A stretch of 64,000 nt of DNA. It comes from Methanotrichaceae archaeon (lineage in GTDB: Archaea; Halobacteriota; Methanosarcinia; Methanotrichales; Methanotrichaceae). The position numbers were made by a program, and so were the translations under genes. This document shows positions 1 to 64,000 of the stretch, one piece after another. Where the stretch lies: contig CAVVKN010000009.1 in the NCBI GenBank assembly GCA_963748825.1, positions 247,471 to 311,470 of the forward strand. Reading direction: 5' to 3'. Every line of letters starts with the position of its first letter. The first letter of the stretch is position 1. A model generated the notes under the pieces. That model searched no databases. It was given only the letters and a program-made list of their open reading frames with translations, and had not been told where the DNA came from.

Positions 1-121
1 GCAAAGGCGAATTGAAATAAAGGTCCTGGTGGTTTTCCACCACCAGCAATACGGCCCCCAGAGCAGCGATCTTCTCGGCCATGTCCTCTGGGGCGCGGGC
101 CTTAACCTCGACCTCGATCAT
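1..121 (-). CDS. cyaB: Class IV adenylate cyclase / CYTH-domain protein, 5' part (runs off the window)
   Basis: Manual translation [39 protein letters not shown] shows the CYTH ExExK motif and the DxYF motif. Its ATG overlaps the valS stop (ATGA). Not in the ORF track. Confidence 0.8.
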
Positions 122-2700
122 CTTCGAACCAGCACTGTGGCCTTTCCCAGGCGCAGTATATCTACGGCCTCGCCTGCGGAAAGATTCTCCACGACAATCT
201 CTGCTGCCTCTGGTGGGACCTCGATGATCTCACCGTCCACTGGGACCGCAATTGTTCCCCCTGCCTTCTGGCTGGCAACCAGGGCCGGGTCCATGCCACC
301 CAGGGCTTTTATGATCTTGCCGCTCTTGTCCTTGAACCTGGGGCCTATTATTTTCATCTGCGGCTTGACGGCTACGGCCTTCATCTCGATCATGGGGCTT
401 CCCGTACGGCTATCGACTTGAGAGTTAGCCACGCCAACGAGATCAATGGTCTCCAGGGCCAGATCAGAGTATACTACTATCCCCGGAAGAGGCGAATTGA
501 GGGCCATGCCTTTCTCTGCCTTGTAGCGGCGCAGCGCTGCGGCAATTTCTTTTATGGCAAGTCCTGCCGGATCGATCTCTATGCCGAAGGGCTCTGGCCA
601 GCTCTGCACATGCACGCTCTTTCCAGTGAGGGTATGATGAATCTCCTCGGAGATGAAGGGGGTGAAGGGCGCCATGAGCTTGGAGAGCGTCTCCAGAGCC
701 GTGTAAAGAGTATTTTGGGCTGCCCTCTTCTCCGGCCCGTCCGGCCCGTAGAGACGGGCCTTGACCAGTTCTATGTAATTGTCGGCCAGGACCTCCCAGG
801 CAAAGCCGCGAATGGCCTTCATGGTCTCATCAAACTGGAAAGCGTCCATGGCAATGGTGGCCTTCGTGATGAGTGAATCCAGCTCCCCCAGGAGCCAGCG
901 ATCCACTTGACCGGGAACGGCATCAACTTTGGCAATAAGGGGCAACGAGAAGCGATAGATCGACCAGAGCTTCTGCTGGAAGCGACTGGCTGCCGTGATC
1001 TCCTTCCACTGGAACATAATGTCATTTCCAGGGGACCCGCCCATGGCCCCCCACTGGCGGAGCGCATCGGCGCCATTGGTCAGGAAGACCTCCTCGGGGC
1101 GTATGAAGTTGTTTAAAGACTTGGACATCTTGTGCCCGTCCTCACCTAGAGCCATGCCGTTGACGAGAATGGTATCCCAGGGCTTGACGCCCTCCAGGGA
1201 TTTCGTGCGCAAAATGGTGTAAAAAGCCCAGGTGCGGATGATGTCATGCCCCTGCGGTCTTAGCTGCGTGGGCATGCGCAGATCCTTTCCCTTTCGATCC
1301 GGCCAGCCGGCTACCGCCAGGGCAGAGATGGAGCTGTCCATCCAGGTGTCCAGGACATCCTGCTCCGGGATGAAATCATCGCTTCCGCACTTGCATTTCT
1401 CAGGCGGATGAGTCTGGTTGGGGTCCAATGGAAGCCACTCTTCCCGGGCAACTTTTACCTCTTGGCAATGGCGGCAATACCAGACGGGTATGGGCGTGGC
1501 AAATATCCTCTGCCGGGAGATGCACCAATCCCATTCCACAGAGTCTGCCCAGTTCTTAAGCCGGACCTGCATGTGGGGAGGTACCCAATCGATCTCCTCG
1601 GCCGTCTTCTTGATCTCCTCGGAATTGATTTTGACAAACCACTGCCGCTCAGATAAAATCTCAATGGGCGCCTTGCACCGCCAGCAGAGGCCCACATTCT
1701 GCTCCAGTGGCTCCTGCTTGAAGATTATCCCCTCATTTATCATATCCTGGGTGATCTTATTCTTGGCCTCGGTCACAGATAGGCCCGCGTAGGGCCCGGC
1801 GATGGCCGTCAGCACTCCCTCGCGATCTATGGCCTGGCGCAACGGAAGGTGATGCTCCATCCACCATCTCACATCCTGCCGGTCTCCAAAGGTGCAGATC
1901 ATGACAATTCCCGTTCCAAAGCTCGTGTCCACCACAGGATCAGCCAGCACAGGAACTTCGTAATTGAATATGGGAACCAAGACATTCTTGCCGATATATT
2001 GGCGGTAGCGCTCATCATTGGGATTCACAGCTACGGCCACGCAGGCAGGCAGAAGCTCGGGCCGGGAGGTGGCGATCTGCATCTCGCCGTCCTGTGCAGA
2101 AAAACGCATGTAATTTAGAGTCGTGGTGCGAGAATCGTATTCCACTTCAGCAAAGGCTATGGCGGTGCCGCAGCGGGGACACCAGTTGACGGGATGGTTC
2201 GCCCGGTAGATCTGGCCGCTCTGGTACATGCGCACGAAAGAGGTTTGCGTCTTGACATAGTACTCCGGCTTCATGGTTACGTACTCGTTGGACCAGTCAA
2301 TGGATAGGCCCAGCCGTCCCATGGACAGATGAAAACGCTCGATGGCCTCAAAAGTCAGCTTCTCGCACAGCCGCCGAAACTCTTCTCGAGGAACCTGGTT
2401 CTTTGTGATATGGTTTAGCTGTTCTACCTTTACCTCGGTAGGAAGCCCGTGGCAGTCCCAGCCCTGCGGGAACATGACGTTATAGCCTCGCATGCGCTTG
2501 TAGCGAGCCACGTAGTCGATGTAACACCAGTTAAGAGCGTTTCCAATATGGAAGTCTCCCGTGGGGTAGGGTGGAGGTGTGTCAATGATGTATTGCGGTT
2601 TTTTCGATTCCCAATCGAAGTGATAAATTGAACTGTCCCAACTCTGCACCCATTTCTCTTCCACTTGACTAAAGTTGTACTCCTTGGAGACCTCGCTCAT
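118..2700 (-). CDS. valS: Valine--tRNA ligase
   Basis: IDTPPPY..HIGN (HIGH-like), [18 protein letters not shown] and KMSKS motifs; archaeal type. Start placed at MSEVSKEY (2700). Confidence 0.97.
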
Positions 2701-2776
2701 CAGAATGCTCCTGCTCTTTGGCTGCATGAGCAGTTGAACACAATGTTAATAGGATTATCGGTAGACCAATAGCAAT

Positions 2777-3268
2777 ATGCAACTCCTGATCTATCATGCA
2801 GATCAATGCGACCCCAAGAAATGCTCGGGCAAAAAGTTGGCTCGCTTCGATCTGGTTCGCTTAACCCGTCATATAAACCAGCTCCGGCCTTTCCTGGTGT
2901 TAAGTCCCTTTTCAGAAAAGGCGCTCTCCCCAGAGGACAAAGGGGCAAGAGGACTTGCCGCCCTGGACTGCAGCTGGGCCCAGGCCGAGGAGGTCTTCTT
3001 GCGCTTTAAGCTAATGGAGAGGGCACTGCCATTCCTGGTGGCCGCCAATCCCGTAAACTATGGAAAACCCTTCAAGCTCTCCACAGTGGAGGCACTGGCT
3101 GCGGGGCTCATCATCTTAGGAGAGAGAGAGCAGGCTGAATTGATACTCTCCAAATTCAACTGGGGACATGTCTTTTTAAAACTCAACCAGGAGCCGTTGC
3201 AGGAGTACGCCGCAGCAAAAAACTCAGCTGAGGTGGTGAAAATTCAGGAGGCATATTTATCTGGATAA
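2777..3268 (+). CDS. tsr3: rRNA aminocarboxypropyltransferase Tsr3 (DUF367)
   Basis: [45 protein letters not shown] and FNWG motifs. Confidence 0.93.
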
Positions 3269-3408
3269 AAAAATTTCGAGCTAGCAGTTTCGCTTCCCGC
3301 CTGCATTAAAATGGACGGGGCTATGGGCCCGTCTTGCAGAAAGGCGTCGTGCAGATCACCATTCCCAAAGAGGTCGCCATAATCAGAAAACGCATATGAA
3401 TTGGCTGA

Positions 3409-4617
3409 TCAGGGTGCATCATTTTGGAGAAGTATATGGTGCATTTTGTCCCTCTTCGTCTCCAGATATCTTCTATTGACATTATTGGGCTCAGTCTCAA
3501 GAGCAACGCGCTCTACAATCTTCAGGCCGTAGCCTTCCAGACCAATCACCTTGCGAGGATTGTTGGTCAAGAGACGAATCTCTTTTATGCCCAGATCTAC
3601 TAAAATCTGGGCGCCAATGCCGTAATCTCGAAGATCGGCCGGGTAGCCCAGTTCGTTATTGGCCTCAACCGTATCCGAGCCGGCATCCTGCAGGGCATAG
3701 GCGCGAAGCTTATTGGCGAGGCCAATGCCCCTGCCCTCCTGACGCATGTAAAGAAATACTCCATTTCCGTTCTCACTGATGAGATGCAAGGCCTTGCGAA
3801 GCTGCTCGCCGCAATCGCAACGCTGGGAGGAGAAGACATCTCCCGTGAGGCACTCCGAATGCACCCGGACCAAGGCATCTGGGGCTGCGGGATCACCGGA
3901 CACGAAGGCGACGTGACACTGTCCGTCCAAAATGGACTCATAGCCTATCGCCCTAAAGTATCCGTACTCTGTGGGCATGCTCACATCCGAGACCTTGCGG
4001 ATTAGCTTCTCGCGCTGCATGCGGTAGCTGATGAGGCTCTCGATGGTCACCATTCTAAGGTTGTTTTGCTCTGCAAAGACCTCCAGCTCGGGCAGTCTGG
4101 CCATACTGCCGTCATCATTCATGATCTCACAGATGACTCCCGCTGGATTTAGGCCCGCCAGCCGGGCTAGGTCCACGCAGGCCTCGGTATGGCCGGTGCG
4201 CCGCAAGACGCCTCCCTCTTTGGCCTGCAAGGGAAAGAGATGGCCAGGAGTGACAATATCGCTTCGCCTCGTTTTGGGGTCGATAAGCGTTTGCACTGTC
4301 GTCGCTCGATCAAAAGCAGAGATACCGGTGGTAGTGTTGGCCCTGGCATCCACGGATACCGTAAATGCCGTGCCCATGGACTCCGTATTCTGGGCAGTCA
4401 TGAGGGGAAGGTCCAGCTCCCGCAACCTTTCCGCCGTCATGGGCATGCAGATCAGGCCGCGAGCAAAGCGAGCCATGAAATTGATGGCATCAGGCGTCAC
4501 CTTTTCCGCGGCCATCATCAGGTCGCCCTCGTTCTCTCGGTTCTCATCGTCCAATACTATGATGAAGCGGCCCGACTGGATATCTAAAATCGCATCTTCT
4601 ACAGAACAAAATGGCAT
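3409..4617 (-). CDS. ribBA: Bifunctional 3,4-dihydroxy-2-butanone-4-phosphate synthase / GTP cyclohydrolase II
   Basis: RibB motifs [10 protein letters not shown] and GHTEA, plus RibA motifs [22 protein letters not shown] and LLTNNP. Start placed at MPFCSVEDA. Confidence 0.96.
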
Positions 4618-4726
4618 ATAAGACGGTAAGCAGTACTGCCGAATACTTAAGAGTTTTGTGCCAATCGCAAAATAGTATGAAGCCCGCAAAAAAGGACTTC
4701 AGATGATACAGATGAGGAGAGCGCAA

Positions 4727-5743
4727 TCAGGACCAGACACCCGCCAATGCGCTGCCGCATTTACTGCAATGCCCATCGATCACGGAATTTCTCATGATAC
4801 TGTATCCCAGCCGTTCAATCTGTTCCTCTTTGCAGACGGGGCAGATGGTATTCTCACTCTCGCCTGGAATGTTCCCGACGTAGACGTACTTAAGTCCCGC
4901 CTTGCGGCCGGCCAGCAGGCCCCTGCGAAGCGACTCTATCCCTGTCCGGGGAACATCTTTCATCTTGTACATGGGATAGAAGGCAGAGATATGCCAGGGC
5001 ATATCCGGACTCACACCGGCCAGAAACTCGGCTAGATCCTTTAGCACCGCATCGGAATCGTTGTAGCCGGGAATGAGGAGGGTTGTAACCTCTACCCAGA
5101 CGCCTCTCTTCCGGAACAGATCGATGTTGTGCTCAACAGGCTCGAGCTTTGCTCCGCAGACCTTGCGGTAGAATTGATCATCACCCTTCAGATCGATGTT
5201 TATGCCGTCCAAAATGGGCGCGATCTTTTGCGCGGCCTCTTCGCCCATGTAGCCGTTGCTGACAAAGACATTCTTCAGGCCCTCCTCGTGGGCCAATGCT
5301 GCCACATCAAAGGCGTACTCGAAGAAGATGGTGGGCTCGGAATAGGTGTAGGCTATGGACTGACAGCCGAGAGCATTAGCATTCGCAACTACACTCTTCG
5401 GGCTTACGAATTCTCCCGGTATCTGGCCGGTTTCCCGAGGCAGTTGGGAGATGTCCGCATTCTGGCAGTGCAGGCAGCGGAAGTTGCAGCCCACCGTAGC
5501 TATAGAATAGGCGAGGCTTCCCGGCAGAAAATGAAAGAAGGGCTTCTTCTCAATGGGGTCGGCATTGGCGGCCACCAGGCTTCCATATACCATGGTCATC
5601 AGCTTTCCATTCCGGTTTTCCCGCACGCCGCAGATACCCCTCTTGCTGGAACGGATACGGCATTGCTGGTGGCATAGACTGCACTCGACGTCGCCATCCA
5701 GTTTTTCCCAGAATTGGGCCTCTCTAATCGTCTCTGAAGCCAT
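4727..5743 (-). CDS. amrS: AmmeMemoRadiSam-system radical SAM enzyme (PFL-activase-like)
   Basis: N-terminal CxxCxxxC..GxCGVR, DPIEKKP, GCNFRCLHCQN, YSEPT and YVYVGN..CPVC motifs. Confidence 0.85.
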   Translation of the reverse strand: MASETIREAQFWEKLDGDVECSLCHQQCRIRSSKRGICGVRENRNGKLMTMVYGSLVAANADPIEKKPFFHFLPGSLAYSIATVGCNFRCLHCQNADISQLPRETGQIPGEFVSPKSVVANANALGCQSIAYTYSEPTIFFEYAFDVAALAHEEGLKNVFVSNGYMGEEAAQKIAPILDGINIDLKGDDQFYRKVCGAKLEPVEHNIDLFRKRGVWVEVTTLLIPGYNDSDAVLKDLAEFLAGVSPDMPWHISAFYPMYKMKDVPRTGIESLRRGLLAGRKAGLKYVYVGNIPGESENTICPVCKEEQIERLGYSIMRNSVIDGHCSKCGSALAGVWS

Positions 5744-5852
5744 AAATAAACACCAGAGTATTCAAGGCACTCATAATATGTATAACAATGGTGTACAAAA
5801 TTTAATATCAATTTTTGGTTGGAAAAAAGTGGCTTTGGGGGCAAAATGCCCT

Positions 5853-6209
5853 TTACTCTTTTCTGCTCAGAACCAGGCTTGCGACTGCTAAGAGGCCGAC
5901 TATGGCAAAGACGCCCTCAAATCCGGGTGCAGCCTTCTCGGCAGCCTTAGTAGCCTCGGTAGCGGACGCGTTAACCTTCTCTTCTGCCTTGGTAGCGGCT
6001 TCCGTGACCTTCTCTTTTGCCGCGACAGCGCTCTCGTTGACCTTCTCTTCAGCAACAGCGGCCGCAGCGGTTACAGCCTCCGCGGCATGCTCTTCAGCAA
6101 CAGCGACTGCGCCGGTTGCAGCTCCAGCAGCAGTCTCTTCCGCATTTACAACTACAATAGCTGTGAGCAGCATCATCAGCGCAACAAGCATAATCGAAAC
6201 GATCTTCAT
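5853..6209 (-). CDS. Small secreted Ala/Glu/Lys-rich PGF-CTERM protein
   Basis: Signal peptide, low-complexity linker, then C-terminal PGF + transmembrane helix + basic tail (APGFEGVFAIVGLLAVASLVLSRKE). Confidence 0.85.
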   Translation of the reverse strand: MKIVSIMLVALMMLLTAIVVVNAEETAAGAATGAVAVAEEHAAEAVTAAAAVAEEKVNESAVAAKEKVTEAATKAEEKVNASATEATKAAEKAAPGFEGVFAIVGLLAVASLVLSRKE

Positions 6210-6437
6210 TATTGTAAGACCCTCCTATCAATTGCATGATCATCGGTAAAAACTTCTCCGAAGCTACAATAGAGTACTTGGCAAAACATTACCCTTGAAT
6301 GCGGCCTCAAAGCCCTCCGTTTCACGGGGATGATCGAGCAGGTTTGCTGTCGCAAAAGATCATATATATATTTTTTGGTGGGAATTTTTCCGGACGCACA
6401 AAAGAAAACTCAATGGATATGAACAGAAATAACGCTG

Positions 6438-6480
6438 CAAAAAAAGGGATAGTTCTGGAGAGCCTAGGCCCTCCAGCTAT
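6438..6480 (-). terminator. Hairpin plus T-tract downstream of the S-layer gene
   Basis: Minus strand reads CTGGAGGGC-CTAG-GCTCTCCAG followed by AACTATCCCTTTTTTT. Confidence 0.6.
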
Positions 6481-6486
6481 TTGATC

Positions 6487-8611
6487 TTACTCTCTTCTGC
6501 CAAGTACCAGGAAGGCAACTGCCAGGAGACCGGTTATGGCGAGAATGCTCTCGAATCCGGGTGTAGCCTTCTCGGCAGCCTTAGCCTCGGTTACGTTTTC
6601 CTTAGCAGCAGTCTCGACAGCCTTAGCCTCTGCTACTTTTTCAGTAGCGGCAGTCTCGGCAGCCTTAGCCTCGGTTACGTTTTCCTTAGCAGCCTCGACT
6701 ACTGTGGTGGCGGCTGGAGCAGCCTCAACAGCGGGTGCGGCCTCAGCGGCGGGGGCAGCAGCGCCCTCGATGGTTACTGCCTTGTATATGTAGTACCTGA
6801 GGGTATCGTTGTCAGCGGTCTTGATGCTTATGCCGCTCATCAAGGCGGTATCCTTGTTCTTGCTGAGAGTTATGGCGTTGTCCTTGTTCTCCATGGTGAT
6901 GGTTCCGGCGTTTGCATCCACGGAGGTGATGGTCATCTTATCGTACTGAGGTGTCGGCCTTTACATCAGTTGCCTCACCGGATATCTGCCAGATGCCATC
7001 GACTGTGGCCAGATTCTGGTCAGCGCCACGGAAGGCGTTCTTGAAGTGAGCTGCGATGGTAATCAGCTTCTTCTGATCGCCTACAGCGGGATTCTTGTAG
7101 TAGTAAGTCTTGTCGGACATAGTCGCGTCGGCCTTGGACGGGGATATGACCTTGCTGTCTACTACAGAGCCATCCTTGGAGAGCTCGAGATATACCTTGT
7201 TGCCGTCGATATCAATGGATTTGATAGCCAGCTCGTAGCCTTCTTCCATCTTCATGGGTGTGCCAGAGGTGACAGTCTTCTCGGTATCGTCATCAATAAG
7301 GATCTTCTGGAGCTGCTCGCTGGACAGGGAATTCTCATCAGTGGACTCTTTGAACAGGAGGTTCTTATCGGCGTTGTCAACGTTCTCGACATAGCCTGCG
7401 AAGTACCTGTCTGCTAGGAAGCCCATGACATTGAATGCGCCCCAATCCTCGTACTTGAACTCCTTGGCCTGAGCCTTGGTCTCATACTTGACACCATAGG
7501 GCGAGTCGCCGCTCAGCTTCTTATCGGTTAAGGTTGTGCTGAGTGTCTCGGTTCCGATGTCATCCTTAATATCATAGTAGAATCCTGCGAAGTTCTGAGA
7601 ATTCCATGTGTTGTCTGCGGTAGCGACTGCGCCACGGATCTCATAGGTTCCGGGCTCAGTTATTTCCTTGTATATGTAGTACCTGAGGGTATCGTTGTCA
7701 GCGGTCTTGATGCTTATGCCGCTCATCAAGGCGGTATCCTTGTTCTTGCTGAGAGTTATGGCGTTGTCCTTGTTCTCCATGGTGATGGTTCCGGCGTTTG
7801 CATCCACGGAGGTGATGGTCATCTTATCGTACGAGGTGTCGGCCTTGACATCAGTTGCCTCACCGGATATCTGCCAGATGCCGTCGACTGTGGCCAGATT
7901 CTGGTCAGCGCCACGGAAGGCGTTCTTGAAGTGAGCTGCGATTGTTACCAGCTTCTTCTGATCGCCTACAGCGGGATTCTTGTAGTAGTAAGTCTTGTCG
8001 GCCATGTTCGCGTTGGCCTTGGACGGGGATATGACCTTGCTGTCTACTACAGAGCCATCCTTGGAGAGCTCGAGATATACCTTGTTGCCGTCGATATCAA
8101 TGGATTTGATAGCCAGCTCGTAGCCTTCTTCCATCTTCATGGGTGTGCCAGAGGTGACAGTCTTCTCGGTATCGTCATCAATAAGGATCTTCTGGAGCTG
8201 CTCGCTGGACAGGGAATTCTCATCAGTGGACTCTTTGAACAGGAGGTTCTTCTCGGCGTTGTCAACGTTCTCGACATAGCCTGCGAAGTACCTGTCTGCT
8301 AGGAAGCCCATGACATTGAATGCGCCCCAATCCTCGTACTTGAACTCCTTGGACTGAGCAGTGGTCTCATACTTGACACCATAGGGCGAGTCGCCGCTCA
8401 GCTTCTTATCGGTTAAGGTTGTGCTGAGGGTCTCGGTTCCGATGTCATCCTTAATATCATAGTAGAATCCGGCGAAGTTCTGAGAATTCCATGTGGTGTC
8501 TCCGGTAGCGACTGCGCCGCGTACCTCCACTTTCTCGACCGCGCCGACTACCATCGCTGTTGCTAGTAACAGCATCATCGATGTAAGCGTAATTGCAGCC
8601 AATTTCTTCAT
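6487..8611 (-). CDS. Major S-layer protein (two Methanosarcinales S-layer/DUF1608-type domains + PGF-CTERM), split by a +1 frameshift at about 6947
   Basis: Signal peptide, two near-identical domains (W..QNFAGFYYDI..DIGTE), Ala-rich linker and TPGF anchor. ORFs 6938..8611 and 6487..6936 join into 707 aa if one base at 6947 is removed. Confidence 0.9.
6580..6692. repeat. 42-bp imperfect tandem repeat (about 2.7 units) encoding the S-layer linker
   Basis: CTTAGCCTC(G/T)G recurs with period 42; protein unit AAKENVTEAKAAET. Confidence 0.75.
6781..8520. repeat. Near-identical intragenic tandem duplication, period 885/886 bp
   Basis: TATATGTAGTACCTGAGGGT occurs at 6785 and 7671, with long identical stretches across both units. 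Confidence 0.95.
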
Positions 8612-9452
8612 CTTTTAACCTCCTATTTTCCCTTCACGATCACTTTCAGCAGCATACAGTCTGATTATTCTTAAAACTATTGCCTGAATAAAGTCTTCGA
8701 TCGCCCTGCTACATATTGTGAATCGAGATTTCCTGCGATGTCACCGCTGCCTGGCGTCTCTCAGACATGTATATAGCTACGTCACCCTCCTCAAATCCCA
8801 TAAGGGATATAGGGTAGTGATAGAGTATTTCCCTATTATATCTTTTTTGGTCCTCTACTAGCAGCTTGGTGCTGATCTTCCTCTATCGAGAGTTACAATC
8901 GACCAAAGAGCTTTACAAGGCTCAATCACGCATTTGTCACTACCTATTTAAAGACTATTCTTCGCTGAGACGGCAAGAAGCCTGAAGGAACAAGTAATCG
9001 AACCAACTCTATCTGGGAAAGTGTCCATCTTTATATTCAGACCTGAAAAAATACCCCGGTATGCCCTCTTAGCATGATCGTTTTAAGACAAAAAATGAAA
9101 CGGCGGCGTACTCCTGCAGCAAGATATGGGTATTTCACTAAAAAAATAAATCTTTTACAAAAACATATTATAATGATTAATCAGAAGTTCTACATTATGG
9201 ATTCCCTGATTAAATCTCTTTTATCGAATAATTTTAAACAAGATTTAGATGGCGCTAATTAGGTTAATCAAATCAAATTTTTTTCTCGGAGAAAAAGTGA
9301 TTTGCAATAGCAAACGGCTGTGACACACCTGCATAGCAGGCTGCGAGGTATGAGAGGCGTTGCCGCATATGGTACAATGCAATCATCAGGTTATTACGAT
9401 AAAAATAACCGGGGAAAACGGTTTTTGCGAATGGCGTCACAATCCATAAAGC

Positions 9453-10469
9453 ATGACAAGAACCTGCCTGATCTATCATCCCATCTATCTACTGCACGGG
9501 GCGCTGTGCCATCCGGAGAAAAAGGAGCGCCTCACCGCAATACTGGATAAAATTCAATCAGAAAAGCTCGATGTAGACTTCATCACGCCAGAGCCCGCGA
9601 CCATAGCCCAGGTTGCGGCCATACACGGACTAAGGTACATCAATCAGGTAAAAGCCATCTGCGAGCACGGTGGCGGCTACCTGGATGTCGATACAATTCT
9701 TTCCAAAAACTCCTATGATGCTGCCCTGATGGCTGCCGGCGGCGCATTGACCGCGGTCGATGCTGTCCTAGGGGAGTGCGACAGCGCCTTTGCCCTGGTC
9801 CGGCCGCCCGGGCACCACGCCAAGCCCAATCGCGGCATGGGATTTTGTATCTTCAACAACATCGCAATCGCCGCGAAGCATGCCCAGGCGCGGGAAGCGA
9901 AAAAAGTGCTCATAGTAGACTGGGATGTGCATCACGGCAACGGCACCAATGACGTATTCTATTCCGATCCGTCTGTACTATATTTCTCTACCCACCAGTA
10001 TCCCCACTATCCGGGCACGGGAAGAGCAGATGAGGTAGGAGAGGACGGCGCACAAGGTTTCACGGTAAACGTGCCCCTGCCATCGGGAACAGGAGACGCG
10101 GGTTACCTCATGGCTTACCGGGAGATCTTAAAGCCCATAGCTTTGGAGTTTAAGCCCGACATAGTTCTCGTCTCGGCTGGCCAGGATCCGCATAAGGACG
10201 ATCCTCTGGGCGGCATGCGTCTGACCTCGGCCGGCTTTGGTGCCATTGCCGGCGTAGTGAAAGAGATAGCCAATACTTGCTGCAGGGGAAGACTGGCTGC
10301 TGCCTTGGAAGGCGGATACAACCTGCAGGCACAGGCAGAAGCGGTTGTAGCCGAGATCAGAGCTTTTGGCGGTGAAGTGCCGCAAGTAGGAGGCACGGAC
10401 CCAGGCGTTGCCAGGAGAATAGAGGAGGTCAAAAAGATTCAAAGCAGCTACTGGAGCTGCTTTTCCTAG
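9453..10469 (+). CDS. Histone deacetylase family (class II-like) protein
   Basis: HPE, RPPGHHA, GFCIFNN, DWDVHHGNGT, SAGQDPH and LEGGY motifs. Confidence 0.93.
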   Translation: MTRTCLIYHPIYLLHGALCHPEKKERLTAILDKIQSEKLDVDFITPEPATIAQVAAIHGLRYINQVKAICEHGGGYLDVDTILSKNSYDAALMAAGGALTAVDAVLGECDSAFALVRPPGHHAKPNRGMGFCIFNNIAIAAKHAQAREAKKVLIVDWDVHHGNGTNDVFYSDPSVLYFSTHQYPHYPGTGRADEVGEDGAQGFTVNVPLPSGTGDAGYLMAYREILKPIALEFKPDIVLVSAGQDPHKDDPLGGMRLTSAGFGAIAGVVKEIANTCCRGRLAAALEGGYNLQAQAEAVVAEIRAFGGEVPQVGGTDPGVARRIEEVKKIQSSYWSCFS

Positions 10470-11782
10470 CCGATACGAAATTTGGCCCGGAAATAATGAG
10501 CCAGGAAGATGCGAAAGCCCTCATCCTTTATGCCCAGCAGCTCCAAGCCCGCATATATATTGTGCCCTTCGCGAACGGACGCGGACAGATGCTTTCCCAG
10601 AGAGAGGTTTGCACTCTCCTCTGCCAGAAGATCACGAGCAGAAGTATACTGGCGCGTCTCCTCCACTACGACTTTGCCGTTGGCGATGTAGGGTCCGGAG
10701 AGGGGCACCGGGTGGGCTGCCAGGAAGCGAGAGAGGTGATCGGCCTGCCAGACGGGTGGACCTATGCGCGGGCAGGCTTTAGAGAGCTGCCAGACCTGCA
10801 TCTCAAAGAGCATCACGGCTCTGTCGCGATAGGTCGAAACGTCGCTACGCAGCATTGAAAAGCCGTTTCTTTCTAATAGCGCCTTAACAGAGCCTTCCGC
10901 TTTGCGAAGCTGAGGATAGAGAACATCTTCCACCACATCGGGCGCGGCAAACTCAAGGAGGATGGGCATTGTCCCCCGCGCATTTATCAGAGCAATTAGC
11001 TCCTCATCGGATAAGGGGTCCTGCAATGGGGGGAAGAAGAAATCGAGCTTCGGCTCAGCCAGAAAAGAACGCGCGACAGAGGCAAACTGGAGCATCTTGT
11101 CCAAAGTTAACGCGCCGGCCACATTTCTTCCTGGATCAACCGGATCGACCACAATCAAGGGCTCGTCGTGCCTGCCTATGCCGTGCCCTTCCAGGTCCAG
11201 GCGCTGGCCGGGGCGCCAGGCGGATGCTGCCCGGAGTACGGCGGCAAAGGAACCGTAGCATAGCACGAGCAGCTCTGCCAGGTAGCCGGAAAAGCCACCC
11301 GTCTTCAGCTCCGAGCCGTAGACATTTACGCCCTTCATAAACTGCTTTAGGAGAAGGACCTCGTCTTCCCTACCAACGATTCTGCTGCTCACGTATTTTG
11401 TATGAAAAGGGGTACGATCCACTGCCGACAACAGACGGGCGGCATCCTCCACCAGATAGCAGGGGACCAGGTCTACCTCAAAGCCGTCCATCCGGGCGTG
11501 GACGTAGGCGTGCTCCGCATATTTCTCCTCATGATCCGGGGCGACGAGCCTGGCGATCTCCAGGGCAGCTCCCAGATCGCCCCCAGGAGGCACCCCTAAA
11601 AAGATGTCCAGATCATGATCTCCTGCCAGCCAGGTGCTTCTGGCCGCAGAGCCGACCAGCATGGCCTTGAGATAGAGGCCTCGCTCTCTTGCCAGATCCT
11701 CTATGCGGGCGATAATGGAGGCTGAGGTCACCATCATTCGCTTCCTGTCGGATAGACCGGGCTTAACCCGTCCGAGAACCAC
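10466..11782 (-). CDS. cca: Archaeal CCA-adding enzyme (class I tRNA nucleotidyltransferase)
   Basis: VGS.AR.TWL.GD.DLDIF, YAEHAY, DRTPFHT, GFSGYLAELL and DPVDP.RNVA motifs. Start uncertain; GTG at 11782 chosen to avoid overlap with thpR. Confidence 0.93.
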   Translation of the reverse strand: MVLGRVKPGLSDRKRMMVTSASIIARIEDLARERGLYLKAMLVGSAARSTWLAGDHDLDIFLGVPPGGDLGAALEIARLVAPDHEEKYAEHAYVHARMDGFEVDLVPCYLVEDAARLLSAVDRTPFHTKYVSSRIVGREDEVLLLKQFMKGVNVYGSELKTGGFSGYLAELLVLCYGSFAAVLRAASAWRPGQRLDLEGHGIGRHDEPLIVVDPVDPGRNVAGALTLDKMLQFASVARSFLAEPKLDFFFPPLQDPLSDEELIALINARGTMPILLEFAAPDVVEDVLYPQLRKAEGSVKALLERNGFSMLRSDVSTYRDRAVMLFEMQVWQLSKACPRIGPPVWQADHLSRFLAAHPVPLSGPYIANGKVVVEETRQYTSARDLLAEESANLSLGKHLSASVREGHNIYAGLELLGIKDEGFRIFLAHYFRAKFRIG

Positions 11783-11792
11783 TTCTCGGATT

Positions 11793-12338
11793 TCAGAGAG
11801 GGAATCCTGCCAGGTCTTCGTAGATAGGCCCTCCGCTAGTGAGAGTGCTCTTTTTAAGATAAAATCGGTCCACGGTGAAGCTGCCCAGGTCCGAGGAAGT
11901 GAAGTTTGCGATTCTTGCGCCAAGCTGGCGATTCATCTCTGCACCGGGGCGGGCCACCCGGCCCAGGGTGACATGAGGGGAGAAGCCTCGCGCCTCGGGC
12001 GCAAAGCCAAGAGGGCTCAAAGCTTGCTCTACCTTCTCGTAAAGCTCCTGGAAATTTCCTTCCAGACCCATCCACACCACGCGCACGGCCCGCCCGGGAA
12101 AGGCGCCCATGCCCAAAACCCGGACCGGAAAAGGCGCGGCCTTAACCCTTCCCAGCGCCTCAGCCACCTGGCCCACATTTTCCTCCGGCACATCTCCCAG
12201 GAACTTTATGGTGACATGCACCAATTCCGGCTTGACGAGCCGCAGGCCATTCGTCGCGATGCTGTTTTGCAGACGTCCAATCTCCTCGCGCATGTGGCTA
12301 GGAAGCTCTACGGCCACAAAGCACCTTATCCCCGTCAT
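11793..12338 (-). CDS. thpR: RNA 2',3'-cyclic phosphodiesterase (2H family)
   Basis: Two HxT motifs ([15 protein letters not shown]), R.FVAV N-terminus and S.LT..GPIY; typical neighbour of cca in archaea. Confidence 0.93.
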
Positions 12339-13981
12339 CGCAGGACACTGCCTTTGCTGGCGGAAGTAACCGAGTTTCTATAGCGGGCCAAAATGCCGCT
12401 CTTTATCTTGGGCTCGGGAGGGACCCATGCCTTCTTTCTTATTTCCATTTTCACGGGATCGACGAGCAGATCGATCCTTCGGGCTGGGATGTCTATCGAG
12501 ATCATGTCGCCGTTCTTTACAAGGGCAATGGGCCCACCCACCGCGGCCTCGGGAGAGACGTGCCCGATGCATGGGCCTCGGGTTCCGCCGCTAAAGCGCC
12601 CGTCGGTGATTAGAGCCACAGACTCGGAGAGGCCCGCCCCCGCGATGGCGGATGTGGGTGCCAAGGTCTCCCTCATGCCCGGCCCGCCTTTTGGTCCTTC
12701 GTATCTTATTATCACTACATCGCCGGCCTTTACGCCGCCTTCAATGATGCCTGCCATGGACTCCTCCTCGGAGTCGTAGACTACAGCCGGGCCGGTATGT
12801 TTGAGCATGGATGCGGATACCGCCGTCTGCTTGACCACCGCGCCTTCCGGCGCCAGGTTGCCAAACATTATGGCAATGCCGCCTTGAACGTGCACAGGTG
12901 CCTCTAGTGTGGCTATGACGGCCGCATTGGTCAGGGGATTGACGGGCCTAAAGGCATCCAGGTTCTCGCCCAGTTTTTTGCCCGTGACGGTGAGGGCGTC
13001 TAAAGAGAGCCGTGAGGCAAGCCGGCTCATGATCGCGGGAATTCCGCCGGCTCGATCCAGGTCGAGAATATGATGAGGCCCGCCCGGTCGCAGGTTGACC
13101 AGATGAGGTGTCTCGCGACTTAATTGGTCGAAGCGATCCAAATTCAGATCCAGGCCGAACTCTGCCGCTATGGCCATTATGTGCAAAACGGTATTGGTAG
13201 ATCCACCAATGGCCATGTCCACGCGAATGGCATTGTCCAGCGATTCTCGCGTCACTATCTGCCGGGCAGTAATTCCCCGCTCTACCAGTTCCATGATCTT
13301 CATGCCCGAAAGCTTCCCCTGGCGCATCTTTCGCGCGTCCACTGCATGGGTTGTGGCGCAGCCGGGCAGGCTCAAACCTAGGGCTTCAGTGAGGCAGGCC
13401 ATGGTATTGGCAGTAAAAAGTCCGGCACACGATCCGGCTCCGGGGCATGCCATCTCCTCCAGGACGGCCAGCGTCTCGCCTCCCGCCTGCCAGCCCTCGA
13501 AGACGTTGATCAGATCCAGCTCTTTGTCGCAGGCAAAGCCGGGCATCATGGGCCCGCCCGTGACCACGATGGTGGGCAGGTCCAGTCTTCCTGCCGCCAT
13601 GATATGACCGGGGACGATCTTGTCGCAGGAGGGGATCATAACCAATCCGTCCAGCTGATGGGCCTCCGCCATGATCTCGATGGAGTCTTCGATCAGTTCG
13701 CGACTGGGCAGCGAGTATCTCATTCCTTTATGACCCATGGCTATGCCGTCGCACACGCCAATGGTCTGAAATTCAAAGGGCACGCCTCCCGCGGAGAGGA
13801 TGCCTGCTTTTACAGCCTCCCCCAGCTTATCGAGATGGATATGCCCCGGGATAAAATCATTAAAAGAGTTGACAACTCCAATGAAGGGACGACGGATCTC
13901 TTCATCGCATAGGCCGGTGGCCTTTAAGAGAGCCCTATGAGGCGCTCTTTCTCTGCCTGCTTTGGTGACATCGCTCCTCAT
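12335..13981 (-). CDS. ilvD: Dihydroxy-acid dehydratase
   Basis: [34 protein letters not shown] and GHVSPEA motifs. Confidence 0.97.
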
Positions 13982-14099
13982 TTAAAAAACCTCATTTCCT
14001 GGCTTTTGCCACTTTTCCGTTTTACTTGTAGGATTGCGAAGGACGAATTTCACTGACCGCGGGTCAGCGAGATTTTCGACGAGAAGTCGAAACATCGGT

Positions 14100-15286
14100 A
14101 AGTCCCCATCCTTCGGGGTGGGGATGAAAGCGGAGTCCTTTGCCCTTGAATTACTTTCGCTCTGCGTGCATTTGATATAAATATCATCCCTTCATGCAAG
14201 CGTTCGTTGATAATTAGCTATAAGTATCCTATCTTCCCAGATAAAATTTCTCAGTGGAAGTTAGCGGAGAATTTGGATGCTTGCAGATGGCTCTATAATC
14301 AGCTTCTCCAAGACCTGAGTGTTTTGAAAGAGAAGGGCATCAAGCTCAAAACGTATGACACTCAGAACATGATTCCTTCTCTGAAGCTCATAAATCCGAA
14401 GTTGAATTTGGTCTACTCCAAAGTTCTTCAGATGGTGAATTATACTCTTTGGTCTAACATCAAAGGACTCTCGGCATCAAAGAAGAATGGTAGAAAGATC
14501 GGACATATCCGCTTCAAGGGATATGGTTGGTACAACACCCTGAATTACAACCAATCTGGTTTCAAGGTCGATCAAGATCACGGCCTATTGCATCTATCCA
14601 AGATCGGAGATATGCGGATCAAGATCTATCGAAAGATCGAAGGTTGCATCAAAGCCGTCATAATTAAGAGAGAAGGTAAGAGATGGTTCGCCATAGTCCA
14701 GACAGATCAAGAACCCCAAACGTTACCGAAAACTGGTGAAGCAATAGGTCTGGATGTTGGTCTGACTTCCTTCGTGGTCGACTCCGAGGGCAATGAGATA
14801 GAGAATCCAAGATGGGGAGACCACGCGGCGGATAGACTGGCAAAGCTGCAAAGAAAACTTGCCAGAGCCGCGAAGGGATATCATTTGTGTTGAAGATCTT
14901 GATGTCAAAGGCCTGAAAGAGAAAGGCCATAATAGTGGTATGCATCGCAGCATTCATGATGCATCCTGGTCTAAGTTCATATTCATGCTTTCGTACAAGG
15001 CTCAAAGTGCTGGTCGAAAGCTGATAAAAGTAGATCCTAGGAACACCACTCAACGGTGTTCCGCTTGTGGATGCATTGTGAAGAAAGACTTGTCTGTTCG
15101 AGTGCATGAGTGCCATTATTGCCGATTCTCATGCAATCGAGACTACAATGCTTCCAGGAACATACTTATCTTAGGGATGGAACAGCCCGCAGCGCCCATA
15201 GAGTCAAAACCACTACACCACATATCTATGATGCAAGTTTTGGCAATGAAGTGGGAAGCCATGCCCAACAGGGCGCGGTAGTTCAC
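14100..15286 (+). mobile_element. Non-autonomous IS200/IS605-family element (tnpB only, IS1341-like)
   Basis: Left subterminal hairpin TCCCCATCC-TTCG-GGGTGGGGA (about 14103-14124); right end GAAGCCATGCCC-AACA-GGGCGCGGTAGTTCAC ending in TCAC; encloses tnpB. Left boundary approximate. Confidence 0.8.
14207..15281 (+). pseudogene. tnpB: TnpB RNA-guided endonuclease, broken by an internal deletion and frameshift
   Basis: HTH N-terminus and GLDVG (RuvC-I) lie in ORF 14207..14893. VEDL (RuvC-II), the CSACG/CHYC zinc ribbon and RDYNA (RuvC-III) lie in ORF 14859..15281. Confidence 0.9.
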
Positions 15287-15371
15287 GTAGTTGCTGATAT
15301 CTCTTCTCAAAAACCGATATGTGCTACATCTTAAATACCACAAGATACTAGCCGCCAGAGGTGGACAATCC

Positions 15372-17273
15372 TTGGATGCTTATTCGTTATTCCTGATATT
15401 TCTCGCCATCTACATTGCGGTCTTGCTGGGCATCGGTCTATATTTTTCCAGTCGACAAAAGTCTGTAACCGACTTCTGGCTGGCGGGAAGGGAGCTTGGG
15501 CCGATCACCATCGGATTTTCCGCGGCATCCGCGTGGATCACGGCGAGTGCACTGCTCTTGGCCACGGGGCTATTTCTGCTCATAGGCGTAGGCTCGATTT
15601 GGATATGGGTCTTCCCCAACATCGCCGGGCTGATAATAATTGCCGCGATCTCGGGAAGGATCAAGAACATTCCTGCCTTAACCCAGCCCGAGCTCATGGA
15701 GATAAGATACGATCCCATGATCAGAGCCCCGGTTGCCCTGGCCGTCACCATTATGATGATACTCTTCTCGGTGACGGATTTCATCGGATTCAAGCTGGTG
15801 CTGGGCACATTTTTTGGCATCGATCCCTTCTATGCCGTGGCCCTCATGGCCGTCTCCGTAGCTCTTTATGTCACCGTGGGCGGCTTTCGTGCCGTTGTCT
15901 GGACGGATATCTTGCAGTATATTCTTCTGGCAGGCCTGGCTATTTACGTGGCCACATTGGCCCTTGATCTTTCTGCCGGCGAGGGTGTCACTCTACTGGC
16001 CGCAGCGTCCGCTCTGGGCACAGACTGGTGGGATCCGCTCCTCTTGGGCGGCCTGATGGGGGCCCTGGTCTTTTTAGTCGCCCTCTTGCCCGGCTGGGTG
16101 GCGGAACAGGACCCCTGGCAGAAGATCTGGGCGGCGCGCGATGAGCGTTCCGCGAGGCGCGGCCTAATGCTGGGCAGCGCCCTGCTGGCCCTGATCTACC
16201 TCTGCTGCTTTCTCACGGCCATTGGCATTTCCGTGCTCTATCCAAGGCCGACAGGAGAGGTAGAGGCGGAGATGCTCTACCTCAAGCTCATCAGCGATAA
16301 CGTTCCAGGATGGCTCCTGGCCCTTCTCACCATCGGCTTTGCCGCGGCATCCATGTCCTGCACCGACACCTTTGCCACATCGGCAGCTTCCTGCATCTCT
16401 CGCGACCTGATCCAGCGGCACCTGCGGCCTGCCGCCACCATGAAGGAGATGCTGGTTATCAACAGGATATTGGTTATAATCATGATAGGCATCGCGGCGG
16501 CAATCGCGCTGAATGCGAACAGCATCGTCGATGCAGTGATCATAGCCACGGTGATAGGCACCACATCCTACTTCTTCCCCATCATCGGTGGACTGTACTG
16601 GAAGCGCGCCACCAGGTGGGGAGCCATGGCGGCGCTCATAGCAGGGGGCGGAACGCAGATCCTTCTCATCTCCTACGAACAATTCTGGCTGAAACAGCCG
16701 CTGGACAGCATCTCGCCCTATCTAACCGAGCATGGTGTGCTGGTCGGCCTGGCACTTTCCGCCCTATTTTTTGTCGGCGTCTCATTGGCTACAAGGCCGC
16801 AGCCGGACATTCGCTTAGCAGTCTTCTTTGCCGATATCGCAGAGAAGGTCTTCAGCCGCGATCTTCCCCGAGTCGACAGAAAGAGCGCTCTCTATCGCGA
16901 GATCGCTTCACTCATAGAAGAGAAGATCGCGGGGGAGCGATCTCACCTCAACTTAGCCATCAGACATGGCGCTGCCCGCGATGGTGGGCGAGAGGATGGA
17001 CAAGAGGAGCTGCCATGGGAGCGTTTTGTGGTGGTGCTCACGGAGATGTATCCCCTCTGGTTTACACCAACAGGAAGCCACATCGTCTACCGCCTCTCCC
17101 AGGCGGATATGCTGGGCTGCGTCAAGATAGTGCGCGGCGATAAGAGCCATATCTGGCTATCAGCCGAGCCGAGGCTCGAGCAGACACAGAGGCTGAAAGA
17201 TGAACTCTTTTTGGCGTATGAGGAGATAGAAGAGGCGCTGGCAGGTCTTGGCATGAAGGGATGGCTCAGATGA
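15372..17273 (+). CDS. Sodium:solute symporter (SSS) family protein with C-terminal soluble extension
   Basis: DFWLAGR motif, about 13 hydrophobic helices, AASMS..D and GLYWKRAT..GA. TTG start at 15372 after an AGAGGTGG RBS. Confidence 0.88.
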   Translation: MDAYSLFLIFLAIYIAVLLGIGLYFSSRQKSVTDFWLAGRELGPITIGFSAASAWITASALLLATGLFLLIGVGSIWIWVFPNIAGLIIIAAISGRIKNIPALTQPELMEIRYDPMIRAPVALAVTIMMILFSVTDFIGFKLVLGTFFGIDPFYAVALMAVSVALYVTVGGFRAVVWTDILQYILLAGLAIYVATLALDLSAGEGVTLLAAASALGTDWWDPLLLGGLMGALVFLVALLPGWVAEQDPWQKIWAARDERSARRGLMLGSALLALIYLCCFLTAIGISVLYPRPTGEVEAEMLYLKLISDNVPGWLLALLTIGFAAASMSCTDTFATSAASCISRDLIQRHLRPAATMKEMLVINRILVIIMIGIAAAIALNANSIVDAVIIATVIGTTSYFFPIIGGLYWKRATRWGAMAALIAGGGTQILLISYEQFWLKQPLDSISPYLTEHGVLVGLALSALFFVGVSLATRPQPDIRLAVFFADIAEKVFSRDLPRVDRKSALYREIASLIEEKIAGERSHLNLAIRHGAARDGGREDGQEELPWERFVVVLTEMYPLWFTPTGSHIVYRLSQADMLGCVKIVRGDKSHIWLSAEPRLEQTQRLKDELFLAYEEIEEALAGLGMKGWLR

Positions 17274-18439
17274 ATGAAGATATAGAAGATATTATGGTGG
17301 CCGTGGTAGGTGCTGGGCCAGCGGGCAGTTCTGCCGCAGAGGCTATCGCCGCTCAGGGCGTGGAGGTGTTGCTAATTGACAAGAAGAGCGAGATTGGCAG
17401 CCCCGTGCAATGCGGCGGATTTCTCCCGGAAGCTGTCGAGCTGGAGAAGCTCATGCCCCGCGCTCACCTGCCAGAGGCGCTAAGGGAGATTCCAGAGCGC
17501 ATTATTTTGCATCGCACCAAATTGCAGCGCATCTATTCACCCTCAGGGAATCACAAGCAATTTGCTGTAGCCGGCCGGGTCTTGGACAGGCGGGCATACG
17601 ATCGCTACCTCGCCGCCCTGGCGGCAGGCGCCGGAGCGAGAGTTCTTCCCGCGACCTGCGCCCGCCTTGAGGAAGGCAAAGTGCTACTTTCCGGCCACTT
17701 CAACGGGAAAATCAGGCCGCAGATAATAATAGGCGCAGACGGCCCGCACTCGATAGTATCCCGGGCCATGGGAAATCCGATACAAGAGACTGGCATCTGC
17801 CTGGAATATGAGATGGCAGATGTGAATATAGATCCAGAGGCCGCTGAGATGTACTTCTCGGCTCACTATGCGCCGGGAGGCTACGCCTGGATAATCCCCC
17901 TCGGTCAGGATATGGCCAATGTGGGCGTGGGAGTGCGGGCATCTTACCTGGCCGGCCAAAAGCTTCCCCTTATACTGGACCGGTTCATTCGCGAGCACAA
18001 AATTGCGGCAGAAAAGCTCGCGGGCGGAGAGGTTCTGGCTGTCATGAGGGGGTTGGTGCCCGCAGGCGGGACCGTTGGTGCTATCCAAAAAGACAACATG
18101 CTTTTGGCGGGAGACGCAGCCGGGCACGTCATGGCCACCAGCGGGGGAGGCATACCATTGGCCGTGGTGGCGGGAAGGATTGTGGGAGAGGTGGCAATAG
18201 GACAGTTGCAGGGCAAAATGCCTCTCACCAACTATCCGTCGCGCATTCGCGAAGAGTTCGGAATTGAGCTTTCTCGATCGGTTCAGATCAGGAAGATGGT
18301 GGATATGGCCATGAAGAGCGACCGGCTCATGAATGCCCTCTTTGCCGCACTCAGCCCAGCACAGATGAAATCAGTAATGCGCGCTCAGATTCCGGTACCG
18401 CTCGCATCTCGCGCCTGGGTTCGGGAAGGACTAGACTAG
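17261..18439 (+). CDS. Geranylgeranyl reductase family FAD-dependent oxidoreductase
   Basis: VVGAGPAGS, PVQCG, IGADG, PGGYAWIIP and GDAAG...GGGI motifs. Confidence 0.9.
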   Translation: MAQMNEDIEDIMVAVVGAGPAGSSAAEAIAAQGVEVLLIDKKSEIGSPVQCGGFLPEAVELEKLMPRAHLPEALREIPERIILHRTKLQRIYSPSGNHKQFAVAGRVLDRRAYDRYLAALAAGAGARVLPATCARLEEGKVLLSGHFNGKIRPQIIIGADGPHSIVSRAMGNPIQETGICLEYEMADVNIDPEAAEMYFSAHYAPGGYAWIIPLGQDMANVGVGVRASYLAGQKLPLILDRFIREHKIAAEKLAGGEVLAVMRGLVPAGGTVGAIQKDNMLLAGDAAGHVMATSGGGIPLAVVAGRIVGEVAIGQLQGKMPLTNYPSRIREEFGIELSRSVQIRKMVDMAMKSDRLMNALFAALSPAQMKSVMRAQIPVPLASRAWVREGLD

Positions 18440-18514
18440 CATAAAAAATTATTCGCGATAATAAAAGAGATTATAGCGGGAGGATGGACCGGCCACCCTA
18501 CCGAATGCTACTAA

Positions 18515-18913
18515 TTATGCTTTCTCTTCTTTGGGTGTCTTGCCAAGCAGCTCTTCTATGGACTTGGCGCCTGCCTCCACGACTTTGACATTTATCTGGC
18601 CAATATCGGGAGAAATATCCCTTCCATGAATGCTCATTCTCTTCTTCTTTCCATCGGCTACGGGATGATATCCGGTTCCCTTGGAGAGCAGGATTTTTCT
18701 GCGCTTTGTGCCGGGTAGATCTGCCCGCATGGGAAATCCCTCGCGGTCGCTGCCGCCCGTTACCTGTACCGAGTAGCCGGGCATGCCCAGTGCATCTCCT
18801 TCAATCTTGTCGCCGATATGTTTTCCCAGAAGCTTGCCGGCTCCTGGATCCTTAAGCTCTACCTGATAGGCCTTACCGCTCTTCGGATCTGAGACTACGA
18901 CTCTAAAATCCAT
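18515..18913 (-). CDS. rps6e: 30S ribosomal protein S6e
   Basis: F.VVVSDP..GK, TGGSD..GFPMR.D and QINVK motifs. Confidence 0.96.
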   Translation of the reverse strand: MDFRVVVSDPKSGKAYQVELKDPGAGKLLGKHIGDKIEGDALGMPGYSVQVTGGSDREGFPMRADLPGTKRRKILLSKGTGYHPVADGKKKRMSIHGRDISPDIGQINVKVVEAGAKSIEELLGKTPKEEKA

Positions 18914-18998
18914 CTTTCTTCCTCATCAAATGTAAACGTGACTACTGTGTCTTGAGATCTATGCTCTATAAAACCTTATCTTGCCATAGGTGGCTCAA

Positions 18999-19991
18999 TC
19001 ATTTCAGCTCATGGGTTTTAGAGTAGTCCACCAGAATGGATATGGGCGCCGTCTTGATCTTTATCCCCAGCTCCTCGGCGGCCACCACCCCATTGACTCC
19101 TGCATAAAAGGCTATGCCGATCTTGCCCGCGCCCACGGGGCAGCCCAGTACGGGCTCGGACGGCTCACCGATTTTTATGAGCCCACCGAGGCCCGCGTTT
19201 CGAGTCTCATCTAAAAGAGCGCGCACAAGCGTTGCCGCCGCGTCGGGCACCTCTCTCACATTGGCCAGCACTGTTCCCGAACCTTTGAAGACGGCATCGG
19301 CAACACTTGTCACCCTGCGGCCCATAAAAACCTTAATGGGATCAAGTGACGAGCCGGCATAGGCAATGAGGTCCGTGAAGTCAAAGGTCTGCCTTTCCCT
19401 GACTTCTGCCAGCCCCGCGAAGCTGGTGAGAACAGGAATTCCTCTTTTCATGAGCATGCCGTCCAGAGTGATGCTGCACAGCGTTGCTATGCCCAAAGCT
19501 CCTTTTGGAATCTCGATAGTTGAGAAGCTCTCTCCCTCATCCAGGATGAGCACGCGACGGCTTATGGTGTAGCCTGCGTCGAAAGCGTGCCCAAGTATCT
19601 CGAAGACCTCTTCCGCATTTGCTTTGTCGATGATGCTGGTATTGGCGATTACATCTCCTTGACCGGACTTAGGATCGAAACTGGTCTTGAACATATATTC
19701 TTCAATCCTGGTATTGACAAAGCCTATCCGGTCGTCGACAAGGGCGTCGCCCAGCTCCCTTGACCCCAGAGGTGTGAGCACCCGGCCGCTGTAGCCTTTC
19801 TTCTTGGTGAATCCCAGCTCGTCCAGGATCTTGAGGTTGTAGCGCACAGCCCTCTCTCCCAGGTCATAGCCGCGACTACTAAGGCAATCAGAGATCGCTC
19901 TGGCCCCCACCGGGGTGCCTGTGTTTTCGATAACGCGCAGGATCTCAATTAGCCTTCTCTGGCTCACATGCGCCTTGGTGAGAAGCTTCAT
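18999..19991 (-). CDS. nrpR: NrpR-family (NrpRI-like) transcription regulator, wHTH + one DUF128 domain
   Basis: IEILR...PVGA..I...L..RGY.LGERAVRY.L..LDE.G HTH, then TLCSITLDG..M..GIP, F.DLIAY.GSSLDP and ANVRE.P. Start at MKLLTK. Confidence 0.85.
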   Translation of the reverse strand: MKLLTKAHVSQRRLIEILRVIENTGTPVGARAISDCLSSRGYDLGERAVRYNLKILDELGFTKKKGYSGRVLTPLGSRELGDALVDDRIGFVNTRIEEYMFKTSFDPKSGQGDVIANTSIIDKANAEEVFEILGHAFDAGYTISRRVLILDEGESFSTIEIPKGALGIATLCSITLDGMLMKRGIPVLTSFAGLAEVRERQTFDFTDLIAYAGSSLDPIKVFMGRRVTSVADAVFKGSGTVLANVREVPDAAATLVRALLDETRNAGLGGLIKIGEPSEPVLGCPVGAGKIGIAFYAGVNGVVAAEELGIKIKTAPISILVDYSKTHELK

Positions 19992-20075
19992 CTTCCTTGC
20001 TCCTCCGGGAAAGGCCATATATATCTTATGCGGATAACACTTGCCCGGCTTAAAACCCGGAAAAGATAAAATCAT

Positions 20076-20148
20076 AGTCCCGTGGGGTAGCGGTCAATCC
20101 TGAGGGCCTTTGGAGCCCGCGACGGCGGTTCGAATCCGCCCGGGACTA
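20076..20148 (+). tRNA. tRNA-Gln (TTG)
   Basis: Acceptor AGTCCCG/CGGGACT, anticodon loop CT-TTG-GA, T-loop GGTTCGAATCC; CCA not encoded. Confidence 0.95.
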
Positions 20149-20245
20149 CTTCCAACCTTAAAACCATTGGAAACGTAGATATATTCGCTCATATCTATGA
20201 GGTGAAGGCCGGTCCATGTTTTGGCCTGGCATCAAGACGGCAATT

Positions 20246-20320
20246 GCTCCGGTAGTGTAGCCCGGCCAATCATTTCGGCCTTTCAAGCCGAAGACTCGGG
20301 TTCAAATCCCGGCCGGAGCA
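20246..20320 (+). tRNA. tRNA-Glu (TTC)
   Basis: Acceptor GCTCCGG/CCGGAGC, anticodon arm TCGGC-CTTTCAA-GCCGA, T-loop GGTTCAAATCC. Confidence 0.95.
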
Positions 20321-20502
20321 TTTTATTATCAACTAATTTTTGCCGAATACCTGGATTTTGAGTAATAGCATCTGCCATCCGTCTCGTGTGAAGAAAAGAG
20401 GATTTCCGCGCGAAGACTGCCCCCGACGAGTTATGCATCTTTTCAGCATCCAATAATTAAATGGGTCCATAGGTATTGATTGTATCCAAAACTCCCGACA
20501 TA

Positions 20503-20739
20503 TTTATATTCCATAAGCCGGAAGATTGGGATTGTGCCTGAGCAAAATACTCAAATATGAGCGAAGAAGCATGTGAGTCAGGTACCCCACACGACAAAGC
20601 ACCAATATGGCGGCTTTTGCGGGTTTATACCCAGGCAAGGGCTGGCTAATCTTTGTCGGCGTGGTGCCAGGGATTTAGGCCACGACTGATGGCTTGGATC
20701 CTGAAGCGTTGATGTTTAACCTAAGGAGGTGGGAAAGAA
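20503..20739 (+). promoter_or_regulatory. TATA box plus structured three-stem 5' leader of array copy 1
   Basis: TTTATAT at 20503. Stems GTGCCTGA(20534)/TCAGGTAC(20578), CCACACGACAAAG(20587)/CTTTGTCGGCGTGG(20651) and GGATTTAGGCCA(20671)/TGGCTTGGATCC(20690). RBS AGGAGGT. Confidence 0.7.
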
Positions 20740-21468
20740 ATGAGAAAATTAATAGCTGTTTTGGTTATTATCGCCATGGCCGTAGTAGGCATGGCCGGTG
20801 CCGCAAATTACATGTACGAAAAGGCATCGATCAAGGGCGTAGGATACAAGAACGTAGAGATGATCATTTCCACCCAGTATGGCTTTATGGGCCAGAAGCT
20901 GGTAGAGAAAGAGTCCGGTTCCGGTAACGTCATCACCGAGAGGACTGAGCTTGAGGCTGAGAGACAGCTCGATAGGCTCGGCAACTCACTTGGTGTCTGC
21001 CCGTGGCCAACCGGAAGTGTCCCCATGGACTACATCAACTTCACCAAGGAAGCTGAGTTCGAGTACATGCCCGTCTCTTACCAGACCGGCACCTACGACC
21101 AGAAGTGGGTAGAGAAGTTGTGCGTGCAGAACTACAGAATCGGCGCTGTGCTGACTGAGATGTACACCCATGCTGAGCACCTGCAGAAGACCACCGAGGT
21201 CAAGACCCGCGGATACGGCAATACTCTAGTTACTGCCTGCTGCACCGGTGTTCTCGAGGCTAACCTGAACAGCAACGTCATCGGCGTTGCCCACATCGGC
21301 TGGATCTCCAGGGACCCCATGGCTGAAAACAACCTCAAGGGCCGCCATGCTGAGTACGGCAGATCTGTCGAGGACCTGACTGGCGTCTTCTCCATCGAGA
21401 AGTTCATCCAGCTCTGGGGCAACTCCACATGCGGCGCAATCAGCGTTGACTGGCTGCCCTGCGTGTAA
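20740..21468 (+). CDS. Secreted Cys-containing structural protein, copy 1 (probable major sheath protein, MspA-like)
   Basis: Signal peptide, strong RBS, high-expression codon usage, beta-strand-like alternating pattern, 6 Cys, C-terminal WLPCV. The sheath assignment is an inference. Confidence 0.75.
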   Translation: MRKLIAVLVIIAMAVVGMAGAANYMYEKASIKGVGYKNVEMIISTQYGFMGQKLVEKESGSGNVITERTELEAERQLDRLGNSLGVCPWPTGSVPMDYINFTKEAEFEYMPVSYQTGTYDQKWVEKLCVQNYRIGAVLTEMYTHAEHLQKTTEVKTRGYGNTLVTACCTGVLEANLNSNVIGVAHIGWISRDPMAENNLKGRHAEYGRSVEDLTGVFSIEKFIQLWGNSTCGAISVDWLPCV

Positions 21469-21495
21469 ATAGAAATCTGTAACAATCGAATCTGG

Positions 21496-21533
21496 CTCCG
21501 GGCTCTTAAGCCTGGAGTTAAATTTGTTTTTTT
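21496..21533 (+). terminator. 3' hairpin plus T-tract after copy 1 (equivalents at about 22721-22757 and 23813-23851)
   Basis: CTCCGGGCT-CTTA-AGCCTGGAG then TTTGTTTTTTT; similar hairpins follow copies 2 and 3. Confidence 0.65.
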
Positions 21534-21688
21534 GCTTCTTATTTGGACGGGCTTCCCATCGTATTATGCAGAAATCTCTATGCAAGAGATTCCTAAATCA
21601 TGGGATGCAGGTCACTTGCAATAGAAGAAAACAAGCAATAGAAGCACATATATTGGACGACAAAATTCTCTTTTTCATGCTCGATAGG

Positions 21689-21964
21689 TTTATATGCCAT
21701 TAACCTAATCAGAAATGTTGTGCCTGAAAAACACACTCAATGGAATCATAGGGTCAGGCGTCTCACGCCGAATAGGGTGGCATTTGACGCTTTCGGCCGA
21801 TGCTTTAGAGCAAAGCCGAACCAAGCGGTTTCATCTTTTCTGGTGGAACACTCCCGAATCTTCGATGAGGGATTCTGCTATCCAATCGGGGTGATGTACT
21901 GAAGGATCATTCGTTGCTGTCAAAGAGCAGCCTTCGATCCTCATGTAAAGGAGGTGGGAAAGAA
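21689..21964 (+). promoter_or_regulatory. TATA box plus structured three-stem 5' leader of array copy 2
   Basis: TTTATAT at 21689. Stems GTGCCTGA(21720)/TCAGGCGT(21754), TCACGCCGA(21763)/TCGGGGTGA(21886) and AGGATC(21903)/GATCCT(21936). RBS AGGAGGT. Confidence 0.7.
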
Positions 21965-22693
21965 ATGAGAAAGTTAATAGCTGTTTTGGTTATTATCGCC
22001 ATGGCCGTAGTAGGCATGGCCGGTGCAGCAAATTACATGTACGAAAAGGCATCGGTCAAGGGCGTTGGATACAAGAACGTAGAGATGATCATTTCCACCC
22101 AGTATGGCTTTATGGGCCAGAAGCTGGTAGAGAAAGAGTCCGGTTCCGGTAACGTCATCACCGAGAGGACTGAGCTTGAGGCTGAGAGGCAGCTCGATAG
22201 GCTCGGCAACTCACTTGGTGTCTGCGCGTGGCCAACCGGAAGTGTCCCAATGGACTACATCAACTTCACCAAGGAAGCTGAGTTCGAGTACATGCCCGTC
22301 TCTTACCAGACCGGCACCTACGACCAGAAGTGGGTTGAGAAGTTGTGCGTGCAGAACTACAGAATCGGCGCTGTGCTGACTGAGATGTACACCCATGCTG
22401 AGCACCTGCAGAAGACCACCGAGGTCAAGACCCGGGGATACGGCAATACTCTAGTTACTGCTTGCTGCACCGGTGTTCTCGAGGCTAACCTGAACAGCAA
22501 CGTCATCGGCGTTGCACACATCGGCTGGATCTCCAGGGACCCACTCGCTGAAAACAACCTCAAGGGCCGCCATGCTGAGTACGGCAGATCTGTCGAGGAC
22601 CTGACTGGCGTCTTCTCCATCGAGAAGTTCATCCAGCTCTGGGGCAACTCCACATGCGGCGCAATCAGCGTTGACTGGCTGCCCTGCGTGTAA
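21965..22693 (+). CDS. Secreted structural protein, copy 2 (probable major sheath protein)
   Basis: 242 aa with 3 substitutions relative to copy 1; start at MRKLIAV after GGAGGTGGGAAAGAA. Confidence 0.75.
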   Translation: MRKLIAVLVIIAMAVVGMAGAANYMYEKASVKGVGYKNVEMIISTQYGFMGQKLVEKESGSGNVITERTELEAERQLDRLGNSLGVCAWPTGSVPMDYINFTKEAEFEYMPVSYQTGTYDQKWVEKLCVQNYRIGAVLTEMYTHAEHLQKTTEVKTRGYGNTLVTACCTGVLEANLNSNVIGVAHIGWISRDPLAENNLKGRHAEYGRSVEDLTGVFSIEKFIQLWGNSTCGAISVDWLPCV

Positions 22694-22837
22694 ATAGAAA
22701 TCTGTAACAATCAAATCTGGCTCCGGGCTCTAAGCCCGGAGTTCAAAATATATTTTTAATCATCGTTTCTTAAAAACGGTATCAATTATATTTTTGATTT
22801 CGTCGCATTGCCAAAAAAGCAGCTCTCGCTCGATAAA

Positions 22838-23058
22838 TTTATATGCCATTAGCCTGATTAGTAGAATCGTGCCTGAGAGACGTTTTCAATTGCCCGATCA
22901 AAAACATGGGGCCAGGCGCCTCACGCCGTGGAGGATCGCACGCAATTGTTCCTTCAGATGCGATAACGCGGTCCGCAGTCCAATCGGGGTGATACATTAG
23001 GGATCATTCGTTGCTTTTAATGCAGCTCTCGATCCGGATGAAAAGAGGAGGGAAAGAA
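22838..23058 (+). promoter_or_regulatory. TATA box plus structured three-stem 5' leader of array copy 3
   Basis: TTTATAT at 22838. Stems GTGCCTG(22869)/CAGGCGC(22913), TCACGCCG(22921)/CGGGGTGA(22985) and GGATC(23001)/GATCC(23031). RBS GAGGAGG. Confidence 0.7.
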
Positions 23059-23787
23059 ATGAGAAAACTGATAGCTGTTTTGGTTATTATCGCCATGGCC
23101 GTAGTAGGCATGGCCGGTGCAGCAAATTACATGTACGAAAAGGCATCGATCAAGGGCGTTGGATACAAGAACGTAGAGATGATCATTTCCACCCAGTATG
23201 GCTTTATGGGCCAGAAGCTGGTAGAGAAAGAGTCCGGTTCCGGTAACGTCATCACCGAGAGGACTGAGCTTGAGGCTGAGAGGCAGCTCGATAGGCTCGG
23301 CAACTCACTTGGTGTCTGCGCGTGGCCAACCGGAAGTGTCCCCATGGACTACATCAACTTCACCAAGGAAGCTGAGTTCGAGTACATGCCCGTCTCTTAC
23401 CAGACCGGCACCTACGATCAGAAGTGGGTTGAGAAGTTGTGCGTGCAGAACTACAGAATCGGCGCTGTGCTGACTGAGATGTACACCCATGCTGAGCACC
23501 TCCAGAAGACCACCGAGGTCAAGACCCGGGGATACGGCAATACTCTAGTTACTGCTTGCTGTACCGGTGTTCTCGAGGCTAACCTGAACAGCAACGTCAT
23601 CGGTGTTGCACACATCGGCTGGATCTCCAGGGACCCACTCGCTGAAAACAACCTCAAGGGCCGCCATGCTGAGTACGGCAGATCTGTCGAGGACCTGACT
23701 GGCGTCTTCTCCATCGAGAAGTTCATCCAGCTCTGGGGCAACTCCACATGCGGCGCAATCAGCGTTGACTGGCTGCCCTGCGTGTAA
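23059..23787 (+). CDS. Secreted structural protein, copy 3 (probable major sheath protein)
   Basis: 242 aa; 1 substitution relative to copy 2 and 2 relative to copy 1. Confidence 0.75.
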   Translation: MRKLIAVLVIIAMAVVGMAGAANYMYEKASIKGVGYKNVEMIISTQYGFMGQKLVEKESGSGNVITERTELEAERQLDRLGNSLGVCAWPTGSVPMDYINFTKEAEFEYMPVSYQTGTYDQKWVEKLCVQNYRIGAVLTEMYTHAEHLQKTTEVKTRGYGNTLVTACCTGVLEANLNSNVIGVAHIGWISRDPLAENNLKGRHAEYGRSVEDLTGVFSIEKFIQLWGNSTCGAISVDWLPCV

Positions 23788-23906
23788 ATAGAAATCTGTA
23801 ACATTAATCAGGCTTCGGGCTGCAAAGCCCGGAGTTCATATTATTCTTTTTAATTATCTTTCTATATTCTTGATTTCGTCGCGTTGCCAAAAAGCAGCTC
23901 TCGCCC

Positions 23907-24352
23907 AAGGGCGTAGGATACTGATCATTTTCACCCAGACCGGCTTTAACGACCAGACGTGGGTAAGAGAAACTGTGCGCGCAGAACTACAGGATCAACG
24001 CTGTGTTGACTGAGGTGTTCACCCATGCCGCGCTATCTGCAAAAGACCACCGAGGTCAAGACCAGAGGCCATAGCACTGCATGGAACCATGAAATCAGCA
24101 GACCGACGCGCAATGGGCGCCTCCGCTGCACAGGTGTTCTTGAAGCGATCCGGAACAGCAGCGTCATCGCTTTGCCCACATCGTTTGGATCTCTCGCGAC
24201 CACAATGCTGACCTATAGCTGAAAGGCCGTCATACTGAGTGCGGCAGATCTGTCGAGGACCTGACTGCCGTCTTCTCCATCGAGAAGTCATCTGGCTCTG
24301 GGGCAACTCCACATGCGGCGCCGTCAGCGTTGACTGGCTGCCTTGCCTGTAA
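23907..24352 (+). pseudogene. Promoterless, multiply deleted relic of the same secreted-protein family
   Basis: Recognisable blocks AAGGGCGTAGGATA, CAGAACTACAG, AAGACCACCGAGGTCAAGACC, GGCAGATCTGTCGAGGACCTGACTG and GCTCTGGGGCAACTCCACATGCGGCG are joined by deletions and frameshifts. Confidence 0.9.
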
Positions 24353-24606
24353 ATGGATCAATTATAAATTTTTTAGGTATATCGCGTCGGATTTTCTTTC
24401 CTGGATGCAAAATCCGGCCGAAAGTAAGATACTTATGTGCCGTCGTGAGCGCGGATCGACTTTTTCCCGTGCAAATAACAGATAGATTTATATCAAATAA
24501 AAACGCCAGAGTATCACTGTAGTTTAAAGATCGCACATAAAGCGATAAAGCATCTACACAAAAGGGATAAGAAATTTGTTGCATTAACATCGGGGGTGAA
24601 TGTAGC

Positions 24607-25401
24607 ATGAAGGGAGTAGTAGGAATAGTTGTACTTGCAATTGCCCTTATGGGGCTATGTGGTACTGTGATGGCCAATCCGCCCATAGTTCCACCCGTAC
24701 AGTATGAGCAATTTTGTGAAAATCATAAGGTATCCGGAACGGGAATTATCGATGTCAGCACATCGGTAATCGACAAAAAAATAGCACTCGAGTATTTCAA
24801 CACCATGAATGGCGACGGAGATCTCGAGTTGGACCAGGAGACCGCATATTCACAGGATGCCGACAAGCTGAAGAGGAATGTATCCTCAGTCAATGGTGGA
24901 AATGAATCCGGTCTAAATCTCATCCAGTCCACTAAGCTGACCTATGCTGGCGAGACGCCCTTGACCGGCGGCAAGCTCCTCAACTCCAAGGCCTTCTATG
25001 GAGGCATGGGTGCCAATGTGCAGGAGCTTTTCTCAGTAAATGAGATGGAACAGGATCAGACCGCGTTCTTTGCCTCAACCACGCCCTATGAGTCAGACTA
25101 CGGCGCACCGGAGAATCTGCCCAACTTGCTCAAGAATGCCGGCAGAGACACCGATACAGTCGAGAAGCTCATGACGGCTAAAAATGGTGTATATGTTCCG
25201 TCCCATCTGATTGGTCTCGAGACCAAGAACTCCTTCAATGGTACCTGGGGCACGGACGCAACCTGGCATAAGATATTCTACAAGGACATAAAGGCCCACG
25301 AGATGTTCACAGGTGTGTTCGAAGCCGAGAAGACCATTAAGTTCCATGAGAACCCGGTGCCTGATAGAATCCGTGCGCCGTGCGAAGGCATAGACTGCTA
25401 G
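24607..25401 (+). CDS. Secreted protein, distant homologue of the array protein (putative minor sheath component)
   Basis: Signal peptide and GGGGGTGA RBS. Shares the E..(V/I).G.G N-terminal motif and the E..TGVF..EK.I C-terminal motif, with terminal cysteines (APCEGIDC). Confidence 0.7.
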   Translation: MKGVVGIVVLAIALMGLCGTVMANPPIVPPVQYEQFCENHKVSGTGIIDVSTSVIDKKIALEYFNTMNGDGDLELDQETAYSQDADKLKRNVSSVNGGNESGLNLIQSTKLTYAGETPLTGGKLLNSKAFYGGMGANVQELFSVNEMEQDQTAFFASTTPYESDYGAPENLPNLLKNAGRDTDTVEKLMTAKNGVYVPSHLIGLETKNSFNGTWGTDATWHKIFYKDIKAHEMFTGVFEAEKTIKFHENPVPDRIRAPCEGIDC

Positions 25402-25461
25402 GCCGAGAAAGCCTGCAGTTTTTTCTATTTTTTTTTAAAAGCTTTATGTTGGGGGGTTAGC

Positions 25462-26640
25462 ATGAAAAGACAAATGATTTGGATAATGATAATATTCATC
25501 CTGACGGCAGCCCCGGTAGCGGCAACGGTTGAGGACTCGGGCATGGCTCCTGGTGATGTTTCGAGCAGCCTCGGGACTGGTTTCACATCGCCAACTTTGC
25601 CTGCATTTCTGCCCAGCCCCTGTTCCGGTGATTCCGGTAGCCTCACCGTGAGCGTCGGCCTTACCGGGCCAGAGTCAGAGCCGGATAAATTGTATACAAC
25701 CCCAGGCAAACCACTGGACTTCATGGTCACGGTAAGTAACGATGGTAGAACGGAGGTGGAGGCACAGGTCGGCGTCAAGCCGGAGGGCTGTCCTTTTGTT
25801 TGGTTTAGCTGGACGACCACTCCCATGACCATTCCGGCAGGAGTCTCTCGCTCGGTGGCCCTGCAAGTTTTTCCGGATACAAACGCAGTAGCCGGAGAGT
25901 ACAGATTCGCGGTGGAGGCCTCGGCCAAATGCCGTAGCTCTGGGCAAAGAGATGCGAAATTCAAGGTGCAAGCATTCGACTACGCCTCAGAGACCACTGT
26001 CGCCGGCACGGGCCAGTTTCAGATGAATAAAGACCTCAGATCCATGAACTCCGGTATCAAATCCACCAAAAACGTGCTGTTTTCCGGCAGCGTGGATGCC
26101 CTGGTGAAGAACGAATACCTGGTGGACGCTGCAAAGGGCAAGAATGCCAACTTCCAGGAACAGGATGCAGTTGACAACTACAATGCCGTCTCTCTTGGGG
26201 ATGCGCTTGTAGGAACAGAGAGCTTCAAGAGTTCAGCGATCTTCGGAGGAGTGGGTGCCAAAGTCAAAGAGAGCTACGATGTGCAGCAGATGGAGTTCAA
26301 GAACCAGGATTTCACACTGCATCAGACGGGATCTCTAAAGAAGACGGCAGAGTTCAAGACGATGGACAACTTCACTGGATATTACCTGATAGATGCTAAG
26401 CAGGTAATTCCCGGTCAGAAGAATCTGAAGGAGTTTGAGGAGTATTTCGGATCATTTGAGATCAATAGGAGAATACTCTTCCGGGATGACACAAAATCCA
26501 GGACGCCATGCCAGGAAGGAGACTGTCTGAAAGCGCCAAGCATTAAGACACCAACACCAATCAGTCCCAGCTTTACCAGCCCCTGCTTAAGCGGCTCATG
26601 CAACGACTTCGTGAACCGACTGAATTCATTCGGCAAGTGA
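25462..26640 (+). CDS. Secreted protein: N-terminal Ig-like domain plus array-type domain and Cys-rich tail
   Basis: Signal peptide; PG....F.VTVSN.G....V.L.V.P....AGEY.F.V Ig-like pattern; then SETTVAGTG...EEYFGSFEINRRI and PC...C...PC...C. Confidence 0.7.
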   Translation: MKRQMIWIMIIFILTAAPVAATVEDSGMAPGDVSSSLGTGFTSPTLPAFLPSPCSGDSGSLTVSVGLTGPESEPDKLYTTPGKPLDFMVTVSNDGRTEVEAQVGVKPEGCPFVWFSWTTTPMTIPAGVSRSVALQVFPDTNAVAGEYRFAVEASAKCRSSGQRDAKFKVQAFDYASETTVAGTGQFQMNKDLRSMNSGIKSTKNVLFSGSVDALVKNEYLVDAAKGKNANFQEQDAVDNYNAVSLGDALVGTESFKSSAIFGGVGAKVKESYDVQQMEFKNQDFTLHQTGSLKKTAEFKTMDNFTGYYLIDAKQVIPGQKNLKEFEEYFGSFEINRRILFRDDTKSRTPCQEGDCLKAPSIKTPTPISPSFTSPCLSGSCNDFVNRLNSFGK

Positions 26641-26808
26641 GCATGGGCGTTCCTTTTTTTTATTTTCCACGGATTTAGGCGGCCAAAACATTAAAATAGC
26701 CTCCAGAGAACCTGTACCAGGGTGCTAGGGTATCAGGAGAGTGAAAGCCTGGGATTTTTTAAATGTGCCCGATTCAGGGACAAACCAGGCTAGAGGAGGT
26801 AGTGTGGA

Positions 26809-27522
26809 TTGAAGAGAGAATTGATCGTTTTAGCGGTTATCGCCATGGCATTAGTTGGCATGGCTGGGGCTGCCAATTACATGTACGAGAAATCGTCTGT
26901 AAAAGGAGTGGGGTATCGAAGCCTGGAGATTGTCATCTCCACACAAAACGGCTTTAATGGGCAAAAGCTGGTGGAGAAACAGTCCGGCTCAGGAAATGTA
27001 ATCACTTCCAGAATTGAGCTTGAAGCCGAGAGGCAACCTACGGACCTGAGTTGTCCCTGGCCGACCGGGACAAATCCCATGGACTACATCAACTTCACCT
27101 CGGAGCAGGAGCTGGAGTACATGCCTGTCTCATATCAGACCGGCACTTATGACCAGAAATGGGTAGACAAGCTCTGCGTGCAGAACTACAAGATAGGCGC
27201 TGTGCTCACTGAGATGTATACCCATGCTGAGCACCTGCAGAAGACCACCGAGGTCAAGACCAGGGGATACAACAACCAATCTGTTACCCCATGTTGCACA
27301 GGCGTTCTCGAAGCCAACCTGAACAGCAACGTCATCGGCGTTGCACACATCGGCTGGATCTCCCGTGACCCAAAGGCTGATAACAACCTCAAGGGCCGCC
27401 ATGCTGAGTACGGCAGATCTGTCGAGGACCTGACTGGCGTCTTCTCCATCGAGAAGTTCATCCAGCTCTGGGGCAACTCCACATGCGGCGCAATCAGCGT
27501 TGATTGGCTGCCCTGCGTGTAA
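26809..27522 (+). CDS. Secreted structural protein, diverged copy 4 (probable sheath protein paralogue)
   Basis: 237 aa with TTG start after GAGGAGGT. C-terminal third is nearly identical to copies 1-3, but two loops differ. Confidence 0.75.
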   Translation: MKRELIVLAVIAMALVGMAGAANYMYEKSSVKGVGYRSLEIVISTQNGFNGQKLVEKQSGSGNVITSRIELEAERQPTDLSCPWPTGTNPMDYINFTSEQELEYMPVSYQTGTYDQKWVDKLCVQNYKIGAVLTEMYTHAEHLQKTTEVKTRGYNNQSVTPCCTGVLEANLNSNVIGVAHIGWISRDPKADNNLKGRHAEYGRSVEDLTGVFSIEKFIQLWGNSTCGAISVDWLPCV

Positions 27523-27772
27523 GCCTTAATTGAAAAAAATAGCGCCGCCGCATAATTCGGCGCTTATTTCCTTTTTTATAGAGCAGTTTAGGATGGCATC
27601 TCGAAAACTGCATCAATCGGGTACTTACAGGACAGCCTGCCGGGAAGCTAGCTAGTATTTAAAGGGAGAGGTAGATATAACAAAGAGACCATTCCTCTTG
27701 AGACGGTGTCTGATTAGATCCGGCAGAGATGAGACATACATTGGATTAATGATTCAAAGAAGGTGAATTTAA

Positions 27773-27925
27773 ATGAGCAAGAAAAAAGGTGCTAAAGGAA
27801 TGCCCAACGACGGGCCAGGCAAGCATGATCCCTCTAAACCACAGAAGAATAAGTCAGACGCGCCACTATTTAATAAAATGAAGGGCGGAATAACGAATGA
27901 GCGACCTCGAAAAACTCGGATCTGA
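27773..27925 (+). CDS. Putative 50-aa Lys/Pro/Gly-rich basic small protein
   Basis: AAGGTGA RBS 6 nt before the ATG; MSKKKGAKGMPNDGPGKHDPSKPQKNKSDAPLFNKMKGGITNERPRKTRI. Below the ORF-track cutoff. Confidence 0.5.
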   Translation: MSKKKGAKGMPNDGPGKHDPSKPQKNKSDAPLFNKMKGGITNERPRKTRI

Positions 27926-28129
27926 GGAGCTGTGTGGATAACCGTCAATGAAATGATTGGGTATAATTCCCATCATTACCTTTTGACCGGTCCTCGCTCT
28001 GAGTGCTGCCCGGGCGCGCGGCCCGGCCGGCGTGCTCGCGTGCGGGGGGGGCGAGAGGCCAGGTGTGACGGTGTTTCGGCTGGATAGGTCAGCAGACGGG
28101 GCTTTCAGTCTGCTGATAATGTTATGCAC

Positions 28130-29248
28130 TTAATCCTGGTGCCCGTTATTCAGCAAGAGCAGGCTTATGAACATCCCGGAAAAGATGGTCTGAATTCCCA
28201 GGATGGAAAAGATCATGGCCATCATGGCGCTGGAAGCTGCGTCTAATGCCCCGAAGCCCGAGGCCCCCCAACTCAGCATGACTTTCAGGCCGAGAAGGAC
28301 GCCTGCAGCAAGCAAAACCATGCCGATGAAAAGCTCCTTTTCCAAGGAGTGGTAACTGATCATCCATTTTATTCTGCCCGGGCGAGAGAGGCCATAGGAT
28401 GCCCCGAAGGCCTCAAAATAGAGTCCCGCCAAGAACATTTGATAGCCTATGATGAGCAGCAGGCCGCCCAGGATCAGGGAATGCATCCTTGATCCTCCCT
28501 GCAGATACACTCCCCCAGATAGAGCCAGCCCAAAAACAAGGGCTAAAAGTCCGGGAACGAGAAGAAACGGCACAGGCCGATAGAGCATCATGAAACGCAC
28601 ATGTCTCCAGCCATCGGTAAAGGAGTGCAACTTGGAGAGTCCTTTGCGAGGGGAGTAGGTGATGGGAACCTCTGCAATTCTCAGATCTTTGCAGACAGCC
28701 TCAATGAGCATCTCGGAGGCGAACTCCATTCCTCCCGACCTGAGATTCAGTTTTTTTAGGGCATCTTTGCTAATGGCACGAAGGCCACAGTGGGCATCAG
28801 AAATGCGGCTGGAAAATAGTGTGTTCAAAATCCAGGTGAGAACTGGATTTCCAATATAACGATGAAGGGCAGGCATGGCCCCGGGAAGGATCACTCCATT
28901 GAGCCGCGACCCCATAACCATGTCATAATTGCCGCTTTGCAGTATGGCGATCATATCTTGAATGGCTTTGGGATCATAGGTCAGATCACCGTCCATGAGA
29001 ACAATGTAGTCCCCTTCCGCCTGCTCGAAGCCGGCCAAGTAGGCATTTCCGTATCCCAGCTTTTGGGGCTTGATAACCTTTGCCCCGCATGAATTAGCAA
29101 TTGCAGCCGTCTCGTCGCTCGAGCTGTCTGCCACCAGGATCTCTCCCGCCAGGTCCATTTCTGCGAAGACCTGTTGGGCTCTTTGAATGCATTCGCAGAT
29201 GGTCTCTGCTTCGTTTCTGGTGGGGATGATGAGGCTTACTTTGGGCAC
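28130..29248 (-). CDS. GT2 family glycosyltransferase (polyprenol-phosphate sugar transferase-like) with C-terminal TM helices
   Basis: SLIIP.RNE, DSSSDET, GYGNA, MDGDLTY, GSR and DAHCGLRA motifs, plus about four TM segments. Confidence 0.9.
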   Translation of the reverse strand: MPKVSLIIPTRNEAETICECIQRAQQVFAEMDLAGEILVADSSSDETAAIANSCGAKVIKPQKLGYGNAYLAGFEQAEGDYIVLMDGDLTYDPKAIQDMIAILQSGNYDMVMGSRLNGVILPGAMPALHRYIGNPVLTWILNTLFSSRISDAHCGLRAISKDALKKLNLRSGGMEFASEMLIEAVCKDLRIAEVPITYSPRKGLSKLHSFTDGWRHVRFMMLYRPVPFLLVPGLLALVFGLALSGGVYLQGGSRMHSLILGGLLLIIGYQMFLAGLYFEAFGASYGLSRPGRIKWMISYHSLEKELFIGMVLLAAGVLLGLKVMLSWGASGFGALDAASSAMMAMIFSILGIQTIFSGMFISLLLLNNGHQD

Positions 29249-29292
29249 ATCCCTTAGCGTTGAAGTTCTATCTGTTAAGCCTTTCCTTCAAT

Positions 29293-29529
29293 TCAAAGGG
29301 TCTCCGGCTCGACCTCGTGCTTGAAAGACAGCCTGACCTTGGCCCGGAACTGCACTATCTTGCCCTCGACAAGCTTTGTGTCCATCTCTACAACCTCGGC
29401 GATTCTCATGTTTGTCAGCTTCCCGTCTGCCCTGTCTATGGCATTGCTGACCGCCTCTTCCCAGCCTTTGCTTGAGGTTCCCACCAACTCGATGAAATTA
29501 TAGACGCTGCTGCCAATTGCGCTGTCCAT
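29293..29529 (-). CDS. Dodecin family flavin-binding protein
   Basis: VY..IELVGTS..GWEEA..NAI..A...L.N.R..EV.E...FRAKV.LSF pattern. Confidence 0.88.
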   Translation of the reverse strand: MDSAIGSSVYNFIELVGTSSKGWEEAVSNAIDRADGKLTNMRIAEVVEMDTKLVEGKIVQFRAKVRLSFKHEVEPETL

Positions 29530-29630
29530 ATTTTATAATGGTCGTTTCTCCTTGATATAATTTTTCAGGATCGACCATTTGCTTTAAACAGCATATGGTC
29601 ATTGATCCGTCGCTAAAGAGGTAGCAACTG

Positions 29631-30629
29631 ATGAACCGTGGCGAAGTCCAGGAGTACATAGAAGAGCGGTATCCAGGTTTCACTATAGAGTGTAAAAAAA
29701 CAATCCCCTGCCGAAACTCCCATATCTTTATGCTGGACCTCTGCAAGGGGCAAATCAGGGACAGGATCGTGGTCAAGATCTCTCGCAACTATCAGCCCCG
29801 CGAAGTAGCTCTTGAGTTTGCCAACCTTTCACGCTTATACTACGACTGCAAAGATGGGGCGGTCTCCTCTCCCCAGCCCCTATTTGTAGAGGCGGAGAAA
29901 GGAATCCTGGCTATGAGCCATGTGCAAGGCGTAAATCTTGCTCATATGCTGCATGAGATCAGGCCGGTGAGCCTGCAATACCTTAACAGCGCTGTAGATC
30001 TTTCTGCAATTGCCCTGGCAAAATTCCATACACTCTTTCGTCGGGGGGACAATGAGTCGGTCAAAATCGACACCAACGCGCCCGAGGACGACATCAACCA
30101 GTTCCTCGCCGAAAGCCAAGAGCGAATGAGCGAGTGTAACCTCAAAACCATGGTCACGCCTTTCTTCGATTTCACACCCTGGAACATCATCATCAAAAAT
30201 GATGGCATCAAAAATGGTCTATCGAAAAGAAGCATGATGCTTTATCTCATCGACTTTCCCAGGCTTGATTATGTCTGTACTCCCCATCTGGATTTAGCCC
30301 GGTTCAGATTCGGTCTGGAGCTAATCAAGCAGTTTCCCCCGGCCAAATTCTTTGGCCTAAACCGCTGGGATGTAGAATCTCTGTTCGATCGGTTTTTGAG
30401 CAGCTATTGTCGCGAGATGCATGTTGCTTTGAGCCAGGACGACCTCTGGCTCATTGCTCGCGCCAGGAAGGCCAACATAAGAAGGGCCCAGGATCTGACG
30501 CGCAAAGGCCGGTGCGGCTTGCAGCCCAAGCTGGAGCAGGCATATCTTCAAACCTTCAGCCGGCAGTGGCTGGATCAGGGAGATGTCTTTTCGAAGTGGC
30601 CGAGAATGGGCCGGGCGGAGAAAGCCTGA
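29631..30629 (+). CDS. Protein-kinase-like (APH/phosphotransferase-like) protein
   Basis: IVVK Lys strand, EF..L helix, catalytic-loop-like FFDFTPWNII, LIDF and DLARF. Confidence 0.6.
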   Translation: MNRGEVQEYIEERYPGFTIECKKTIPCRNSHIFMLDLCKGQIRDRIVVKISRNYQPREVALEFANLSRLYYDCKDGAVSSPQPLFVEAEKGILAMSHVQGVNLAHMLHEIRPVSLQYLNSAVDLSAIALAKFHTLFRRGDNESVKIDTNAPEDDINQFLAESQERMSECNLKTMVTPFFDFTPWNIIIKNDGIKNGLSKRSMMLYLIDFPRLDYVCTPHLDLARFRFGLELIKQFPPAKFFGLNRWDVESLFDRFLSSYCREMHVALSQDDLWLIARARKANIRRAQDLTRKGRCGLQPKLEQAYLQTFSRQWLDQGDVFSKWPRMGRAEKA

Positions 30630-30641
30630 AAAAATGAGATT

Positions 30642-31253
30642 CTATTCAGTTTTCTCCTCTTTTGGCACCTCAGGCTCTTCCTCTGGCACCTCAGGCTCTT
30701 CCTTCTTAGCTTGCTTCTTGGGGCCTTTGCCCATAGCCACCAGGGACGCCTTGGCCTGAATTCTGGCCAGTGGATAATCGCCCTTGGCTACCTTCTCCAG
30801 GGCTTCTATGGCACGGTTGTCTTTTAGCTCTCCCACGATCCAGGCGGCGCCTGCGCGCACATCTTTATCGGCATCGTCTAGAGCCTGAATCACACGATCG
30901 GAGACCTGTTTTCCATAAGCGGAGATGGCCACCATGGCATTGCTCTTGACCAGATATTCTTCATCTTTGAGGGCCTCGATGAGAGCCTCCAAAGACTCTG
31001 AGGCCTCGCGCTTGGAGAGGAGAATGATGGCGTTAGAGCGCACCAGCATGTGCTTGTCCTTGGTAGCTGCGATTAGCTTCTCTGTGGACCAGCTGGGATC
31101 AGGGAGCACCGCGGGCATGGAAGGCTCCTGTGCACCACAGGTAGGACAGGCTTCCTCCACCATAGAACGGGTAACTATGGGGGCTGCCTTGTCCTCGGTT
31201 ATCTTCTCTTCTGTCGAAATTTCATCTTCTTTCTTTTCTACTTCCATGCGCAT
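30642..31253 (-). CDS. HEAT/PBS-lyase repeat protein
   Basis: Repeated LI.AL.D....VR..A...LG units; N-terminal CPTCG; acidic tail with a 21-bp duplication (EEPEVP x2). Confidence 0.8.
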   Translation of the reverse strand: MRMEVEKKEDEISTEEKITEDKAAPIVTRSMVEEACPTCGAQEPSMPAVLPDPSWSTEKLIAATKDKHMLVRSNAIILLSKREASESLEALIEALKDEEYLVKSNAMVAISAYGKQVSDRVIQALDDADKDVRAGAAWIVGELKDNRAIEALEKVAKGDYPLARIQAKASLVAMGKGPKKQAKKEEPEVPEEEPEVPKEEKTE

Positions 31254-31263
31254 TCTTTCGCTT

Positions 31264-31851
31264 CTATTCTACTTCAGCTTTTCCTAAGGCGAATGCTTTC
31301 TTATTCGCTTCCAGGAACCTGGGCGGCACCACAAGGGAAAGAGCCTGAATAATCATCTCCTCAGAGAGTGGAATATGCCCGGCAAGGGCGCCCAGCATTA
31401 CCACATTCATGGCCTGAGCGCTGCCCGCTTTCTCGGCCAGAGCCGTGGCATCCATGGCTATAACCTTGTCACATCGCGCTTTTATGGGGGCGATGATCTC
31501 CGAAAGAGGCGGATAGTCTGCCTTGCCGCAAGTCACGGTAGAAGGCAAGACAGGCCTGGTATTGATCAGTGCTACTCCTTCTGGCGAGAGGAAGTGGGCG
31601 AAGCGCAGGGCTTCCCCCGGCTCTAATGCCACCAGCACATCTGCTCCGCCTGAGGCAACCATGGGAGAAAAGCGGCATCCTATGCGAGTGTGATTGATCA
31701 CGCTGCCGCCTCTCTGAGCCATGCCGTGCGTCTCAGCTCCGCATACAGGTTTTCCGGCTATTACCGCCGCCCTGCCTATCACATCCGAGATCAGTATGAC
31801 TCCCTGGCCGCCCACACCTACGATTACTATGTCGCATTCTGATGTCCTCAT
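31264..31851 (-). CDS. iorB: Indolepyruvate:ferredoxin oxidoreductase beta subunit
   Basis: GVGGQG, ETHGMAQRGGSV and NVVMLGA motifs. Confidence 0.93.
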   Translation of the reverse strand: MRTSECDIVIVGVGGQGVILISDVIGRAAVIAGKPVCGAETHGMAQRGGSVINHTRIGCRFSPMVASGGADVLVALEPGEALRFAHFLSPEGVALINTRPVLPSTVTCGKADYPPLSEIIAPIKARCDKVIAMDATALAEKAGSAQAMNVVMLGALAGHIPLSEEMIIQALSLVVPPRFLEANKKAFALGKAEVE

Positions 31852-33632
31852 CTTGTTACCTCCTTAATGGCGGATGCCGGGCAGATCGCGGCGCATACAC
31901 CGCAGCCGGTGCATAGTGCATTGATCCGGGCCATATCCTTCTCGAATTCTATGGCCGGGCAACCGAAGTCAAGGCAGATCTTGCATCCTTTGCAGTCTGC
32001 TCCCACCAGAAAGGGTTTAGGGCGAGCGCCGCTGCGACGGGCTTTGATGACGCAGGGCTGCCGGGCGATGATCACGGACAGGCCCGGGTATTCCTTAGCC
32101 CTCTGGAAGCTGTCTATTGTCTTATCCAGGTCGTAGGGATCGACCGTCTCCACCAGTCCCGCGCCCAGGGCTTTGGCCAGAGCTTCTATTGAAACCTGGA
32201 CCGTCGCCTCTCCCGTGGCCGTCATGCCCGTGCCCGGATGGGGCTGATGGCCGGTCATGGCTGTAGTGGAGTTGTCGAGAATAGTCACGGTGATCCTGGC
32301 CTTGTTGTAGGCGGCATTGAGAAGGCCGGTCATGCCTCCATGCAGAAAGGTTGAGTCGCCGAGACTACAGCATATGCCTTCATTCTCCCCGCCGAAGCGA
32401 ATGCCGCTGGCCAGAGTGATGCTTGCTCCCATGCACAGGCAAGTGTCCACAGTTCCCATGCCAACCGCCATGGTGTAGCAGCCGATGTCGCTGGGGTAAA
32501 CTGCATTCTTGCCGAAGACCTTTCGCATGGCATAATAGGTGGCCCGGTGGCTGCATCCGGCGCATAGCGAAGGGGGCCGGGGCGGCAGAATGCTCACGGC
32601 TGCATTCTGCAAAGCTAGCTTCTCCGTCTTGCCAAGCATGCGGGCTATGGCATTTCTCACCAGCAAATAGTCCAGTTCACCCTCGCGAGGGATGAATCCC
32701 TCCTTTCCCAGGATCTCCACATTGGGATTGACCTTTCGGGCTAACATCTGCACCTGCTCTTCTACCACCGGCTCCAGCTCTTCTATTACCATTACCCTGG
32801 AGACGTGCTCCAGCATGCGGCTGATCAATTTTTTGGGCAGGGGAGAGGCTCCGATGCAAAGCAATGAGAGGTCTTCATCCAGCTCGAAAATAGCTTCCTT
32901 CGCGTACATTCCTGCGATTCCTGAGGCGATGATTCCTACGTTGCCATGCAGATCGAGCCTGTTCCAGGGCGCGCTTTCCAGCGCCTCCTCGATGGCGGCC
33001 TGTTTGGCCAAAAGCTCGCTATGAAGCGGCCGGGCATGGCTGGGCAGGGCCACTCGTCGCGCAGGATTCTTGACGAACCGGCTCTGTCCGCAGGGGGCCT
33101 TTGCCTGGCCGATCTCTACGTCCGCTCTGGCGTGAGAGACGCGCGTAGTGGGCCTGAGCATGACCGGGATATTGAATTTCTCGGAGAGCTCAAAGGCAAA
33201 AACGGTCATCTCCTTTGCCTCTCCGGGATTCGCTGGATCCAGGCAGGGTATGCCGGCAAACTGGGCATAACGCCTCGAATCCTGCTCATTTTGCGAGGAA
33301 TGGCAGTAGGGATCATCGGCACAGATCACCACCAGTCCCGCGCCCACGCCCAGATAGGCAAGGGTCATGAAGGGATCTGCTGCCACATTCAAGCCCACGT
33401 GCTTCATGGTAGCCGCAGCGCGCCGGCCAGTCCAGGAGGCTCCTGCCGCCACCTCCAGGGCTACTTTCTCGTTCACGGACCATTCCACGTGCGGCGGCCT
33501 CTCACTCTTGACATCGACCAGCGTTTCTATGATCTCTGAGGAGGGGGTGCCGGGGTAGCCGGCGACAAGCCCCACTCCTGCCTCCAGGAGGCCTCTGGCA
33601 ATTGCTGCGTTTCCGAGAAGATATTCTCTCAC
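31848..33632 (-). CDS. iorA: Indolepyruvate:ferredoxin oxidoreductase alpha subunit
   Basis: LLGN.AIARG, YPGTPSSE, NEKVALE, MKHVGLNVAAD, DIGCY, GDSTF.H and a C-terminal 2x[4Fe-4S] domain. GTG start at 33632. Confidence 0.95.
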   Translation of the reverse strand: MREYLLGNAAIARGLLEAGVGLVAGYPGTPSSEIIETLVDVKSERPPHVEWSVNEKVALEVAAGASWTGRRAAATMKHVGLNVAADPFMTLAYLGVGAGLVVICADDPYCHSSQNEQDSRRYAQFAGIPCLDPANPGEAKEMTVFAFELSEKFNIPVMLRPTTRVSHARADVEIGQAKAPCGQSRFVKNPARRVALPSHARPLHSELLAKQAAIEEALESAPWNRLDLHGNVGIIASGIAGMYAKEAIFELDEDLSLLCIGASPLPKKLISRMLEHVSRVMVIEELEPVVEEQVQMLARKVNPNVEILGKEGFIPREGELDYLLVRNAIARMLGKTEKLALQNAAVSILPPRPPSLCAGCSHRATYYAMRKVFGKNAVYPSDIGCYTMAVGMGTVDTCLCMGASITLASGIRFGGENEGICCSLGDSTFLHGGMTGLLNAAYNKARITVTILDNSTTAMTGHQPHPGTGMTATGEATVQVSIEALAKALGAGLVETVDPYDLDKTIDSFQRAKEYPGLSVIIARQPCVIKARRSGARPKPFLVGADCKGCKICLDFGCPAIEFEKDMARINALCTGCGVCAAICPASAIKEVTR

Positions 33633-33732
33633 AAATAACCATCCCTTTAATATAACTGGATTAATGGCCTCTCCACTCTGATAACCATTTGGATACAAAT
33701 CTAATTAAGCCAACACCACTCGCATATTTGCA

Positions 33733-34773
33733 ATGGTAAAGTGGCAAGAAGATTCTGTAGGATCAATTTACAATTACCTGACGCCTGGCTGCCGCATCTG
33801 TCGCCAGGGGGCGAGCCTGGTGCTCTTCGTCACAGGCAAGTGTGAGCGCAGCTGTTTCTACTGTCCGCTGTCCGAGGAGCGGCGGGGTCGCGATCAAGTC
33901 TTTGCCGATGAAATGCCGGTGCAAGAAATATCTGACATCCTGAAGGAAGCTTCTGCCATCGACGCTCTGGGCACAGGAATCACGGGCGGCGAGCCGCTTT
34001 TGAAATTAGACTATGTACTGGAGTGCATACGGTCTTTGAAGGATGCATTGGGGCAGTCGCATCACATCCACCTTTATACTGGTCTTCTTCCTGGTCGCGA
34101 GGTCTTGGAAAGGCTAAAGCAGGCCGGACTGGACGAGATCCGCTTTCATCCTCCTATATCCGAATGGTCTAATCCCTTCGGGCTGAAGGAGGCCCTGCAG
34201 CAGGCAAAAGCCCTGGGCCTGATAGCAGGCGTAGAGATACCTTCCATTAAGCCCGCTCCCGCCATCATCGAGGCGGTAAGGGATGCTGATGCTTTTTTGA
34301 ACGTAAACGAGCTGGAGTTCTCTGAGACCAACTATCCTAGCTTGGCCGAAGCGGGCTTTTTGCCGGAGGATCTGGGCTCTGGAGCCATAGGAAGCGAAGA
34401 GGTCGCCAGGGAGCATTTCCTGAAAGATGACATAAAAGCGCACTTTTGCCCTTCCTGCTTCAAGGATGCAGTGCAGCTTAAAGAGCGACTCTTGCGCCGG
34501 GCAAATCGAACGGCGCGGCCCTTTGATCATGTGAGCGAGGAAGGCACCATAATCCATGGCATAATTGAGGGAGATTTGCAGGCAGCTCTGCAGATTCTTG
34601 GGGACCTGGCGGTTCCGCAAGATATGTACTCCCGCCTGGAAGAGAGGATAGATATCGCCGCCCCCATACTAGAGGATATAACGAACGAGCTGAAAAGCGC
34701 CTCATGTATTCTGAGTATAATTGAGAAGTATCCCTTTGAGGATGGACTGGTCGTAGAGAGAATACCTTTATAA
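33733..34773 (+). CDS. Archaeal radical SAM protein
   Basis: GC..C..G..LVLFVTG.C.RSCFYCPLS, TGGEP, LDEIRFHP and NELEFSETN motifs. Confidence 0.88.
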   Translation: MVKWQEDSVGSIYNYLTPGCRICRQGASLVLFVTGKCERSCFYCPLSEERRGRDQVFADEMPVQEISDILKEASAIDALGTGITGGEPLLKLDYVLECIRSLKDALGQSHHIHLYTGLLPGREVLERLKQAGLDEIRFHPPISEWSNPFGLKEALQQAKALGLIAGVEIPSIKPAPAIIEAVRDADAFLNVNELEFSETNYPSLAEAGFLPEDLGSGAIGSEEVAREHFLKDDIKAHFCPSCFKDAVQLKERLLRRANRTARPFDHVSEEGTIIHGIIEGDLQAALQILGDLAVPQDMYSRLEERIDIAAPILEDITNELKSASCILSIIEKYPFEDGLVVERIPL

Positions 34774-34811
34774 TCCTTAAATTCATTGCTTGAAGGCGGT
34801 GATTTTGCCGG

Positions 34812-35114
34812 ATGGAAAGCGCTGAAGAACGAATCCAGGAGAGGCTCAGAAATTATCTTAAACGGGACGGAATAGGAATTAGGAAGGCTGTCTTAAAGTT
34901 GTTTTTGAGCGATGGAGCTTACACCACTGAGGACGTCTTCACCTACCTCGCGAAAGAGGGTTTTGACGTCAGTTATCGCGGAGTTTCGGCCATGGTGGGG
35001 CTCATGAACACTCGCCTGGGCATTCTGAGCATTGACGTTTCCGGGGACCATAACGTCTATTCCCTCAAGGGGGATCACAAGGGTGTTGTGAGGTCTGTTC
35101 TCGAAAATTATTAA
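34812..35114 (+). CDS. DUF2551-type small wHTH-like archaeal protein
   Basis: RL..YL.RD..GIR..VL and VSAMVGLM.TRLGIL motifs. Confidence 0.75.
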   Translation: MESAEERIQERLRNYLKRDGIGIRKAVLKLFLSDGAYTTEDVFTYLAKEGFDVSYRGVSAMVGLMNTRLGILSIDVSGDHNVYSLKGDHKGVVRSVLENY

Positions 35115-35202
35115 AAGCTGAAATTTATAAAATGTTGACACCATCGGCATAATCACGATATTACTATCGCTTATGCCGCTTGATGCCGATAACGGCGATG
35201 CA

Positions 35203-36705
35203 TCAGTTAGGCGGCTCGCCTCTTTTCATTCTCTTCATGTACTTGCTGAGTACAAGGTCCGCCATCAGGTTTATGCCCTTCAGGGCGGCGTGAACTGCCG
35301 GTCCTGCCGTCATCCTCTCCCGATAGATGCGGTGCAGTTTCTTGAGATGCCGCAGGTTATACTCCAGGCATAATCCAACCAGATGCCAGTGCTCGGGCAG
35401 GGCATCCTCTCTGGCAAAGCCTTTTCTTCCTCCTAGCTTTGTATCGGCGATTGTGGTGAAAAAGAGTGGCAGCATGAGTCCGGTGTAATCCATGAGGGAC
35501 TCCACTAGCTCAGTGGTCTTTATGACATCCTCTGCCGTCTCGTCCGGCAGGCCCAGGACAAGGCTTGCCACAGGCAACCAGGACTCTTCCGCGAAAAGAC
35601 GGTAGCAATCCCTTACAATTTCGGGCCAATTGTCGATCTTCGCGGGCCGCGCTTTATTCGGCATATGCATCTTTAGGATGCGGCAGCTTCCCGTCTCGAT
35701 GCCGATCCAGGCAGACATATGATTCTGAGAAGAGCCCACGCCTACGATCTGCGAGACCTTGCGTAAAAGTTGCTGATTTTGATGAACTGAAGCCAGGCTT
35801 AGATGGGAGACATCAATGGTCTTCGGACGGAGCTGCTTTACGCGGGACACCAGCTCCAGGATCTTCTTTTCATCGGGTTTGCCGTCACGGTAACCGTAGG
35901 AGAAGAAATCCTCGCTGTGCAGGATGATGTCCTTCTGGCCGCTGGCCAGGTTCACCCTAACGTCATCCAGAATTTTATCCATTGGCCGGTGGCGCAAGGT
36001 GCGCATGGCCGGTGAGCAGAAGGCGCAGCCTCGCCAGCAGCCTCTGCCGATCTCCACAATGCCGCCGATGGTAGCTTTGCGATTGACAGGAATTGCCTCT
36101 CCCAAAACCGCTCTGCCCCGGATAACGGGCGGGACACTCTCTCCGCCAATAATCTTTCTGCATATCTCAGGAAAATCGCTTTCCCCTTCGCCAAGGTAAA
36201 TGTGGTCCACGCCCACGTCCTCGCCCATCACCTCCCAGGCGCCGTTGCCACCTACTACTACCTTTGGCCTGTGCTCTCTAATGAGGGGGTGCTTGAGAAG
36301 TTCCAGAAACTTGGTGCGATTGAAGGGCGGTCCCCGGCCGATGATATCCTCGACCTCTCGCATGGCGATCTTCCCCATGGGATCGTCATGAGTTATGCCC
36401 ACGATCTTCGTCTGCGGTCCGATGGCCTTGTCCAGATGATAGGGATGGGCCACCATTACATCCTCTCGGGAGAAGCCTGCTTCCAGCAATGCCGCTTCTA
36501 CCTTTCGCATGCCGCAAGGTGCGATCTCTGCCGAGCCATCCTTTGCGACAGGCACGGGCGGGCAGAAAAATTTATGGAAAATCCAGTCAGGCAAAGTTGC
36601 CCTGGGCATGATGGCGGCAAAGCCGAGCATCACTCCGCCGTGATAGCTGCTCATCATGGTGGTGTCGCTTGTGAGAACGATTCTCTTGCCAGGCATCTGT
36701 GGCAT
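35203..36705 (-). CDS. Radical SAM Fe-S oxidoreductase with B12-binding-like N-terminal domain
   Basis: EIGRGCWRGCAFC, APCGMRKVEA, GIETGS and GLPDET.ED motifs. Confidence 0.85.
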   Translation of the reverse strand: MPQMPGKRIVLTSDTTMMSSYHGGVMLGFAAIMPRATLPDWIFHKFFCPPVPVAKDGSAEIAPCGMRKVEAALLEAGFSREDVMVAHPYHLDKAIGPQTKIVGITHDDPMGKIAMREVEDIIGRGPPFNRTKFLELLKHPLIREHRPKVVVGGNGAWEVMGEDVGVDHIYLGEGESDFPEICRKIIGGESVPPVIRGRAVLGEAIPVNRKATIGGIVEIGRGCWRGCAFCSPAMRTLRHRPMDKILDDVRVNLASGQKDIILHSEDFFSYGYRDGKPDEKKILELVSRVKQLRPKTIDVSHLSLASVHQNQQLLRKVSQIVGVGSSQNHMSAWIGIETGSCRILKMHMPNKARPAKIDNWPEIVRDCYRLFAEESWLPVASLVLGLPDETAEDVIKTTELVESLMDYTGLMLPLFFTTIADTKLGGRKGFAREDALPEHWHLVGLCLEYNLRHLKKLHRIYRERMTAGPAVHAALKGINLMADLVLSKYMKRMKRGEPPN

Positions 36706-36776
36706 AGGTTTTTGTCCATCCCAGTTAAGGCAGATAACGTTGTTGGACAGGAAAAGCCCAACAAGTTTTTATCGGA

Positions 36777-38300
36777 TTGCCGACTTTTGGGAAATTCGTG
36801 CAAGAGAAGTCGTTAGCGGATATCAACGAACGCATTCGCGACGGGAGCGCCCGCGTCGTAACGGCAGAGGAGATGCCTGACATTGTGGACGAGCTGGGCC
36901 TTGCCGGAGCCGTGCGCGAGGTGGATGTAGTAACCACTGGGACCTTTGGAGCCATGTGCTCCTCAGGAGTATTTCTCAATCTGGGCCATAGCGACCCGCC
37001 CATAAAAATTTCTAAAGCTCTACTCAATAAAGTAGAAGCCTACGGCGGTATAGCCGCTGTCGATCTATTCTTAGGCGCGACGCAGCCCTCCGAGGACAGA
37101 GGAATAGAGTACGGCGGAGCGCATGTCATGGAAGATCTCATTTCTGGAAAGCAGATAGAGGTGGACGCCATTGGTGCAAGCACAGACTGCTATCCTCAGA
37201 CGGAGCTGGAGACCAGCCTGCGCCTGGAGGATTTCAATCAGGCCATCATGGTCAATCCGCGCAACGCTTACCAGCGTTACAACGCTGCCATCAATTCCGC
37301 CGACCAGACCATGTATACCTACATGGGCACACTGCTTCCCCGCTTTGGCAATATTCATTACAGCGGATCGGGTATTCTCTCCCCGCTATCCAATGATCCC
37401 AACTTCGATTACATTGGAATCGGTACGCGCATCTTTCTGGCCGGAGCGCAGGGCTACGTCATGGGAGCGGGCACGCAGCATAATCCCCAGAATAACTTCT
37501 CCACGCTCATGGTCACGGGCGACATGAAAAAGATGAATAACCACTTTCTGAGAGCGGCGACATTTCATAAATACGGCCCCAGCCTCTACCTGGGAATAGG
37601 CATTCCCATACCAATCCTCAATGAGAAGCTGGCCAAGAGCACAGCCGTGCGGGATAGAGACATCACCGTTCCTGTGGTGGACTATGGCATCGCTCGCCGG
37701 GATCGGCCCTCGTTGAAGATGGTAAGCTACGAGGATCTGAAGTCGGGAATGATCGATATCAATGGAAAAGAGGTCTCTACGTCCTCACTCTCCAGTTTCC
37801 ATGTGGCCAGGGAAGTGGCCCTCACTTTAAAGCAGCAGGTGGAGAAGGGCGAGTTTCTGCTAAGCTCTGCCGTGGAGCCACTATCACGCGTTGGCAGTTC
37901 CCGGCCCATGAAGCAGACCAAGGAATCGCCAAACGTGGGAGACGTCATGAGTCGCGACGTGGTCACGGTTCGGGAGGACATCGGGGTAGATGAAGCGGCC
38001 AGGCTGATTGTGAGCGGAAGCTTCGATCACCTGCCGGTGATCTCCAGGGATGGACGGCTGATGGGCATAATCACTGCCTGGGATATCTCCAAGGCCGTTG
38101 CAGGTGGCAAATCCTCTCGCATTGGAGATATCATGACCCGGCGAGTTTATTCTGTTAAAGCGGATGAGCCCATCGAACTCGCTGCTCGCACCTTTGATAC
38201 GCACAGCATCTCAGCAATGCCGGTGGTAGACAGAGACAACAAGGTAATTGGAATGATCACCAGCAATCACCTTTCCCGGCTCTTCGCACGGAGGCGATAG
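36777..38300 (+). CDS. L-aspartate semialdehyde sulfurtransferase (homocysteine biosynthesis; COG1900-type domain + CBS pair)
   Basis: VDVVTTGTFG.M.SSG, RNAYQRY and TYMGTLLP motifs, tandem C-terminal CBS domains, and a NIL-ferredoxin partner gene directly downstream. Confidence 0.88.
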   Translation: MPTFGKFVQEKSLADINERIRDGSARVVTAEEMPDIVDELGLAGAVREVDVVTTGTFGAMCSSGVFLNLGHSDPPIKISKALLNKVEAYGGIAAVDLFLGATQPSEDRGIEYGGAHVMEDLISGKQIEVDAIGASTDCYPQTELETSLRLEDFNQAIMVNPRNAYQRYNAAINSADQTMYTYMGTLLPRFGNIHYSGSGILSPLSNDPNFDYIGIGTRIFLAGAQGYVMGAGTQHNPQNNFSTLMVTGDMKKMNNHFLRAATFHKYGPSLYLGIGIPIPILNEKLAKSTAVRDRDITVPVVDYGIARRDRPSLKMVSYEDLKSGMIDINGKEVSTSSLSSFHVAREVALTLKQQVEKGEFLLSSAVEPLSRVGSSRPMKQTKESPNVGDVMSRDVVTVREDIGVDEAARLIVSGSFDHLPVISRDGRLMGIITAWDISKAVAGGKSSRIGDIMTRRVYSVKADEPIELAARTFDTHSISAMPVVDRDNKVIGMITSNHLSRLFARRR

Positions 38301-38303
38301 AAC

Positions 38304-38690
38304 ATGAAACTCATGCTGCATGTAGCTCCCAGCATTGTACGTTATCCTCTCATAGCCTCAGTCATCCTGGAGACGGGTGCTCTGGTGAACATCGAGAGAG
38401 CCAGCATCGATGCTGTGAGCGGAGAGATCGTCCTGGAAGTGCCTTCCGACAAATGCCTGGAGGTAAGGGAGGCATTCGAGAGGCGCGGGGTAAAAGTCGT
38501 GCCCCTGGAGATTCCCGTCATCAGGGATGAGAATGAGTGCGTGCATTGCGGGGCTTGTGTTTCCATTTGCCCAACGAAGACCTTCCGCTTCGAGGATTGG
38601 CGGGTCGTGGCCGACTCCGGCAAGTGCATTCAATGTGGAGCCTGCATCATGGGCTGCCCTCATCGCGCTTTGAAGCTGGTCTTGAAATAG
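38304..38690 (+). CDS. NIL-domain / 4Fe-4S ferredoxin partner of the homocysteine synthase
   Basis: P.I..VI......VNI..A NIL-like pattern plus CVHCGACVSICP and CIQCGACIMGCP. Confidence 0.88.
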   Translation: MKLMLHVAPSIVRYPLIASVILETGALVNIERASIDAVSGEIVLEVPSDKCLEVREAFERRGVKVVPLEIPVIRDENECVHCGACVSICPTKTFRFEDWRVVADSGKCIQCGACIMGCPHRALKLVLK

Positions 38691-39194
38691 ACCTCCAACA
38701 GGCAGGCAAAGGTCGTGAACGTCAAAGCTCTCATTGAGCGCGCGGCCATTTTTTTGGCGAGTTGTTCGGTCGGTCGCCCTTGGCCGGGCCAAGCAGGGCT
38801 TTTCGTAATCAACTGCTCGATTTTATTATTTGTATAAATAAATATTTTGCTTTTAATTGATGTTTATAAGGGTGTAGGGGCACCATATATTATGCCAAAT
38901 TTGTATTATATTAATATTAACTTTTGTGTGTTATGTTAATTTACTCCCTAAAGAAATCGGAGATTATATAAGTACGGACTGTTAATACTGATGAAATAGT
39001 CAGCTGTCATATTTAATGGCTTGTGGGGTAATGGATGTTGTCCGATACCGATAGTCTTGCAAAAAGGAACGATCCGGGGCGCATTTCAAGCATAGATCTC
39101 CGCCCGAATTTCTTGGACACCTTTATCCTGACCGGATTATTGAAATCTCCAGGTTTTCTCTCTTTTGCATCGATTTTCAAGAGGTGCGGATAAA

Positions 39195-42100
39195 ATGTCT
39201 GAGGACCGTATCCTCTCCTCTCTTGGGTCTTTGTCCAAGGTTCTCTCCCAGCCAGGAGGCTACGAGCCAAAGCGACTGCGCGGCCTCTCTTGCCAGGGGC
39301 CCGATCTCGTTTCTTCTCTCATTGAGGCCATCCTCTGCTCCGATGAGGATCGGATGCAAAGGAATCTGGTCGAGCTGGCTGATTATCTCTCGGATAAGAT
39401 CAGCTCTACTGCCTGGTTAAACCTGGGCCAGCTGGCAGCTAGCCTATTCTTTCGCCGCGCCGCCGAGGAGTATTTTGAGAAGAGCGCCCTTCTGGCCCAG
39501 GCGCAGGGAGACGGTGAGGGGGAGGCACAGGCCTGGTTATCTTTGGGCAGCCTCTGCAGTGATGATGAGGACTGGGATCGAGCCAGCCGGTTCTATGAGT
39601 TGGCTTTAGAGGCCCTTGATGAGGGCGAGAGCCCATCTCTTATATGCTCCGTCCTGATAAATTTAGGCAGGGCCAGTTGCCGGCAAGGAGAACTCCTAAA
39701 AGCGGAGCAGTGCTATTCCAGGGCTTTGCATTTGCTTGATGGCGATGATCATTGCGGCCGGGCCGATGTGCTCTACTGCCTGGGAGAGCTCTGCCAGATA
39801 AAGGGCAACTATGCCGGGGCGGAGGAATGCTATCAAAAGAGCCTCTCCGAGGGGGAGAAGACCCAGGATCGGAAGGGGATGGCGGCATCGCTCGCTGCTC
39901 TCGCCTGTGTTTATCAGCTCACCGGGGCGGCAAGTAGAGTGGAAAGCTGCCTGGAAAAAGCCCGGCATCATCAGCAAGACATTGGCGACGAGTTGGCAGC
40001 GGCCAGGATGCGCTTTCAACTGGCTGATTTCTTTTTCCTGGAAGGCAGGCACAAAGAGGCTGCAGAGCATTACGAAAAGAGCCTGCCGGCCTTAGAAGAA
40101 GGCGACCGAACCCTGGCCGCCCGCGCTCAAAGTCGCATGGGACAATGCTTCCTGGATTTGGGCGACTACGTCCTTGCAGAGGATCATTTAAAGAGGGCCA
40201 TAGAGATCATGCAGGATCAAGGCGACCTATGTAACGTTGCTGATCTGCTCATAATGCTTGCCAGCAATTATCGCAGGCAGAATCGACTTGATGAGGCATT
40301 GCAATGCTCCCGGCAATGCCTGGAGATCAGAGAGCAGCAAAATGACCCCGGTGCAATTGCCGAAGCATATAGTTGCATGGGACTGATTCATGCCGACCGG
40401 CGCGAATACCGCCCTGGAAAAAATTGCTTTCAGAGGGCTGTAGATCTGCTTATGCAGAACGGAAAATGCTTGCCAGCGGCTGAGGCGCTCTCCAATTTGG
40501 GAAGCTTATGTCATATGAATGGTGAGCAGGAGGATGCCTTAAACTGCTACAGCCGCGCTTTAGAGATCTTCCAGGAACTTGGCAATGAACAGGGTCAGTC
40601 CCAGACCGAGGCCAATTTAGGCCTGATCTACCAGAGCAAAGGAGAGCTCTCTCTTGCCGAGGATTATTTGCAAAAGAGCCTGGCAGCAAGAGATGAGGCA
40701 GATGTGGCAGGGGGAGCTGGCATCAAGCTCTCTTTGGGCCTGACAGCTCAGCGCAAGGGCGACTGGGACTATGCCCAGAATTATTTTGAGCAGGCTGCCC
40801 AGGCTTTTGAAGATCTGGGAGATCTTCATGGTTTTTCTCTGGCACAAAACAATCTGGGAAATCTTCACTCGGATCGGGGAGACATCCGCAAGGCTATTTT
40901 ATGCTATAACTTGAGTCTGGATGCCAAGCGTGCTCAAAATGACCGGCACGGCATGGCCACAACTCTTGCCAATCTGGCGGCTGCCTATTTCCAGGAGGGC
41001 GAGCTTGCATCGGCGGAAGAGATGTACCAACAGAGCCTGGAGATCTTCCGAGATATGGGTGACCAGAGAGGCGAGGGGCGGTCGCTCCTAGGCCTGGCCG
41101 GGGCCAGGGCAGAGAAGGGGGAGCTAAAGCAGGCTATGAATCACTTTCAGGACTGCCTCATGCTGGGGATGGAGCAGGAAGACTCCCCGGCGATGACGGC
41201 TGCATTGAATGGCCTGGTAAATGTCTCTCTTAGGCTTGGTCTGTGGCAAGAGGCAGAGGCCAGCTATGTTCGGGTATTGGATGCCCTTCGCTCCATGGGC
41301 GACATGGGGGCAGCGGCGGCGGTATTATGCTCATGGGGAAATCTGCAAGCCGATCTGGGTGAATGGGATCATGCCCTGGAAAACTATCAGGAGAGCCTGG
41401 TCATCCTGGAGCGGCTAGGAGATGTTTATTCCATGGCTGTGGCCAAAAACAACCTGGCCAATATCTGTTACCGGCGCGGCGATTGGGCGGGGGCTCTAGA
41501 GAACTACCGCTTCAGCCGGGAAGGCTTTGCCAAGGAGGGTGATGATAAAAGCCAGGCATCCGTCCTGAGCAATATGGCCAGCCTCTGCTTCAAGAGAGGC
41601 AAATGGTCCCAGGCTTTGGAGTGCTACCAGGAGAGCCTGGATCTCTTCGAGAGACTGGAGGATATGGCTGGGACGGCACAGGTGCTGGGCAATTTGGGCA
41701 ACTTCTACCACCGCAGAGGCGAGCGCAGTTTAGCCAAAGAGCATTTCTTAAGGGCCTTAGAGATTTTAAAGCGCCAGGGAGACCGGCAGGGCGCCGCGGA
41801 GATGCAGGCCAATATCGACATGCTAAGGCCTGGCCGGGGCGACATTCCTGAAAATCTCGATGAATACTACAAGCAGCTTGGTGAGTTTAAAGCACAAGGA
41901 GACCTCTCCGGTCAGGCAGAGGTGCTCTGTGCACTGGCGGGCTCTTTTGCGGACTGCTGCCAGTGGGAGTCTGCCCTCTCCTGCTACCAAGAGAGCCTGC
42001 AGCTTTTTGCGGCCGTGGGGGAGATCTACAACCAGGCTCAGATCCGCTTCAATATGGCCCTGGTTTATAAGAACAAGGGCGATTTAGCCGAAGCCGTCAC

Positions 42101-42962
42101 GCTTTTTGGCGATGCCCTGGAGATTTTTCAGAGGCTTGAAGCAGCTCCCTGCATCGCCCAGGCCAGGTTGAATCTGGGCATCATCCTTGGCCTGATGGGC
42201 CAGGCGAAAGAGGCCGAAGATCACTTCAGCCAGGCTATCCATCTGCAAGAGGAGATGGAAGCCCCGTCCGATCTGTGCGAGGGATATCTGTCCAGGGCGC
42301 AATTCATGGTCAGGGAGGGGCGGCTGGTTGAGGCCGAATTCTATCTCAGCCGAGCGGAGACGCTCATATCTCGCACCGATTGTCAGATCCTCAATATCCT
42401 GCTCTACAATGTAGAAGGAGAGCTTCATCAGAAGGAAGGTCGCTACCGCGAGGGAATGAGCAGTTTTGAGAGGGCTTTATCCCAGGCAAGAATGCTCTCC
42501 AATCCCTATGAAGAGGCCAAAGCCATTGCCAATCTAGGAAGGCTGGCATTGCAGGTCAAGGACTATCCGCATGCCCTGTTCAAGCTGCAGCAGGCGTTGG
42601 CGGCCATGAGCCGCCTGGGGGCAATGCATGATTCCCTGGCCCTTTACCAAGATCTTCGCAGTCTCTTCCTGGCCCAGAAGGATTATGCGCGAGCGGAGGA
42701 GATGGCAGCACTTCGAGATCAGGAGGCAGACAGGCTCGGATACATGGACCGAAATGTAAGTGATCAGACCGATGCGGCGCAGTGTAGGGAGCATGCTAGC
42801 TGCAAGGATGAGGGTGCACAGGACTGCGGCGGCGTCCTGCAATTATGCTGTCATGAGGAAGGCCCCATCACCGGAACTCTGCTCGCGAAGAGGGAAAAAG
42901 AAAATTCTAAAGAGCTGCCAGAGCCGTCGCTTCTCTTATTGCAGCAAAGCAGGATCAGCTAG
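39195..42962 (+). CDS. Large tetratricopeptide-repeat protein (about 1255 aa)
   Basis: More than 25 repeats of about 40 aa (A..L.NLG..Y...G....A..YY..SL); ATG at 39195 after a GAGGTG RBS. Confidence 0.9.
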   Translation: MSEDRILSSLGSLSKVLSQPGGYEPKRLRGLSCQGPDLVSSLIEAILCSDEDRMQRNLVELADYLSDKISSTAWLNLGQLAASLFFRRAAEEYFEKSALLAQAQGDGEGEAQAWLSLGSLCSDDEDWDRASRFYELALEALDEGESPSLICSVLINLGRASCRQGELLKAEQCYSRALHLLDGDDHCGRADVLYCLGELCQIKGNYAGAEECYQKSLSEGEKTQDRKGMAASLAALACVYQLTGAASRVESCLEKARHHQQDIGDELAAARMRFQLADFFFLEGRHKEAAEHYEKSLPALEEGDRTLAARAQSRMGQCFLDLGDYVLAEDHLKRAIEIMQDQGDLCNVADLLIMLASNYRRQNRLDEALQCSRQCLEIREQQNDPGAIAEAYSCMGLIHADRREYRPGKNCFQRAVDLLMQNGKCLPAAEALSNLGSLCHMNGEQEDALNCYSRALEIFQELGNEQGQSQTEANLGLIYQSKGELSLAEDYLQKSLAARDEADVAGGAGIKLSLGLTAQRKGDWDYAQNYFEQAAQAFEDLGDLHGFSLAQNNLGNLHSDRGDIRKAILCYNLSLDAKRAQNDRHGMATTLANLAAAYFQEGELASAEEMYQQSLEIFRDMGDQRGEGRSLLGLAGARAEKGELKQAMNHFQDCLMLGMEQEDSPAMTAALNGLVNVSLRLGLWQEAEASYVRVLDALRSMGDMGAAAAVLCSWGNLQADLGEWDHALENYQESLVILERLGDVYSMAVAKNNLANICYRRGDWAGALENYRFSREGFAKEGDDKSQASVLSNMASLCFKRGKWSQALECYQESLDLFERLEDMAGTAQVLGNLGNFYHRRGERSLAKEHFLRALEILKRQGDRQGAAEMQANIDMLRPGRGDIPENLDEYYKQLGEFKAQGDLSGQAEVLCALAGSFADCCQWESALSCYQESLQLFAAVGEIYNQAQIRFNMALVYKNKGDLAEAVTLFGDALEIFQRLEAAPCIAQARLNLGIILGLMGQAKEAEDHFSQAIHLQEEMEAPSDLCEGYLSRAQFMVREGRLVEAEFYLSRAETLISRTDCQILNILLYNVEGELHQKEGRYREGMSSFERALSQARMLSNPYEEAKAIANLGRLALQVKDYPHALFKLQQALAAMSRLGAMHDSLALYQDLRSLFLAQKDYARAEEMAALRDQEADRLGYMDRNVSDQTDAAQCREHASCKDEGAQDCGGVLQLCCHEEGPITGTLLAKREKENSKELPEPSLLLLQQSRIS

Positions 42963-43609
42963 AGGTCGGACCAGACCATAGAGGGCAATAGACTCAGCTG
43001 CAGGTCGTTCTCCGCCAGGGCATGCCTGATCTGCGGGTCCTTGAGGAGAAGATCCAGCTCGCTCAGTCGGCCCATAACCTCACCAATGCTGGCGGCTTTG
43101 TGCTCGCTCCTGTAGCGAACTGGAGCATAAAATATCTCGCCGCGGCCTTGGGCCGCCTCCACGCCAAAGAAGTCGCGACTGTAAAAGCCCTCGAACTTGA
43201 GGATGATGGGCTTGTAGACCTCCTTTAAGGCAGGCACATAAAATTCTTCCAGCACCATCTGCTGCATTCGGTTCTTAGTTTCGGCGATGCGCAGCCTGAT
43301 GTATCCCTGGCCGTGGATGTAGCCCGCATAATGGATGTCGTATCTTATGCGGGAGCGCAGGTCGGTATGCAGGCCCAAGGTAAACTCGCAGGTATCCTCT
43401 GTTTCTGTCGGGTCTAAGTTGAGGAAGTACCTGATGAAAAGAGTGTATTGACTTTCAAAGGTGATGTAAATAAAGCTTTCGTCGCTCTCTGCACTCTTGA
43501 CAGCGATATCGCGTACATTCCAGCCAAAGAGCTTCTGGGCCTCTTCTTTGGTGAAGCTGTGCAACGCAAACTCGCGAACCTTCTCCAGGAGATCTCCCAT
43601 AGTTTCCAT
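42959..43609 (-). CDS. Hypothetical protein
   Basis: 216-aa ORF with typical codon usage and an AGAGTGA RBS-like element; converges on the TPR gene. Confidence 0.7.
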   Translation of the reverse strand: METMGDLLEKVREFALHSFTKEEAQKLFGWNVRDIAVKSAESDESFIYITFESQYTLFIRYFLNLDPTETEDTCEFTLGLHTDLRSRIRYDIHYAGYIHGQGYIRLRIAETKNRMQQMVLEEFYVPALKEVYKPIILKFEGFYSRDFFGVEAAQGRGEIFYAPVRYRSEHKAASIGEVMGRLSELDLLLKDPQIRHALAENDLQLSLLPSMVWSDL

Positions 43610-43881
43610 TCACATTCACTCTTCTCTCGAATCGGATAAACATTATGCTGAAATACAGGCTAACGAGAAAAAACTGTCTCCTCTCTATTTCATGTAGGTG
43701 AAGCAAGTGGTTTTGTTGTCTCGATGTCTCTGCGCCTAAGTTGGAAAAGCCCGCGATAATCAAATCAGGGGTTGCGGATTATGTAGTGCGCTGTTCGATA
43801 ATTTCGGAAGCCCAAACCCATCTCGGAATAGTTAAATAATGTTATGCACAAACCGAGAAATAAATTTGAGGAGGCTATTCT

Positions 43882-44646
43882 ATGTTAAATAAACTAATCC
43901 TAGCTACGATAGTCGTAATGCTGACAATATCTTTATCGATTGCATCGGAACCTCAGGGCACAAAAGAACCAGGCATCGGGCTGGATAATCCCGATATCAA
44001 GGAGACCCCTCAGGAAACCGGCCAAAACCAGACTGCTAATAACAGTCTATTTTTAGAGGACTTCAACCAAGTCAATAATCCCTACAAAGAGACGCTCTTC
44101 GCCACTGGGCAGGGACTGCGTAACGAATCTATCAATCATTACGCGAATCTTACGGTTGCCTTGACAGCTTTCCAGGAGAAGTATAAGGATTACCGCCCCA
44201 AGGTAATCGAGTCTGATCGACAGTTTTCAGGAGATATGATGAATGTATCTGCCATCATCTCTGATGTAAAGGATGACGTCCACACCGGCAACCTGACCGA
44301 AGCTCACAAGAAGCTTGAAGAAGTCAGGCCGATCTTCCAGAAGATCCTTACTCGCAATGGTTTACTGCCGCTCAGCGTGGCGCTGGTTGATTTCCATGAT
44401 GTCATGGAGCTAGTACTGGATGCTGCCAATAATAAGGACGCTTCTAAGGTACTGGAGGTCTACCCCAAGGCAGATGAAAAATTGCGAGCCGTAGAGGCGA
44501 TTAGCAGCGAGCCTGGAATCAAGTCAATAAGGGCTAACTTGGATGAGGTAATGAGCCTGGCAAAAGAGAACAAAACAGCGGATCTGCCAGCCAAGGCCGG
44601 CGATCTGAAGGCGAGCTACGTTAAAGTCTATTTGGCAACGAGCTAA
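43882..44646 (+). CDS. Secreted helical hypothetical protein
   Basis: GAGGAGG RBS, signal peptide, amphipathic helices with AH..LE.VR and DFHD.ME motifs. Confidence 0.8.
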   Translation: MLNKLILATIVVMLTISLSIASEPQGTKEPGIGLDNPDIKETPQETGQNQTANNSLFLEDFNQVNNPYKETLFATGQGLRNESINHYANLTVALTAFQEKYKDYRPKVIESDRQFSGDMMNVSAIISDVKDDVHTGNLTEAHKKLEEVRPIFQKILTRNGLLPLSVALVDFHDVMELVLDAANNKDASKVLEVYPKADEKLRAVEAISSEPGIKSIRANLDEVMSLAKENKTADLPAKAGDLKASYVKVYLATS

Positions 44647-45441
44647 GCCCCAGGAGTTGGCGCCAAGGATTCAAGGGGGTTGAAAGATTGATTGTGATCA
44701 ACCCTAATAAATTTTTTTCTAAATGCGCATCATTTATTAGAATATTTCCTGCCATATGCCACACTTTGGGCAGATTTCAGCACTTGCACCAATTTTTTAA
44801 CCGTATTTAGAACAGAACTTAGCGATTTTTTTTGTTTCTGCCTGATTTTTTTTGCTTCCACACCGCAAGAATGGTACAATCAATGTATAATGCCGCCTCT
44901 CTCAAAAATGATATTGACTGAATTGATGCTAGAATATCATCCCACGTTCCATTTATGATGGCACATAATCTCAATAGTCCATCCTCAATCGGATCTTTAT
45001 TTATTATGTCTGCCTTTGCATTAATTTCAGAACCGCATCCAGAACAAGAATTAGTGTTTTTGACCATTTCCGTCGGTTCTTGGACTTCATCCGTGTTCCC
45101 AGCCATGTTCCTCCTACAACGAGACACTACGATGCACTGCGATTATATCATTATTCCGAAACAGCATCGGAAATAGTTAAATAATGATCGATACAAATGT
45201 GGGCTGAAATATGGAAGCGATTCTATGATCAAAAAAATAATGGCTCTTCGCTATTTCCAGTGGCCAACCTCTGGTTATTATGTTTTTCCAATTGCTGGCT
45301 AGTCGCTCTGTGCGTCTTCTGGAACTATGTGTCTCCGTGGTTGAAAAGTCGTTAGACGCTGTTTATCGCCAAATGGCCTACGATACTCGAATAGCGAAGA
45401 GCCGAAAAATTGGTCCCGTGGAGCCCGGATGGAAATTCTAA

Positions 45442-46395
45442 TTAGAGCTTTAGGGGCCAGGAGACAATCGTCCATGATTCTATCGGCCAGGAGAACAGGA
45501 TCAATAATGCCGCAGCTAAGGTGAGGGCGATTGCAGTTTGCATAAGAAGCAGGGCGCGCGGCACATCCGAGGTCTCTGGCTCTTCGCCATCCTCCACCAG
45601 CACATAGTAGCCGGGCTTCTCCAGGCGGATATTGAGAGCGCCGGCCAGGGCCGCCATGGGCCAGCCGGAGTTGGGACTGGGGGTGGCGCTGTGGTAACGC
45701 AAAGCGGCCCGAAGAGCTGCGAGCGCCCGGGCCGGCCGCGCCAGGGCGATTAAGAGGATGGAGAGGCGGGCGGGAATGTAGTTAGCCAGATCATCGAGCT
45801 TTGCTCCGGCAAAGCCCAGCTCCTTGAGACCTCGGGTCTTGTAGCCGATCATGGAGTCCATGGTGCTGATGGCTTTGAAGGCCAACGCAGCTTCCAGGCC
45901 CAGGCCGAAGGGAGCAAAGAGCAGATAGTAAAAGATGGGCGAGAGGATGGAGTCCACATAATTCTCGGAGAGCGACTCAATCACCGCCGAGCTGGCCTGG
46001 GCGCGAGTAAGGGAGGTCGTATCGCGGCCCACCAGAGCGGGCAGCATCGACTTGGCCTCGTCCATGTCCCTGTCGATCATTTGTCCGATGTCTCGGGAGA
46101 CCTGCAGAAGACAACGAATCGCGAAGGTGGACTTGAAAAGGTAGGCTGAGACGAGCAATGGCAGAAGCGGAACATATCCTGCCGCTTTCACAGCCAGGTG
46201 GCCAGAGAGAACGGTTGCTGCTATTACCACGATGGCCAGAGCAATTCCGCTAGCCCTGGTGGGCCGGGCATGGGCACGCAGGAAAGCGATGAATTTCCCG
46301 ATCCATACCACAGGATGAACCTTTGCAGGCGGCTCGCCTAAGAGGATGTCAAAGGCTATGGCCAGGAGAAATACGACCAGACTTTCAGCAATCAT
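45442..46395 (-). CDS. cbiB: Adenosylcobinamide-phosphate synthase (CbiB)
   Basis: D..LGEPP...HPVVWIG, LVGRDT, ES.SEN..D, DSMIGY, DD.ANYIPAR and SPNSGWP motifs. Confidence 0.95.
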   Translation of the reverse strand: MIAESLVVFLLAIAFDILLGEPPAKVHPVVWIGKFIAFLRAHARPTRASGIALAIVVIAATVLSGHLAVKAAGYVPLLPLLVSAYLFKSTFAIRCLLQVSRDIGQMIDRDMDEAKSMLPALVGRDTTSLTRAQASSAVIESLSENYVDSILSPIFYYLLFAPFGLGLEAALAFKAISTMDSMIGYKTRGLKELGFAGAKLDDLANYIPARLSILLIALARPARALAALRAALRYHSATPSPNSGWPMAALAGALNIRLEKPGYYVLVEDGEEPETSDVPRALLLMQTAIALTLAAALLILFSWPIESWTIVSWPLKL

Positions 46396-46411
46396 TTCCC
46401 TTTCCCCACCA

Positions 46412-46654
46412 TCACAAATGTGCCTCCAGTTTCTTCCAGACGGTGCCGACTGCCTCGCCCTTCATGAGTGCGTCCAAGACCATGCCGGCTACCTCCGGGC
46501 GGTGGATGATTTGACAGGAGTCGCAGCACCAGGTGCCATCTAACTCTCTGCCGCCCGTTCTCTTGTCCCGGCAGGGATAAAAGGGGCAAAAGCAGAGGGA
46601 ACAGTCCTGCTCCAGGAAGTGGCAGGGAAATCTCTCGCAATTCAGTCTCTGCAT
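46412..46654 (-). CDS. Cysteine-rich small domain protein
   Basis: CE.FPCH...QDC..CFCPFYPC...W.C..C..IH motif; family commonly linked to cobalamin genes. Confidence 0.8.
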   Translation of the reverse strand: MQRLNCERFPCHFLEQDCSLCFCPFYPCRDKRTGGRELDGTWCCDSCQIIHRPEVAGMVLDALMKGEAVGTVWKKLEAHL

Positions 46655-47766
46655 TAGAGAGATCTCTCCAGGGCGGCTATCAACCGTTCGTTCTCAGAGC
46701 GGCTACGCACTGCTACTCGGATGTAGCTTTTGCCCAGGCCAAAGGACTGGCAGTCTCGCACCAGCACGCCCTGGGCCATGGTTCTTTCGGCCAGGACATC
46801 AGAGGCAAGGCCGGAGGGCTCGATATTCACCAGAATGAAGTTGACGCTGCTTGGGAGAGGCCGCAGGCCCAGCCCTTGCAGGGCAAACTCCAGCCAGGCC
46901 AGCTCCTCTTTTATGACAAAGCGTGACTGCTCCAAATGCTCATCGCAGCCCAGCAGATATGTGGCAGCGGCTGCAGCGAGCGAGCCTATAGACCAGGGAA
47001 TTCTTGCCAGATTCAAAATACCGGCCAACTTGATATTTGTCACTCCAAAACCCAGGCGCAGGCCCGGCACGCCAAAGGACTTGGTCAGCGACCTCATGAC
47101 GAACAGAAACTGCCTGTGCGGCGCTTGGGCCGCCACGCTCTCCTCTGGCTCGGAAAGCTCAATGAAGGCCTCATCCACCAGCAGAAAGGTCTCTGCCTCT
47201 TCGCACCTATCGGCCAGATCAATGACCCGGTCAGCACAAAGAAGCCTTCCCGTGGGATTGTTGGGGTTACAAAGGAAGAGCAGCTTGGCCTTTTCAAGAT
47301 CGGTATCGTTTAGAAGTGGCAGGCCGTCTGTGCCGATGTTTACCTTTTTGACCACAGCTCCTGCCAGAAGGGACTGGTTTGTGTACTCGCCAAAGGAGGG
47401 TGTGGGAACAAGGCCGAGGTCGCCCTCCTCAAAGCAGCATTCGGCAAAGAGCCGAATAAGCTCCGAGGAGCCGTTGCCGGGGACAATGCATTCCATATCT
47501 ACATTCACAAATTTTCCGGCGGCGCGACGAAAGTCCCGGTAGCTATTGTCTGGATAGTGGCCAATATTCTCCAGCTCTTCTAAAAACAATTCTTTGAGCG
47601 GCGGTGAGCCTAGAGGATTGATGTTTGCGGAGAAGTCTAAGGGCTCTGCTCCCAGGATCGATGCCGCCTCCTGTACTTTGCCGCCGTGCTGGCACGCTCC
47701 GGCCCTGGCAAAGCTCTTCCGTATCCGGTTTATCATGGATTCGCTTGCCTTCTTGTGCAAAGGCAT
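46654..47766 (-). CDS. cobD: L-threonine-O-3-phosphate decarboxylase (PLP-dependent)
   Basis: HGG, DFSANINPLG, GNGSSELI, CNPNNPTG, DEAF and SLTKSFGVPGLRLG motifs; in an operon with cbiB. Start may be 47736. Confidence 0.88.
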   Translation of the reverse strand: MPLHKKASESMINRIRKSFARAGACQHGGKVQEAASILGAEPLDFSANINPLGSPPLKELFLEELENIGHYPDNSYRDFRRAAGKFVNVDMECIVPGNGSSELIRLFAECCFEEGDLGLVPTPSFGEYTNQSLLAGAVVKKVNIGTDGLPLLNDTDLEKAKLLFLCNPNNPTGRLLCADRVIDLADRCEEAETFLLVDEAFIELSEPEESVAAQAPHRQFLFVMRSLTKSFGVPGLRLGFGVTNIKLAGILNLARIPWSIGSLAAAAATYLLGCDEHLEQSRFVIKEELAWLEFALQGLGLRPLPSSVNFILVNIEPSGLASDVLAERTMAQGVLVRDCQSFGLGKSYIRVAVRSRSENERLIAALERSL

Positions 47767-47969
47767 TTCAAACTTGTGGACAGAAAATCCCCCAATAACG
47801 ATCGTGACTGGGCAGCATCGTGGTGCCTTATTAATTAATATATAAAAATACTACTATGAATTTCTAAGAGATTCCGGGGTTTTTATATTATATAGTATCC
47901 GAAAGTGTTTTATTCAATCTAGCGAACTCAATCGACGTATATCAAAGGAAGAGGAGGCTAAGATTTCCG

Positions 47970-50387
47970 ATGGCAACAAGAGAGGGCAGCTTTTCGGTTG
48001 AGGATATGAAGAATGTCCAGATCAACATAGGAGCTGTCGTTAAGGAAGCGGATGAATGGGACCAGGAGATGGGTCCATTCCCCAAGCCCGGCGTGGCAAC
48101 GCTCCGGAACTGGGACTATAAGATAATGAACAGATACAAGATCATGTACGCGCCCGCCGATGATACATGCACCTTGTGTACTTTTGGTCCATGCGACCTT
48201 ACCGGGACCAAGAAAGGCGCATGCGGCATAGATCAGGCCGGAGCATGCGGCAAGATCGTTCTTATTGCCTGCCTGATGGGTTGCTGTGCCCATGCTGCTC
48301 ACGGCAGACATCTTTATCACTGGTGCCTCGATAAGTTCGGCGACATGAATTTCGACATGGGCGACGAGATTCTGGTTGATTCTCCCCTTTATCAGACCAT
48401 CATTGGCAAGAAGCCCAAGACGCTCAAAGACTTCGGAGAAGGCCTTGCCTATCTCGAAGAAGAAGTAGTTCAGCTTGTAGCCGCGACCCATACCGGCCAA
48501 GAGGGCAACTATATGGACTTCGAGTCCAAGGCCCTGCATACCGGCATGATGGACGACCTGGGCATGGAAATCTGCGATCTGCTTCAGATCGTAGCCTACG
48601 ACATGCCTCGCGGCGCGGCTGATGCCCCGCTCATTGAGATCGGCATGGGAACCTTAGACCAGAACAAGGGTGTTCTGATAGCTTACGGCCACAACCTGGC
48701 TGCTGGCGCTGAGGCCATGATCTATGCCGAGAACAACAATCTCTGGGACAAAGTAGACATTGGCGGCGTTTGCTGTACTGCCTTCGATCTCACCAGGATC
48801 ACAGAGACTGGCAGAGATAGCATCGTACCCAAGAACTTGGGCCCCAAGGCCAAGGTCGCAGGAGCCATGGGCTGGTGGAGAAAGATGATTCGCTCCGGAG
48901 TCATGGACTGCGTCATGGTGGACGAGCAGTGCGTCTACTGCGATGTGCTGGGCGACGCTCAGATGCGCAAGATCCCTGTCATTGCCACCACCGACAAGAT
49001 CATGCTCGGTCTGCCGGACAGGACCAACGATCCAGTTGATGAGATCGTAGAGGATCTGGTAAGCTTTAAGATGCCGGGCGTTGCCGTATTGGATCCAACC
49101 AAAGCTGGCGAGGTCGGCATCAGAGTTGCCATAGCTGTAAAGCCCAAGCGCGCAGAAGCTAAGATCCAGAACCTGATCACAGAAGCGCAGTTCAAGGAAG
49201 GCGTTGAGAAGTGTACTGTCTGCAACGAGTGCGCCTTCGTCTGCCCGCCCCATATCAGAATCAGCGACCTTATGACTGAGGCTAAGAAAGGCAATCTGGA
49301 ATTATTCTCGTCTATGTACGAGATCTGCGTAGGATGCGGAAAGTGCGAGCAGTCCTGTCCTCAGGGCATAAAAATCCTGGATCTCTTCGAGTTTGCTAAC
49401 CGCCAGTACATCAAGAACCAGAAGTTCAAAATGAGAGCCGGCCGTGGCCCTGCGCGCGACACTGAGATCAGAGCGGTTGGTGCCCCAATTGTGCTCGGCA
49501 CCATTCCCGGAGTCATAGCTCTTGTCGGATGCAGCAACTACCCCAATGGTACCAAGGAGTGCTACGACATCGCCAAGGAGTTCGTAGACCGCGGCTACAT
49601 CGTCGTCACTTCCGGTTGCATGGCCATGGATATGTCCCTCTACACCGATGAAGACGGCAAGACCATCTGGGAGCAGTACGGAGGCGCCTTCGATGGAAGG
49701 AACATCTGCAATACCGGTTCCTGTGTGGCCAATGCCAACATCATGGGCGCAGCCATTAAGGTGGCCACAATCTTCGCTCACAGAAACCACAGGGGCAACT
49801 TCGATGATATCGCCGACTACATCCTGAACAAAGTTGGCGCCTGCGGAATTGCCTGGGGAGCATACTCTCAGAAGGCCGCGTCCATCGCGACAGGCTGCAA
49901 CAGGCTCGGCATTCCCGTGGTGGTTCAGCCTCACTCTGTCATGTACCGCAGATCCTTCGTGGGCAGAGCAGACAAGCCTGAGGACTGGATGACCATCGAT
50001 GCACGCGATGGAAGTTTGCAGCAGGTTGAGCCCGCACCAGAAGCCATGCTGTATATCGCCGAGACCAAGGAAGAAGCCATGGTTGAGATGGCCAAGCTCT
50101 GCTTCCGGCCTTCCGATAATAGCATCGGCAGAGGTATCAAGCTGACTCACTACTGTGATATCTCCATGAAGTACTGCGGCAAGCTGCCCGACGACTGGCA
50201 TATCTACGTCCGCGACGCCAAGGACCTTCCCCTTGTTTATAAAGAGCAGATGATGAAGGAGCTGGAGTCAAAGCACGGCTGGCAGATCGACTGGAAGGCC
50301 AAGAAGATCCTCACCGGACCTCTGCGGCCTGCTGATGTGAGCTTCGACCCGACATTGATTGCCAGGAAGATCAGGACCAAGAAGTGA
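47970..50387 (+). CDS. cdhA: ACDS complex alpha subunit (CO dehydrogenase)
   Basis: CTLCTFGPCDL...GACG, H..HGRH, GGVCCT, two extra 4Fe-4S motifs, GSCV.N and WGAYSQKA. Confidence 0.97.
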   Translation: MATREGSFSVEDMKNVQINIGAVVKEADEWDQEMGPFPKPGVATLRNWDYKIMNRYKIMYAPADDTCTLCTFGPCDLTGTKKGACGIDQAGACGKIVLIACLMGCCAHAAHGRHLYHWCLDKFGDMNFDMGDEILVDSPLYQTIIGKKPKTLKDFGEGLAYLEEEVVQLVAATHTGQEGNYMDFESKALHTGMMDDLGMEICDLLQIVAYDMPRGAADAPLIEIGMGTLDQNKGVLIAYGHNLAAGAEAMIYAENNNLWDKVDIGGVCCTAFDLTRITETGRDSIVPKNLGPKAKVAGAMGWWRKMIRSGVMDCVMVDEQCVYCDVLGDAQMRKIPVIATTDKIMLGLPDRTNDPVDEIVEDLVSFKMPGVAVLDPTKAGEVGIRVAIAVKPKRAEAKIQNLITEAQFKEGVEKCTVCNECAFVCPPHIRISDLMTEAKKGNLELFSSMYEICVGCGKCEQSCPQGIKILDLFEFANRQYIKNQKFKMRAGRGPARDTEIRAVGAPIVLGTIPGVIALVGCSNYPNGTKECYDIAKEFVDRGYIVVTSGCMAMDMSLYTDEDGKTIWEQYGGAFDGRNICNTGSCVANANIMGAAIKVATIFAHRNHRGNFDDIADYILNKVGACGIAWGAYSQKAASIATGCNRLGIPVVVQPHSVMYRRSFVGRADKPEDWMTIDARDGSLQQVEPAPEAMLYIAETKEEAMVEMAKLCFRPSDNSIGRGIKLTHYCDISMKYCGKLPDDWHIYVRDAKDLPLVYKEQMMKELESKHGWQIDWKAKKILTGPLRPADVSFDPTLIARKIRTKK

Positions 50388-50406
50388 GGGCAAGGAGGAG
50401 ATAAAA

Positions 50407-50970
50407 ATGGCAGCAGAAGTTAAGAAGGGCATTGACACCACCAAGAATCCCATTCCCTTTGAGATGGCCCAGATTCCTGGGCCGGAGGTAGCTAAGTGCT
50501 TCATGCCGAAGGTTATGGGCGCAATAATCAAGAAGGCCAAGAGGCCTCTGCTCGTTGTGGGAGCAGAGCTCTTTGACGACCCCATCATGTTCGATAAGAT
50601 GATCGAGATGGGCAAGATGGGCATTCCCATCGCCGCCACGGCGCATTCCGTGAAGGGCTTTGTAGATAGAGGTTACCTGGAGAACGTCTACCAGATCGGC
50701 CTGCACCCCCTGACCAACTACCTGCGCTTCCCCGACTGGAAGGGCTTGGATGGACAGGGCCAGTACGATGCCGTTATCTTTATGGGCATCTTCTACAAAT
50801 TCGCCAACGCCATGTTCGCAACTCTCAAGAACTTCAACCGGGACATCAAGCGCATATCCGTTGACCGGTACTATCACATCAATGCGAATATGACCTTTGG
50901 CAACATGGCCTTTATCCCCGACGACTATCACGCCGCCGTGGACGAAGTAATCGCAGCAATGCGGAAATAA
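50407..50970 (+). CDS. cdhB: ACDS complex epsilon subunit
   Basis: IKKAKRPLLVVG, W.GLDG.G.YD and NANMTF.N motifs; position after cdhA; GGAGG RBS. Confidence 0.95.
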   Translation: MAAEVKKGIDTTKNPIPFEMAQIPGPEVAKCFMPKVMGAIIKKAKRPLLVVGAELFDDPIMFDKMIEMGKMGIPIAATAHSVKGFVDRGYLENVYQIGLHPLTNYLRFPDWKGLDGQGQYDAVIFMGIFYKFANAMFATLKNFNRDIKRISVDRYYHINANMTFGNMAFIPDDYHAAVDEVIAAMRK

Positions 50971-51000
50971 AGTTTATCCATAAACAGAAGAGGTATATTA

Positions 51001-52407
51001 ATGGCAGACATAAAGTTGGATATATCCCCTATGTATGAGGGAGAGCGCATCAGAAAGGACGATCTATGGGTAGAGCTGGGCGGCCCCAAGGCAGACGGAT
51101 TCGAGCTGTCCCTGTCAGCCCCCATGGATGAGATACAGGATGGAAGGGTTACGGTCATCGGTCCCGAGCTCAAGGATATCAAGGAAGGCTCCACAATTCC
51201 CTTCGGCATGATATTCAAGGTCGGTGGCGAGAAGATTGAGAAGGATCTGGAGTCCATCATCGAGAGGCGCAACCACGCCCTGCTCTCCTACATCAGCGGT
51301 CTCATGCATCTCAACCAGAGATACGATATCTGGATGAGAGTAGGCAAGAGCCTGGCCAAGAAGGGTGTAACCTCCTGGAAAGAGATATTTACTCCCATCA
51401 TCGATCTGTACAAGGCCGAGATGCCCTTCATCGAGAAGATGGAGATCACCATTGTCACCGACCCAGCCAAGGTAAAGGAAGAGCTGGCAAAGGCCATGGC
51501 AGTCTACAAGACTCGCGATGAGCGCGCCAAGGGACTGCACGATGAGGACGTCGATGTCTTCTACGGCTGCACACTTTGCCAGGCATTCGCTCCCACCAGC
51601 GCCTGCGTGGTCACACCCGACAGGCCCTCCCTGTGCGGAGCTATCACCTGGTTCGATGGACGCGCTGCTGCCAAGGTGGACCCAGAGGGCCCCCAGTTCC
51701 CCATACCCAAGGGAACGGCAATGGATGCTGTTGCCGGCGAGTACGAAGCCATCAACGAGATGGCAGCGAAGCGCTCGGGCGGCGAGTACAGCAGAATGTT
51801 GCTGTACACATTCTTCGATGCACCCCACACATCCTGTGGCTGCTTCGAGACCATCGGCTTCTACATGCCCGAGGTTGACGGCATCGGCCTTGCCGACCGT
51901 GACTTCAGGGGAGCAACCCCCAACGGACTGCCTTTCTCAACCATGGCAGGCCAGACAGGCGGCGGCAAGCAGGTTGTAGGATTCCTGGGAATGGGCATTC
52001 TCTACTACCTCTCCCCCAAGTTCCTCCAGGCCGACGGCGGCTGGAGAAGGATCGTCTGGATGTCCAAGGGTCTCAAGGAGAGAGTAAAGGCAGGCATCGA
52101 TGAGGACATGATGGCCAAGATCGCCACTGAAGATGATGCCAAGGATATCGCAGCTCTCAAGGCCTTCCTGCTCAAGGTCAACCATCCCGTTGTCGACGGC
52201 GTCACCAGGAAAGTTGACAACAAGAAGATCACCGAGGGCTGGAAGCTCGAGGATATCTCCGACGAGATCAAGGAGAAGGTCATGGCCTATATCGAGAAGA
52301 CCGGCGGAGACATCAACATCGATACCGTCAAGTCTGAGCTTGCCCTGACCGAAGGCCAGTTCATGCAGGTCGTCGAGGCTCTGCAGGAAGACGGCGTCCT
52401 TGAGTGA
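51001..52407 (+). CDS. cdhC: ACDS complex beta subunit (acetyl-CoA synthase)
   Basis: EGERIRK.D..VELGGP, FYGCTLCQAFAP, PHTSCGCFE and GG..RIVWM motifs; atypical C-terminus. Confidence 0.97.
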   Translation: MADIKLDISPMYEGERIRKDDLWVELGGPKADGFELSLSAPMDEIQDGRVTVIGPELKDIKEGSTIPFGMIFKVGGEKIEKDLESIIERRNHALLSYISGLMHLNQRYDIWMRVGKSLAKKGVTSWKEIFTPIIDLYKAEMPFIEKMEITIVTDPAKVKEELAKAMAVYKTRDERAKGLHDEDVDVFYGCTLCQAFAPTSACVVTPDRPSLCGAITWFDGRAAAKVDPEGPQFPIPKGTAMDAVAGEYEAINEMAAKRSGGEYSRMLLYTFFDAPHTSCGCFETIGFYMPEVDGIGLADRDFRGATPNGLPFSTMAGQTGGGKQVVGFLGMGILYYLSPKFLQADGGWRRIVWMSKGLKERVKAGIDEDMMAKIATEDDAKDIAALKAFLLKVNHPVVDGVTRKVDNKKITEGWKLEDISDEIKEKVMAYIEKTGGDINIDTVKSELALTEGQFMQVVEALQEDGVLE

Positions 52408-52452
52408 AGTGAATTTCAGAGAGTTAGCAAAAATCAAAGAGGGTGAAAATCT

Positions 52453-52626
52453 ATGCAGTTAAAACTCAAGAAGAAGGAACCTGCAGCCGCGGCTCCAGCA
52501 GCCGCACCTGCTGCAGCAGGCGCAGCAGCAGCACCAGCTTTTGCCATGTCCGGCAGCGCCGGCGGCATTAAGTTGATACTGAAGGATGCCAAGATCAGCA
52601 TAGACAAGGTAGTACTCGCCAAGTAG
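52453..52626 (+). CDS. 57-aa ACDS-operon microprotein 1 (resembles a detached CdhC C-terminal tail)
   Basis: GAGGGTGA RBS; MQLKLKKKEPAAAAPAAAPAAAGAAAAPAFAMSGSAGGIKLILKDAKISIDKVVLAK; paralogous to the next ORF. Absent from the ORF track (under 60 aa). Confidence 0.8.
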   Translation: MQLKLKKKEPAAAAPAAAPAAAGAAAAPAFAMSGSAGGIKLILKDAKISIDKVVLAK

Positions 52627-52708
52627 AGTCTGCCTATCCCCTTTTTTGGGGAATGGCGGATTTTACGAAGCGAGACCTATCGTTTTAGTTAAAAGTGAGG
52701 GAGATATT

Positions 52709-52885
52709 ATGCAGCTTAAGCTTAAGAAAAAAGAAGCAGCTCCAGCCGCAGCCGCACCTGCCGCAGCAGGCGCAGCAGCGGCTCCGGCTTTCGCTATGCC
52801 AGCAGCATCATCGGGTGGAATGATCATTGAGCTTAGAGGCGCTTCCATCCATGTAGCGGAAGTTGTCATAAAACCGAAAAAATAA
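52709..52885 (+). CDS. 58-aa ACDS-operon microprotein 2
   Basis: GAGGGAG RBS; MQLKLKKKEAAPAAAAPAAAGAAAAPAFAMPAASSGGMIIELRGASIHVAEVVIKPKK. Confidence 0.8.
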   Translation: MQLKLKKKEAAPAAAAPAAAGAAAAPAFAMPAASSGGMIIELRGASIHVAEVVIKPKK

Positions 52886-52898
52886 GGAAGGCTAGACC

Positions 52899-53660
52899 TT
52901 GGGGAAAGTAATAGCGGTAACCGGTAAGGGCGGCACCGGCAAGACAGCCGTGACCGCGATGCTTATTAGATACCTGGTAAAAAATTCCGGAAAAAAGTAC
53001 CGAATACTTGCAATCGATGCCGATCCCGATGCCAATTTGGCCGATGCGCTGGGCGTAAAGGCGGGAAAAACCATCGGCGACATGAGGGAGTTCGTGCAGC
53101 AGTCCCGGTTCACAGCTTCACCGGATACTGACAAGCAGGCGCTTCTTGAGGCCAAGCTCTTCGAGATTCTCTTGGAGGAGGAGGGCTATGATCTTCTTGT
53201 CATGGGCAAGCCGGAAGGATCTGGGTGTTACTGTTTTGTCAACAATCTTCTGCGCGCCGTTATGGATAAGACCACGGCTAACTACGATCTGATCATCATT
53301 GACACACCGGCGGGTCTGGAGCATTTCAGCAGGAAGACCATTCCCGACCTCGACGATCTTATCGTGGTGACGGATGAATCCAGAAGAGGGCTTACCACGG
53401 GCGAGCGCATACGTGACACTGCCCGCGAGATCGAGCTGAAGTATAACAATCTCTTTGTGATCGTGAACAAGGTCACCGCGGGAAGCAAGGACAAGGTTCT
53501 TGAGAATGCTAAAGGCATCGGCCTGTTGGTTATCGGCACTATCCCCTATGATGAAAGCTTAGCCAAATTCGATTTAGTGGGAGATCCATTGATGGGCCTT
53601 CCCGATGAATCGCCTGCAGTGCAAGAAATGACTCAGGTCGTCGGGAAACTGGGCCTGTGA
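52899..53660 (+). CDS. cooC: CooC/AcsF-type nickel-insertion ATPase
   Basis: GKGGTGKT, IDADPDANL, GCYC and D..AGLEHFSR motifs; lies within the cdh operon. Confidence 0.9.
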   Translation: MGKVIAVTGKGGTGKTAVTAMLIRYLVKNSGKKYRILAIDADPDANLADALGVKAGKTIGDMREFVQQSRFTASPDTDKQALLEAKLFEILLEEEGYDLLVMGKPEGSGCYCFVNNLLRAVMDKTTANYDLIIIDTPAGLEHFSRKTIPDLDDLIVVTDESRRGLTTGERIRDTAREIELKYNNLFVIVNKVTAGSKDKVLENAKGIGLLVIGTIPYDESLAKFDLVGDPLMGLPDESPAVQEMTQVVGKLGL

Positions 53661-53671
53661 GGGTGATTTGA

Positions 53672-55024
53672 ATGGCAGAGAAGATCTCTTTAACTGACCT
53701 TAATAAGACATTAGCAGAAATGAATGTTCAATCCCTCGAGGGATTAAAGATCGAGGGTGATGTAGAGATAGAAATAGATGCAGGCGCAGGTGGCGTAGGC
53801 CCCCTGTTTGCATACTATTTCGGACAAGAGGCGGCCAAGATCGCCATGCAGCTCATGAACTTCGCCAAGGCGGTAGGCTATCCCGTAGAGAATCTGCTCC
53901 AGCCGGTTGCAATAGCTTCGGCCATAGCCCCAGCTCCTAAGGATCTGGCTGCCGCTGCCGCTGCAGTTCCCGCCTTTAAGGTGGCATCTGCATTGGCCAG
54001 CGCCAAGTTTGCCGTCGGCGTAGACAAGACCTGGAGGAACACCATCCAGGAGGTCACACTGGGCGCTACTAAGGCAGATGGCGGAAGCCGCGGTCATGTG
54101 GTCAAGCTGGGCGGCGAGAAGGCTATGCCTTTCTTCCCGGATGCAGCCATGCCCCATGCCCCCAAGATCACCATGGACGTCTTCGACATGCCCATCGGCA
54201 TGGCCAAGGCCGTCAAGATGCATTATGAGGATGTTATCAACAGCCCAGGCGAGTGGGCCAAGAAGGCAGTCAAGAAGTTCGGCGCCGACATGGTTACAGT
54301 TCACCTGATCAGCACTGATCCGCTCCTCAAGGACACCTCTGCCCAAGAGGCCGTCAAGACCGTTGAGGAGGTATTGCAGGCTGTGGATGTGCCAATCTGT
54401 ATCGGCGGATCCGGCAACCCCACCAAGGACCCAATTGTGCTCTCCAAGGCCGCAGAAGTAGCCCAGGGCGAGCGCGTTCTCATCGCTTCTGCCAACCTGA
54501 ACATGGATTGGGAGAAGATCGGCAAGGCCTGTGTGGACAACGGACATGTGTGCCTCGCCTGGACACAGCTCGAGATCAACTCTCAGAAGGAGCTGAACAG
54601 GAAGCTCATGAAGGTCGCCGGCGTTCCCCGCGAGTCCATCGTCATGGACCCGACAACAGCGGCTCTGGCTTACGGCCTGGACTTCGCCTACTCCAACATG
54701 GAGAGAATTCGCCTCGGCGCTCTGAAGGGCGACGAAGAGTTGACCTTCCCCATGTCCTCCGGCACCACCAACGCCTGGGGTGTTAGAGAGTCCTGGATGG
54801 TCCGCTCACCCAACAAGGACGACTCCGACTGGGGAGACCGCATGCTTCGCGGCCCAATCTGGGAGATTCTGACCGGATACTCTCTGGCCATGGCCGGTGT
54901 GGACATCTTCATGATGATGCACCCGACGGCTGTTGCCTATGTGCATGAGATCACTCAGTCCCTGATGGGAAGAATTGAGGCCAAGACGCCTGACACTGCC
55001 GCCTGGCTCAAGATGGGGGTGTGA
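53672..55024 (+). CDS. cdhD: ACDS complex delta subunit (corrinoid Fe-S protein small subunit)
   Basis: [36 protein letters not shown] and TTNAWG.RE.W motifs. Confidence 0.96.
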
Positions 55025-56445
55025 GTAACATGAAGGAAACAAGCCCGCTTAACCTTTACAAGCAGCTTCCACAGACCAACTGTAAGAAGTGCGGAGAGGA
55101 GACCTGCATGGCCTATGCCGCCGGCCTGATCGCCAGGACCCGGAAGGTAGAGGAGTGCACTCCACTGATCGATGAGAAGAAGTACGCCAAGAAGCTTGAG
55201 ACTCTGAGGAGCATCGTCGCTCCTGAGCTGAAGATGGTTTACATCGGCGTCGGAGAAAAGCAGGTCAAGGTTGGCGGCGAGGACGTCATGTACCGCCACC
55301 AGATGACCTTCTTCAACAAGCCTCCATTTGCCTACGATGTAGCCGACAACATGGAAGAAGCCAAGCTGGTAGAGCGTGTCAAGAAGATCTCCACCTGGCG
55401 CAAGTTCTACATCGGCAAGTGGCAGGGTGTCGAGATGATTGCCGTCCGTTCCGTGAGTGACGACCCGGCTAAGTTCGCAGCCTGTGTCAAGACGGTCATG
55501 GCCAATTCGGACTTCCCGCTCATTCTCTGCTCCTTCAATCCCGCCGTTCTCAAGGCTGGACTTGAGGTAGCCGCCAAGGCGAAACCCCTCATCTACGCCG
55601 CCAACAAGGACAACTGGAAGGAGGTCGCACAGCTCGCCAATGACTATAAGGTACCTGTGACCCTCTCCGTGCCCTTCGATCTGGATGGCCTGAAGTCCAT
55701 GGCCGTCACCTTTGCCGGCATGGGCCTCACCGATCTCATCCTTGATCCAGGCACAGCCCCCAACGGCAAGATGCTGCAGCAGACACTGCTCAACTTCATC
55801 AACCTGAGGAGAGCGGCTGTTGAAGAGGCTCAGAGGGATATCGCCTATCCAGTCATGGTGCTGCCCATCAATGCCTGGCTGACCACTGATGATCCAGTTC
55901 GTGCTTCCTACTGGGAGTCCGTGCTAACCGCTGCCTTTGTCATCCGCGGCGGAGCCATCATGATCAAGCACTCGCTTGAGGCTCACAGCATGATGCCGGA
56001 TATGCATCTGCGCTTCAATATCTACACCGATCCGAGGACGCCCGTGCAGGTCAAGCCCGGCATCTACCAGGTTGGCAAGCCAGGGCCTGAGTCTCCGGTC
56101 TTCTTGACCACCAACTTCGCCCTGACCTACTACACAGTAGAGTCGGATATTGCCTCCAACGAAATTGATGCCTATATCATTGCCATCAATACCGATGGAA
56201 TCGGCGTGCAGGCGTCTGTGGCTGGCGGCCAGCTAAGCCCCACCAAGATCCTGGATTCCTTCAACGAGGCCGCCTTCGATTGGGCCGGTCAGAAGTATCC
56301 AGCAATGGTTCTGCCCGGAATGGCTGCCAAGTTCTCCGGTGAGCTGGAGGACCTCTTCCAGGGGAAGACCAAGATCATGGTCGGCCCAGAAGACTCCGGA
56401 CGCATCATCGGCTGGATGAAGGAATACTGGCCACCCAAGAAGTAA
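55021..56445 (+). CDS. cdhE: ACDS complex gamma subunit (corrinoid Fe-S protein large subunit)
   Basis: [36 protein letters not shown] and VGPEDS motifs. Start is GTG 55021 or ATG 55030. Confidence 0.96.
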
Positions 56446-56469
56446 AGCAGTTGACAGAAATGCTGAGTC

Positions 56470-56503
56470 ATGTGCCCCGAGCGGGCACATAACCCTTATT
56501 TTA
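56470..56503 (+). terminator. Hairpin after the cdh operon
   Basis: ATGTGCCC-CGAGC-GGGCACAT followed by AACCCTTATTTT. Confidence 0.6.
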
Positions 56504-56555
56504 TAAGAGCATCTTTAGAATTGGAATAGATTTCTATCTGGAGGATTCAATACTT

Positions 56556-57023
56556 ATGTTATCTGCAAAATATGCGGCCTTGGCCCTGGGTGTGATGTTC
56601 ATTGCCCTGGCCTTTAATGCCTCAGCCCAGTGGTCACCGGGGGGAGAGATGGTGTATATGGGTGATCTGAATCTAGCGGCATCTTCTGCCTCCAGCGGAA
56701 AAGCCGTGCAGGCCCTGGGCGGCTCTCAGGAAATTCAGGCAGCAACGAATAACTCTTCAATGAGCAACTCCTCATTGAATAACAGCTCGATTAATGGTAC
56801 AACAATAGACAATTCTGCTCTGGTCGGCCCATCAATTGTGGTGCCCGGCACCGCCACGTCCGAGTCTTCCGGCAAAAAGATTCTTGATCTATCCGGTTAT
56901 GCCAGAGATAGGACAAACAAGAACCTGGCCGGATACACGAACATCATGTATCCCATCTCCGGATCGAGGGGCAGCACAACCTCGACGGCGGGCGGAGGAG
57001 GATGCGGCGGAGGGTGCAGTTAG
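56556..57023 (+). CDS. Secreted Ser/Asn-rich hypothetical protein with a GGGGCGGGCS tail
   Basis: GGAGG RBS, signal peptide, clustered N-x-S/T sequons. Confidence 0.75.
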   Translation: MLSAKYAALALGVMFIALAFNASAQWSPGGEMVYMGDLNLAASSASSGKAVQALGGSQEIQAATNNSSMSNSSLNNSSINGTTIDNSALVGPSIVVPGTATSESSGKKILDLSGYARDRTNKNLAGYTNIMYPISGSRGSTTSTAGGGGCGGGCS

Positions 57024-57278
57024 CGGCTCATCTCTTCGAATATTTTTCCCGATCAGCAGTGCTTTAGGCCCTCATATGAAGAGCACCCTAAATTATGCTT
57101 TTTTCGTTGTTGGTTCATAATAATAACTATGTGGCAAATCCTCTCAACATTTGGCAAGATAGAAAATCCCGATCTTTTTCATTCCAGGATCAAGTCGTTG
57201 CCTTGCTACCAACAGCGAAGCAGCCTAAAAAAGATTTCTATAGAAGGCGGCTTTTTCCCAAAGATCCGCCCTTGGCAT

Positions 57279-57509
57279 TCATTCTTTTTCTGGTTCTTCA
57301 CCCATGCCCAAATCCATAGATTCAGCCAGGTCGTCGATCAAAGGCCCAAGCTTCTCCTTCATCTCTGGCCTTAGTTCAATCATCTTGAAAAATATCAGCA
57401 TCTTGCTCGACATGCAGATATCCTCAAGCTCGGCATTGATTCCTTCCAGGCTGTCGTTGATGGAGGCAAGCGTCTCGGCTATCTCTTCCATGGTTTCTTC
57501 TTTAGACAT
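57279..57509 (-). CDS. Small acidic coiled-coil hypothetical protein
   Basis: 76-aa ORF with a heptad pattern and a GATGTGA RBS-like element. Confidence 0.65.
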   Translation of the reverse strand: MSKEETMEEIAETLASINDSLEGINAELEDICMSSKMLIFFKMIELRPEMKEKLGPLIDDLAESMDLGMGEEPEKE

Positions 57510-57572
57510 CTGTCTTTCACATCCCTTGCTATCCTTTGCCGTTCAGGAAATAAATATAGTTGCTCCTCAAGA

Positions 57573-57926
57573 TCAGCTTGGCTTTTGCCGCATCCTGGAT
57601 ATGATGTCGATTGGACTTTCGACGGGATTGACCTTTCTCTTGGAATGCCTTGCCAGAGCGCAATCCTTCAGATCCAGGCGTAGTCCCTTCACCTCGGAGA
57701 GCTTCACCTGCATGTCTTCGACCTTGATCAGGGGATCTTCCAAACGGATGGCCCGGCAGAACCTCTCCAGATCCGGCCTCTCTCCTTCTGCGACGACCAG
57801 AACCCGGTCGTCTGCCAGGTTCTTCACATATCCCTTGAGATCCAGGGTCCTGGCCATGGTCACCACTCTGGACCGGTAGCCCACGTGCTGAACCCTCCCC
57901 GAAACTATTGCTGTGAGTAGGAGCAT
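57573..57926 (-). CDS. acyP: Acylphosphatase-domain protein
   Basis: VSGRVQHVGYR...L.LKGYVKNL.D.RV.VVAEG motif. Confidence 0.85.
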   Translation of the reverse strand: MLLLTAIVSGRVQHVGYRSRVVTMARTLDLKGYVKNLADDRVLVVAEGERPDLERFCRAIRLEDPLIKVEDMQVKLSEVKGLRLDLKDCALARHSKRKVNPVESPIDIISRMRQKPS

Positions 57927-57944
57927 TTCCTTTCACTTGTATCT

Positions 57945-58299
57945 CTATTTATTTAAGGATAGCTTTCTTTGCAGTTTCGGCAGCGGCCTGCAGTTTCCAG
58001 GGACCTGTGTCTCCTCCTGGCTCAATTCAATAGCATCTTCCTGCCGCTCCAGACCAGATCCTACTTTTTTCAGCTTGTGATTGGTCCTGCATATTTCATG
58101 GTCTAACCTTTCCAGTCCCGCGGGCGCCTGCAAGAAATTGTCTATCATCGTTTTTTTGGATTCTTTACACGGATGTAGCTGCATCTCTTGCCGGGGAAGA
58201 ATCTCAATGTATCCTTTGAGGCCAAGGGTCCCGGCTAGGGTTACAACCATCGAGCTGTATCCTACCCCCTTTACCTATTCCCGATACATGGGCAATTAA
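57945..58299 (-). pseudogene. Degenerate acylphosphatase paralogue
   Basis: Across a frameshift the minus strand reads LIAHVSG / VKGVGYSSMVVTLAGTLGLKGYI, matching the neighbour's AIVSGRVQHVGYRSRVVTMARTLDLKGYV. Confidence 0.65.
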
Positions 58300-58304
58300 C
58301 CACT

Positions 58305-58955
58305 TCATATCATGCCAAAATAGACCGGCAGCGCCAGCAGAATCGTAGGCAAGCCTACCAGAAGCCACACCATGCGGTTGCTATCAAAGATCTTCTTGCC
58401 GTCCAGGGGGCCGAAGGGAAGCAAGTTGAAGGCCGCTAAGATGAGGTTGATAAATAGGGCGAAGTTGGCCGCCTGAGCGGCAAGTCCGCTGGATGGACCG
58501 AACATCTGCGCCAGAAAGAAGAATATCACTAATACGATGTTGGTCATGGGCCCGGCCAGGGATATCCAGAGTGTTTCCTTTTTTATCTCCCTCTTCAGCT
58601 CCTCCTGGCCGAAGGGATCCTGCATGTAAAACTCCTGCGGAGCACTGGGCTTGCTTATCATCACCGCTCCCGGTGCGGCAAAGATGAATCCGACAAAGGA
58701 CGCGGCCACGGCGATAATAAGGCCCATCATATTGGCTCTGTACTCTGCAAAGTAGCCAAAGTGCAGTGCTACGAACTTGTGTGCCATCTCGTGCAGAAGA
58801 AAGCCTGTGCCTACGCCCACTGTAATGATAAGAACAATCTCTAAACCAGGAATGCTCTTCCCGTTCATCAGAACCGAGAAGGCAACAACCAGTGCTATCA
58901 GCGATAAAAGCAGATCCCTCAGCTCGACGGAGCTGATGCTGCCAGCAATGCTCAT
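58305..58955 (-). CDS. Site-2 protease (peptidase M50) family metalloprotease
   Basis: HEMAH, AGPMTN and FNLLPFGPLDG motifs. Confidence 0.92.
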   Translation of the reverse strand: MSIAGSISSVELRDLLLSLIALVVAFSVLMNGKSIPGLEIVLIITVGVGTGFLLHEMAHKFVALHFGYFAEYRANMMGLIIAVAASFVGFIFAAPGAVMISKPSAPQEFYMQDPFGQEELKREIKKETLWISLAGPMTNIVLVIFFFLAQMFGPSSGLAAQAANFALFINLILAAFNLLPFGPLDGKKIFDSNRMVWLLVGLPTILLALPVYFGMI

Positions 58956-59129
58956 ATAAAATGATTGCGTGTACTGACTATATCTCTTTGTTGATGCAAA
59001 TAAAGTATGGGCTATCCATGAATTAGATATTGCGCTACCAATGGGCGAAAGATCTTTGACCAGATAGATCCCTTAATTAATTGTGTCTGAATATTCCCAT
59101 TGCTCCCCTCTCCAAGAGGTAACGCATCC

Positions 59130-59882
59130 ATGAAGTACCCACGATGGCAGCTTCTCTTTGCCCTATCTCTCATAATCACATCATTTCTCATCTATCTCTT
59201 TCACTATCTCATCTTCAAAGATCTTCATCACATAATGGTATTCCTGGTTGAGGATATCGCTTTTTTGCCTATCGAAGTTCTTCTGGTGACCTTGATCATT
59301 CATCGGATCTTGAGCAATCTGGAGAAAAGCAGCCGTCTGGAGAAGCTTAATATGGTGATTGGGGCATTTTTCGTCCAGGTTGGAACGAAACTGCTCGCCC
59401 ATCTATCCGATATGGACCCGGAGCTGGACAGCATCAGGTCAAATCTGTTGGTCACATCCAGGTGGTCGGACGAAGATTTCTCCCGTATTGCCGGGAGCCT
59501 GAAAGGACACAAATACATAATCGATATCAATCGGCTGGATCTAAGAGACTTAAATGCTCTGCTCTCCAAGGAGCGAGAGTTCTTTTTAAGAATCATCGAA
59601 AATCCGGCTCTAATGGAGCATGAGTCCTTTACCGATCTCTTATTGGCAATCTTTCATCTTACCGAGGAGCTGGCGAGAAGGCCCAGTCTGGAGGGCTTGC
59701 CCAGAAGCGATATGACCCACCTGGCCGTGGACATTGGTCGGACCTACAGGCTTCTCGTCCTGGAATGGCTGGACTACATGAGATACCTTAAAAGGAGCTA
59801 TCCTTATCTCTACCACCTGGCGATGAGGACCAATCCCTTCGACCAGACGGCTTCTCCTGTGATCCGGGATGAGGAGAGTTGA
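59130..59882 (+). CDS. Hypothetical membrane protein (two N-terminal TM helices)
   Basis: DIAFLPIEVLLVTLII, LNMVIGAFF..VG, ENP.L.EHESFT and TNPFD stretches; start at MKYPRW after a GAGGT RBS. Confidence 0.8.
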   Translation: MKYPRWQLLFALSLIITSFLIYLFHYLIFKDLHHIMVFLVEDIAFLPIEVLLVTLIIHRILSNLEKSSRLEKLNMVIGAFFVQVGTKLLAHLSDMDPELDSIRSNLLVTSRWSDEDFSRIAGSLKGHKYIIDINRLDLRDLNALLSKEREFFLRIIENPALMEHESFTDLLLAIFHLTEELARRPSLEGLPRSDMTHLAVDIGRTYRLLVLEWLDYMRYLKRSYPYLYHLAMRTNPFDQTASPVIRDEES

Positions 59883-59913
59883 GGCCGCAAGGCGGCAGAA
59901 GTCTTGGTGAGTA

Positions 59914-60159
59914 CTAAAGAAGCATTTTTTTGATCTTCTCTTTGAGCCTTTTCTCGTCCTCTTCGGTGACGGGAATCTTGGCGGACATGCCGCACCTTTG
60001 AGGCATGGGGATCAGTTCATCCTCCAGAAGATCGTAGTAAGCCCCGTCAAGGCCTATCTCGTCCATAGCATATCTTTTTAGGATGGTTTTGATCTTCACT
60101 TGATTTGGTTTGCTGGAAGAGTCTATCTTCTCGAAGGCCTGTTCGATCTGTTTGTACAC
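59914..60159 (-). CDS. Small hypothetical protein
   Basis: 81-aa ORF with GTG start, protein-like composition and an upstream TATA-like ATAAATAT. Confidence 0.6.
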   Translation of the reverse strand: MYKQIEQAFEKIDSSSKPNQVKIKTILKRYAMDEIGLDGAYYDLLEDELIPMPQRCGMSAKIPVTEEDEKRLKEKIKKMLL

Positions 60160-60351
60160 GGACTCTCTATTGCATGAGATTCATATTTATGCCTTATCCG
60201 TGCAGCCGCTACGGTGCTTTTCGATTTTCTTTTCGCCATCATTTCATCCGGTCGATGTCGTATAATTAAGCGCCTCACATCACTAAGGGCCAGCCTGTAC
60301 AAAATATCTTATAGAAACGATGGCAAGACGGTTAGTGAGGGGAAAGACATT

Positions 60352-61077
60352 TTGGCAGATGTAATCGATTATAAAATCTTTGGAAACGATATGCAGGTCG
60401 CGGAAATAGAGCTGGACGCAGGTGAAGGCGTAAGGGCGGAGGCGGGCGCCATGCTCTATATGGATGGGGGAATAGAGATGCAGACCTCCACAGGGGGCGG
60501 GCTTTTCAAGGGGTTCAAGAGAATGCTCACAGGAGAGAGCTTCTTTATAACCACCTTCTTGAACAATGCCAAAGAAAGAAGAAAGGTGGCCTTCGCGGCC
60601 CCCTTTCCAGGAAGGATTCTGCCTGTAGACCTGGAGCAGGTGGGAGGCAGCATTTTGTGTCAGAAGGACTCCTTTCTCTGTGCCGCGCGAGGCATTGAGA
60701 TAGAGGTGGCCTTCACCAAGAAGCTAGGGGCGGGGCTTTTCGGAGGAGAGGGCTTCATCTTGCAGAGGCTGGAGGGCAACGGTCTTGCTTTCATTCATGC
60801 CGGAGGGACGATGCTGGAGAGGGACTTGAGATCGAAAGAGGTTCTGATGGTTGACACCGGCTGCCTGGCCGCTCTGGCCCCAAGCGTTGACTACGATATT
60901 CAGTTCGTGGGTGGCTTCAAGAATGCCCTGCTGGGAGGCGAAGGCATCTTCTTGGCCAGACTGGAGGGGCCAGGAAAGGTATATTTGCAGAGCCTACCCC
61001 TCTCCCGTCTGGCAGACAGGATCATGGAGGCGAGCCGGCCGAGAAACCAGCCTGCCAGCGGCTTGCAGAAGGACTGA
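60352..61077 (+). CDS. TIGR00266 / AIM24 family protein
   Basis: Y.I.G.DMQ..EIEL..GE.V.AEAGAM, GESFF, CQKDSFL, GGEGFILQ and G.VYLQSLP motifs; TTG start at 60352. Confidence 0.9.
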   Translation: MADVIDYKIFGNDMQVAEIELDAGEGVRAEAGAMLYMDGGIEMQTSTGGGLFKGFKRMLTGESFFITTFLNNAKERRKVAFAAPFPGRILPVDLEQVGGSILCQKDSFLCAARGIEIEVAFTKKLGAGLFGGEGFILQRLEGNGLAFIHAGGTMLERDLRSKEVLMVDTGCLAALAPSVDYDIQFVGGFKNALLGGEGIFLARLEGPGKVYLQSLPLSRLADRIMEASRPRNQPASGLQKD

Positions 61078-61417
61078 AGACAAAAGGATGCATCCGGGAG
61101 GCTTTAGCTTCCATTTTTGATCGGTGACTGACAGCATTGCAGGGTATTGATTAGCATAGTCCACGGACAGATAGGTTTATATAGATTTTCAACTCGATAG
61201 TATGTTGATGGAGCTAAGCATATTTGTCTACTACATCACCCTAAAATCCGGTTTAGAACGGACCTTTTTCTAGCCTAGCTCTGGCCCTTGAAAATCCCCT
61301 TTCAATTAATGCGAATAACTGTTTATTCGTATTATTAACATGACTGCAAAAAGGGAGGGCTTTTTCGTCGTATTATATTATAAATAGAATATTATGAAAA
61401 TATGGAGGTGACTCGCT

Positions 61418-62086
61418 ATGATGAATCGCACAATGAAACTGCTCCTGCTCTCGGACATATTCGTTCTGACGGGATTTGGGCTAATCCAGCCCATACTGGC
61501 CATTTACATTAATGATGGTGGCGTGACGGGAGGGACGATGCTCACCGCAGGCATGGCGAGCGCTCTCTTTATGCTCACCAAGTCATTGGTGCAATTGCCC
61601 TTTGGGCACTACGTGGACAGCCATGCCGGGAAAGAGAGGTGGCTGATCTTGGGAACGCTGCTCATGGCCAGCGTTCCTATAATCTACCTCTCGGCAAACA
61701 GCATCTACCATATCTACTTGGCAGAGGTGATTTATGGACTGGGCAGCGGCCTGGCCTACCCCACCTGGCTTGGCCTGTGGTCAGTTAATCTGGACCAGGG
61801 CAGAGAAAGCTTCCAGTGGTCCATTTACCACACATCCACCGGCATGGGGACAGCGGCCACGGGCGCAGCCGGGGCGGCAGTGGCCAGCCAGGTGGGCTTT
61901 TCCACCACCTTCATGTTGGCCGGGCTGCTCTGCATTGTGGGCTGCCTGGTCCTCTTGGTCCTGGAGCGAAAAGGTGCCAGGAAGGGAGAGGATTTAGGGG
62001 GTGAGGCCCGTTTCCGTAGAAAAGGGATGGGCTCTTTCCTATCCCGGCTGGGGGACCTCGGGCAAAAGGCCCCCAGCTCTTGCTGA
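61418..62086 (+). CDS. Half-size MFS-like transporter (about 6 TM)
   Basis: GGAGGTG RBS; QLPFG.YVD..GK MFS motif A-like; six hydrophobic helices. Confidence 0.8.
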   Translation: MMNRTMKLLLLSDIFVLTGFGLIQPILAIYINDGGVTGGTMLTAGMASALFMLTKSLVQLPFGHYVDSHAGKERWLILGTLLMASVPIIYLSANSIYHIYLAEVIYGLGSGLAYPTWLGLWSVNLDQGRESFQWSIYHTSTGMGTAATGAAGAAVASQVGFSTTFMLAGLLCIVGCLVLLVLERKGARKGEDLGGEARFRRKGMGSFLSRLGDLGQKAPSSC

Positions 62087-62204
62087 TGCATTACCGCCCT
62101 AGAATATTTGGGCATTATCGCTTTGCAACCATGCCCCTAGACCCTCCTGATTAGGCTGACAAAACAGATTCGGTTATTGTGACTATCAGCAAGGAGGAAA
62201 ATGT

Positions 62205-62697
62205 GATGCAAAGGGAAAATGTTCAATGGGCTTTTTTTTCTGGCCGCGATCATTCTTTGCTTTGGGGCAGTTCTTTCCCAGGATTTCGCGCCCGAGACGG
62301 GAACCTTCATCAAAGCTGGCGAGATGAACGGCCTGTGCCGGCTTGATATCATCAACAATCAACAATGGGTTAGATGATGCAGTGGCCTATCTGAGCTCCA
62401 TGCAAAAGAAGATTGTTGCAGCGGTTTACATCCATGGGGGGTGACTTATTCAATTTGACGGGGATCGATCACGGCAGCCACGAGCTTCACTTTAAGCAGG
62501 GTCAGAGCTGGAGTAAAAGCACTGGAAAATTCGCGATCAATGCCACCAGCCGCCGCATGGAAGAGCCGCTCACCTTCGAGACCCAGAAAACCCCGGAAGA
62601 AGTCCGCTATACTTGGGGCAAGTTCATACCAGAAGAGGTGCTGGACAGCAATGCGGTTGTGGTTCCTGTGAGCGAGGAGGATTTCCTGGTTTGGTGA
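62205..62697 (+). pseudogene. Frameshifted remnant of a secreted hypothetical protein
   Basis: AGGAGGA RBS, signal-peptide-like segment disrupted near a T8 run, then QDFAPETGTFIKAGEMNG.. and, in another frame, FNLTGIDHGSHELHFKQG; broken by frameshifts and stops. Confidence 0.45.
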
Positions 62698-62774
62698 ATG
62701 TGCTCATATCGATGAGGGGGTGAGTGGCATTCTGCCCCCTCCGATGCCCCTAGTTTTTATAAAAATAAATAGTA

Positions 62775-63230
62775 TCACACTATGTCACAGACGAAGTACA
62801 TTTTTCCCGTATCTCGCATGGCCTTGATGGGAATGTCCAGCTTCAGGCTTTCAATCTCCACATGCTCGGGGTTAAATGGATCCAGGCCACCTACACCAGT
62901 TCCAATCTTAAATGAACCCGCGACTTCACTGGCAGATTGAGCGGAGGAAGCACCGGCAGTAACCAAGGGTGCAACACCGGCCATCTCGCTAATGTCAGCG
63001 ACTACAATCGGTTGGCCATTCACAGTGCTTAGATTCTGAGTGGTGTGATTTTCTGCACCAATATTCCGTACTACATCGGCAGAATCATTTGCAGGTGTGG
63101 TATTGTTCAGAATAGTGCTATTCAAAGTGGCGTTATTCACGGTAGCATTGGTCTCCTGAGCGGTCACGGCAAATGTTGCCGCCATTGCCAGAACCAGTAT
63201 GCCTGCAAAATATATGAACTGCTTATTCAT
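62775..63230 (-). CDS. Secreted N-glycosylation-sequon-rich hypothetical protein
   Basis: Signal peptide MNKQFIY..AVTAQE; NAT/NST/NTT cluster; paralogous to the next gene. Confidence 0.75.
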   Translation of the reverse strand: MNKQFIYFAGILVLAMAATFAVTAQETNATVNNATLNSTILNNTTPANDSADVVRNIGAENHTTQNLSTVNGQPIVVADISEMAGVAPLVTAGASSAQSASEVAGSFKIGTGVGGLDPFNPEHVEIESLKLDIPIKAMRDTGKMYFVCDIV

Positions 63231-63358
63231 GTTTGTCCTCAGGCGGGGAAGATAGCTTAGGAGCATATCAAATTAACCATTCTTCAAAAAAAATATTTCA
63301 CAAAAATAAATAAAATCCTGGGAATACCCAGGAATCCGCCTGGAATCCGGACGCAAGA

Positions 63359-63964
63359 TCACATTTTGTTTACGAAAAACGGCAAAGCGCTCAAATCCAT
63401 AATTGTTTCGGCAGGCAGGCCGACCTTGTAGGCATCTTGGGACAGGGCCTTACTGTCGATTGGGAAGAGCGAAGGAGTCCTTCCGATGCCGCCAATGGTA
63501 AAGGTTGTCCTTTGGGGCGATCCTATCTGCATTGCCCCGGGCTGCAGGGCCGCAGGAATTGGGCTGATGGTACTAACCGGCTCTGCTACGGCAGTGACAT
63601 TCTCAGACGGAGTGGTATCTTGAGCAGGAGCTGTCTCGTTTTGAGCTACTATTACCTCTATCTGAGTGGGTGCAGTCTCATTTTGTACCGGTACTGTCTC
63701 ATTTTGGGCGGGAATGATCTCACTTGCCCCCGGGGCGGACTCATTTTCCGCGGAAACGATCTCATTCAGAGCCGTCTCATTAGCAGTCTCGGTCGGCAAA
63801 ATTGGAACTTCAATCACTGAAGCATTCAATGTCGTGTTATTCAGCAACGTTGTGTTGTTCATGGTAGCATTATTCAAGGCCGTTGTGTTCTCCTGAGCGG
63901 AGACGGCGAGGAGGGCAGTCAACATGAACAGAACGCTTGCAAATTGTATAGATCGTTTACTCAT
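63359..63964 (-). CDS. Secreted N-glycosylation-sequon-rich hypothetical protein (QNETAP repeats)
   Basis: GAGGA RBS, signal peptide, more than 10 N-x-S/T sequons; paralogous N- and C-termini with 62775..63230. Confidence 0.78.
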   Translation of the reverse strand: MSKRSIQFASVLFMLTALLAVSAQENTTALNNATMNNTTLLNNTTLNASVIEVPILPTETANETALNEIVSAENESAPGASEIIPAQNETVPVQNETAPTQIEVIVAQNETAPAQDTTPSENVTAVAEPVSTISPIPAALQPGAMQIGSPQRTTFTIGGIGRTPSLFPIDSKALSQDAYKVGLPAETIMDLSALPFFVNKM

Positions 63965-64000
63965 ATAATTCCTCTGCTATATGATATGGCTTGGGAGTTT

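Follow-up and report, generated by a model that had tools for sequence, protein, structure and literature searches.

Why would three tandem genes with nearly identical coding sequences carry strongly diverged leaders, and what do those leaders do? The question arises in a Methanotrichaceae archaeon, within a window (the whole stretch of DNA that was analysed) of 64,000 nucleotides in which three copies of a gene for a 242-aa protein stand in a row, with ATGs at 20740, 21965 and 23059. That the coding sequences are homogenised while the leaders diverge, as remarked in the initial annotation, is borne out by the numbers: pairwise comparison of the three coding sequences gives 715, 712 and 720 identical bases out of 729, against a mean identity of 46% among the leaders of one locus. 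Counted from the GTGCCTGA starts to the ATGs, the leaders of copies 1, 2 and 3 measure 206, 245 and 190 nt, exactly as annotated before. Every tandem gene would form its own transcription unit, composed of a BRE/TATA promoter, a leader of 190-245 nt, the coding sequence and a hairpin with T-run. The features are as follows.

20496..20510, + strand: copy 1 promoter, TATA box TTTATAT (20503-20509) with BRE-like CGACATA upstream, read directly
20534..20739, + strand: leader type A (copy 1), 206 nt, from the minimum-energy fold and a match to model R1; P1 20534-20541/20578-20585, P2 20587-20599/20651-20664, P3 20671-20681/20691-20701
20725-20731, + strand: Shine-Dalgarno (SD) site of type A, GGAGGUG
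20740..21468, + strand: copy 1 gene, an open reading frame for a 242-aa secreted, beta-rich, Cys-containing protein
21494..21535, + strand: hairpin and T-run after copy 1, putative terminator, identified by eye
21682..21696, + strand: copy 2 promoter, CGATAGG and TTTATAT (21689-21695)
21720..21964, + strand: leader type B (copy 2), 245 nt, from the minimum-energy fold, alignment A3 and a model match of 266.3 bits; P1 21720-21727/21754-21761, P2 21763-21771/21886-21894, P3 21904-21908/21936-21940
21950-21956, + strand: SD site of type B
21965..22693, + strand: copy 2 gene, from the open reading frame and the coding sequence comparison
22831..22845, + strand: copy 3 promoter, CGATAAA and TTTATAT (22838-22844)
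22869..23058, + strand: leader type C (copy 3), 190 nt, from the minimum-energy fold and a model match of 149.5 bits; P1 22869-22876/22912-22919, P2 22921-22928/22985-22992, P3 23001-23005/23031-23035
23045-23051, + strand: SD site of type C
23059..23787, + strand: copy 3 gene, from the open reading frame and the coding sequence comparison

Hairpins with T-runs like that of copy 1 are also seen, again by eye, downstream of copies 2 and 3.

To place the 5' end of the leaders, we relied on promoter geometry. Direct reading shows TTTATAT starting at 20503, 21689 and 22838 and GTGCCTGA at 20534, 21720 and 22869, so that the 31-nt spacing described previously is correct in all three copies. Among relatives, a TATA-like box begins 29-32 nt upstream of the leader in 66 of 71 distinct 5' ends (at -31 in 54, at -32 in 6, at -30 in 4 and at -29 in 2) and was not found in the other 5, and a pyrimidine at -1 followed by a purine at +1 marks the predicted start in 69/71. 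The parts of an archaeal promoter are all present: a BRE, a TATA box centred ~27 nt upstream and the Y(-1)/R(+1) step. From this conserved geometry and one contig joint, we infer that transcripts start at the first base of P1, which in each copy would be the G of GUGCCUGA. The joint belongs to a contig of RNA library X2 and falls exactly at 20534; the RNA evidence consists of assembled contigs without raw reads, from which starts, ends, strand and level are not readable. Contigs from four RNA libraries cover parts of the leaders, and several bridge from leader to coding sequence (X1 21872-22052, X4 21887-22004 and X4 22979-23075). Bins 20300-20423, 21540-21663 and 22656-22779 have contig depth of about zero in all four libraries, although missing contig cover proves nothing.

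The same contigs bear on the idea that the leader is a processing platform, where a cut within or after it would yield a shorter, stabler and better-translated mRNA, perhaps together with a stable small RNA derived from the leader. 5' UTR processing is reported to raise stability and translation genome-wide in a related methanogen, a Methanolobus, whose transcripts are cut endonucleolytically at a uridine-marked position close to the ribosome site (PMC5499594); a leader-borne post-transcriptional effect is likewise what we propose here. Helices as compact, stable and conserved as these could persist as an RNA in their own right, and the summed contig depth, which is not a measure of level, is lower over leaders than over coding sequences in four of four libraries. 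Lower leader cover is expected anyway, because coding sequences diverge more slowly than leaders and the contigs derive from related strains, and the contigs that bridge leader and coding sequence speak against processing. We regard this explanation as improbable.

The architecture consists of three serial domains: a P1 hairpin, a long-range P2 helix around an insert, and a P3 hairpin. The first paired base of P1 is the predicted first transcribed base, and P3 ends a few bases upstream of a strong Shine-Dalgarno site. The arms of P1 lie 35-45 nt apart, the P2 insert varies among relatives from ~26 to more than 110 nt and may be a lone hairpin or a domain of several, and leader length across the family ranges over 190-285 nt. 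In type B, for example, P2 surrounds an inner stem and three hairpins, and P3 holds an inner hairpin. All the P1, P2 and P3 pairings proposed in the initial annotation were recovered, and they occur in the minimum-energy folds of 3/3 copies. Compared with 200 dinucleotide shuffles, the fold z-scores of copies 1, 2 and 3 are -2.80, -2.56 and -1.33, with 1, 1 and 16 shuffles folding as well as the real leader. These z-scores are modest, and so is the evidence from folding single leaders; comparison among leaders gives strong evidence. A coding role was also considered. Open reading frames within the leaders differ in frame, start and length between copies, and length differences among leaders arise from indels of many sizes, so it was rejected.

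A first set of 49 distinct leaders had been chosen by the 5' motif; as such selection biases P1, it was superseded by nhmmer and covariance-model searches. Covariance model R1, built only from leaders of types B and C, finds type A leaders at full length, including that of copy 1 with exact ends (50.3 bits, E 3e-14). Leader matches were obtained in 69/105 Methanotrichaceae genomes and 14/16 genera, and the orthologous gene is present in 104/105 genomes. All of the distant matches that were inspected (21/21) stand before the orthologous open reading frame. The leader family is limited to Methanotrichaceae and always precedes this gene. The genome holds 1179 occurrences of RTGCCTG, and TATA spacing and a hairpin of the leader kind accompany it at only 4 places, the fourth of which carries the same promoter and GTGCCTGG. 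An additional GTGCCTGA at window position 25357 has no TATA box at leader spacing in the genome scan and was taken as chance. The motif had not been recognised as an Rfam family, and this holds: in a search of window positions 19800-24800 against Rfam 15 with E up to 10, two tRNAs alone reach the gathering score, and models overlapping the leaders fall well short of theirs (PYLIS_6 with 21.9 bits where 80 are required, IRES_Tobamo with 23.5 where 50 are). Similarly, two tRNAs only were returned from 7 related loci with E up to 0.1.

Is the structure itself under selection? Run on 38 leaders that MAFFT had aligned without regard to structure, RNAalifold returned P1 with 7 bp, P2 with 7 bp and P3 with 5 bp. 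In this alignment 82.1% of cells are paired, versus 35.5-40.7% with slid partners, and the covariation score of 0.159 (0.051-0.071 slid) is reached by none of 500 shuffles. MAFFT alignments A2 (all three types) and A4 (type A) misalign the P2 3' strand in some type A rows, which led RNAalifold to an alternative P2, and the model-fitted alignment was therefore used for type A. This larger alignment holds 83 model matches, 81 of them distinct, and, being fitted to the model, leans towards structure; in it 85.4% of pair cells are paired versus 34.6-41.3% slid, with a covariation score of 0.191 versus 0.030-0.044. Covariation in a larger alignment was named beforehand as one of the checks on the initial annotation, and two-sided changes occur at 61/70 pairs in the model-fitted rows. 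P2 is the clearest case in that alignment (92.2% paired, two-sided changes at 8/8 pairs), and 45 distinct variants of the helix are found in 60 complete rows. The pairing also extends to 44 distinct rows that took no part in model building (P1 97.5%, outer P2 90.7%, P3 96.5%; slid controls 21-66%). Overall, a structured, covarying mRNA leader is conserved across most of the Methanotrichaceae, beyond chance. The selected RNA structure postulated earlier thus gains support from RNAalifold, from the slid and shuffled controls and from its transfer to leaders outside the model, while the postulated compensatory changes stand for P2 and the inner helices, where they are abundant, and only to a small extent for P1 and P3. 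There, sequence conservation prevails: hardly any change is seen in the P1 5' strand, P3 reads GGAUC/GAUCC in 43/60 rows, and the changes are one-sided G-U/A-U or G-C/G-U switches with few double changes.

It could be argued that no RNA function is selected, that the 5' bases form a promoter-proximal or operator element in DNA and that the helices are inherited chance pairings. GTGCCTG is invariant and directly adjoins the promoter, P1 is also an inverted repeat in DNA, and the fourth genomic place repeats both promoter and motif. This reading has to contend with P2 and inner helices that stay paired through so many sequence variants, with P1 arms that stand 35-45 nt apart, and with a structure that carries over to leaders outside the model that are only ~45% identical. 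It must also account for 476 G-U/U-G cells versus 173 A-C/C-A cells among 3879, an excess indicating that pairing is strand-specific and concerns sense-strand RNA. It is already disfavoured, and we hold it to be very improbable.

Having established a conserved structure, we asked what it might do. Our preferred explanation, held with roughly even confidence, is a new family of structured 5' leaders that stabilises the mRNA and aids translation. P1 would bury the 5' end and hinder 5'-end-dependent decay, P2 and P3 would fold the rest of the leader into self-contained helices that do not pair with the ribosome-binding site, and the outcome would be an mRNA that persists and is translated well, encoding a secreted structural protein made in large amounts. 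Predicted accessibilities agree with both parts. Averaged over 76 leaders, the probability of being unpaired is 0.12 for bases 1-7 (0.45 in shuffles) and 0.46 for the Shine-Dalgarno site (0.29 in shuffles), which is more open than in its own shuffles in 82% of leaders. A helix of the stabiliser type is present at the 5' terminus, as far as the predicted start is concerned. Among variants that have lost P1, base 1 remains paired in 4/5 minimum-energy folds, the exception being L023:3291; L007 and L010 form new local 5' hairpins in place of P1, and in L043, which combines a deletion with an altered 5' strand, this strand pairs with a new partner. Column conservation of at least 90% among 81 leaders is confined to GUGCCUG, CAGG and the SD-to-AUG stretch, with no conserved unpaired core or junction in these leaders, which argues against a metabolite aptamer; our analyses favour a stabiliser or enhancer. 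On this reading the leader would affect half-life or translation, and a nuclease may take part. An RNase J-type 5'-3' exonuclease was not found in the genome by the TIGR00649 search (47.7 bits versus a cut-off of 400); two beta-CASP proteins are present and resemble aCPSF1 and Thermus TTHA0252.

Leaders that stabilise mRNAs of envelope and secreted proteins are familiar from bacteria, where they include the ompA leader, the Bacillus aprE leader and the leaders of S-layer genes. Like them, the Methanothrix leader is long, precedes the gene of a secreted structural protein, has a predicted stem-loop at its first base and is followed by a strong ribosome site, here predicted to be partly open. 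It differs in its archaeal promoter and organism, its unrelated sequence and its three-domain architecture, and also in that simple stabilisers need no sequence conservation, whereas P1 and P3 are conserved as sequence. To our knowledge, Archaea have yielded few cis-acting mRNA structures that are conserved, and Methanothrix none. Our literature search found no study of Methanothrix/Methanosaeta transcript starts or UTRs, and Methanosaeta was absent from the top-ranked papers on RNA motifs and covariation. Within the same order, one study describes long 5' UTRs as common in Methanosarcinales, such as Methanolobus psychrophilus and Methanosarcina mazei (24% of mRNAs in that study have leaders above 150 nt), and those of mtaA and mtaC are reported to contribute to transcript stability (PMC5378194). 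Such papers report lengths and effects, in contrast to the conserved, covarying RNA family of the Methanothrix leader.

The stabilising role does not account equally well for every domain. A stem needed for stability alone should covary freely, as P2 does, and P1 and P3 do not; their lower covariation suggests either that something recognises these sequences specifically or that the first transcribed bases are constrained at the level of DNA. As a further observation against a stabiliser, the Shine-Dalgarno site is only 0.46 unpaired on average, and its chief predicted competitor is the conserved P2 5' strand, which makes a switch conceivable. In such a regulatory switch, the leader would bind a protein or sense a signal, either through a factor that recognises the sequence-conserved P1 and/or P3, or through opening of P2, which would free the P2 5' strand (CUCAC or CCCAC) to block translation by pairing with GUGGG, where the SD site has its 3' edge. 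Consistent with the first route, the P1 5' strand and P3 are kept as sequence rather than by covariation, and the P1 loop shows 70-90% conservation in its 5' part, yet no candidate binding protein was identified. Regarding the second route, among upstream regions J12 with the P2 5' strand competes most for the SD site in the predictions, if weakly (mean of 1.31 of 9 bases in 73 leaders), and the minimum-energy fold of copy 1 already pairs CCCAC with GUGGG, leaving its site partly paired; that of copies 2 and 3 is free. Against this, the 5-bp alternative is much less stable than P2, and covariation cannot test the alternative pairing since the SD stretch is invariant. Like Rfam riboswitches and protein-binding leaders, the leader acts in cis, is conserved and covaries, and stands ahead of a single gene family; unlike them, it shows no conserved unpaired core, terminator or clear sequestering platform, and its P2 insert varies widely in form. 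We consider a switch possible, though distinctly less probable than a stabiliser.

The history of the three copies adds to this question, since a switch could give three otherwise identical genes separate control. Across species, leaders of the same type share 0.68-0.70 identity versus 0.41-0.49 between types. Types A, B and C are older than the species and have been kept distinct while the coding sequences were homogenised. Separate tuning of each copy by its insert, as proposed earlier, would fit the age of the types, and copy-specific regulation fits old, distinct leader types as well as a plain stabiliser does. Gene conversion tracts ending where similarity ends could alone keep the leaders distinct. 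Taken to its fullest form, the argument would make the three types paralogous riboregulators exerting separate post-transcriptional control over three genes for the same protein: P1 and P3 would sense a factor or the envelope/secretion status, and the P2 5' strand, freed by opening of P2, would pair with the SD 3' edge. We think this unlikely; if true, this archaeal family as a whole would share a cis-regulatory switch of an undescribed class. Homogenised coding sequences next to long-lived, distinct leader types make copy-specific control directly testable.

Returning to the stabiliser reading, we considered the protein whose mRNA would be protected. Its predicted structure is all-beta with long strands (pLDDT 75.5). 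The 242-aa protein has no match in Pfam, NCBIfam or PDB sequences, Foldseek against PDB gave no hit at E <=0.001, and a search of the ESM Atlas gave no usable match; the top Foldseek rows, pore-forming proteins with TM <=0.12, were taken as meaningless. The MspA of Methanothrix is reported as very highly expressed and as having a tandem paralogue (PMC10470525). Compared with this major sheath protein (Mthe_1069), our protein is likewise tandem-copied, and it is secreted, predicted to be all-beta and found in nearly every genome of the family, all of which are indirect fits only.

Methanothrix is one of the main acetate-using methane producers. The leader is a ready candidate for Rfam and a natural test case for 5'-end protection of archaeal mRNAs, and together with its promoter could serve as an expression part in methanogen genetics. 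Transcripts of the gene are well represented, as contigs, in RNA libraries from wetland and sediment.

Three tandem open reading frames, each encoding a 242-aa protein with a signal-like helix at the N-terminus, were identified in the window by ORF calling:

20740-21468, + strand, copy 1
21965-22693, + strand, copy 2
23059-23787, + strand, copy 3

Their coding sequences (CDS) are identical at 715, 712 and 720 of 729 bases in pairwise comparison. The promoter and leader layout reported in the initial annotation proved exact when the sequence was read directly: TTTATAT starts at 20503, 21689 and 22838, GTGCCTGA lies 31 nt after that start in all three copies (20534, 21720 and 22869), and the leaders of copies 1, 2 and 3 measure 206, 245 and 190 nt. 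A further GTGCCTGA is present at 25357, where a genome scan found no TATA box at matching spacing. Two tRNA genes (20076-20148 and 20246-20320) lie just 5' of the copy 1 promoter, and an NrpR-type regulator gene occupies 18999-20075 on the - strand (Pfam NRD1_2, E 1.8e-85). A decayed fourth gene copy at 23863-24354 lacks both promoter and leader as well as the beginning of the CDS; its positions 23863-23904 are a 93% match to the stretch just upstream of the copy 3 promoter and are followed directly by internal CDS sequence (76-84% identity with gaps). Downstream of the copies, 24607-26640 encodes two more secreted proteins of a family not known, one of 264 aa and one of 392 aa whose NPCBM_assoc match stays below threshold (21.5 bits vs 24.4).

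The 242-aa protein had no match in Pfam, NCBIfam or PDB sequences, and its all-beta AlphaFold model (pLDDT 75.5), in which the strands are very long, had no significant Foldseek match. Its family comprises 206 representative clusters at E <=0.001. A candidate identity is MspA, the sheath protein of Methanothrix, reported to be very highly expressed and to have a tandem paralogue (PMC10470525).

Minimum-energy folds of all three leaders share the same domains: P1, a hairpin beginning at base 1 of the leader, P2, a long-range helix enclosing a variable insert (a short hairpin at its simplest, a domain of three hairpins at its most elaborate), and P3, a hairpin a short way 5' of GGAGGUG. Given z-scores of -2.80, -2.56 and -1.33 for copies 1, 2 and 3 relative to 200 dinucleotide shuffles, single-leader folding is only modest evidence for structure. 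Relatives of the protein were confirmed in 469 of 487 candidate stretches of the genome collection, and 77 loci were retained, nearly all from Methanothrix or Methanotrichaceae MAGs. Their leaders sort into three types matching window copies 1, 2 and 3: A (~206 nt), B (~250 nt) and C (~190 nt). Because the first leader set was chosen by its 5' motif and thus biased for P1, leaders were re-collected by profile and covariance-model searches.

RNAalifold applied to A3, a plain MAFFT alignment with 38 members (leaders of types B and C plus divergent ones), returned exactly P1 (7 bp), P2 (7 bp) and P3 (5 bp). When the complete copy-2 fold was projected on A3, 82.1% of 2458 cells were paired vs 35.5-40.7% in a slid control with 3' partners shifted by 1-3 columns. 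The covariation score was 0.159 (slid 0.051-0.071; reached by 0/500 shuffles), and 38 of 76 pairs showed changes on both sides (reached by 3/500 shuffles). The covariance model built from A3, R1 (257 positions, 70 pairs), recovered type A leaders at full length despite their absence from its training set, placing the window copy 1 leader at exactly 20534-20742 (E 3e-14). A larger alignment of 83 matches (81 distinct, distant genera included) was fitted to R1 and therefore leans towards structure; in it 85.4% of 3879 cells were paired (slid 34.6-41.3%), both-side changes affected 61/70 pairs, the covariation score was 0.191 (slid 0.030-0.044), and none of five measures was reached by any of 500 shuffles. 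Among 44 distinct rows outside the training set, P1, outer P2 and P3 were paired in 97.5%, 90.7% and 96.5% of cells, vs 21-66% when slid.

Pairing and variation of the three stems among aligned leaders
P1: 95.0% of cells paired; 24 variants among 77 rows; 5' strand almost invariant
P2: 92.2% of cells paired; 45 variants among 60 complete rows; both-side changes at 8/8 pairs
P3: 98.3% of cells paired; 10 variants among 60 rows; GGAUC/GAUCC in 43/60

The P1 3' strand varies by wobble (U-A 43/U-G 32, G-C 44/G-U 32), with few double changes. Overall, 476 cells are G-U or U-G and only 173 are A-C or C-A, an excess that places the pairing on the sense-strand RNA and not on the antisense strand or DNA. 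The leaders very probably carry a selected RNA structure. The conserved three-stem structure first noticed in the window is upheld by the alignments and by the transfer of R1, and extends to a family-wide RNA: R1 matches occur in 69/105 Methanotrichaceae genomes (46/64 among those with a completeness of 90% or more) and in 14 of 16 genera (0/16 in one genus). The orthologous ORF followed the leader in all 21 distant matches inspected. The protein is present in 104/105 genomes and 16/16 genera, with 1-29 matches per genome, so the leader marks a subset of paralogues; in the window's own genome R1 matches only the three copies. Shortened leaders of 75-107 nt were also seen before further tandem copies at three loci in other genomes (L012:3583-3657, L023:3291-3380, L043:234-340); the first form retains just P1 and the Shine-Dalgarno site (SD), another has P1 with a mini-P2, and in the third, a deletion form, the altered 5' strand has gained a new pairing partner.

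Of the 71 distinct 5' ends that have upstream sequence, 54 show a TATA-like box beginning at -31, 6 at -32, 4 at -30 and 2 at -29; in the remaining 5 no such box was found. A pyrimidine at -1 and a purine at +1 are present in 69 of the 71. Such spacing and initiator bases are archaeal promoter geometry, and the G of GUGCCUGA is therefore well predicted as the start. Contigs from four RNA libraries of four studies cover the leaders in part and bridge into the CDS. In one contig from library X2, positions 20714 and 20534 are joined through an intervening GG, and the joint falls exactly at the predicted first transcribed base; two extra G would fit reverse transcriptase template switching at an RNA 5' end, a single weak hint. 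Summed contig depth over the CDS reached 10^3-10^4 in all four libraries, which hints at abundant transcripts, although such depths cannot rank genes.

The leaders of the window and of related loci had no match in Rfam 15, in agreement with the initial annotation, whose interpretation is supported in part: structure and novelty hold, and stabiliser, enhancer and switch are candidate functions. The leader family is new; its general kind, structured mRNA leaders, is already known. Conservation of at least 90% is confined to GUGCCUG, CAGG and the SD-to-AUG stretch, and 70-90% conservation to the 5' half of the P1 loop, the outer P2 strands and P3. Two features speak against a metabolite aptamer: the leader alignment contains no conserved unpaired core, and the P2 insert is highly variable. 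When 76 leaders were folded together with 30 nt of the CDS, the mean unpaired probability was 0.12 for bases 1-7 (0.45 shuffled) and 0.46 for the SD (0.29 shuffled); in 82% of leaders the SD value exceeded that of its own shuffles. Leaders with a changed or missing P1 form a new helix at the 5' terminus in the predicted folds, as local hairpins at L007 and L010 and, at L043, through a deletion combined with a changed 5' strand that has acquired a different partner; of five P1 variants, four have base 1 paired in their minimum-energy fold (exception L023:3291). Taken together, the buried 5' end, open SD, remade 5' helix and lack of an aptamer core favour an mRNA stabiliser and translation aid, to which we give an even chance; such a leader would hide the mRNA 5' end and insulate the ribosome site. 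This reading agrees with reports that many Methanosarcinales mRNAs have long 5' UTRs and that these can have a stabilising effect on the transcript (PMC5378194). Leader processing, as reported for Methanolobus (PMC5499594), is a further possibility.

Some features would suit a leader that does more than stabilise. P1 and P3 are conserved as sequence, and the main predicted upstream competitor for the SD is the conserved P2 5' strand (1.31 of 9 bases on average), whose CUCAC or CCCAC faces GUGGG, a pairing used in the copy 1 fold. Copies at the same locus (25 pairs) are 95.8% identical in CDS and 45.8% in leaders. In comparisons of the window with other genomes, identity is 68-70% for leaders of the same type, 41-49% across types and ~84-85% for the CDS irrespective of leader type; the leader types are therefore older than the species and have remained distinct during concerted evolution of the CDS. 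This pattern fits copy-specific control, and it also fits conversion tracts that end simply where similarity ends.

Concerted evolution ends at the ribosome site (20740-23787, loci L004-L055), and types A, B and C are common to several species. In types B and C, the P2 3' strand (21886-21899, 22985-22995; CGGGGUGAUG) resembles an SD followed by AUG, and the CUCAC 5' strand can pair with GUGGG adjoining the real SD.

Outside the window, on the - strand of the same genome (G000:C23:245600-245766), a site has the same promoter layout, with TTCGACAGG TTTATAA, 31 nt and then GTGCCTGG, followed by a folded stretch of ~108 nt ending in a U-run. An ORF with an in-frame TAG, apparently the N-terminus of phenylalanyl-tRNA synthetase alpha, is found ~230 nt downstream of it. 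The site is a candidate small RNA, or a candidate leader that has the P1 module in common with the family; its nhmmer match was no better than E 3e-4, and it was not matched by R1. A different leader of ~140 nt, with a promoter-like AAAACATTAAAATAG and an early hairpin, is found within 26640-26830 before a fourth paralogue (26815-27519), and recurs downstream of the orthologous 392-aa gene at L048, L051, L058, L061, L062, L065, L066 and L071.
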